From contig OZ116705.1 in the NCBI GenBank assembly GCA_964199315.1, positions 12,524,001 to 12,588,000 of the forward strand: a stretch of 64,000 bases of DNA. Reading direction: 5' to 3'. Positions 1-64,000 of this stretch are shown here, piece by piece. A model generated the notes under the pieces. The model was given only the letters and a program-made list of their open reading frames with translations, did not search any database and was not told where the DNA came from. Within the stretch, counting starts at the first letter, position 1; each line of letters begins with the position of its first letter. The DNA is from Orbicella franksi. Its lineage: Eukaryota. Position numbers and translations under genes: made by a program.

Positions 1-13200: not shown

Positions 13201-14913
13201 TTTCCACCACAAACTCCCTTTTAGCAATCTACAATACTCCTAACTCAAAATAAAAGCCACTCACCAGATGCCGCAGCTCATTCAAATCCTTACACACTGA
13301 ATAAAATACACTCATGAGAAGCTGGCAGTATGCTTTGAAAAATTCCTCAGGATATGTTGCTGGGCAATCTCTTGCCATGATCTGCAGCACTTCAGTCTTT
13401 GAATAATCCAGAAAATGCATAACAATAGGCTCATAAAATCCTGTTCCGACTTGGAACTTCTCCCACACAATCTGACTTAGCAAGATCACACAGATATTGA
13501 GCTGCGTAAGCTCCTGAAGTCTTAAAAATGCAGGAAGCATGTTTGCCTCAATGTCTCTTAGTCTCTCTGCCTTGTCCAGAACAATGTAAAACGTTTCGTT
13601 TGCAAGGTCCTTTGATAAAAGGTTATGTTTCAGATGTCGCAAGAAGTCTGTCATGTTGTCGCATTTCGGTGAGGCAGTTAAATCATCTTCTTTGTCTGAA
13701 TCTTGCAACTGGTATAGAACATGTTCAAAAATCAATCTTGCTGTAAAGCTCTCCACACAATTCACCAATACATGTGGAAGCTGTATCGTTAAACAAAGGA
13801 AAGAAAAAGAGCAGTAAGAAATTTAGTCAGTTCAAACTCTCCCCTTTATATAACGTAAGTCAGGGCAAGGTCCAACATTGCAGTTTCCCAACATAGTATG
13901 ACGGGACGATAAGCCCCATTTATTTAGTTCTTGAGTTACAGTATCTCTATCTGTTGTTGTTAATTTAAGTGCTGTACATCACTTTCCCAAGTTTAGGCTG
14001 GAAATAAAAATATTGGAACACCCTGAGCTGTCCCAGATAAAGTGTTGCCTCTCTCTTTTCTGACCTCTCTAAACTGGATCAGTGTGGCAATTGCTCTATG
14101 ATCTGTCAGTTCTAGCCTGCCCATCGCCCCCAGAGGCATTTGTTGGGCATGCTCTCCAGTGGAGCCACTTCATTTATACAAATCCCCACAGTGTAGCTCT
14201 GGGAAGAATGCAAATGCCTGACCTATGGAAGAAGCCCAAAATTTTGGTGATTGGTCAAGATGCGGTGCGTTCCTTGTGGTATAGCGATTCCAAGCTAAAC
14301 ACAGAGAGTGGGACTTGGATTTGCTTGAAAGTGTAGGACTCCAATGAGGTTCATTAAATCAGTAGTTTTGTGTTGATAGCAATTAGGAAATTTACAAATA
14401 AAGAACAAAAGATGTAGTATTTTAAAAAGTGAACGATCAAAAAATATTGTTTTTGACAATGCACCATCCTAGGGCTGACTAGAGCTCTGTTATAGCAAAT
14501 ACCCTACCCTGGGGCAGGAAAAATTGTCAAATGACAGACAAATAAGCGGGCTTGGAATTGACCGAGCATTATATTTCATTTGATTACGATATTGAAGACT
14601 GAAATAGTTATTTTATAATATGCAATTTAAATCGAAAAAGCGTTAAAGAGGGTAAAACTCTCAAGAAATATTTCAACTTAATAAATTAAGTTTTACAAAC
14701 TCTCACCTCTAGATCTTTCAGCAAAGTTTGCACAAGAAAAGATTTCCCGGTAGCGGTGTGTCCACACACAAATATCGCAGGACAGGAATATGACTTCCTA
14801 TCTCCCAAAAGAGATAACAGTGTATCTATTTCAATCTTTCTGCAAATAACTTTGCTGTAAAGATTCTGCAGACTGTCTTTACTGTATCCTAAGAACCCAC
14901 CATTTGCCGCCAT
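10268..14913 (-). CDS. ORC5: Origin recognition complex subunit 5, 454 aa
   Basis: Exons 14913-14707, 13780-13265, 12747-12543, 11684-11499, 10518-10268, all GT-AG with matching phases (1365 nt). Walker [38 protein letters not shown] and C-terminal [10 protein letters not shown]...YLYDFV match ORC5. Confidence 0.97.
10752..11215. mobile_element. Kolobok-like MITE in ORC5 intron 4
   Basis: TTAA at 10752-10755 and 11212-11215 flank imperfect TIRs ggtcattcc / ggaatgccc. TTAA target with GG termini fits Kolobok rather than piggyBac. Confidence 0.7.
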
Positions 14914-15348
14914 GTTGGTTTTGAACCAAAAGACCTGGGGAGAGTAGCCAAAGGGCCTAGGTGGAAGTACACTTGTCATGACATCACCTATGGGTTTTAC
15001 TCAGCTAATAAGGGAATTAAAACCCACTCTAAATGATAGTGTAAGCAGCGAAAAGTTTTATCTTTATTAGTTTGCATTGTTTATATGCAAATTTTTCTCA
15101 GCTTCTGTCATTGTAATTGTTAATTAGTTACTTATTTTAAATTGAAATTTAGTTGTTACTTCTATTCCTAACGGTTACTTCTGAAGATGTATGTTGAAAC
15201 ATACGAAACGTCTAGTAAATGAACTTTGTTTTTTAACATGCGTTTTATTGCTATATTTATCACCGCAGTTTGCGTGTTATTTCTTATAGTTAATAATTTT
15301 TCAATTTTTTTTTTAATGCTGTTATGTTGCGCAACCCAGCATTTCTGG

Positions 15349-15578
15349 ATCTGAACGATTTTTGGAAACAACACAACGTTTTTTAAAAACATGTTTCAAC
15401 AGAATCTTCTGTCATCTTCAGTTTAAATTACAAAGTAGCATTTTGCGTACACTATATATTCAACTCTGTACTTTGTAATTTGAACTGAAAATGACAGAAA
15501 ATTCTGTTGAAACATGTTTTTGAAAGACGTTGCGTTGTTTCTAAAAATTTTAACATGTCTGCCACTATCTGAACGATT
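15349..15578. repeat. Fold-back element (~79-bp inverted arms) flanked by 12-bp direct repeats
   Basis: Arms ~15359-15437 and ~15469-15547 are reverse complements with a few mismatches. atctgaacgatt occurs at 15349-15360 and 15567-15578. Confidence 0.8.
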
Positions 15579-15605
15579 AATGTTAATAACACTTGTGCTT
15601 TTATG

Positions 15606-15744
15606 CAGTGGCGGATCTAGGGGAAGGGCCCTCCCCTTATTTTGGGTGGAAAAAGAAGAAATGACTGAAGGAAGAGAAGCCAACAGGGCAAGTAAATCAA
15701 AACCGCCCCCCTCCCCCTTAGTTCAAAGTCTGGATCCGCCACTG
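15606..15744 (+). mobile_element. hAT-like MITE (CAGTGGCGGATC TIRs, 5-bp TSD)
   Basis: cagtggcggatc...gatccgccactg flanked by ttatg/ttatg. Same family as 33853-33994. Confidence 0.85.
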
Positions 15745-15867
15745 TTATGTCCATATGAAGCTATAGTACACAGTACCCTAAAAGCTACAACGAGCACCTC
15801 CGTCCTTTTTGTACGGGCCCCCCCCCCCCCCCCGGGGTGTGAGAGGCACTTTTCTTAACTTGTCGTA

Positions 15868-16030
15868 CAAGGTTTTCATTGCCAGTCTGTCTGTCTTGCC
15901 CAGTTATCTCCCACAGATTGCTGGACACCTTCCTTTGGTAAGGGGTATGGAAGACAATTGCGTCAATTGCGTCTCGCCAGAAGTGATTACAGTATTTTGG
16001 AATATGAAGAAGAGCCTAAAACGGCAAACA
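15868..16030 (-). pseudogene. Decayed copy of ORC5 exon 3
   Basis: Colinear with 12553-12760 (gccagtctgt.tgtcttgccca; cagtattttggaa.atgaagaagagcct) with an internal deletion of about 40 nt. Confidence 0.85.
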
Positions 16031-16553
16031 AATGAGCAATGAATAATTATTTAAATTATTAATATTCTTGATTTGTATCACTATGGTACAGTTCGAACAC
16101 CTTGGGGAGGTAAAGAAATGAAACACGTTATTCTGCTCTGCACTTCTCTGTCTTCTCTGAGGGGATTACAGGATTTTACGGTAGGCGATTTGAGATACGG
16201 ACCACAGAAGGCGGTTCCCTGTAGGGGAATCTGTGGGCATCCAGTCCCCCGAAAATTTGTTAAAATTGAGGTCCTCAGAAATAGGATTTCCTCATTCTGA
16301 GGCCAAGTCAGCGTGTTATAATGTTCGACAGAACCCCCGAACCATTCCCCCCTAGATCCGCCCCAGGACCTGGACTGAATACATACACAGGGTAAAAATT
16401 CTTCAAGGTCAGGGAAAAGTCAGAGAATCGTATTCTGAGACAGGAAAAATTGGCATTTTAAAGAAACGTCAGGGAAAATTGAAATTATAGCACTGCTGGC
16501 CATAGAAGAAACATTTTAGGTCACTTGTGATGGCTCAATGCTGCTTCCCCTTT

Positions 16554-16770
16554 CTTTCAGCAAAGCTTGCACAAGGAAAGATTTCTGTCGCAGGGCAGGA
16601 ATATGACTTCCAGTCTCCCATAAGAGATGACAGTGTATCTAATTCAGTCTAACTGGAAATAACTTCGCTGCAAAGATTCTGTAAGCCTCGGGTCTGCAAT
16701 GTTACTGTTGAACGAAAAAAACTGGGGAGAGCAGCCAAAACTTTCTAGGGGTAGTTTCAAGTACACTTCA
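16554..16770 (-). pseudogene. Decayed copy of ORC5 exon 1 and 5' flank
   Basis: Colinear with ~14715-14975. Start codon is ATT at 16700-16698 and the Walker A segment is deleted. Confidence 0.85.
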
Positions 16771-16973
16771 TGCTGTCCTGACTAAACATTGTTTGATTTC
16801 ATTTTGTTGTTGTTGTTTTTATTTCCTTTGAAAGGAAGTTGCAGGACACATCTTTTCAGTGAAGTTATATTTCTGTAAGGATTCTTGAAGAAAAACGAGT
16901 TTATAAGTGGTTACTTGAATGTAAGGTTTCTCTCCACCCCACTACCGCTGAGCAGAAGTGTTACAAAATCAAA

Positions 16974-19900
16974 ATGGCGTCCATGTTGTTCACGGCGGTG
17001 TATTTTCTCTTGATATCTTTGTGCCTAGCTGCCTTTACTCTCGCTTTTTGCTTTTTGGTCTACCTGCATCATAAACATAAGACACTTGACCACATTCCAG
17101 GCCCCAAACGGGACGGATTTTTGTGGGGAAATGTCAAGTTACTCCAACGCTTGAAAGAAGAGAACGACTTGAATGGATTTCAAGTCTTGAGACATCTGGT
17201 CCAAGAGCATGGCCCTGTCATGATTATTTGGATTTTTCATATCCCACTCGTCTACGTTTCAGATGCTGATATAGTCAAGAAAGTGCTTATAACGTCGAAT
17301 TTTCCCAAAGATGCCTGGTCTTACGATCGACTTGGCTATCTCTTCGGAGAGCGATTTATGGGGAAAGGGCTTGTTACGGAGACAGACCATGAGAAATGGA
17401 AGATCAAACGCCTTACAGTGAATCCTGCATTCCACAGGAAATACTTGAAGGAACTTCTGATCCAGTTTAACTCAAGTTGTGACGTGTTTTTGGCGAGGCT
17501 GACTGACTTAGCAGATGGAAAGACCGAAGTGAAAATGGCGGATGAGTTTAACAGAATTACTTTGGACATAATTGGAAAGGTAAGGCAAGAGTACATTTGG
17601 TAATGTTTCACAATTTGTTTTGTGATCTCAAATAATGACCCAGATGGGGACATTGTAAAACATGCACCCCCCTCCCCTCCCCCCTACAGAGGGCAGATTT
17701 CAGACAGCCCAGTTTTCTGTTGGCGACACCTTTGAAGTTTTCAACTGAGAGGTGCAAAATTATGTTGTCTCCTTTGAAAAAAATTCTCCAAGAGGCCCTG
17801 TGGTTTAGGTTGCCCTCCATAGGGAGGGGTTGGGGGTGTGGATAAAAAAGGGAAAGACAAGTGTACACATGCAAGGTGCAACACTGAAGAAACCACTTGA
17901 GATGAATGAATCTCTCCTCACAGATTATGCATCTGCAGCTAATTTGTCAGTTGTGTATACATCTACTGTATTATCAAAACATGATGAACAATAATTATTA
18001 TTGTATCAAAAGGAGTGAATTCTAGATGCACAAAAGCAGATCGTTTAATTATCATCATGAATTATCCAAGCACCCACAGATAAGCACCAGCCTGATGGGC
18101 AGCTTATCGTGTGTAGATTTCACCTTACCTTCCTTACATTATACATCAAGATGGATTATCCATCTCATTTTGTCTGTTTAAGTTCATTGGTCTAGATGCA
18201 CTAAAAGTAGACACTTCACCCTGACATGAAATTGATTTTGTGCCCATAGTTTTAGTGAGAATTTGCATTCATAATATTATTTTTGTAATCAGACACACCA
18301 AACAAAACTTGCCCAAGTTCATCCATGCCAGAGGGTGCTTTTCATTGCTACCCTTTGTGCCAAATTATATACAAAACTGTTGGTACACTGTCAGTTGACT
18401 GTTGGCTGACTCTCAGCCATCTGTCAGCCATCTATTAGATCTAATGGCTGTTTATCGGCATACTGTTTGGACTGTTGTTGTCAACTGCTTTTGAAAGGGA
18501 ACAATGACTCTGTGAGCCAACTACTTAATTAGTAACCCATCATATTGAGTAGTGGAGATAGTTTAGTTAAATTGGTCTATTTCTTTTCCAGGTGGCCTTT
18601 GGAATTGATTTAAATGCGATTGGTGACCCTGATTCTCCATTCCCCACTGCCATAAGGGAATGTTTAGCAGCCCCAATTTGGTGTCTATCTCATCCACTTC
18701 ATGCGATTGACTTTACAAGTTATGGCTATCAAAATTCAGTTGTGTCTGCAGTTCACTTCTTACGAGATACAGGAAAGAAAATCATTGATGAAAGAAGAAA
18801 AGCCTTGACAAATGAGGAAGAGGTGCCTTCAGATATTCTCAGTTATATCCTTAAGTCTGTAAATGAAGACACTGATCTGGACTACGAAGAACTGCTTGAT
18901 TACTTTGTCACTTTCTTTATTGCTGGTGGGTATTTCTTAATATTATTATGTACTCCACATTTTTCTTTATCTTTCAGTAGTAGCCACTCAGCTGAGTCCT
19001 GTTGGAAATCTGCAAATCTGATTGGTTCCATCATCGTTTTCTATTCACTGGTTGTCAATGATCTTGTGCATGCTGCTCTTGAACCTTGATCGTTCTTAAC
19101 TTTAGGCTCAAAAATACACAAAGTTGTAGGTTTGGTGAATCTGTAATCCTTTGCAGTGTCTACTTAAACTATTAGACAACTCACCCTTGTTTTCTATGAG
19201 TGCTACCCTTCATTGACTATTTGCCCATAGAAAAGTAGTCTGACCGATAGTTACATGTAAATATATAAGATTACATGTTGCAATTTAACTTACATGTACA
19301 TGTAGTCAGCAGAATCGTGTTTGACAGTTAAAATGTATCCTCCAGTTACACAACTGTTGCACGTGTGAGAGGAGTACATTAAAGATTGCAACATCGGTAG
19401 ATTTTTTTATATATATACTTAAAGATGATTTCTGGCCGTACTGCACAGTCTCAGCACCCTAATGTTTATAGAGATGATAAATCTCACTCAATGAATGCGA
19501 ATCGATGTTATTCATTACAAACCACATACCTTATCTTTGAGGACTTTCAAATTCTTTTTCCAAAAGCCTCATTGATTTTTACAGCTGTGAAGGTCTTTCA
19601 TCAAGTGATATGTAATGAGAAAGAAATGCAGCATAAAACTTTGACCGCTTTGTATCCATAATGGCGGTTGTTTTGAAACTTTGAATTTACCTCATGTAAG
19701 TACAGTTGCTGTAGTTGCAAAATGTTTACATTTTGTGATGTTTTACATGAAACAAAACAAAAAACGCAAACAAACTCTCAAGAGTGTGCAGTATGGACTG
19801 GAAATCATCTTTATACTTAATCAATTCAACAATGTACAAGTATTGCTATTTGAGTTGCTGCACTCCCAAGCAAACATCTTGAAGCAACTGCTTCAAGTAG

Positions 19901-21175
19901 ATAGGCGTAATAAAGTACAGACCATGAAAATGACTCAAGTGCAAGGCTGTTGCCTAAGGAAATTTTTAAGGAGCCCTTTGGGCTCCTTCCACCAAAAGTT
20001 AGGAGCCCAAGCCACTTTTTTAGGAGCCCAGATAAAATTCTCCGGGGGGGTGGGGAGGTTGAGGGGTCCTGGGGCAGAGATTTTCCGTGAGACACTAATA
20101 TGGTCTAATATCAATCAAATTTTATAAATAAAGCATTCAGCAAAGTGATCAGGTCATGACTGAGAAAGAATACTATTTATGGTCAAACTCAATAATTGGT
20201 GTATCCATGCAAGTGCTGCGGCTTTTTTTTTAATAAAAATTTATATTGCTGCCTTTGTTTTTGAGTTTTGCAATTCTATTTTAAAAAGACGAAATACATT
20301 GTACAAATCATGAAATGCAAGCTGCAAATGAAAACAAATAAAAATGAAAGAGGCATTTGGGAGGTTTGAATTTGGCCTCGCTGAAATGTGCGTTCCTTTC
20401 CCCGGGCTTGGGACATTAGTATAAACTAAAGGTGATTTTGAGGCAGCATGACGGCAATATTGGCCACTTCTTTGGAGAAAATAAATTCTTGTATATTGGG
20501 CGGAGTCGCGACAATTCATTTGATAATTTAAAATATAAAACCCTAGTATGCAGAGAGAATTGCAATGATGTGTTCTTTTTGCTGGCTAGTTACTTGAATT
20601 ATCTTTTCAGAACCTAAAGAAATTCATTCAGTACATCTAAGTGAAGTTTTCTTAAGTATTGGACAAATATTTAGACGCATTGATCTTTTTTCAACTGTAA
20701 ATATAATGTCAGCAGGATCATCACTCCAATTCCAAAAATATTTGTTATCAAAGTAGTTATTTTGCAACTTGGAATCAGTAAGGCATCAACAGAGACACAA
20801 TCCATTAGCATACATGATGTAAATATATTCAATACTGAGCTTGCAATGCATTATAGGGCGATTTTCAAATATGGCTGTTTTGGGCTGTTTGTGAGCAGAG
20901 AGCCCGGGGGGGTACTCTGGGAATTTCTGGGTGGGGATGTGCCGCTGGGTCCCTGGAGCCTTAGCCTATACCAGAGCTAGTTCAGCTGAATTTTGCTACC
21001 CTATACTAGAGTAAACTCCCCAAATCCCCCTATCTATCGACACTATTGCGGCTGATTTGCGTAAATTTAAACTTGCTGATTTGATTTTTTTTTTATATTT
21101 TTGAGTGGCAATTCCTGGTTTCCTTAGTCTAGAGAAAATCTTCAACCAACTAGTCAGTTTTGGGAAAAATGATAC

Positions 21176-21214
<39 letters not shown>

Positions 21215-22687
21215 CCTAGAGTAAACTGCTTGAAAACCATACCCTTCACAGCGGCACATACCTATATAGCCCATATGTGTTAGTGCCCACTCCCCCCACC
21301 CCCCCGGGGCGGAGAGAGACTTTTTTGCCGTGTTTTGGCCCAGATTTCTCGTGCTAAAAGCAAAACAGGACCAGAGTAGCTGTTGTTTTCCATTTAATTT
21401 GTTGTGTGAATGATTTTTTGACCGATTTCATGAGAAGATTGAAGTCGTCGGACAGATTACATGGGAATGAAAACTCCATGTTTAGGTGCCCACTCAGGCT
21501 CCTTGAACAAAACTTTAGTCACCCGCACTTGTAACTTAGGCGCCTCAGGCGATCGGGCGCCAGTGATGTTCATTTTCATCAAACAATGGCAACTATGAAG
21601 AGGATTAATGTATGTCTCCAATGTACTTTACAGGTCAAGAGACTACTTCCTCAACACTTTCGTTTATGTTAGCAGAGGCTGGAAAACATCCTGAGGTTGA
21701 GAACAGGTGATTTACCAATTATCAGACGAGTCCTTAATGATATTACTTTCATTTAGTGACAGGATCAAGAGGCTTAGGTTCAAGTGATTATCGGGATCGC
21801 CATGTTGTATTCTTGCACAAGACATACAGTAGCTCTCTCAGGTGTGGAGACATTACTGGTTTCCACAGTCTGTTTTACAGAAATCGATCAGATTTTTTAG
21901 AATGACTAGGAAACGTACGATCAAGAGGTCTACATGTAGGTTCAACTGCTCACTGGGATCGCTGTGTTGTGTTCTTGCGCACACAACAACACACAACTCT
22001 CACAGTATCTCTCTCAGGTGCAAATCCATACTGGTCTTCACTGTTTAACAGAAATCAGTCAGATTTTTCAGAATGACTCAGAAATCTTGGAAAGAGGACT
22101 TAAGGGAGTTAAAATCCAAAACAGGGACTATGAATATAGATTTTGACAGCTTCTTTTTTTCAATTCTCCTGTTTAGGTTAGTCCAAGAGGCTGAAGATAT
22201 CCTTGGTTCTCACCAGTATGTGTCATATGAGGACCTCAGCAATCTAAACTACACGGGTCTTGCGATGAAAGAAACACTTCGATTGCATCCCAGTGTTCCG
22301 GCATTCACTCGAGTTATGGAAAAGGACGGTGAGTTGGGAGGGCACCGCATCCCTGCTGGTACACTGATAAATGTTGGTGTATATGCCTTACATCACAGCC
22401 CCAAATACTGGAAGAATCCTGAGAACTTTGATCCCGAACGATTTTTGTCTCAGAAAGATGACAATGACACTGGCTGTGCAACACACCATGCTTATATTCC
22501 ATTCTCTCTTGGTCCTCGTCATTGTATTGGTCAGATGTTTGCCGAGTTTGAAGTGAAGGTTCTCATGTCACGCTTTTTGAAGTCATTCAAATTTCAGCTG
22601 GTGCGTGGCCAGGATTATGGATATGAAGATCCCAAGGCCACTCTAGCACCAAAAGACAGAGTCCGCTGTACCCTGACTTTGCGATGA
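16974..22687 (+). CDS. CYP46A1: Cytochrome P450, CYP46-like (cholesterol 24-hydroxylase-like), 507 aa
   Basis: Exons 16974-17579, 18592-18925, 21634-21706, 22177-22687 (1524 nt, phases 0,1,2). N-terminal membrane anchor, I-helix AGQETT, KETLR, DPERF, heme motif FSLGPRHCIG. IPGPKRDGFLWGN and GERFMGKGLVTE resemble clan 46. Family assignment, not proven orthology. Confidence 0.9.
20903..21308. mobile_element. MITE with CCCGGGGG termini and 8-bp TSD in CYP intron 2
   Basis: cccggggggggtact...ccccccccggg flanked by gcagagag / gcggagag (one mismatch). Confidence 0.8.
21761..22020 (+). mobile_element. Two tandem degenerate SINE heads in CYP intron 3
   Basis: ~170-nt tandem duplication. Each copy has ggttcaa..gggatcgc..tgttgt.ttcttgc..ctctctcaggtg, resembling the SINE at 39217. 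Confidence 0.55.
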
Positions 22688-22772
22688 TCATTTACAGGTG
22701 TATGTGAGAATGTAGACAGATAAATAAATATTTACTTCCCTGTATAATTTATGCCTATAGGATATGTCAAGA

Positions 22773-23002
22773 TTTAGGAATGGACCACTATTTTTTGATG
22801 GGGGTTTTGGCAGTTACCAAAAAATAACCTGCACAAGATAAAGATAAGGAAAGAATAGTGCAGAGCAAACCATGCACAAGACACAAATGGAGCAAATGTA
22901 ACAAAAAAAAAATGTTTGCATGATCTGAAACTGAGAAAGAAAATTCTTGCTCAGAAAAATTGTCCAAACCTTCCCCCCTAAAAATCTAATGTCCATCATT
23001 TA
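22773..23002. mobile_element. Degenerate MITE downstream of the CYP stop
   Basis: Imperfect TIRs ttaggaatggaccacta / taatgtccatcatta. Confidence 0.4.
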
Positions 23003-23568
23003 GGGGCTACCTTCAAGCTAGCAATAGAGATTTTATTTAACGGAAACATTTTGAAGATTGTAACTGCATCTTTGTATAGAAAATATGAGCAAAGTTCTCC
23101 ATTAGCTAGGTTTATTTTAATGTTCAAGGTATCTCTATCTGTATTATAGGCGTGACAAAAATATGTGATTCTAGGATGAAGTCAAGTATTTAAAAAAGCA
23201 AGTCAATTATTATAGACCAAGGTATGTCTCTTTGAGGCCAAGTGAACCATCCTTAAAAAGATGCTACGTCACAGTTTGCACTTCTTGAAAAGTTTAGTCC
23301 AAAGTTTTCAAGTGTCCCTTTTGTAATCTGTGTCAATCTTCTCCATCCTAAACCATCGTTGTTCCTAGTGTTTTTCTATCTTAAGCAAACTACTGTTTTT
23401 CGGGTTTCCTGCAATTTTAAGGTAATTTTGTACCAGCAAAAATAACTCAAAATACCATGACTGAGCTCCTTCCTCAGTCAAATCATCTAACAACCACTTT
23501 AACCATCCTTTAAGACATTCCTTACTTTCTGTCAACTTTGTAGTAATCTTATTTGTCACACGGCCCAG

Positions 23569-23769
23569 GGGCCTGTTTCTCAAAAGCCCTGGAAACTTTT
23601 CGGGCCCATAAAGACATAGCAAAATCTCGAACCTTATGATTACAGTGCTGTTTTATTCCCTTCATACAAGAAGTTTCAGGCGTATACACTTCTCTGTTTT
23701 TAGATACAAATGGACTAAAAATGGCTTTACGTGCCTGAAAAGTTTTCGGGGCTTTTGAAAAACGGGCCC
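23569..23769. mobile_element. PIF/Harbinger-like MITE
   Basis: TIRs gggcctgtttctcaaaagccc / gggcttttgaaaaacgggccc with 3-bp TSD cag at 23566-23568 and 23770-23772. Confidence 0.85.
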
Positions 23770-24590
23770 CAGCAGTTCAATGTTTCTAATGTTCAAATTC
23801 CTGCAATGTTTTATGACAAATTGTAAAATATTGCATTGTACATGGCTTGGCCTTACAGGTCAGTTTGTTAAATAAGTAACCAATGGAATTACTTATGGTA
23901 TACTTTATCTATGGACTATATAATTTTATGGTGATTACTATTTAACAATTAGATTGCGAGCTCAAGATTTCTATGAGGTGATAGCTGATAAGTATGCTGG
24001 TCAAATCAAGTATCAAGAGTGAATAATCTGTTTTAAGCAGAACTCTATTAAACTGCTTTTCTCCAAAAATGATTCCAGTATTTCTTGACCTGCATCACTC
24101 ACCCACTCATTCAATCCCAGAATGTCCAGTGGCACATAGGGCCTCTTGACATGCATACATGTAAGAAAATGTACTGTTCAACTTCTCACTTTAGCAAAAT
24201 TGAACCCAGACTGAACTGTCATTGGTCGGAACTTCCCCTTTGAAAGTTGCAGCTGTGCATTCTTGTACACATCATCAGCTTATTTGACAATTTTGACGTT
24301 TTCAAGTCCACAAAATAATGTCCTTTTTTAGTGTCCATGGGCACTGGATTATTCAGTGAAGTCACTTACAGAGTTTAAAATCATGGATAAAAATAAACAT
24401 TGTATCCAAACTTACTAATGGCTGCCGCATAAGTGCAATGCAATCCTGTCTTTACCCTATTTCTATATTCAGTAGTAATGATTAGAGAAAGGTAAGGGTA
24501 AACATTCATTTACAGTTGATTGATCAACTATTATAATTATGGTGCTTACTTTATTATAATTATTAAATTATCTAATGCAGTCGTACTGTA

Positions 24591-27500
24591 CTAAAGGGAG
24601 CTCTTCCATCTTTTCACATTGCCTGACTCAATAGAACCTGAGAGAAAGCAATTTTAAAATGATATTAGAAGCATGACAAAACTCCCATTTCCCTTGCAAG
24701 AACCCTTTCACAAATAAGTAGTCTGTCTCTCACAAGGAACCTACAATTTTTGTTGATTCTTCACACTTGTGTATTGCACTTTTTAGACAGTACTATTCCC
24801 AGAAGAATATTAAGAGAGGAAGTCATCAAAACTGGAATTCAAATTGGAATTTGGAGATGTTGGTTATTGTGGATGGACTGAAAACGAGAGTAACCTTTAG
24901 TTAGAAAGATCCTCAAGGAGCAAGGTGAGAAGCAGGAACAAACTCTACCCGGCACTCAACTCACATGTGGCACAGGGCCAGCATCAATCCTAGGCGCTCT
25001 CACCACTGTGCCATCCCTGCTCCTCGTTACATCAATTAATTAAAAAATGTATTAACTGCATTGCAGAATGGAGTTTGGTTGCCTGAGACAACGTGGAGCT
25101 TCCACTATAATTTTGGCAGCCGGCTCCAAGATGAAGACCAGTCGAATGACTGGCCAATCCTGGCAACTCAGCCATGGGCCCCCATATGGAAGAGAGAGAT
25201 GATTTATACGCCAAAGAATCAATTAAAGTAAACTTACTGACTCGTCCTTCTTTCTCTAGTTTGGTGAGATGGTGATTCACATTATTCTCTGCTGCTCTAT
25301 GAAGGTGCCATGGAGTATCCTAAAAATGAATGGTAAAATTATTAATAGATTTAGTTCTGTAACCATTACCATTATTAATAATTTATTACTACTATTAGTA
25401 ATAAAGTAATAAAGTACAATATTTTCTGGAACTGCACATCATGGATCAAAATAAAGGACCAACTGCAACAATTTTAATTAGTGGTTACTTGGGGAGAACA
25501 GAAATATTAAATGGGGAGGTGGGAATTATCTTTTTACCCTGGAGGGAAGATAAGAAATTGAAAATCACTTGGACAGTATGTACTGCATTTTGTGATGAAG
25601 GAGGAGTGGTTTCTAAAGCAGGGGTCATGCCCCAAGAGCTGATACATATAGATGAGGGTAAAAGGTTACCTTTCAATGAGAGTAACCCACAATAAATTGC
25701 TGCTGCAGTTATTTTTTAGTATTACAATCACCAATGATGTGATCCTTAATATTAGTAAAGGTTTCAAAACACAAAGTTGTGCAACAAATTGATAAAAAAA
25801 AAACTTACAACATATCAAAACAAACTGGTGAGCCAAATGCGAGCCCGACAGTGGAAAATCAAGTACTTCACCAATATACTCATACTCTGTATACGTATAC
25901 ATCTGACCGTATTGAATCACAAAAACATGCCCGTAGACAGCTCAAAGACAGTCCCAGCAGCCCCAAGTACTCTGACCACCCCCCCTGTCTAGGAGATATA
26001 GATATACCCATCACACACGTATGTGGCATGGGCCTATCCAGCAGGGTGCCATGTCAACACACAACCCTCAAACAAGGTTCAACAACTGAGTAAAGTGCCC
26101 AGCAAGTCTAGCTAGGTGAAGGTGTCAATAAAAGACACCCTCCCTGCCCCTTCCCCCTGCTTTTGACAGCTGGCTGCTAGCAAACCACCAGCAGATAGGC
26201 CAGTGCCTGGACCATGTCCCCAGCCCGGCCTTGGCAGAACCCCCTCCCTCCTCCCTAGGTTTAGAGTGGCTGGCTAGGCCTGGGCTCAGGCAAAGCCCAA
26301 ACCCAGGCAAAAACCTAGCGGGTACATAATAAATGTACATATGTTTTTGAGAAATTGTTCAGATATACTTTAGATGAACATTTAAAAAAACAAAATAAAA
26401 CAAAAACAAATTAATATTCTTAATATCTTACAACATAGACTTTCTTGACAATTTCCATGGCAGTTGTTACATTTTCAGGCTCATTTCCTAAAGCTTCAAG
26501 TATCTAGAATAGAGAGTGCATCATATACATGTAAGTACTTTTAAAGCATGATTGTTTGTCTGCCCAGTAAATAGTTTACCGGGCAGACATTTGCTATAAT
26601 GTAGGAGTTATAGAAACACGAGTGAAAGTTTGGGAAAATGAGAAATGTTGTGGGAACATGAGCTGACGGGTGAGCTGACAGGTGAGTGTTTTCATAGCTT
26701 TTTGAAGTTCTCCTAAACTTTCATGAGGGTTTCAGTCTATAACTGGATAACAACACAGAGAACATGTCTCCTCTATTTCTTTTAGAAAATACTGCAAAAA
26801 GAAAAAGAAAAAAACTTGAATGTTTACTTTGATCATCAAAATGTCAGTCATACTCTTTGCTTGTGCCATCATTACATTAACAGCTCAATTGCTAGTTCTT
26901 AGTTTCTATTGCATTATACATGTATGTAGAAAAACAATTTTAACCAATCAGCACACATATTTTCTTCGGCCTATTTTCTGATTTAACAATATTACCAAAA
27001 AGATGTTTACCATAAAATTATGATCAAGAGAATAGGAAGATAACACACCTGTTTTTCCCTCAAGTTTCTATGCTCAATGTATTCCTTGATTTTTGTGACA
27101 GCTTCTTCTACGACTGGACCATGCCCAGGATAGATAAGATGTGGGGACAAATTTAAAATCACTTCTAATGATTTCATGTATGTGAAGAGATCCTCAAACA
27201 CCTGTAGAATGGTACCTCAAGTTATTATTAAGTGCTCAATGTTCATGTTTGTGGTAGTCTTATAGTGATGCACCGCACCAAAATCTTGTGTGATAGCTTC
27301 AGACTGGTTGGCCAAATAGATTTTATCATTTTGTCACCTACCAACTGAAAAAAAATAATTATATGGAAAATATATATATATAATTTAAAAACTACATTTT
27401 TGGAGTTTTTAATTGGATGTTGAAGTAAGATGGAAAACATGGAACCCCCATCTAGACCCACCTTCTGGACCTCTTCTGGACGCCTTTCTAGACCTCCTTT

Positions 27501-29932
27501 AATGTAGTCTTAATCGTTGTTAACTTCAATTTTAATTACATGTATTTTACTCACAACCTCATATTTTCTCAAAGAAAAATAGGGGATCCAGATGGGGATC
27601 CAGAATGGGGTCCAGAAAAGGGTCTAGAAGAGGGTCCAGAAAGGGGTGCAGTAAGGGGTGCAGAAAGGGGTATAGAAAGGGGTCCAGGAGGGGTTCCAAA
27701 ACAAGGTCCAAACAAGGGCCCAAAGTGGGGTCCAAAGAGGGGTCCAGAAAGGGTCTGAAAAATAAGGGCTAGGTTTTCTTTGGATAATAATGAAACAAAT
27801 ATTTCTCGCTCTATATCTGCTCCAATAGTGATCATTCAAAAAAAAAAAAAAAAAAAGACTCAGTCTGTCTTGTTCAGGTCTGGCAACACTCATCCATTTA
27901 CAAAACAGCCATGTTTAAACTTGTGCCTGGCCCTCAGGAACCAAGTCAGGGTACAACTGTAAGTGTAAACATGGTAAATAGTGAGTACTTACAGCTGTTC
28001 CCTGACCTAAGATGCAATCTCCAGAAAAGATGGCATTTTCCTCCACCAGATAGACTATCATGTGGTCTGTTGTGTGACCAGGGGTGTGGAAAACCTTAAG
28101 TGTTGCTCCCTCTGTCACTATTTCATCTCCGTCCTTGAGATAACTATATTTATTCCCAATGCTTCCACTGATCTCTTCTGCTACACCATCCTGTGGAAGC
28201 TTTGAAATTCTCAGATGACCTGTACGATGATTTGACCAATAAATGTACATGTAATGAACATCACTATTCAATCTAAAGCACTGCAAATTGGTTCATTCAA
28301 CTGAGCCCCTAGATCCGCCCCAGTATAGACCTGTAAGTTTTTAATTTTTCAACATAGAAATTCAGTGTGACAGTACCTTGTGTTTACCACTGGCAGGGTT
28401 GTTATGATTACCCTCTCTGCTAGACTGAGATTCCAACTGATCATTCAGGCACCATTCCCACACTCATCTATTGGTGATGAGTTTAACTATACATGTAACT
28501 TAAAATACTGCTTAATACCTGGATTTTCCGTGCACTTGAGAACATCAAGGATTCCTCCTACATGATCTGCGTGCCAATGTGTGATAAGAATCTCCTGTAT
28601 ACTGGACTCGTTGTTAGATAACACTTCTTTGAGATGTTCTACGTATTCACTGGAACCTCCACTCCCTGTGTCAATTAATATGCGGCTGCAGAATAATGTC
28701 AGACCACTGGTGTAAACTTTCAGTGGTTAAATCCTAACATACTCAGTCTGTAAAGATTTCTGGCACAGCATGCACTTAACATCACTGAAATTGAAACTTT
28801 GTATACATGTAGGTAATCATAAGGTTCCGAGTTCAATTTGGAATTAATTTACATGAGTGAGTTTTTCAAAAAGCTGAAATTGAGCGAGCTGCTTCAGCAA
28901 GTGCAATTTCAGCTTTTTGAAAAACTCACAAGTGCAAATTAATTCCAGATTAAACAATAAAAACCGTACGATTGCTTATTAATGACATAAACATGAAAAA
29001 ATTTGCTTGGAGGAAGTGCCAGAAGCTCTTTCTTGAAGTCATTTTTTCTCATTCAAGAAAACTTTTTTCCAAAATTCTGAGAAAAAGTTTCATCATCATT
29101 TCACGTGATATCATTGGCTTAGAAAATTTCCTATTCTCTTTCAGCCAATCATAACCCAGAATAACTATGTGTAATTTGTACTGGTGTTACACTCTTTGCA
29201 CTGGTGTTACACTTGAACTGCACTGCTCCCAGCCAATCAGAATTGAGTAATTTTTTTGTGTATATTATTAGAGAGGTAATAATAACATGTACGTTACTTT
29301 CTGGTTTATACAATAATAGTCTCTGGTTGTGACTGCATTCCTGTGTACGAAATTAAATTTTGCAGACCACAGACTGCTGACTTTTTACATAATATCATAC
29401 TCCATTCCATTATCAAAACCACAGGCTTAAACCTGGGCACGATTTAGGCTAGTCTGAGTGATATTCAAGCTAACTGGAGTGCTATTAAGTTCTTACTGTA
29501 GTCTGCAGTTTGCAATCTGCAAATGTCATATTCTGCATAAGCAGACAGTCCCTCCTTATCTCTATATATTTCTTGAAATTTTATAACGAAAGATCTTTAT
29601 TTGCTGATAAGGTTGAGCTAAATTAAGTCGTGCTTATTGCTAGATTGAGCAAAAAATAAATAAATAATTAAATAAATAAATAAATAATCTTACTTCGTCT
29701 CGAATTTAAGGTAGCAAGATTGCTGATGTCTTAAATTAGAGAAAGAAAAATAAGTGACTGTAATTGAATACCTTCTGCCAGTCCCTACAAGGTACGTGTT
29801 GGTTCCTTGAAGCGTCATAGGACTAGGATTGCATCCTAGAATTCGTAAAACACGTGGAGATAGTTGTTCAACCGTTGGCAAACGTGCAAGATTTCCAGCA
29901 AAACCAGAGTACGATGAAACCAAGGCCGCCAT
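24591..29932 (-). CDS. LACTB2: Metallo-beta-lactamase-fold endoribonuclease LACTB2, 302 aa
   Basis: Exons 29932-29772, 28685-28519, 28219-27993, 27201-27049, 26503-26432, 25319-25238, 24637-24591 (909 nt, consistent phases). Motifs [58 protein letters not shown]. Confidence 0.96.
24835..25025 (-). mobile_element. tRNA-derived SINE in LACTB2 intron 6
   Basis: Minus strand starts gaggagcagggatggcacagtggtgagagc (A-box TGGCNNAGTGG) and ends in a ccaaattccaattt tail. Confidence 0.7.
27441..27757. repeat. Inverted 12-bp minisatellite arrays (GGGGTCCAGAAA)n in LACTB2 intron 3
   Basis: About 5 reverse-orientation units at 27441-27500 face about 15 forward units at 27582-27757. Confidence 0.85.
28815..29270. 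repeat. Palindrome-bearing repeat (hairpin family copy iii) in LACTB2 intron 1
   Basis: Hairpin 28840-28946 (ggaattaattt...gagtttttcaaaaagctgaaattg / caatttcagctttttgaaaaactc...aaattaattcc). cagccaatcagaattg at ~29230. Confidence 0.75.
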
Positions 29933-30056
29933 TTTGTTTCCCATCTTGATCTCATTGGGAAGTCCGCTGGCCGCTCGCGGTTTCAGCTCGCTTGTTGCCA
30001 TGCACCAAGTTGCTGAGGCGTTCATAGAAACGATTCATTAGACGGTCAACACAAAC
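29933..30056. promoter_or_regulatory. Compact bidirectional promoter between LACTB2 and the THEG-like gene
   Basis: Divergent start codons separated by 124 nt. AAAATGGCGGC (YY1-type) motif overlaps the LACTB2 start. Confidence 0.65.
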
Positions 30057-32705
30057 ATGGAAAGCACTGAACAAGAGAAAGACAAACAAAATCCGGCTAC
30101 AGCCGAAGACCAAGACAATATGGCAGCAACAAGTGAGTTTGGATTTTTTTCTGCTTTCAATTTTAGTTTAACGAAGTTTGAAATGGAGTTTTTCGTTCTT
30201 TTAGCGGACACGCGAAGAATAGACACTTTGGCTCGGCCTAAACCAGTTCCAGTTGGATTTATTGAAGACAGGTAAGAAGTTAAGCCAATCTACCTTGTTA
30301 TCAACGCTGCGATTTTGTCATTTACTGCTGGATTATCAGAAATTGGGTATATGTAATGTCACTCTTGCCTTCTCGACTACAAAATCGGTAACATTCCTTC
30401 GTGTGTCTCTCGCTAATAAGTTCTGCTCATGAAACAATTGTACGTTTAGGGGTCAATTTGGTTAAATTGTCACTTGTAATCGATCACTGTTACACGTTGA
30501 TGCTTCACTAAATGAAGAACACTAGATTCGAATAAAATTATGCTTTGATTTTATTTAAGCCAGGCACATTTAATGAATTTCGTTTCAAGCTCGTAACATT
30601 TGCGACATACGTGCAATGTTTTCCATTATTTTGAGAAGACCGCATGCAGATTGAAATTCAATAACTTTTTGTTTCTTTATTTTTAGGCGATCGGTTTACT
30701 GGGATAACAACTTAGCGAAGAACTGGGATAACATAGAACCGACCAAGAGTGGTAACGTATATATTTTGTAGTTAACAAAAGTTATACAACCGAATGAAAG
30801 CCGATATCGCCAAATTATCGCAGCTCATGATCTGACATGTTAATTTTAATGGGGTTCATTCATGCAATCTTTAATTTATCGTTTGAAGAAACCACGAACA
30901 CCTATTATCATGATCAGGAACTGTTATTGAAATCAAGCATCGGTGGATAATATTCAGAGAGAAACATTTTCTGTGAGATTGAAACATTCACGTAAGATGA
31001 AGTTAGAGTATCATGATTTATAAAGTTTCACAGTTATTAATAATTAAGTAGTTGTGACAACTCATATTCCAAAACTGACATCGACAAAGTGGCTGACAAG
31101 TAAATGACAGGTAAATAATTTATCATGAAACAGAAGGCTAGAAACTATCCAAAATGCCGTATCTATAAATTGGGTTCATACAATTTCTATAAATATTTTC
31201 TGTAAAATAATGTGGTGCTTAGACAGATCAGTTCTAAAATACCCTTTATTTTTTGCACCAAATTCAACAGTGTTAAGTGAAAGACAAGCACAACTTGTGT
31301 ACAGCAAGCAACTTCACAAGGACTATGTTGGGGACAGGTGAGGATGTTCAAACCATTTGAAATCATCTTTGTAACCTGAGAATGTGGAGAACTATTCTAC
31401 TCACTAAGAATGGTTGATACATTATTGCTTTACAAGTTACATAAATAGTTACCTTGGCCCTGATCTCCTAGAGGAGAAAAAGGAATTCTAAAAGTAAGTC
31501 AAGACACAGTTTTATCAGTTGGCACGGCCTATTGTCTCAATTTGCCAAAACTCAAATAACTGAGATATTGTAGCAATTATTGTATGTTTCAGTTTGTTGT
31601 TTTTGTTAATCTCATTGTGAGGGCAAAAAGGGGCTTGGGTGATTCCCAAGTGAAAAGTTTGGGGATCTTCATTGGCTCACTTAGGAGTGTAAATCAGAGA
31701 TGTTGGTCTCAATTAGAGTGTGTCATGACCAGATGAAACACCACTATATCTATAGCCATCAAGGTATCTTTTAGGACTGCACTCAAGATCAGAGAAAAAA
31801 AAGAAAACAAAATAATGGTTTTGTCCATTCTTAAGACAGGTATCTTTTAGGGGTCAAATGAGGCTCAAGGCATTCAAGGGGTTTAATTCAAATTTTCTAA
31901 TGAGCATCCCTGCCCTTTTCAACCCTTTTTCCCCTTCCCTTGGGTGTACCTTCCCCAAGACTACAGCCCAGCTGGGATCTAACCAAGACTTGCACAAATG
32001 AGTGTATACTGTATTAACAGTGCTTGTAACAGTTGGCCATTGGACTTCCACCCCCTTAAAGGAGGGATGTAGGGTCTTTTGTTTTGGTTGTCGCACTCAT
32101 ATTTGTTACAGATCATATTTTTTGTGTGTGTGTTCAACAGACGAAGCGCTATATGGCCAGTCAGTGAGGCAGCAATGAAAGCTTCAGCATCAGGGCGAGT
32201 TGAAGCCCTGTCAGAACCGAAAGCACTTCATCAAGACTACCAACCATGTAGGCAAGTCCAAACAGCCGTCAGTGAGGCAGCAATGAAAACAGAACCCTCA
32301 CAACGTATAGAGTTTCTTGCACAAGCCAAAACTTACGCTCCTTTAAAAATCAAGTCAAATAGTGATTGGGATTGGAGCGAATGGGAATCTGATTTAACAG
32401 AAGCTGCAAAGAATGGAACAGCATCAGAAAGAGTTCTTGTTCTTTCAAATCCCAAGCAGCCACATCGCAATTACAATGAAGGGCGTCCTGTGATCTGGGA
32501 AGTGTCACAGTCAGCCCAAAAGGCACTTCCGTCTCTCAGAGTTCAGCAGCTCGCAAGACCAAAGAGCCGAAGTCAATACAACGAGGATTACGATGCAAAT
32601 GCGTGGAAAGTCTCACAAGGAGCGAAAGTGGCTCAAGCCACTCCTAGAATTGTAGAACTTGCACTACCAATTCCTCGAAAAGTTAGAAGTAAAAAGGTTG
32701 CTTGA
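30057..32705 (+). CDS. THEG: THEG-repeat (testicular haploid expressed / SPMAP2-like) protein, ~279 aa
   Basis: Exons 30057-30132, 30205-30271, 30687-30751, 31271-31337, 32141-32705 (840 nt, consistent phases). Repeated W.VS.AA..A..S.R...LA.PK units (RIDTLARPK, RVEALSEPK, RVQQLARPK, RIVELALP). Family-level call. Confidence 0.85.
31630..31945. mobile_element. Degenerate MITE in THEG-like intron 4
   Basis: Ends in ggggtttaattcaaattttctaatgagcatccc; a fragment of the same motif occurs at ~9692. Termini eroded. Confidence 0.35.
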
Positions 32706-33852
32706 GCTGGAGATCCTAAATTTATGACTAATTTTTGGATATATTAATTATTTTTACTTATTAATTAATGATCCGAGAGTCACATTTATTTCCAAATGTA
32801 TCAACAGTTTTTTGTTAATACTTTTATTAAGCTATTTGTGAATATAAGTTATGAAAAGAAAAGTTTTCATTTCTGTGTGTCAAATTATCTCTCTGTGGTA
32901 ATAATTAATTATCTAATATAATATCAAATACTCTTTTATAAATACAGTACAGGTAGTGGATTTAATTATACCTTTTCTCTTAACATGTCACACACTTTTA
33001 ATAACAGCTGGTAAATTTTCACAATTTTTATTACATGTTTGTCCAAACAAATAAAAAAAGGCAGAGCATGATTAGATGACAGAAAAAGTATCACTTTTCT
33101 TTATTTTGGCTGCTTAAAATTTTTAAATAAAATCATGAAGGAGAATGCGGCTAGCCTACATGCATTTCAACAATAAAAACTCTTGTTGAACTAGCTTCAA
33201 GGCATCTATATGTATAGTCTCCATTAATATTGTATCTTATTTAGCAATTAACATTTATCTTTTAATGTTTCTTTTAACATAACATGTACATGTAGTTCTA
33301 ATGGTACAATTGCACAAGGAGAAATTAAGACATTAATGTACATTCAAATGCTCAACAACAGTTGATGATTTTCTTTATTCTGATCATCTGTCCTTATTGA
33401 TTATTGTAAAGAGAAATTGCCAGTAGATGTTGATCACTCTTGGAAAGAAAATAATGGTTCCTTTTGCCCTGAGTTAAACACTGGTACACAATAATTTGCC
33501 CTGTGATCACAAACATTGACAGCACAGGCTAACAGTCCACTTTAAAGTGACACTACTTCAAACAGCGTTTCTCAGTTGTGTACTTCATGTAAGTAGTCTC
33601 CCTCACAACCTCTTGGGCCAAAGTCACGCCGTGCTCCTTTCTCATGCTTGAAGTAGCCATGTGGGGATGGAGGCATTGCTCAAATTTGGTCTGAACTTCT
33701 TTATAAGAAACACCAGCTGGGAAAAATTGTCTTCACAGCTGGTCAATTAGCCTGGTGCCTGGCCCTTAATGAAACCCCTAATATACAGTGTAATTATGTG
33801 CTGCTGTATCCACCAATATGAAGACCATGAGAGTGTTCAATTTAGTCAGTCT

Positions 33853-33994
33853 CAGTGGCAGATCCAGACCTTGAGCTAAGAGGGGGGGAGGGGGGGGGGG
33901 GGGAGAAAGGGGGTTGTTTTGCTTCCCTTGTCAGCTTTTCTTCCTTCTGTGATTTCCTCTTTTTTTACCCAAAATAAGGGTAGATCCACCACTG
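33853..33994 (-). mobile_element. hAT-like MITE, second copy of the 15606 family
   Basis: cagtggcagatc...gatccaccactg. Interior is the reverse complement of 15606-15744. Flanks agtct / aatct (5 bp, one mismatch). Confidence 0.8.
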
Positions 33995-34056
33995 AATCTG
34001 TAACTTACAATACATGTACTTGTCATCCCAACATTGTTTTCAAAATTATTTACTAG

Positions 34057-37000
34057 CTACTTGTGTTTGGATTTGACAGTTCGCTTAACAGTGTGTACTA
34101 GGGCATCTTGAAGTACTGGGTAGGTTCTTGCACAACCTTCCATACAACATTTGAGAGCCTACAAAGAGATATGAAAACAATAATTGGGGTGTAACAACTT
34201 GTAAAGACGTTGTCTGGTGCATGTTTATTTCTCACTTAGAAGGTACTGTTCAAGCCTTGACTGACTGCTCATAAGTTACATGTACTAACCTTAACTGACT
34301 GCTCGCGGGTCAGTTCACCATCTTGTAACAGACCAGACACAACATTCATTGTGGGAAGAAAAGCGACAGTAACTTTACCATCAGCTTCTGATGACAATCC
34401 CTGGCAAAATGAAGTTGACAGAGTTTTTAATTTGCATTTCTAATTCTGATTTTATAGCTAATATCTTGGTCACTATTTTTCATCTGGACCACCCAGCACG
34501 TGGGAAAAGATTTACTTTCCAGGAAATCAGAGTTGTTGAATGTTGGGATTATTTCAATTTCAATTGATTAATTCTTTATTAATTTTAATATTTAATTATA
34601 ATCACGTTTAATTATTACATGTAAATAAATCAAATTTTTACAGTACCTCTTGAAATGTTGGATCCATAAGTGATGTGTTACCTTTCTGAACCTAAAATTC
34701 AGATTGAGGCAAATTCAAATTAAATCAAATTAAAAGTCTCTTCCCAGTCCACGCCTCCCTCGTGCCCTTTCACTTTGATTTACTACTAATAACAATAACA
34801 GTAACAATAACAATAACAATAACAACGACAACAACAATAACAATAACAATAACAATAACAATAATAATTATAATAATAATAATAAATGACCAATTATTAT
34901 AACATCGATTTATTACATTAAATGTTGTATAACAAACGATTTCATTCTCTTTAACAATGAACAATTGTCATGACTCCAGTCAATCAAAATTCCTTACCAA
35001 AGAGCAGGAAGAGACAAGGTCATACATTTCTATTCCAGCCTCTCCTAAGGCCAATGAAGCACAGAGGATCCCTGCTGGAAGCGCTGGTATAAAAAAAGAA
35101 AGAAGGCAAAACAATGATAACAGGTTAAACATACAACTGTAAGAGGGACTGTTCCATATCACTGAATGATGTCTATAAAATAGGGAAACAAAATAAATAC
35201 AAATAGAGGCTAAATATAACATTGCACCTACAGGTGAAGGAAAGAAATTCCAACAATTTTGGCTCCAAAAATGCGTTGTCCAGTTGTCTGAGACAATTAT
35301 TAGACTTGACTGTTGGGAAAGTAAGTTTTCATGTTCTCCTGCCCAATGGCAATGCTCAGGCAAGACCAAAAAGTAAGGCAAGCCGCACATGACTACCCTG
35401 TGCAAACTGACATATTTGAGACTTGCTTACAAGTCTGAACCTGGCCAAGCTAGGGCTCAGACAAGTTTGTTTCAAGCCCTGACCTATTCTCAATTTGTGC
35501 ATGATGGCAGGAGTAAGGTTTGATCATCAGGATTAATGAGAGTAGCCTACTTTCAATGCATCTTTGATCACCTACCATTTCCATCATTCTCTAAAACAGT
35601 GATGTAGATGTCAACCTGGGCCTTGGGAAATTTCTCCTGTCAGGTGAAGAAAAAAAGCCCATCAATTAGTTGGCTAATGCCCTGTTACCTGGTAGACAAG
35701 GAAGGTACTAATTCATTACAGTCTTAAATTCATATTGCTTTAATGCCATTGCAGTAAAACAGTCAACTCACCAAGCAAACTGCTGGCTTTAGTGCTTGGA
35801 CAACAAAAGAAGAAAACTCTTTCTCTTCTGAATCCTGATAGGAAAATAGAAAATGTACTGTTATACATGTAGGGTATAAACTTATTCTAACTAATAATTG
35901 CAAGACTTTCCCACTTGCCTTCCATACATGTATATACACAGTACATATAGATGAAGGAGGAATATTCCATCATACACTGCAGTATTTTACTATCACAGTT
36001 GTTTCCCTGAGGAATCTCAGACTTGATTACGTGTATGTATATTTATTCATGAATTTTGTCATAACCTTTGCATTTGTGGAATTTTCTAAGCTACTACCCA
36101 TAGTCAAAACAAAAAGTTCAGGTGACTCCCAGCAGCAAATGAAATGTCAATCACCTGTATATGTTGTCTTCTTTGCCAGCACGAAAATGGTGCAAACTTA
36201 AATTCACAAGAGATCTTTCCCTAGTTAAACAAAAAGAAGAAGAAAAAACTGAAGACATTTTAAAGTATCTTTAACAAATTCATCCGCAAACAAGTTACCG
36301 GTAAGTACTCACAGCAAATACTCTTGAACTGAAAAATAATGATCAGCATGAAAAGCAAGGACCGAAACTATTTAGCAAACAACAACATGTATTTTCCTAA
36401 TATGTGGTCATGAGCTAAAAAGATCAATAATTTATTACTGGCTTTAAAAAATAGCCTGACTAGCTAATACAATTACATCTATTATAGGAAACAATAAGGA
36501 GCATATATCTAAAACGCAAAATTTTAAGTTCTAATTTACTTATAACTAACAACCAAAGGTTTTTCAGCTTTTAGAGTAAGTTTCCTAGAGACACTGACTC
36601 CTAAGTTGTTTTAGTGGAGACATTAATTAAAGATATTTTGACAACTTTATTCTGAATATAGACATCTTTAGCTTGGACATTTGTCACCCCATTTCAGACC
36701 ACGTAATGATACTCTAGAGAATTCTTGCTTTCAAATTTTCAAATAGTTGTGTGTATAAAAAGAAGAATTCTCTAGAGAATATCAAATGGTCTGAAATGGG
36801 AAAACAAACCACCCAAGCTAATTAAAAGACATCTATTGGACCAACCTTTTCACTAAATTCATGTTGTCTCTGTGACTCTCTTGGTCCATATCTAAAATTT
36901 AGTTAAGAACTAGTAGACACTGCTGAGAGGATCTTGGGTCAAGTATTGAGTCAGTTTTAAAATGTAGGAAAACAGAGAAAATAATTTAATGAAAACCTGA

Positions 37001-37998
37001 TTTGTATTTATATTTAGCTGCAGTTAACTAAAAAACAAAACTTAAAAAAATGACCAAATTTTAACATGAACATGGGATGTATAATGAGAAATCAGGATAG
37101 TTCTGGTACACTTTGGTAATGCAGCAGCAGTTGTAAATAAGCAGAGCACAGTCTGGTTACCATCCATAGTTCATTACAAGGATACACAGCACAGGTGACC
37201 TTGGTCTTTTGCATCTCAATATACGCTGAGCCCCTTGCCTGACTCACTACTCCCGATCGCAGAACTGATAATATAATTTACATAAAGAATAAATTTAATA
37301 CTGACATGCCAGTAAAACCACCTTAAACTTTGCACAAGCTAACTAAAATTCATTCAAATAATGATTTACAAATATTTCTTTGCAGCTATATTAGAATATA
37401 GTGTGCATAAAACTTGAATTGTCGTTCGAAACTTGCAACTGTTTACATGTAGACATCTGTAGTCTCATTGGAGAATCTTGTGGTGTTAAAATGACATAAT
37501 AGTCAATTTACCACCTTTACCCTTCTCAGGAATCAAACCATCCAGTGACTTTTCTAAATGTTCCTCCGACGAAGCGTTAAAGAAACACGAAAATGTCGCT
37601 TTTATGAGGGAGAGCTCATACCACCGCACACTTTAATATGACTGACGGTTCAGGAGACCAGGTTGATGCTCTTCGTGTTTAATACCTTTTTGAACCATGC
37701 ACCGATCTTTTACACTATGCTCTACTACTGTACCACCTTTACATGTGGTAGGTTTATGCTTTTGTTAATTAAATCACTTACATATCGGTCGAAGTTCGTC
37801 CACTTTTCGGCCATCTTTTCGCAATCCTTCGTTGCTTGTCTGGAAGGAAACAGCTTGAAATTATGAACTATGACAGCTTAGAATGTAAATATATGACAAT
37901 TAAATAGTTACCAGAGGATTCTCAAAGCATTTCTCGATTCCAGAAACAACTGGTTGCGTTTCTTCAGGACCAGCGATCCTTCTGCTATCAACAGGCAT
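34057..37998 (-). CDS. EXOSC6: Exosome complex component MTR3 (RNase PH fold), 267 aa, 11 exons
   Basis: Exons 37998-37912, 37839-37782, 37264-37186, 36891-36846, 36220-36155, 35834-35772, 35636-35576, 35083-34998, 34691-34647, 34400-34290, 34158-34057 (804 nt, all GT-AG, phases match). MPVDSRRIAGPEETQP start, GVVSQARGSAYIE, KFPKAQVDIYITVLENDG, ALGEAGIEMYD. Confidence 0.95.
34788..34885. repeat. Compound (AAC/AAT)n microsatellite in EXOSC6 intron 8
   Basis: Runs of aacaat and aat. Confidence 0.9.
36659..36835. repeat. Fold-back MITE-like inverted repeat in EXOSC6 intron 4
   Basis: cccatttcagacca...ctctagagaattctt pairs with aagaattctctagag...tggtctgaaatggg. Weaker pairing extends to ~36659/36835. 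Confidence 0.7.
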
Positions 37999-38224
37999 CG
38001 TGTTTCGACTCAAGTGTCAATTACTGCCAGGCGTTCCAACCTTGACGTGGGAAACTGGGTAATGAGTCAATTGGACTAATATTCCCACTAAGGAGGGGAG
38101 GAATGCGGAAAATTCGTCATTTCGGTTCAATCTTTTGACGCAGCCAAAATATGGCGTTGATTTTCGTGAGAAACATGGTATCAATTAAAGGAAAAGAAAG
38201 TTGGCCGTCGAATGGGATTCTGAG
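37999..38224. promoter_or_regulatory. Putative bidirectional promoter and first + strand exon, head-to-head with EXOSC6
   Basis: aaaatatggcg at ~38146-38156 and donor ctgag|gtaaag at 38224. Downstream acceptors at 39029 and 40011 lead to the NACHT copy A ATG. Confidence 0.4.
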
Positions 38225-39216
38225 GTAAAGATTTTATGGGTTGACTTCAGATTGCTTCATATACGTTGCGTGGTCGAAAGTTTGTTCCGGGCTGATGAAA
38301 TTGTTCAATATGCTTTAAGTATTGTGTTTATATGATGGAAAGGACAAAGCGCTACGCGATTTACAGTGTTCAATACTTTTGTGGAATGGAATCCGATGGT
38401 CAAATCAGTTAACTTTACAAAATTATGCATCAATCAAATAGAGATACCCCCAGGCATTTGCATTTTTTTTTTGTCCCTGGGGGTGGAAATATGACGTCAG
38501 TGGTTATTTGGGGGTGGGGCATTTCACATCATATGGGAGGGGTAGGGGTAATTTGCCTCAAAGTCATGGTTAAGTTAGCAGTCGTCAAGACAGCACCATT
38601 CTTTTCTATGCTGTGGCTTGCAAAGAAAAACTTTCCCAAGCTTTGGGCTGTGTTTAAAGATACATGATAGTTTCGTTTGTGAAAACTAAATACCTTGTGA
38701 CACAGAGATGTTTACAGTGTGTGCTCATGTTTTTTTTCCTTTCTAACACTCATTCTTTATCTTACCATGTATGTCCCAGGGGTAGGGGCATTTGATTGCC
38801 TAGCAGGAACCAAAAAGGTTGGGTATTTGAACATTATTTTTGGCTTGGGGGATGGTAATTGCACCAATAGAAAATTCAAACTTAGGAATGGCCGAGCGGG
38901 AGAGCTGGTTTCTTAGATTGTAATTTCATGGTGTTTGTCATTAGCTTGGCAGCCTGGGATGAGCCTGTAGTTAGATGCTTGTCTATTTTGTTTTCTTTCT
39001 TCCTTTTTCTTTTTTTCTTTCTTGCTCAGGTGCTCATTCCATACCTCCAGCAGCCTTACTGGTGATCCTGAGCCAGGATGTGGTCACCGGTGTGATCTTC
39101 CCAATTAAAATTTACTGACAAGAAGGTACCAATGCAACAAGCCACATTTGTTTCTCAGGTTTGACAATTTCATGTACTTGTTTATTTTTATGGAATACTT
39201 GTATGGTGTACATTAG

Positions 39217-39498
39217 GGGAGCCACAGTGGCCTTGTGGTTAGTATGCTGGACTCAAGAGTTGACAGATCACGTTTGAATCCTTGTTGGGGTCATTTTGTT
39301 GTGTTCTTGGATGAGGCACTTTACTCTGACAGTGCCTCTCTCCAACCAGTTATATATATTTAATGCTGTGGGTAATCCTACGATGGACTAGCATCCTATC
39401 CAGGGGGGAGTAGAAGGATTTCTAGTCACTGCATGTTTCTGAAACCAGATAAGCTTTCATTGTGATGGGACACAAGGCTTGAATGCAGATTTTACTTA
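39217..39498 (+). mobile_element. Near full-length tRNA-derived SINE
   Basis: Head gtggccttgtggttag (A-box) and gtttgaatcc (B-box), then body gtgttcttgg..gcactttactct and gatggactagcatcctatccagggggg, ending tttactta. Confidence 0.8.
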
Positions 39499-40060
39499 GT
39501 GTAAATTGGATCCTGTGTTTCAAACGTTTTAAGCTATTAATTGCGGCATAGGTGCAAATTAAAGTCCTGAGCTATGACAAGGTTTCTGCAACTTGAAAAG
39601 TTTACCATAATTTTTTAAGTTTCTCATTGTAATTCGTTATTAAAAATCTTCTCCATCCATAACCATCCTTGTTCTTTTATGGTTTATTATTATCTCTTTG
39701 CTGTTTTTCTACCTTAGTAAACTACCATTTTTTAGGTTTCACTTAAGGTATTCCTGGAGGCTAAAGTGACATTTTTGTTTTGCCAAAATTTTTTGTCCGC
39801 AGGCCAAAATTATTCAGAATGTCATGACTGAGCTCCTTCAAGTCAACATGTAGAGCATAACATTAAACAATAAAGGAAATTATAACTACCAGAGGACAAT
39901 TCTTGGTTGATATCAGACTGATAGAGTGAACAATTCACTGGTTACTGATGCTGGATTAAAACCATAATATGGGCGATTTATCCACTGAAACTGTTTTACT
40001 TTTCCATCAAGGTTCAACAAGAGTATACAACTGCTACAGGAATCTGACTAGAACACCAAC

Positions 40061-42880
40061 ATGACAACTGCTTCACCTTCACCCCTGGCCAGCTCTGTAG
40101 AAAAGACAAATGGAGCCAAGCTGAGCAGACTTCTTATTGATGGTGGAACTCAGGTTTTACGGAATGTCTTTGACAACTACCAACCTCCTGCAAAACTTGC
40201 TGCTGATCTCAATACCAGTTATTCAATTCTTAACAATCTCTTGCGTCGAAGAATCCTCAACATACTTCATTGGGACCAGCTGTTCCCTCCAAGTGGAGCC
40301 GCACCAGACTCCAACACTTTTGATATTACTCTTATATTCCTCCTTCTGGCCAACTTTTGTGGACTATCCCCTCCCCCGTTAGGTTGGCACACTATCCCCT
40401 CCTGCAACTGACACTTCCCTGGAGGCAAACCTCGCACGCATTAAGTTGTTCCGCAACGAGTTGTATGGTCATGTGTCTACCACTGGTGTCGATACACCAA
40501 CGTTCAATGCTCTCTGGCAGGAAATTAGTGCTGTTCTTCTTGCTCTTGGGCTGGATCAGGCAGAAATAGATAGATTAAAGGCAGAGAGCTTTGGAGAGAA
40601 AGATTATCTTGACGTGCTACTAGAATGGGCTGATAGTGAACAAGAATTCAAATCACAGCTGAAGCAACTGCGTCAGTTTCAGACTGAGACACGACAAGAT
40701 ATTGCGAAAGTCCTTCAGCATCAACTAGAAGATCGCAAAACTCTTGGAGGTAACTTTCCTAAGCTGGAGGAAGGTTATCGGATTGAAAACGAAACGCATC
40801 AAGCTACCAAGGAAGTTCGTCAGACTCAACTAGAGGACCACAAAACACTTCAGGACAGCATTTCCAAATTAGAAGGTGTATTCCAGACACAAATCAGAAC
40901 TCATCAAGCTGTTGAAGACGTGCACGAGGCTCTTCAAGCAGGTCTCCAAGAAGTCAAACAAGAGAATGAAGACTTAAAGAGAAAAAGACAGATGGATAGG
41001 ACAGATGATTTACTAAGGAAACTAACTATGTCCGAGTTCAAAGGGGACATTGAATACCATGCACAAAGATTCCAGGAGGGAACCCGTGAGTGGATCTTTA
41101 AAAGAGTCGAGGACTGGCTAGATGACAGAACGTCCCAAAACAGGGTGATGGTTGTCAGTGGCAATGCGGGCACAGGAAAATCTGTTATCTCTGCAGTGAT
41201 TTCCCAAAGAATGCAAGAAGCCGGAAGACTGTCAGGGAACCACTTTTGTCAGCATAACAATGCGCGTTACAGGAAACCTCAGTTGATGCTTCAGTCCTTG
41301 GCCTGTCATCTGACTTACACTTTACCAGAGTACAAGAATGCTCTTGTGGAACAGCTATCAAGAAATCTGGGAGTGGACCTCAACAGCATGGGCGTGGAGG
41401 AGCTCTTTGCCTTGCTTTTTAAGGAACCAATCAGCAGGGTGGGCGACCCAGGAAGAAACATCCTTATGGTCATAGACGGCCTAGACGAAAGCGAATATCA
41501 AGGACGAAATGAGCTGCTCGATGTGATTGCCAATCAGTTTTGGAAACTTCCACAGTGGATTCGATTTTTTGTGACAACCCGAACGGAAATAAACATTGCA
41601 GACAGCCTGAAACACTTGCAACCCATTGAGCTTCAAGAAAATCAGGAAGAGAACTTAAGAGATATTCAGATATTCTTTGAAATGCAACTGAATCATGAAA
41701 TTGAAGAAGAGTACAAAGATGTTCTCTTGAGGAAACTTCTTGAAACATCCGAAGGCGTCTTTCTTTATGCTTATTTCCTGATCGATTTCATCAAAAAGAA
41801 TGTTTCTCTTCTCAACCCAGAACAGTTGGAGAGCAGCTTACCATTGGGTATTTCATCAGTTTCATCAGATCTGGTGATCTGCTGAGCGTGCTAGACATTG
41901 AAGAGCGACCTTACAGTTTAGGAACCTGTGTGGGGCAGTCCCTTGTGGCCATTGGTTTATGGGGTAGATTGAAATTCGTGCATGTCGAGCTACCAAGGGT
42001 CAAGGACTCCGAAGGGAGGAAAGGTTTGTAATGCCTCCATATCCAGGTAAACTGCTACGAATGAATTCATGACAATAGCATAATCTTAAAGTACACCCAT
42101 GATCAAATTCTCGATATCCATTTTTTTTACATTTTCGTACACAATAGGTCTTTCCTAGACACCTTGCCAAATTCCAGTCTATTACGAACATTAGAACTCG
42201 CGTTTTTTGGACCTTTATTTCGGAGAATTTACGGCCGCCATTATTTTTCCTTGTTCCAAGTCTTGGTTGAGAATTTGAGTAAATGACGTCATTTTCTCAA
42301 AAATACCTCACGGGTCGAAATTATAATAACAATTAATACTGCAATTCCCATAAAGAATAACAAAAACTTTGGCTCTTATATTCGTGCAATTTTCTACTCT
42401 AATTGTTATTGCAATTTCAACCCGTGCGGTATTTTTGAGAACCTTGACACGGAAACCTTTAGTTTATATATTTCCTTGAAATCTTTCTGTGAGCAAAACC
42501 CAAGCTGCTAAGCGTTAAAAAAAATTGTTCACGAGTACTTTCTCGATTGCCCATGTTCAGATAGATATAATCAGCCCCGAGGGTTCCACTTGCTACGCAG
42601 TTTTTTTCGTTGAGGATCTCGGCTGTTGGGAGCAACGTGACGAGTCACAACGAAGTGGGAAGACTGACGTGAAAGGGCAAGACTGACGCTTGTTCACAGC
42701 CGTCTCTTTCAGGAGGGATAACCTTAAATCTGAGTATAAATCGAAATAGCCTCCTTTCAAGGTGTTCTTGGTCATCACCTTATTACGTGCAGTACTTTTG
42801 TACACACGGGTTAGAGTGTCAGGTTTACTGATCACTTCATGCCTCAATCTTTTCCAGGTTCCTTTACCAAGCACAGGTGA
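40061..42880 (+). pseudogene. Disrupted HEPN-coiled-coil-NACHT-(WD40) gene, copy A
   Basis: Paralog of 47409-53817. A +1 frameshift near 40400 gives a stop at 40411. NACHT Walker A GNAGTGKS and Walker B VIDGLDE are intact. At ~41862 the sequence jumps to the last WD repeat out of frame (stop 41885). Donor 42023 and terminal exon 42858-42880 are retained. Confidence 0.9.
42294..42441. mobile_element. MITE with ~41-bp TIRs in the copy A intron
   Basis: tctcaaaaatacctcacgggtcgaaattataataacaatta pairs with taattgttattgcaatttcaacccgtgcggtatttttgaga (4 mismatches). Confidence 0.75.
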
Positions 42881-43164
42881 ATTAGTCAAGGATGCTGTTC
42901 TTGATACAGTCAGTTACTGGAACGTCTGACACGAATTTCAGAGTTGTCGAGCGATTCCAGGAACTGATGACCGAAACATACAGAACATGCTGCTGTACAT
43001 TTCAGATGGAGCTTTTCCAAGGAACTTTTTGAATGAATTTTGTTTTCATATCACGCATTAAGAATCGAACTGCTTCGAACAGTTAAAATTTTTAAGGCAG
43101 TTTGACAACTCTAGTGGTTTTGATAGTAAAACTGAGATCAATTAATGGAATAGAACCGTTTAGT

Positions 43165-43660
43165 AATTAACAATTAGTTAATGAGCTCGAGATTTCTATG
43201 AGGTGATAGTTTATGAGGCCGAAGGCCGAATCAACTATCACCTCATAGAAATCGAGAGCGAATAATCTAATTGTTTCAGTAGAATTCTAACTTAAATTAA
43301 CGCAAAGAATGGTTTCCAAATATTTTTCGACGTATTATTGAACTTTACGCTTTAACAGAATCGCACGTATTGAATTGTCCTTGGTAAATTTGCAGTTGTT
43401 TACGCGCGCGCACCGGTTTTTCATAATTTCAAGTTTTTAAAGTCAAGAACCCGTTTATGTCCCTCTTTTTGTCTTCTCAGGAATATAGTTATCCATTTAC
43501 ATCTAAACTTGCTTCTAAAACTTCGGAAAAACGATGAAAACGTCGCATTTCGTGGACGACCGACAGCTACTGTATTCTAATGGCTGATAGTATACGAGTA
43601 GCTCAGCCAATCATATTGCAGCATTTGCATTAGTATACTAGTAGAATTCTACTAAATGTG
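43165..43660. repeat. Palindrome-bearing repeat (hairpin family copy iv)
   Basis: Perfect 21-bp arms 43191-43211 / 43233-43253 around tat-ga-ggcc-GAA-ggcc-ga-atc. ccaatcatattgcagcatt near 43607. A deleted relative lies at ~23940-24060. Confidence 0.8.
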
Positions 43661-45114
43661 ATTATTTGGAAAGGAATACTGAATCAGATACGTACTGAGA
43701 ACATTTTCGTCTTACTGACACACCTCAGAGCCATAGCACAGGATAACATGTAACAATATCAGAATGAAAACTTGAGTTGGATGATTGTGCACCGTAGCTG
43801 GAGTTCCAAAATTTGAAACCGAGAACGTAAGCCTCTCTGAAGTAATGTAAGTAACTTTTAAACAGACCATTGAAGTCATTTTGACTGTAACGCATTTCAG
43901 GACATTTGTTTACTTTTTCTTTTCCACTCCAGTGGAATACTGATGTAAAGTGATATTCGTTGATAAGAGTCAACCAAAACTGAATTGCATCCTTTTTTGT
44001 CAAATTTAGATCAATTCGGGCTTCATCCGTTACCTTTGTTGTCATTCAAGCTTTGACGTATAATTTGGAAACGAAAACATTGGCATTGCACTCATCAACC
44101 CGTGCCTAGAGCAGAGATCGCGTCTAACGAGCTCGCAGAAAGCGAACTAGACAAGGGTCATAATTGAATGTGGACTTAGTTTCTTGGGTATGTATTGAGT
44201 ATTCAACAATGGCTTAACGTAACAATTCTAATTTGTCTGCAAGACCTCGCCATAGCAACGGTCAAACAGAATATTTATCAAATGCATGCATTAACAGAAG
44301 TTTTCTAAGTCAACTAACTTCCAATAAGGATTTGTAACTTTTACATGGAGAAAAAATATATTTGACTTAACCGTGGCGTTAACTGCTCGGTTTTTCAGGT
44401 TCTCCACATCTTAACTGAGTAATCAGTCCTAGACGATCATGTAGGTCAGAAAAATAATTAACTTTGTATTGGTTATTTGTAACAAATAAAGTGTAGTGTC
44501 GATATTCCGTTTTCAAACCTAAAAGTGCCATATAGTGAAAGCTCTCTTGACAGAACTGGGCTCAAAATGGTTCATCTTGTTACCAGCGCTCCAACAAAAT
44601 CCGGTTTAAACTCCCATACAAATGTTATCATTTAACATTTCTGTATGGGACTATTCCCGTATATGCCTGCAAACTTTTTATTTGTAATTGCCTGTCATGA
44701 TCATTGAATGCCAATGGAGATCAACTATGGACCCTTGGTTCGGAAAACTAGTTCTCAACAGGACTGAAAAAGAGGCTGGTTACTGTGCAACTTTGGTAAT
44801 TTGGTATCACGGGTCTCTTGAACGAAAGAAGATCTTTGCGAGCTGAATGTTTTGCTTTGTTTATAAAATGGTACTCGATATATGTCGATCCACGCAGCCA
44901 TTTTTGTTTTTTTGTTTTTTGTTTTGTTTTTTTTTTGTACCAGTCCCCTTGATCCGTCTGTTTGTCACTATTCGTCCTAAGCCTCTTGATATGGATTTAT
45001 GTCGACTCACACAGGATGACTTATCCGCCTAACCATTTGAAACTTTTTAAAGACGAATAAATCGTCAGAAAACTTGTGCGTTCAGGCCATCAACAAAAGA
45101 CAAAAGCCCATTTT

Positions 45115-45260
45115 GCTCTGACCAAGGACTTACGCTCGAAACGTCAGCGTAACATTATCTCTATCGCGGTCAATTTACCTTTATCAACTTCAATGAATAG
45201 GTCAGTGTTTCATTTTCTCACTGACGCAGCCCAACGGTTTCTTTTATTAGAAACTACTTT
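45115..45260 (+). mobile_element. Non-autonomous Penelope-derived repeat with degenerate hammerhead
   Basis: GCU CUGACCA A GGAC-uuac-GCUC GAAAC GUC AGC at 45115-45148. Core G8 is C and stem II has a mismatch. Confidence 0.65.
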
Positions 45261-46474
45261 GTTATTTCTTAGTCAAGCGCAATCGCGCGGATCCAACCAT
45301 CAGTCACGTCTTTAATTTACTTTTAACGGAGCGAGACATCAAAAATGCAAATGTGGTCAGTCAGGATATTAACTGTACGTTCCATCCCACAGGGCTTGCC
45401 ATACCTATTCTAGATCGTTCTAACCGACAGCGGAAGAGGCAACAAGCACAGAATAGCTTGGAGACATCCACAGGCCATGGGACAAGCACAGATACCTAGA
45501 AAGGATGATTGTACCCTGGAGGAGACTGCATAGGATTCTTAAGGTAACACTGGCGTTGCTCTCGGTAACCTGGTTGAATGTTTTCTTTTGCCGGTCAATA
45601 CCTTTGTGATTATCATACATATTTCCTCTTAAAGCTTGGTTTAGACTTTAATTGAAACGCATCTTCGAAACATTTTCTTTTCCATTTTACCTGGCCTCTA
45701 GTTGGACGAGGTTCATTTGAAAAGTGGATAAAGTTGATAACAATCACTGAGAAACGATCATCTCAAGGAATTAAATATATTTGGTTGGCATGTCCACGAC
45801 ACAGACATTATCTCATGCATGAGCAAAATACTTGTAAATGTCCACGTCTTTGACGTTACCGCATTAGATAGATAGTAAGAAATGCATGAAACACAGTGAG
45901 AGCTGATCAAGAGACTGTGAAATTATAGAGAATTTGGCTTCCCCAGTAAAACAGCGAAAACGAGTGTTAAAACCATAAAGCTATAGCATGTTAAGGCGTT
46001 TCTCAGAATGCAAACTATGCATTTCTGCATGATTTAAGCAGATGAGACTTTTAATTCGCCTTTATTACATCCTAATGAGCTAAGATGCTTCTCTGGAGAT
46101 GTGTGAATAGTTCGAAGGAATCGAACAAGGTATCGTGTAGGACACAAAGAGTAGTCGAATTAAATTACCAGTTTGTGAACATAATTGGAATATTTAATTT
46201 ATGCACAAATGAGCTAGGATGATCGACAGTGCATGTTGATGGCAGCTGCATCAAATAGATTTAATTACGTACTCTTGAGTTTGTTTGGTACCTCAAAGTT
46301 GACAAAGGCCATCTTTACTTCATGATTTCGATTGCATGTAAAGACTCCGGTACATCTAAGGAGTCTGACTTTTTTCAATAAAGACTTCATTCATACATTC
46401 ATGCATATTAGAGTCTATGTTCATGGCTCAGTTGCATTGAACAAATTCAATTACGTACTCCTGAGTTTGTTCCG

Positions 46475-46953
46475 TACACTCTTTTTTTCTATAAGAATAT
46501 TGTTTTTGCAGTCGAAGCTCAATATTCTTGTTTTTCTGCCCATTTTAGGCTGAAATATTCTTGTGAATATTATTAGATTATAGTGTATGACATTTCTGTT
46601 TTCGAATGTATTTGGTGTCTGGATGGTGTTAAAGTGATTTTGGAGCCAGCCTGCAGGCATTAAAACCTGATATCACGCGCAGGACTTCTTGCAGAAATGT
46701 TATTAGCATCGAACATACGACTAGTGCTGTTTTTGTTGCGTTTTGGAAAGTTTTGCCATTTAGAGAAAGAAAGAATTTCATACGGTTTAGTTTAAAAAGT
46801 TTAATTGTTTTGTGTTTACAAATTTTCACAACACAAAATTGTATTCTTTTCAAAATCTCAGGCTCGAGAATATTCTGAAAATATTCTTAAAATTCCGCGA
46901 TTTCAGCCTGGATATTCTTATAAAACATAGTCTTATAAGAAAGAAAGAGTGTA
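46475..46953. mobile_element. TA-targeting MITE inserted in one copy of a ~190-bp tandem repeat
   Basis: TIRs tacactcttt..tataaga / tcttataagaaagaaagagtgta. The empty site ttggTAcctcaaag is preserved at 46289-46290. Confidence 0.85.
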
Positions 46954-47119
46954 CCTCAAAGTGGACAAAGCCCATTTATTTAACTTTTACACCGTGATTT
47001 AGAAAACCTATACCTGTGAATTTAGAAACTACACGCCACGTAGGGACTGTGTTGCAGGGTATAGTCAATATCAATATTTATGTGACAAACATAATGTTGA
47101 CAAACGAGCGAAAACCTTA

Positions 47120-47275
47120 CTTCTCGATTCTTTTGAATTCATATTAAAATAAGGTTGCCTAACCAGGAGAGAATCAAAATATAAAATACTACGTGCTTGG
47201 GGATCGGAGCCGTCGAAGGTTGGGTCCCGGCACTTGATTTCAATCGTCTCTATTATCTTTCTTCTGAGTCTGATG
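47120..47275 (-). mobile_element. Highly decayed Penelope GIY-YIG C-terminal fragment
   Basis: Minus frame RRKIIETIEIKCRDPTFDG resembles the RK.KEAI.I....P..NRD.G tail of the Penelope endonuclease. Confidence 0.4.
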
Positions 47276-47408
47276 ACCTCCATTGCAGTGATACTTGTAT
47301 TTTATTTGAAATTCTGAAAATGGCGAGATTAATCACTAACACTTTGTTGCCTACTAATTTAGATTCCGTATCATTAAAGAGGCTGCCTAATTGCATCCAG
47401 TCACCTCA

Positions 47409-50400
47409 ATGGCAGCTGCTGTACCGTCGCCCCTAGCTAGCAGCGTAGAGAAGACAAATGGAGCCAAGCTGAGCAGACTTCTGATAGATGGCGGAACAAC
47501 GGTTCTGAGGAACGCTTTTGATAACTACCATCCTCCTGCAAATCTGGCTGCTGATCTTAACGTGCAATATAAAACCCTGCTAAGCCTCCTGCGTCGACGA
47601 ATCCTCAATAAATGTCAATGGGAAAAACTGTTCCCTTCTAGTGGAGCAAAGCCAGACTCCAACTCTTTCGACATCACTCTTCTATTCTTGCTTTTGACCA
47701 CCATTTGTGGACTATCCCCTCCTCTTTCAGGTTGGCACACTAAGCCACCTCCAAGTGAAACCTCATTTGAAGCAAATCTTGCTCGCATTAAGTTTTTCCG
47801 CAATGAATTGTATGGTCATGTGTCTTCCACTGGTGTTGATACTCCAATGTTCAAGGCCCTGTGGCAGGAACTTAGTGCTGTTCTTGTTGCTCTTGGGCTG
47901 GGTCAGGCGGAAATTGATAGATTACAGGCAGAGTGCTTTGGAGAGGACGATTACCTTGACGCGTTAATTGACTGGGCTGCTAGTGAACAAGAAATGAAGT
48001 CAGAGCTGAAAGAGATGAAACGAGATGTTAAGAAAGTACTTCAAACGCAGCTGGAAGATCGCAAAACTCAACACGAAAGTAATTTCAGGTTGGAGCAAGT
48101 GCATGAGATAGTGAACAAGACCAATCAAGCCGTCAATGAGGCCTGTCAGACCCAAGTAGAAGTCCACAGTTCACTTCAAGATACTTTCTCAAAACTGGAT
48201 GAAATTCATCAAATCGAAAACAAAACCCATGACGCCCTAAAAGAAGTACGTCAGACCCAACTAGAAGACCACAAAACACTTCAGGATGGCGTTTCCATGT
48301 TAGAGGGAATATCCCAGACCCAAACCAAAACTCAGCAAGCCGTAGAAGACGTGCACGAAACTCTTGAGGCAGGTCTCCGAGAAGTAAAACAGGAGGTAGA
48401 GAACTTGAAGAAGAAGCGTGAGGTGGACGGAGCAGATGAATTGCTAAGAAACCTTGCTAAGTCCGAGTTCAAAGGAGACATTGAATACCATGCAAAGAGA
48501 TTCCAGGAAGGAACCCGTGAATGGGTCTTCAAAAGAGTTGACGACTGGCTAGATGACCGATCTTCCCCAAACCGAGTGATGGTAATAAGTGGAAGTGCAG
48601 GGATGGGAAAATCAGTTATCTCTGCGATCACATGCAAACGAATGCAAGAGGCTGGTAGACTTTCAGGGAGCCACTTTTGTCAGCATAACAATGTACGTTA
48701 CAGGAAACCTCAGCTAATGCTTCAGTCCTTGGCCTGTCATCTCAGTCGCGCTCTACCAGAGTACAAGAAATCTCTCGTGGAACAGCTGTCAAGAAATCTG
48801 GGCCCGGTAGACCTCAACAACATGGGCGTGGAAGACCTATTCGCGTTACTTTTCAAAGAACCACTTAACATTGTAGAAGACCCGGGAAGAAATACCCTAA
48901 TGGTGATAGATGGACTGGACGAGAGTGAGTATCAAGGACGTAATGAGCTTCTCGATGTGATTGCAAATCAGTTCTCCAGGCTTCCTCAATGGATTCGATT
49001 TTTTGTGACAACCCGATCAGAAATTAACATCGCAGACAGCCTGAAGCATTTGCAGCCCATACATCTTGATGAAAATCAGGAAGAGAACTTGAGAGACATT
49101 CGGTTTTTCTTTGAAATGCGGCTGAGTCCCAAGATTGCGGAAAAGCAAAAAGATCTTCTCTACACGAAACTGGTTGAGAAGTCTGAAGGCGTTTTTCTTT
49201 ATGCTTATTTCCTGGTAGATCACATCCAAGAGAATGTTCCACTTCTCACCCTTGAGCAGCTAGAGAGCATTTTACCGTTGGGTATTTCGTCCGTTTATCT
49301 TTCCCATTTCAAACGGTTAGAGAATGAACTTCGCAAAGAGCTGAAGATGGACGAAGACCAAGTAATGAAGTTTTTGTGTGCCTTTACCGTTTCAAGAGAA
49401 CCAATGCCAATAGCGTTTGTTTCAAGACTATTAAACCCTGGTGGAAAGTCGTTGTCTGCTCAACGAAGAATAAACAGAGCAATCGCCTGCATCTCTTCCC
49501 TTTTACCGATTCGCAATGATTGTCTTCACTTTTTCCACAAATCGATCAAAGACTGGTTGACGAACACCTTGTGCTATGGACGACATGATTTCATCGTGGA
49601 CGAGAAGGAAGGCCACGAGATTCTCTTCGAACTTTGCAGGAATGAGCTTGACAATATCAAGCGAAAGGCTGTACATGATTCCACCTTCAGTGACACTGAA
49701 AGGTACGCCTTGCAACATGGTGTCCAGCACATGATTGAGCTGATCGGATTGGGTGAAAGTCCAAGACCTTGTAATGTAGAAGAGCTGATTAATGCGTATG
49801 TGACCGATTTGGAGCTCATTTATGCCAAACTTTGTGTGAACAACACGGCTTCCTCTGAGGATATTTCCAGTGTTCAAAAGTACATTAAGCCAACCTTGCT
49901 CAGTGAGCCAAGTCAGTCTCTTTTAATTTCTTTGATAAAAGTGCTTAGAAAACACTCTTATTTGTTAAGAGAACATCCCCTACTTTGGTTCCAAAGTGTG
50001 ATCAATGACGGACCTCCTGAGCTATCATCTGAAGCCGCAACCATCCTCGAAAACAGGCTTCCCACTGTGCCGTACTTTAAATACTTAAACAAGAAAGAAG
50101 AAAATGGAGCAGTTCAAGCCCGATTTTACTGTTCAGACACGGTGGCGTGTTTTGATGTTTCACCTCAAATGGACTACGTGGTGTGCGAATGCCGCGATGG
50201 AACAATCCACTTGTGGTCTCTCGAGACTGGTAACTTGGAATGGAGCCGACCTTCGTTAATTGATAGAGAGTTTCAATATGTGCATCCTAAAGGTGATGTA
50301 GTTCGTGATGGAGGCGCGTATCGTAGAATAAATTCTAGAATTCTGACATTTTACCGTTCTGTGGTTTTTCATCCAAGTGGTATGTCTGTTCTACCGGGGA

Positions 50401-53400
50401 CCCTCAGAAGTGCTTATAGTCTCGAAGGAGACTGCAATTCCCTTTATCCTGATAGTAACTGCACATTTTCACATTGTGCTTTTCCTACAGACAAAAAAAC
50501 CATTTTGACAGACCGTTTTGATGATCCAAAGGAAGTTGTTTTGTGGAGTATGGAAACTGGCCAAGAGCTAAGGCGCATAGCTTGGAGTGACGTTATTACA
50601 TCTTTTGCTATTTCCCAAGATGGTTTACAAATTGCTTTTGCTGACGTGACTGGTTCCATCTACCTTGATGTGGCTGAAGGACAAAGACAACATTTGTTGA
50701 AGTGCGACGTGGCATGTGGTATGATGCACTTCACACAAGACAACAAGGCCCTTGTCTGTGGTTACCTCTCTTATAGGATAGAAGACGGCATCGGATATGG
50801 ACAGTTTGGTTGGGTGTCTTACCGCAATCCGGTGTTGATCCTTCGTCGACTCAAAACTACCTTTCCACCTCCACGTGGAGTAGACTTCGTCTTGTGGCCC
50901 ATTGAACAAAAGATCCAGGCTGGGGAATATGTTTTCGATGACGGTTTACTCTTGGGCAGGGTAAAAAACGTGCACAGTGTTTTTCCATCGTTAGAAACAG
51001 GATTCTACAAATGGCTTGATAATGGAACAGCATTGGTTGGTAGCCCATCGTTCAAGTACGTCGCGGCAATTCATGTTGGCTCGCTAAGTAAAGTGAATTA
51101 TGCTTTCGCCAGACAAGTGGTCGAAAAAGTTGTATTTTCTTCTGAAGGAGATGTCATTTATTCCATTACCTCAAAAGATGAAGGTAGTGCCAGTGCGGTT
51201 CTAGTGACCGTATTCCGAATGTCAAGTCGAGAAATCTTGGTGGAAAAGTCTTTCACTTGCCCATCACTGTCGCTTGTCCCCGTGAAGGAAGGTGTTGTAC
51301 TATGTTTGAAGCATAAAGTACCCGAGCTTTGGAATTTTGAGCTGACCGAGTGTATCCGACAAATTCCCAAACTAAAGGGAACTGAAAAGCTTATTCGTTT
51401 ATCAGATGAGCTGATAGCCTGTGAATGGTACCGTCGTATAATAACACCTGAAGAATTATCAGATTTTGGTTATCCATCAGAGATAGAGGATTCCCTGGAA
51501 CTACGTGCGGAAGATGACTCAATTGAAGAAAACGAAGCTCTACATCTCGCTAACTTCACCGATGAAGAAACTTCAGACGATTCATCAACGACAGACTCTT
51601 CTGCAGAATTCAGAGATTTTGTGATTAAAACATTTAATCGTTTATTCCTTGCGCTTTTTGTGGACATCGTCAACGTTACCAGTGGAGAGTGTGTTTCATC
51701 TATAAAGGCAAGGGTTTGCCCCAACGACGATGCATTTGTTTCATGCAATAGTCAGAACCAGCTGCTAGTTTGCAACTGCGAGGAATTAGACGATGACTTT
51801 TTTGAGGGGGAACAGTTAACCCTTAGTTTAAGAAACAACAACTCCTCTTCCTGTGTATGGAAAAGAAAAGACGAGCGGTACGACACTCGTTCTTTTACGC
51901 CATATTTCATGTTCTCCCCTGATGGAGAATTTGTAGTGACGTGGGCTTCCTTCAGTTCAGGCTATGGAGTGCACATTCTTGATGCAAAAACTGGAGAAAC
52001 ACAACGCACCTTGCTCAAAGACCAAGATGACATTGTTGATTGTAAGTTCGTTGTTAATTGCGAGTCTCTGGTTTGCTGCAGTAAGGACAACTTCCTTCGA
52101 TTGTTTAACATCAGGTCTGGTGATCAACTCAGCGTGCTAGACATTGAGGAGCAACCCTGCTGTTTAGGAGCCTGTTTGGACAAGCCTCTTGTCGCCATTG
52201 GCTTATGGGGCGCCAGATTGAAATTCGTGCATGTCGAGTTGCCAGGTGTCCAGGACTCTGAAGGGAAGAAAGGTGAGAAATCATGGCTTCATGATACTGT
52301 TCTGAGTGATTTCTTTTGGCCAGTTCTATCATGTATGGCTGATAAATAGGTAGTTAGCCTGCGTCGCAGACAGTCTAAACCAGTAGTATAGTCCGTCTGG
52401 GCAAAGGTTCCCGGGAGCTTGTTCCGATGTCCCGCAGTTTTGCAGGGATATGTGTATCCATTTCTGATTGGCTAGTTGCCTACGCGTGGTTAAAGTCTTG
52501 CAAAATCGATTGCTCAACTCGCGCAATGCCAAAAATGAATTTGTGTTTAGTTTTCAGGAGTAGGCAATAAGCACATTTGTACGGTATTAACACATCAAAA
52601 CTACCTTGAGTTGGAAGTAAGATGTCTGCCGTTACAGAAGAAAGTTGACAAAAAGCATTCAAAGCCGTGAAAGAGAAGTTTGAAACTGATTATCTTGTAC
52701 CTGAACAGAAAAACACTCTTCGCGAATTTCTTTGAGGTTAAAATATCTTTGTAAATTTGGCGACAGGCTACGGTACATCTTTGATTTTCCAGTGCCTCCG
52801 GATCGCTGCAGATTCTCTGTTCGAGAAGCCTCGTGGCTACAATGTTCTCATTGTTATATCGCCATTACGATTACTTATGGAAGACCAGATTCGTCATCTT
52901 GAAGATCTGGGAGTGCCAGCGATCGCATTTCGGTGTGAAAATTAATGGGGTTGACGGGCCTACAAAACTTCTAAGATTCGTGGCATTTGTGCATTTGCCG
53001 TTCTCTTTTAATTTTCGCTCTCTCGACCTCTCTTTGTTTCATACGTGTTTCCGAAGGGCACATCATACTCTGTTATTAGGATTAATGTTCTGTACCGGTA
53101 GAGTCGTTTGATTTTGCTTTAGCAAATTTTATAGAGGTCATAGGTCTTCATGGTTACCGCTCATATCTGCATGTTGCTTCGCAGAGTCTGACCATTCAGT
53201 AATTTGCATTGAGCTTATATTATGTTTAGGCTCATTTCTACTCTAAGATAAATTTGAAGGTTTCGAAGTATTGGTTTTCGAGGGGAAAAGGTTTCAACAA
53301 CTATTCTGCTTAATTCATGTATTTGACTGAAGTTACCATCTGTTTTATATCAATTGCAAGGCTAACATTATCAAGTAAACCCAAAACCCCAACATGTATA

Positions 53401-53817
53401 CATACATGACTAAAGAACTTCCTAATGATTGCCAAGAACACCTCGGAAGACTGCTAGTTTGATTTAAACTTAGAATCCAGGCGATCCCTGTTGAAAACTC
53501 TCTGAGGACAGGTGACAAGAAAAACGTAGGTCTTACCTTCTGATTTCAGTCTGTTCTTTAATCCTGATAAATTTTGTCCTGGTGTTTCAGCTCTACTCCC
53601 GTCATTATATCAAAGTTTATTTTTACCGCACTCTTTCGAAAAGAAATTCGATAACGTGTCTAGAAGAACCTCAGTCCCGAATATGTATGTATTATTATGG
53701 GCACTCAAAGCCTTGGTCTGCAATTTTCAAACGTTTAGCTGCAGCTTGGGTTCTACTCGCAGTCACTACATGTACATGTTTCTGTCTTTTGCAGGTTCCC
53801 TTACCAAACAGAAGTGA
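47409..53817 (+). CDS. HEPN (DZIP3/hRUL138-like)-coiled-coil-NACHT-WD40 STAND protein, copy B, ~1628 aa
   Basis: Coding exons 47409-52272 and 53795-53817. N-terminal RLLIDGG...FDITLLFLLL..ICGL...GW domain with RNELYGH (47799-47819). Three 35-aa coiled-coil repeats. Walker A GSAGMGKS (48591), Walker B MVIDGLDE (48900). C-terminal WD-like repeats (IHLWSLETG, VVLWSMETG, LRLFNIRSG). Splice to the mini-exon is supported by conservation in copy A. Confidence 0.9.
52355..52945 (+). mobile_element. Decayed Academ-like transposon 5' end with RecQ-type helicase fragment, in the copy B intron
   Basis: Starts tagcctgcgtcgcagac. Frame from 52622 has three stops and reads NIFVNLATGYGTSLIFQ...VLIVISPLRLLMEDQ (RecQ motifs I and Ia, Walker K replaced by T). 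Confidence 0.75.
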
Positions 53818-54469
53818 ACTGGATCTGATGCATCCTGTACTTGTTACAGTCAGTTGCTGGAACGAGATTACAAAGCAGCAGAGTGATTTCCGGAACTCAT
53901 GGTGTGTTTCAGTGATGCCAGTTGAGTCCGAGACTATGAAACATGTAGAACATGTTCCTGTACATTTTAGATGGAATTTTTCAAGGAACTTTGTAAAATA
54001 ATTAACTACTTCGTATAATGTTTTTTTTTTGGAATATCTAAGGAGCAAAGCTATGTTAGGACGATGTAGTACGGTTCAATGGGCCATAGTCTTAAGAACT
54101 TACATGTAACGAAAAAACTTGTTGTCTAAGTCATATCTGATACCCGAAGACGTGGAAATGAATTTTCTATTTTTGTACAAGTCTAATGATTTTCAGCTCA
54201 ATTAAAACGAACGCATTTGCTAGTAACAGTATCTGAATTGGTTTTAAATGTATACGCACAAGGACTGGGATCATAAGAGCCAACCGTATCATCTCAATCC
54301 TATGAAGTGTTCTCATTAGATTACATAGCGTGATAATATCAGGGTACCGAATAGTGGTACGTTTTGATTTTGACCTCGGGAGTTAGTCTTATTTAAACCA
54401 GGAGAATAAACGAATATCGGATACAGGATTATTTGTTGGCATTATTATTTTCAATAGCATAGAATTACA

Positions 54470-54770
54470 TTAATTACTATGGGTAATCAAATGGTGACGA
54501 GTGAGATATGGAAATAATTTCACGTACGTTTTGTCAAAATTTTTACAAAGGCTTAGCGAAATTGTTAGAATTTTGACAAAACGCAGGTGAAATTATTTTC
54601 ATATTTCGCTAGTATACCATTTGATTAACTCTTAATATCGTAGGTGACGAATTACAATTACAATCGTGGGTTTTTTACTTTTCCATTGTATCGAGATATT
54701 TCGCGCCAAACGTTGCCATGGCGATTTTGGAGTTTCACATGTGAAATATAAACCCATGATATTATACATT
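54470..54770. repeat. Palindrome-bearing repeat (copy v, degenerate tip)
   Basis: Imperfect ~58-bp arms 54484-54541 / 54569-54627. Confidence 0.7.
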
Positions 54771-55189
54771 AAAATCAGTCGAATTTACTTAGGGAATCAC
54801 TAAAGTGCTGAAACGTAGCCGCTAAACTTCGTTTGGAGCTGGGCCAATCTTAAGTTGGTCACGTGAATTAAAACGTTGGTCACGTGGGCACCATATATTC
54901 CTTGGTAGAGCCAACCAAACCTAATGCTTTATGACTTTTCCATGCTTTCCGCTCAAAACAGCGTGAAACCCTCAAATTAAATTAAAAACCTGCCGTTCTT
55001 AGCGGTTCAATACGTCTCATGAGTTTTTGACCCTGTCGAGGACAGTGCTCTCATTTTTTATAGAAATTCTGGGACAACCGGCTCCAAACTTTAACCTTCT
55101 GGTATTTTCTGTCGGTGTTAATAATCAAAATGCTTCGAATTCACATACCACTGAAGCTGAAGTAACTGTGACTATATTTTCAAAGAGGT

Positions 55190-55480
55190 ACTGGTAACGA
55201 ATCCTGCAATCCAAATGGTTTTAAGCGTAGTCCGGATTTTCCAATCTCTGCCCATGGTCACGGTAACGCGCCCGCGATGAGTGGGTGGAAAAGTTCCGCA
55301 GTTACTAAAGCGATTCCAGGGAGCGGAAGAAAAGTTATTTACCGGCCTGGGGTGGATCCGTATATTGAAAAACTGGGACCTCGGACTTGCAGATGCTGGG
55401 CCTGCGGCCTCGGGCAGCATTAACAAGACCTGGGTGACAGTTTTTCACTTTTAGGACCTCCCAGCCGGCAAACAACATAC
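55190..55480. repeat. Palindrome-bearing repeat (copy vi)
   Basis: taacgaatcctgcaat end is homologous to the reverse complement of 5225-5283. Hairpin ~55366-55447 whose minus-strand tip is ga-ggcc-GCA-ggcc. Confidence 0.7.
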
Positions 55481-55662
55481 ATCTCATGTGAGAGAAATAA
55501 GTTTGTTTTCCAACGAGAGTGTTTTTTCCCCGTCAATTAACATTTATTTTACAGTAGAATTTATATTTCCGGCTACTGTGTCACGCTTCTGTAAAGATTA
55601 AAATATCCCATGGATAGCGGACTCAAAATAATGTAACAGTCTGACGCTCCAGAAACAGCCTG

Positions 55663-55902
55663 GGCCGGGTTGTTCGAAAGCCGGTTAACGCTAACCCAGG
55701 ATTAAAAGTTAACTGAAGTATTAATTTTTCTTGCATAAAAATGTTTGTTATTGCTCACGTTTTGTGTAGTTTGAGTTTAGTCAAGCACAAACCTGAAGGA
55801 CAAACATTATAAACAAAAAACGTCACCGAAAAATTACAAAACTGAAATCAAAAATTTTTGCTAATCCTGAGTTTGCTTAATCGGGCTTTGAACAACCCGG
55901 CC
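55663..55902. mobile_element. PIF/Harbinger-like MITE
   Basis: TIRs ggccgggttgttcgaaagcc / ggctttgaacaacccggcc flanked by ctg / cag (CWG type). Confidence 0.85.
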
Positions 55903-56439
55903 CAGGACGTCGAACTCTTTTTAAGTACTATCCCGTCAATATGACAGAGACTTTACCCAACTGACAGAATTTTGTACTTAAGCCAAATCAAAAATCCTCT
56001 TAGCCATAGAGCTGAACAAATCGGATCGAAACCAGAAATTGTCGTGTGTGATTGCGTTTGATCCTTAATACTGCCAGAAATTGAAGTCGTTTCCCTAATC
56101 TCTTAAGTAACAGAATATAATCTTTTGATTAGATTATTTTAGAGCAGTTCTCAATTGGCCTCTTTGCAAAGGTTGGTCACGTGACCGATGTCTAAATTTG
56201 TAGCTACAGCTAAATGAATTTCAGAACTAGAAAGAGCATATTTTAAGTAGGCAGAACACCAATGTCCAGACTAACGACGTGTAAGGTTGACACTAAATGA
56301 TGATTTGAATATTGCAAAACTTGTATTAGAGATGTTTTTGGGATTTTTAAGTAATATTAAGGGTTCATAAGTAGTTATATTTTCTTAAACGTTGTAATGC
56401 GCAGCTGTAAATGTTATATAGATATCTGCGCAAAATAAG

Positions 56440-56444
<5 letters not shown>

Positions 56445-56486
<42 letters not shown>
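56445..56486. repeat. (ATT)n microsatellite
   Basis: About 14 att units. Confidence 0.9.
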
Positions 56487-56889
56487 CATGGAAGCGAGGA
56501 AGTTTTGCTCTCCAGAAATCTTTTCCTTTATGTTATTACTCACTACAAAGGGAAACTGCTGGCATATAAATATTGGACATTCAAAGATGGATAAAGTATT
56601 AGGAAGAATGGAAAATTCTAGGCTCTTAAAACCAAAGCAAAAGATTTTATGGCAGCTTGAAAACAATTGCAAAGTTACAAGGATTTGTTTTGCAAAACAC
56701 TGGAGCGTGACTGGAGTTTAAAGGGTCTTCTTCTAATTTTTAACGTCCATAAATGTTCCCTTTTGAAGGATATATCAACCTCAGTGAAGCCATTTCTGAT
56801 AACATCATGCATTATAGATGGCTAAAAGTTAGTGTAATCTTGAAAAGCAAATCACGTGACCAACTGCTGACCAACTGAGTGCCGTATAT

Positions 56890-57080
56890 CGAAAGTAATC
56901 ACTCTGGCCCGTCACGTGCACAATGGACACATACAATACAATGTATTAAATACATGCAGCCGACGGGAAGCGCGGGAAAACGTGTTCGAGCGAGTAACGA
57001 TTGCTTTTGGTTTTACTTCTAATTGGCTGAAAAAGTGGCGTGAGTTTTTTAAGCCAATCATGTAGCGTAGTAATGCAAAA
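56890..57080 (+). repeat. Interspersed repeat with a second copy in opposite orientation at ~63085-63320
   Basis: aaagtaatcactctggcc...gcgcgggaaaacgtg...ttttggttttacttct...ttttttaagccaatc matches the reverse complement of 63085-63320. Confidence 0.7.
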
Positions 57081-57717
57081 CCAATTGGCCTTTTTTGCCT
57101 CTGTGTCAAAACGAGTCTCTGTGTGAAATCGTTGTTCTGAAAATACAGTTCATCCTTAAGTCCATTTTTATGCAAATCAAACTCATTAAATCTGCCGCTA
57201 GATGATGTGCCACCATCCATCTGCCAACTTACAGATGGCTTTTCAGTTTTGGTCTTCTTGTCTGAGATGGGCTTCTTTAAAATGAACATGATTTGCAGTT
57301 TGTCCCATTTATTATATTTCCATTTTTTATTCTTTTCTTTCTTCTCCCAGGTACGTTCAGTTTCGGCGTGAAATAGAATAGCGTGACAGACTCTTTTGAA
57401 AACTCGATGGAGTTTTGTTTTAAGTCGAACAAGCGACAGAAAACGTGTACATGTAGTCAGAAACGAAACACTGTAGTTGACATAATTTTGACTACGACAT
57501 CTGAACTAAACTACAAAGTCCGGACTTGGAATCGGCATCGGTCTTAAATGAAGTATTTTTCATTTTAATTTCAGTTTTTATCCACGTGGTTTGACAACTC
57601 CTTTCCCGATGGCACTATATAATTATCGCTTAGCAGCGAATCTAGCCACGGTACCTTGTAAAACAAACAAACAAACAAACAAACAAAAAAGCACGCGATG
57701 AAGCACCTGTACGGAAA

Positions 57718-57893
57718 TAGTCTGCGAGCAGGCTCACTTTGGGGCACAAGTGCACGCGGCGTAGCCGCGAGTGCGAAATCGAGCGGCGAAGCCGCGCTTT
57801 CTTGGCACCTCTTCACCAAACTCCTTCCCGCCGGATCGTTTTGTTCTTCGCCGCTCGCGCGCGGGACCCGAAGGTGAGCCTGCTCACAGGCTA
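57718..57893. mobile_element. MITE with TAGCCTG-type 20-bp TIRs
   Basis: tagtctgcgagcaggctcac / gtgagcctgctcacaggcta. Internal gcggc-GAA-gccgc mini-hairpin at 57783-57795. Confidence 0.85.
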
Positions 57894-58356
57894 GTATGGA
57901 ACTTAAAATCTTGACACGGATTAACTTCTGGTCTGAGATAAGGTAGAAAAATAGCCCTGTGGTCTGAAAGCAAATTAGAGCAGTTTTGGTTTGAGGCCGG
58001 CAAGGAGGTTTACTCATTTAATCCTATAATCTCAATAAATGAGATGAATTTCTTCTCACAGTCATATCTGGTCAATGTTAGGATTGGGTTCATTAAAGGT
58101 CCATAAGTAGGAATATGTATGTTTTTGAAGGATCGGACCTCGACTAAGAAAATAGATGTTCTCTGATATAGCGTGTTGTGGTCTGTCGCTTGTGGTCTCG
58201 CCCAATTACAAACTACCTCAGTCAACGAAAGCAGTACACACGCATCCGACAAACAGTTAACCTAAGATCAGGCGTTCTTTTGTCGGCGAACGGGGAAGGG
58301 GAACTCGGGACCACATCTAACATTTACTGCTTTGCGGTGAGTAAAAGTTGAAGGCT

Positions 58357-58949
58357 ATAGCTGGTTTTCACATGACGTCACCAAGATTCGAACTACAAAA
58401 CTATTGATCTTCCTGAGATTTTACTGAAATGATTTGTAAGAGCAGCTGAAAACTAATATTCATAGAAATTTTCGCTCCCAAAGGGTTCTTGGTTTTGTGA
58501 TACACTCCGCTTGAATTTCTAAGCTTTTGCGTGACGCGGCATTTACATGACGGCCTAGAGAGCTGTCATGATGGTTAAAAAAGTGACTTATTTCGGGGGA
58601 ACTTGGCTATCTGGAACAGTTCATGTCTTAGAAAAAGTATTATTTTAATGTTTTAGAGTTCCTCCAGGGATAAATTCACACTTTTGTAGCAAAACTCAGT
58701 CACAGATGTTTCATGTTGGTGCCCATACGGATAGGCACCAGCACGGCGTCTCCATACAAATCGCTATAAATTTGGGTAAAAAATTTCTCCGCACATCTCG
58801 CATAAGAAAAATTGCTGTGACCAGAATTTTGGCGGGAGTCTTTGCATATTTACCTTTTTTCATTTCCCAGATTCTGGAGTTTATCAATTGACCGGTTTTG
58901 ATTTTTATTTTGATCTATTTTGAATTGCGTGACACTGAAAACCAGCAAT
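58357..58949. mobile_element. Non-autonomous DNA transposon, possibly ISL2EU/Harbinger-related
   Basis: atagctggttttca... / ...tgaaaaccagcaat. Terminal AT may be a 2-bp target duplication. Confidence 0.65.
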
Positions 58950-61342
58950 AGATCAACAGGGCAAAAAGCTTGAAAGAAAGGTTTATCGAGAAAAAAAAAT
59001 ACGTGGCGAATGTTAGCAATTTAAAAATTCTTAGCTGTGAACATTCTATATTTTGTTTTGGTTAAACTGCTTGGGAATTTCATACATTTGAGACAAAAAG
59101 TACTTCGCTTTTTGGCACCGGATTTGTTACTCCATAGGAACTTGTGACGTCACTCTAGACTTCGAAAACCACCGGAAGCAATCATTTCAACACGAGAAAT
59201 GGCGAAAAGATTTGCACGTTCGTACGTATCCTGATAACTTTGGGCCACGGTCCAAAGAGCTGGAAAGAGTGACCCTTAGCTAATGACTCTTAATTTGTTT
59301 TGATACACGTGCGGAAAGCATAAAAGAACACTGTTCTGTTTGTTCTGGATACAAATCGTATCTTTCCATCATTTGTCCAGTTTCCGGCTTGCGCGCCATG
59401 CAGTCGAACTTCCTGTGACGTCATCGGTAATGTTATCGGGCATTTCGGATTACGTGATAGAGTATCAAAACAAAGAAAAAAGATGTTATTGTCTTAGTCA
59501 TTTACAAGTTCATTCAGCTTTGTAAAAACCTAACATTCAATGGAAAAGACTGTTTGTATTTTCTAGCACTGGGTAATTTTTTTTTTACGCTGAAGTTACA
59601 GAAACTGCATTGCAGGTAAAAAAAGCCTAGACACGTGATACAACAGAGAAGAGAGGATGCTCGATCGGAGGGCTGGAGGGTAAAGGGAGGAGGGTGGCTG
59701 CAGTGGTCTGTAAAGGGACAGAGAGGGGAGGAGCGACTGATACTAGTGCCCTTTCCTCACTATCCCCGTCCCGTAAAATGTAACTGCTCTAACCTATCGA
59801 CACTCCGGATCGCAAGGTTTGTGCGAACTATAGTCTCTGCTATAATTCCTTGCATTACGACGTTACCTTTACGGAAATGACTGGCATAAAGCTGTTTAGA
59901 CTCATCGAATGAATATTTAAAAAAAGGCCTTGCAGAATCTGTCGTTACGGTCAATTTCGATCTGTCTGTTACTGTGGCCTGTAGTTATCAAGTTCGTGGA
60001 CCGACGCGTGTCCATGTCGCGGTTTTGGGTGGTACAGAAAAATTACACGTGAAAGGATTTTTAAGAACCCCAGTCTGAAAGGCACAAGAAGCTATTGGTG
60101 TGGGTATAGCTCAGACAAAATTATTTCTTAACAACTAATCTTTTGACTTTCGACTTACGCTGAAGCTGGCTATACTGCGAGTACCGTGGTCCCTCTTTCG
60201 CGTAGTCCGTCAAGCGTGACCGTAGATGCATGGTTTTCTTTCGCGTCACGCACGACGGATTTAGCACTCGTAGGCTAGCTTAAAACGCGCCCTAAAAGAT
60301 ACCAGAATGCGGAGCAACTGAAAAGTGAATATATGTAACACTATGAGCGGTCAAAAAAAAAAAACTAGAATTTCAACTCTAATTAATGGTACGACGAACT
60401 GCAGCTGGTGTGTAAAGAGAGTTCCCTCCCCCTTTCCCTTCTGTGGAAATCGGCACTGTGAAAGAACAATCCAAGTGTAGGAAAAATCGAGATGAGAGCC
60501 AAAAGTTTATTAAGGTTTTTCCTGTTTATTTCCGCTCTTGCTTCGACCGAAGTTAAGCAGAGTTGAGAAAGGTCATCTGAGGAGGAGCTGGAGGAGGCAA
60601 TTGATTGCTATTTTGGGGTGTTCATGGTCTTGAATGGTATTAAAGAGACTGATCATGAAGCGAGCAGAAAATTTAAGGCGAATTGGTACTGACTTTTCGT
60701 GAGGCAGACGGTCAACCAAACCATCCAAGGAACTGGAATCCTGACAGCCATTAGACGAGACAGAATGGTAAGATCGGAAATCATAATTTTGTAAACCTTC
60801 CTTTGGTGTTCACTCAAACTGCACAGGCTATAGGAAACGCTAAAAAAAAGCTTTGCCTTGAGGCACTGAAAAGTTTTATTACAAAAATAAGGAAGATTTT
60901 TTCAAAAGCTGTCATCGATTCGGCGAGGTAGTTCTTTGTGGTGCGTACGTGCGGTTACAGCTTGCGGTTTCCTGGATATCAAATTAGGCCGGTTATCAGT
61001 TTTGAAGCAAATTCGATTGAGGGTGTTGAATCAATAGCCTCGTGTTTTGGTTTTTTCCTTTTTCAGACACAAGTATCTTGGAAGACTTTCGTGAATATTG
61101 ACCCGTCTATCGTCAGCTTCTTAACTCAGTGATTTCGTTAAAGCATTTTGCGTCATCTAAGGCGATTCCGTGCAATTCTGCTGTCACCTTTTTTCACCTT
61201 TAGCAACTTCCACCGGAAACAACCCATAATGGATTGTTTCACTGGTAGATTTGCCAGTTTCATTTCCCCCGCTATCATTCTGCGAGTCGCAGTCAAAGAG
61301 CTTACACGCTTGCTCCCCTACAACCTCGCTGTGATTTTTAAA

Positions 61343-63918
61343 ATGAGTGTTTTGCTGCATTTCATGGTGTTGATTTGTCTCACAGTGACCTATTCCGTAG
61401 TATCTGAAGGTAAGAGGCTTACCAGAACTTATTAGAATAATTAACAGCAGTATTAGGATAAATTCTGGCAAGGCCGTGCCTCTTGATAAAAAAAAACTAA
61501 CAACAACAGCAACAACAGAGGACCTTTTTTCCATAAAAGCTTAATTAAGAATTTGTATCGAATGAAATTGCTCTAAGGTAAAGCAGTGAATGCCTGGAAT
61601 TTTAAAGGAAAGTATGGAATGCAAGTATTGACGATTGTTTGTCATGTTATTGCCTCCGACTGGAAGTATATTAAGACAGGCGTTCCTAGAAATCAAATTA
61701 ACATAAAGGGAAATGTAAAACAGTACAATGTATGTAGTTTAAAGTTTAAATTAGAAATACGTCTTTACGCCTAAACGTTTATAAGTAACAACAACAACTA
61801 AAAAACAGTCTGCTAAATGTGTAAAAGTTCGCGTCAAAAAGATAGGATTAGAAATCACGTTTTCAAATTCAAAAAATGGCATGTAATGAAACGGGCGATC
61901 TGAAACAGCAAAAAAATCATTCATTTATTTTATCTTTCACCAAACCACTGTTTTGACCTTTGCTTAAACTATTCCTTTCATCTCTTTTTGTCTTTGGCTA
62001 GCCTGTGTCACAGCCTCCCTCCCCGAAAAAGAAAAAAATCGGTGAGATACACAGGCTAACACAGGGCGTATAAATTATCAAATTTTACCAAAACTCTTTA
62101 CGACTTGCATGACTCGTATGACCTATGGATCCTGCTAACTCAAACCAGACAGTAATTATTTCAGCCTTCGCGCCCGGTGTCTGGTCCACTTCTATCCAAT
62201 CTCCAAAGAAAGGGCCTCCTTGTTAATCGCAGCTGGCTAACAACAAACGTCTCTCTGCTGCAATGACCGCGATAGATGCGTTACGTAACTCTTTTGTTCC
62301 ATTGCGTGACAACCCGACCAACTTTTGTTTCAAAAGAATTCTGCTCTCTGACGTAAGGAGCGGAAGTAGGAAGTTATCTCCAGAGCAACGTGCCCACGAA
62401 AACTAATCTTTCCGAAGTCGCTGCCCCGCGCTTGACCTCGTTGTTACCGTATGTTGACTTTCTACAAAACTGCGGTTATGTTTTAGGCTAAAATAATATT
62501 GTGTGGTGAAAGCACGACGGAATACCTCATCCACGATCACTCATTACTTACTCGAGGGCGGTCGGTGGTGGTTAGGGTACTCCCCTAATATAAGCTTTAC
62601 AGGAAAATGCGGCGCTTTAGTTTGTCTACTCTGTCCAGCAGTTAGGAATATTATTCCTAGACAAAACGTTTTTAATCTTTGTCATATTCGTTTCATGAGA
62701 AGTGCGAATTCAATGAACATCGGGGTTTTGAAGCCTTTTCAAATGTGAAAGCAAACTGACGAAGTTCCTGGTAATGTCTGGTCTGAAATAGAGCTGCAAT
62801 TTTGGGATTAGTGCTAGAGGAAAATCATATGTATATCTGTCTTAAATAATCTAAGGGTATCACGAATCGCGCACATACCCAAACCCAAGTTTTCGGTGAG
62901 TGATCTCCCCCGGGATTATATATAAGTATTCATAATTTTAACCTAGTTTCGACCACATCCAGTTTACATTCTTTGTACTGTCAGAAGTATTTATTTCATT
63001 CGTGTTGAAATGTAAATAATGAAGTAAAGATGTTCAATAAATCAATACTCAACGCCTGTCATCAAAACAGGTAACTCTTTGTCAGAACCTTTTTCACTCA
63101 AGTGTCGAAAAATAATTGATTTTGCATTAACGATTGGCTTAAAAAACTTGCGCAGGTTTTTCATCCAGTGAGAAGTAAAGCCAAAACCAACTGTAGCGCA
63201 CGTTTCCCCGCGGGCTTCGCGTCAGCTATATATAATTACTTTGAGTTTCGACTGGTTCACTGCCTCCTCTCTGACTGACCAGAGTGATTACTTCCGTTTT
63301 AGTTTTACGACCATATGAAACTCAATATCTATATATAAAAAAACACTTCAGGCCGGAAACATCAGTTGGCAAAGAAACAAAAGATACGCGCAGACGACAC
63401 TAGGAAAACAATGTTTTTGGCCGGTGGATATTTCTCGGGTAAAGTGCCTTTTGTTCAAGCTAAAGAATCTAACTTAGTGACTTTTTGAACACTTGCTCAT
63501 CTCCTTGTTCATCTCCTCAGCAGAGAGAGCAAGATTGGTGTGGAATACCGCCTTTATGTTTTGCAAGACAAAATAAAAAAGGCAGCAGCCACTAAATTTA
63601 TTGTTTGTTATAACAACATGTTCTCACTCTCTCTCAATTTTTCTTTTTTTACAGGAGCAAAGATGGACCTTTCACAAGAGTTGACCCTGTACACAGGTCA
63701 AAATTTGACGTTGTCATGCCAACCAAGGGATAGTCCCAAACATCTGGTTTATTGGTACAAAGGTGCACGGAACCAAAAGGGCCTTGAAAAGCACGTTTCC
63801 ACTGGGCCCTCATTTACCATCACCAAGGCAATCGTGGATGACACGGCGTTTTATTCTTGTTCTGCAGCAGAATGGGGATTCTGGGGAATAAGGCATTACA
63901 TTCTGGTCAACGTCATAG
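61343..63918 (+). CDS. 5' part of an immunoglobulin-superfamily secreted or membrane protein (continues beyond window)
   Basis: Signal-peptide exon 61343-61409 (MSVLLHFMVLICLTVTYSVVSE-G|gtaag) and phase 1-1 exon 63655-63918 encoding an Ig domain (LTLSC...YWYK...FTITKAIVDDTAFYSC). Confidence 0.8.
61999..62058. mobile_element. 60-bp TAGCCTG mini-MITE in the Ig gene intron
   Basis: tagcctgtgt...acacaggcta. Confidence 0.6.
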
Positions 63919-64000
63919 GTAAACGTGTTATCAATTTTAACGTATACCTCTAGAGGTGTCTGGCGTCCAAGCGATGTAGTGCGTCCGGTTATAGAGTTGG

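Follow-up and report, generated by a model that had tools for sequence, protein, structure and literature searches.

An intact, transcribed HEPN-NACHT-WD40 gene of the stony coral Orbicella franksi encoding a candidate ligand-gated RNase

Does a stony coral possess an NLR-like receptor that carries its own RNA-cutting effector? This question is raised by a gene at positions 47409-53817 of a 64,000-nucleotide stretch of the Orbicella franksi genome (assembly GCA_964199315.1, contig OZ116705.1, positions 12,524,001 to 12,588,000), which is referred to as the window. All features described below lie on the + strand and are given in window coordinates. A sequence-only reading of the locus had proposed one 4.9-kb exon encoding an N-terminal HEPN domain, a coiled coil, a NACHT ATPase and a WD40-like C-terminus, with ligand-induced oligomerization pairing the HEPN domains and triggering RNA cleavage.

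Transcript structure and published relatives

The open frame extends from 47391 to 52349 and first reads ATG at 47409, an in-frame TAA lying immediately upstream. RNA contigs from three runs depart from the genome at ~52273 and pick up again at ~53795, which defines a GT..AG intron (intron 2, 52273-53794; contig ends at 52274 in runs X1, X2 and X3 match 53797 onward) and a last coding exon segment at 53795-53817. This segment encodes G-SLTKQK followed by the stop codon TGA (53815-53817), downstream of which the 3'UTR runs on. An identical junction occurs in a spliced public transcript (L018). The spliced product comprises 1628 aa, and its C-terminal end EGKKGSLTKQK is common to a RefSeq relative and the public transcript. 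The 1646-aa ORF in the ORF listing was rejected, as the spliced RNA contigs reveal it to be a read-through into intron 2 with a spurious tail of 25 aa.

The large exon (47363-52272, 4910 nt) contains the start codon and codons 1-1621, and thus nearly all of the coding sequence; a colinear polyA-RNA contig from run X3 spans 47795-52274. Upstream, RNA contigs from runs X1 and X3 join the 3' end of a 5'UTR exon (45512-45543, followed by GT at 45544-45545) to ~47363, placing intron 1 (45544-47362, GT..AG) inside the 5'UTR, and one contig extends 477 nt 5' of the junction. The start codon, the position of the RNELYGH motif (47799-47819) and the end at 53817 given by the sequence-only reading were all exact, the last being that of the true stop codon in spliced RNA; its single exon corresponds to the large exon, with the final codons located on the exon at 53795-53817. 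Spliced mRNA contigs of the gene were present in RNA libraries from several studies, where such contig-based runs inform on presence and splicing only; no read of a raw-read run (X24) aligned. The protein shares 99% identity with Orbicella faveolata XP_020604980.1, an “uncharacterized protein” in RefSeq, and a literature search for LOC110043815 / XP_020604980 retrieved no paper. This stony-coral gene is genuine, intact and transcribed, and its product is immune-receptor-like.

HEPN_DZIP3-NACHT proteins of anthozoans and bivalves have already been catalogued (PMC3710099, PMC8260672, PMC10236652, PMC9646362), and the window protein belongs to the same family, having the same N-terminal HEPN and NACHT domains with no essential difference. 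The anthozoan expansion of this architecture has been published with this species included (PMC3710099; PMC8260672), and 17 HEPN-NACHT proteins were reported in Orbicella faveolata (Emery et al. 2021, PMC8260672). A role as RNase-type immune receptors has likewise been proposed (Anantharaman 2013, PMC3710099; Emery 2021, PMC8260672), with NACHT or DEATH modules coupling the HEPN RNase to an RNase L-like response in the 2013 proposal (PMC3710099). The earlier remark that the architecture is not new was therefore correct, and it extends to the RNase L-like hypothesis (PMC3710099, PMC8260672); no biochemical characterization was found in our literature searches, as had also been stated. The finding is a correct annotation within an already published family and no discovery. 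Added here are the exact gene model, a coiled coil of 35-residue repeats, a double propeller with an acidic insert, the domain-wise selection pattern and a haplotype divergence restricted to the sensor.

The N-terminal HEPN domain

The N-terminal domain (aa 44-178, 47538-47942), which lies within a folded unit of about aa 13-189, matched the Pfam family HEPN_DZIP3 (DZIP3/hRUL138 family, PF18738) with an E-value of 1.8e-43 and 148.2 bits (cut-off 27), the alignment spanning profile positions 2-137 of 144. Its AlphaFold2 model is all helical with a pLDDT of 90.9. In comparisons of this model with solved structures using VIA-align, the top match was the HEPN domain of Csm6 (Z 7.8 over 111 residues); AbiF (Z 6.4), the sacsin HEPN domain, LsoA, HepS, RnlA and Swt1 were also retrieved, and HEPN proteins accounted for about 15 of the 50 highest-ranking matches, at Z-scores that are modest and under the level decisive for helical bundles. 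Foldseek against the PDB returned no match for the model at E ≤ 0.001, and a PDB sequence search no useful match for the HEPN domain or the NTPase region; the search of the AlphaFold DB was informative. Superposition on models of DZIP3 gave TM-scores of 0.78-0.80.

HEPN RNases carry an Rx4-6H motif at the dimer interface (PMC3710099; PMC13017515). The window protein has the Rx5H motif RNELYGH at aa 131-137 (47799-47819), with R131, N132 and H137 as putative catalytic residues. Among diverse family members these residues are conserved in 57, 58 and 58 of 60 sequences, respectively. The pattern R-N-x(3-4)-H is present in ~95% of diverse homologs and is kept, as Rx5H or Rx4H, in all 17 intact paralogs of the same genome. 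The Rx4-6H motif with Asn after Arg was found to be conserved likewise by Takeuchi et al. 2022 (PMC9646362). Thus, the N-terminal domain does match HEPN by profile and by structure, with HEPN RNases as its best structural neighbors, and its motif is kept (17/17 paralogs) in a domain under purifying selection (HEPN dN/dS ~0.23); on both of these points, either of which could have overturned the sequence-only reading, that reading stands. The domain is probably an RNA-cutting one. A homodimer prediction with two copies of aa 1-190 gave no answer (score 0.00) and speaks neither for nor against binding.

The same observations bear on another possibility, namely that the HEPN domain binds RNA or a nucleotide without cleaving, and that the protein is an RNA-responsive scaffold with its output passing through partners of the propellers or of the oligomer. 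The closest characterized relative, human and mouse DZIP3 (hRUL138), has a homologous HEPN domain (TM 0.8; 26% identity over DZIP3 residues 380-562) and has been described as a RING E3 ubiquitin ligase that binds RNA; it carries TPR and RING domains but neither a STAND NTPase nor WD40 repeats. No RNase activity is known for DZIP3, and our literature search found no report of RNase activity for any HEPN domain of the DZIP3 family. WD40 propellers often serve as protein-interaction platforms, and the coral domains have been termed “RNA-binding DZIP3-like HEPN” (Noel et al., PMC10236652). However, retention of R-N-x(3-4)-H, with the typical Asn after Arg, in nearly all members and in every intact paralog matches what catalytically active HEPN families show (PMC3710099), and the domain occupies the N-terminal effector position of STAND proteins. 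We consider a non-cleaving HEPN domain unlikely and retain RNA cleavage as the preferred reading.

Proposed switch and sensor, and evolution of the gene family

A coiled-coil linker (aa 190-360, 47976-48488) follows the HEPN domain, as had been claimed. It consists of ~35-residue repeats, seen as self-similarity at lag 35, and has a hydrophobic period of 3.47. These repeats are discernible at the protein level only, as Tandem Repeats Finder detected no array in the underlying DNA. The linker differs in length among relatives, with a spacing between HEPN and Walker A of 106-499 aa.

The adjoining region is a STAND P-loop NTPase of the NPHP3_N/NACHT type (aa 368-536, 48510-49016), which bears out the predicted NACHT ATPase with intact Walker motifs. 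It matched NPHP3_N in Pfam (E 8.6e-28; 98 bits, cut-off 24.8); with 24.0 bits, the classical NACHT model PF05729, carried by many homologs, fell slightly under its cut-off of 26.7, and the NB-ARC model stayed below threshold. Walker A (GSAGMGKS, aa 395-402, 48591-48614), Walker B (LMVIDGLDE, aa 497-505, 48897-48923), the sensor-1 Arg (R536 in TTR, aa 534-536) and the His of a putative winged helix are ≥95% conserved among 113 homologs, and the NTPase motifs are retained in the own-genome paralogs, too. Next comes the putative helical, lid and winged-helix part of the STAND module (aa 537-888, 49017-50072), which contains GVFLYA at aa 594-599 and, within FFHKSIKDWL, His710 that is conserved among the homologs; its Pfam matches to AAA_lid_TANC1 (E 0.02) and HTH_TANC1 (E 2e-4) are weak and both under the cut-off.

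The long WD40-like C-terminus of the sequence-only reading turned out to be a double propeller, with two WD40-type beta-propellers at aa 889-1610 (50073-52238) and a disordered acidic insert at aa 1351-1412 (51459-51644). The AlphaFold2 model of aa 870-1621 has ~59 strands, in line with seven-bladed propellers of four-stranded blades, and a pLDDT of 74.8, and Foldseek matched it to tandem WD propellers, including those of Apaf-1, with E-values from 1e-18 down to 3.8e-23. Pfam returned partial WD40/beta-propeller matches at aa 910-1084 and 1422-1600; the single-repeat WD40 model stayed under its cut-off, indicating that the repeats are divergent. No match to LRR, kinase, KEN or ankyrin models was obtained in the Pfam scan of the window protein. 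The protein is accordingly NLR-like, of the NACHT-WD40 type, and lacks the LRR sensor of an NLR in the strict sense.

The gene belongs to an extensive family that has undergone tandem duplication and includes pseudogenes. The genome contains at least 107 HEPN_DZIP3 matches, and the long single-exon paralogs form three tandem clusters. A truncated and frameshifted paralog is located 5.4 kb upstream of the gene (40061-42025; tblastn identity 70-76%, with Pfam matches to HEPN_DZIP3 and NPHP3_N on its pieces). It preserves, in this order, aa 1-113, a frameshift, aa 113-629 and aa 1568-1622, so that ~940 aa are gone, the WD40 region among them.

Many of the HEPN_DZIP3 matches fall within short frames (220-300 aa) that may represent either HEPN-only proteins or exons belonging to other architectures. 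Such a repertoire, together with the richness of oysters in HEPN-only proteins (PMC9646362) and the fact that HEPN domains function as dimers, would fit a homotypic adaptor role, in which the oligomer recruits other HEPN_DZIP3 proteins in a CARD/PYD-like manner and mixed dimers bear the activity or pass on the signal. We regard this as improbable, since heterotypic HEPN pairing is not known for the DZIP3-type family and the short frames may be first exons of larger genes.

Across the own-genome paralogs, dN/dS was 0.23 for HEPN, 0.14 for NACHT and 0.38-0.45 for WD40; as paralog dS (1.1-1.3) is near saturation, these values are rough and only the ranking of the domains is meaningful, and the WD40 borders used (881-1290, 1291-1345 and 1346-1620) predate the structure model and are inexact with respect to the propellers and the insert. 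The HEPN and NACHT domains are under purifying selection, and the WD40 region is the quickest to evolve. Near-identical public contigs depart from the window sequence in the WD40 sensor alone (dS 0 vs 0.13), which suggests that divergent sensor haplotypes exist at this gene; a mosaic contig may instead be a chimeric assembly or stem from a different species. Between the haplotypes, dN/dS of the sensor was 0.39, with a local maximum at codons 1141-1200 (20 nonsynonymous and 8 synonymous differences) that is still <1. As dN/dS was <1 everywhere tested in the sensor, neither the paralog nor the haplotype comparison gave a direct signal of positive selection. An origin of the divergent WD40 haplotype from a second gene copy was ruled out, as this assembly contains no such copy.

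These patterns also bear on a housekeeping, non-immune role, in which the protein would be a scaffold like NWD1, NPHP3 or TANC in ciliary, cytoskeletal or RNA metabolism functions and the family expansion would reflect neutral birth-and-death. Consistent with such a role, the NTPase is recognized by NPHP3_N and, with weak scores, by the TANC1 lid and HTH models, the lineage of the window gene has relatives in Montipora, Oculina, Pocillopora and Porites, transcripts occur in many unrelated RNA libraries, and dN/dS is <1 throughout. On the other hand, tandem clusters, dozens of paralogs, a decaying adjacent pseudogene, a fast-evolving sensor and deeply diverged sensor haplotypes next to an invariant effector and switch are typical traits of conflict genes rather than of housekeeping ones. 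A housekeeping function appears very improbable to us.

A candidate ligand-gated RNase

STAND NTPases oligomerize upon ligand binding. By analogy, we place at about even the chance that the protein is a cytoplasmic STAND receptor, in which a coiled-coil spacer joins a HEPN effector to a NACHT-clade NTPase switch with a double-propeller sensor, acting as a ligand-gated HEPN RNase. At rest, the propellers would keep the NTPase closed, ADP-bound and monomeric. Binding of a ligand to the propellers would permit nucleotide exchange and oligomerization of the NTPase, which would pair the HEPN domains. A metal-independent RNase site, composed of two R-N-x4-H motifs, would thereby arise, cleave cellular or viral RNA and shut down the affected cell. 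All predictions of the ligand-gated RNase reading that can be checked in the sequence hold; RNase activity, its activation by oligomerization and dimer formation, a ligand of the WD40 region and the immune role are what we infer by analogy. Two points argue against this reading. The coiled coil of 170 residues that separates HEPN from the NTPase could form a constitutive dimer, at odds with a simple proximity-induced activation, and the founding member DZIP3 is known for E3 ligase activity and RNA binding.

The proposed logic of a sensor ligand causing self-association and a composite HEPN RNase site is shared with RNase L and Ire1 as an analogy only. These proteins have a different, KEN-type HEPN family and a kinase or pseudokinase switch, in contrast to the STAND NTPase of the coral protein, and sensing relies on 2-5A-binding ankyrin repeats in RNase L and on a lumenal domain in Ire1. 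The absence of kinase, KEN and ankyrin matches places the window protein outside this group. Bacterial Avs and bNACHT proteins also have an enzymatic effector built onto a STAND chassis, as proposed here, but are prokaryotic and use other sensors; in the literature consulted, HEPN figures among the bNACHT effectors as a predicted type only. Activation by higher-order assembly is known for the HEPN RNase RAZR (PMC13017515), and HepS (PDB 9oik) belongs to a group of bacterial HEPN RNases activated by ligands or oligomerization, both without a STAND NTPase. No assayed HEPN-STAND fusion was found in our literature searches.

It is conceivable, though in our judgment somewhat short of an even chance, that the Avs/bNACHT logic has been kept in animals, with a ligand-gated, oligomerization-activated HEPN RNase killing or silencing infected cells directly rather than through adaptor signaling. 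Balancing selection or recombination would then preserve deeply diverged alleles of the WD40 sensor, as happens in immune receptors of fungi and plants, while effector and switch stay invariant. Proof of the predicted activity would make this the first animal NLR-like receptor shown to bear its own nuclease, establish a mechanistic link between bacterial STAND defense proteins and metazoan innate immunity, and endow corals with an RNase L-type antiviral or cell-suicide pathway. As HEPN-NACHT is among the commonest NACHT architectures without LRRs in both anthozoans and oysters, a single biochemical result would serve to annotate hundreds of genes. The locus is a handy test case, being almost single-exon, intact and expressed, with its putative catalytic motif defined and its domain borders clear.

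The order of a STAND NTPase followed by a WD40 propeller sensor is shared with Apaf-1 (Foldseek E ~1e-18), vertebrate NWD1 and fungal HET-E/NWD proteins, whereas the effector ends differ, with CARD in Apaf-1, HET in HET-E and HEPN in the coral protein. In a feature search, which provides a lead only, the NTPase adjoined fungal NPHP3_N/NACHT and HET-E clusters.

Gene structure and domain architecture

The receptor-like gene lies on the forward strand, where the listed open frame at 47391–52349 opens with an ATG at 47409; a TAA stands in frame 19 nt 5′ of it. RNA contigs from three libraries, one of them polyA-selected, were colinear with 47795–52274 and then jumped to 53797 onward. Because this jump is accompanied by genomic splice signals (donor AAG/GTGAGA at 52272/52273; polypyrimidine tract and acceptor CAG/G at 53794/53795), we place intron 2 at 52273–53794 and a short last coding segment at 53795–53817, with the TGA at 53815–53817. 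RNA contigs also connected 45543 with 47363 (GT at 45544, AG at 47361–47362), and a 5′UTR exon is therefore spliced to the large exon of 4910 nt (47363–52272, codons 1–1621). The mature protein comprises 1628 aa and ends in EGKKGSLTKQK. The same ending was found in RefSeq XP_020604980.1 (“uncharacterized protein LOC110043815”, Orbicella faveolata; 99% identity) and in the independently assembled spliced transcript L018, and the Montipora and Oculina relatives carry a comparable short tail. The RNA data thus refine a gene model for which the sequence-only reading had given the start (47409), the RNELYGH motif (47799–47819), the end (53817) and “one 4.9-kb exon” exactly. The 1646-aa open reading frame, like its identical “protein” entries in metagenome catalogues, results from reading through into intron 2. 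Three public proteins (P0001, P0121 and P0124) are 1646–1652 aa long, their final 25 residues being translated intron (52273–52349); such catalogue versions are artefacts of prokaryote-style gene calling applied to unspliced coral sequence.

In the Pfam search, the NTPase module matched NPHP3_N at aa 368–536 (E 8.6e-28); NACHT (PF05729; aa 389–551) scored 24 bits, just under its cut-off of 26.7. A TANC1-type lid and HTH (aa 579–746) matched weakly, under the cut-off. Five motifs of the module are intact, each with a conservation of 95% or more across 113 homologs: Walker A GSAGMGKS (aa 395–402) and Walker B LMVIDGLDE (aa 497–505), both intact as claimed from the sequence, sensor-1 TTR (aa 534–536), GVFLYA (aa 594–599), and the winged-helix motif FFHKSIKDWL, which contains His710. 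In a language-model feature search, usable as a lead only, the module neighboured fungal NPHP3_N/NACHT and HET-E clusters.

In the linker between HEPN and NTPase (~aa 190–360; 47976–48488), hydrophobic residues recur with a period of 3.47 and the sequence repeats itself every 35 residues, in agreement with the coiled coil proposed earlier, and no repeat was visible at the DNA level in this interval. The repeats are degenerate, each of ~35 residues corresponding to five heptads. Among relatives the distance from HEPN to Walker A is as short as 106 and as long as 499 residues, and it often changes by about one linker repeat at a time. The linker is a coiled-coil spacer of variable length. The long WD40-like C-terminus was likewise borne out: partial propeller matches were obtained at aa 910–1084 and 1422–1600, and the model of aa 870–1621 (pLDDT 74.8) was all-beta with ~59 strands and retrieved tandem WD propellers, including Apaf-1, with Foldseek (E 4e-23 to 1e-18). 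The C-terminus is thus modelled as a pair of propellers carrying an acidic, disordered insert (aa 1351–1412).

The HEPN domain and a possible gated RNase

The N-terminal domain, read earlier as HEPN, matched HEPN_DZIP3 at aa 44–178 (Pfam E 1.8e-43). Its AlphaFold2 model, built on an alignment of 60 diverse family members, was all-helical with a pLDDT of 90.9. Foldseek returned no significant match to this model in the PDB; an exhaustive VIA-align search ranked the Csm6 HEPN domain (4rgp_B) first (Z 7.8, 111 residues, rmsd 3.5), and its top 50 also included AbiF, a second and a third Csm6, Roquin, the sacsin HEPN, LsoA, HepS, AF_0298, Swt1, RnlA and SO_3166. The predicted fold shows a clear enrichment of the HEPN superfamily among these 50, at Z values that are modest for a helical bundle. 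A sequence search found no solved structure for the HEPN_DZIP3 family. Among AlphaFold Swiss-Prot models, the sole real matches were residues 380–562 of mouse and human DZIP3 (TM 0.80 and 0.78, respectively; 26% identity). DZIP3, the founding member, is also the precedent for a non-catalytic, RNA-binding HEPN domain, which we regard as unlikely here.

STAND NTPases oligomerise upon engagement of their repeat sensor. Bacterial STAND proteins bear enzymatic effectors, with HEPN among the predicted types. In HEPN RNases, the Rx4-6H site is a composite one, assembled at the dimer interface (PMC3710099; PMC13017515). By analogy with these three systems, the best reading is that the WD40 region would gate the receptor, that oligomerisation would be NTP-dependent, and that the HEPN domains would then pair and cut RNA; we give this about even odds. 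The long coiled coil could allow constitutive dimerisation, which would complicate a simple “proximity” model. A non-immune scaffold role appears highly improbable.

Anantharaman et al. 2013 (PMC3710099) described DZIP3-family HEPN domains fused to NACHT, CARD, DEATH and LRR, noted their expansion in Nematostella and in oyster, and proposed NACHT and DEATH modules as the link between HEPN and an antiviral or RNase L-like response. HEPN_DZIP3 was the commonest non-LRR NACHT partner in nine cnidarians, with 17 HEPN_DZIP3-NACHT proteins in O. faveolata (Emery et al. 2021, PMC8260672), and the same family was reported, including a motif logo, from other corals and the pearl oyster (Noel et al. 2023, PMC10236652; Takeuchi et al. 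2022, PMC9646362). The architecture is thus not new, as already acknowledged in the sequence-only reading. Literature searches found no biochemical work on the HEPN_DZIP3-NACHT family. The sequence observation is confirmed in full. The gated-RNase interpretation, drawn by analogy, is plausible and its hypothesis already published; the gene is well suited to experiments but would not surprise a specialist.

Family expansion and genomic context

Among 1.84 billion proteins, the HEPN domain retrieved 1857 clusters at 50% identity (914 at E ≤ 1e-10). The full-length protein retrieved 1592 relatives, and all named ones were scleractinian (Montipora, 80% identity; Oculina, 64–67%; Pocillopora and Porites, ~50%). 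Besides Orbicella, the closest named relatives are from Montipora and not Oculina, which departs from the usual Robusta/Complexa division of stony corals and could reflect gene loss, incomplete annotation or birth-and-death sampling.

The 497-Mb source assembly, in which the window spans C8:12524001–12588000, contains at least 107 HEPN_DZIP3 matches. About 25 loci have the long single-exon HEPN-NACHT-WD40 architecture and form three tandem clusters, on contigs C5 (6.42–6.65 Mb), C6 (7.22–7.38 Mb) and C8 (12.56–13.01 Mb). Matches also occur at scattered sites. Many of the others fall within open frames of only 220–300 aa and may represent either solo HEPN proteins or the initial exons of genes with another architecture. 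With so many other HEPN_DZIP3 proteins as potential partners, the domain might instead serve as a homotypic adaptor, which we consider quite improbable. In a maximum-likelihood tree with outgroup sampling biased towards the query, each tandem cluster was essentially monophyletic, and the window gene fell outside these clades, with proteins of other coral genera.

A truncated paralog (40061–42025, forward strand; 70–76% identity) lies 5.4 kb upstream. Its reading frame shifts near codon 113, within HEPN, and ~940 codons have been lost internally, among them those of the WD40 sensor. This copy, which stands in tandem with the intact gene, is either a pseudogene or a gene fragment. The family pattern is one of birth-and-death evolution, as in immune receptor families. 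The window also contains an ORC5-like AAA/lid exon (13229–13768, reverse strand), three exons of a cytochrome P450 gene (16974–22687, forward) and an open frame with THEG (testicular haploid expressed) repeats (32079–32705, forward).

HEPN constraint and sensor divergence

In the best 120 homologs (48–100% identity), R131 and N132 of the RNELYGH motif were kept in 118 and H137 in 114; across 60 diverse HEPN_DZIP3 domains (39–79% identity), R was retained in 57 and N and H in 58 each. In 16 other intact paralogs from the same genome, each with one long open frame (1187–1945 aa), R-N-x(3-4)-H is retained without exception, as are the Walker motifs. For the 17 genes together, pairwise dN/dS (Nei-Gojobori), of which only the ranking is trustworthy because dS is near saturation, was 0.14 for the NTPase, 0.19 for the N-terminal helix, 0.20 for the helical region, 0.23 for HEPN, 0.32 for the coiled coil and 0.38–0.45 for the WD40 region. 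These comparisons indicate that the HEPN domain is clearly under constraint, its motif being conserved in 17/17, and that the WD40 sensor is the fastest-changing region. The HEPN profile match and this conservation thus leave the sequence-only reading unrefuted on two of the three points that it had itself named as able to refute it.

A sensor-restricted divergence is new in the present analysis. Members of the cluster with at least 90% identity differed from the window gene at only 4 of the 888 positions that precede the propellers, against 75 of 733 within them. The near-identical public contig L017 had 0 synonymous differences in 700 synonymous sites and 4 nonsynonymous differences over codons 1–1061; beyond a sharp boundary near codon 1062 (codons 1062–1621; 50590–52272), dS was 0.13 and dN 0.052 (dN/dS 0.39). 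The transcript L018 shares this divergent sensor, with divergence already from ~codon 860 (codons 889–1061: dS 0.096, dN 0.043, dN/dS 0.45). The assembly contains no second copy of the divergent sensor, the best match being the window gene at 94%. These patterns therefore reflect either a single locus with three or more haplotypes (window type, divergent type and recombinant) or close-relative sequences together with an assembly chimera; they fit recombination between old sensor alleles. No dN/dS above 1 was seen when the L017 and L018 sensors were compared with the window gene, and differences among the RNA contigs, a sample too small for interpretation, comprised 11 nonsynonymous and 4 synonymous changes.
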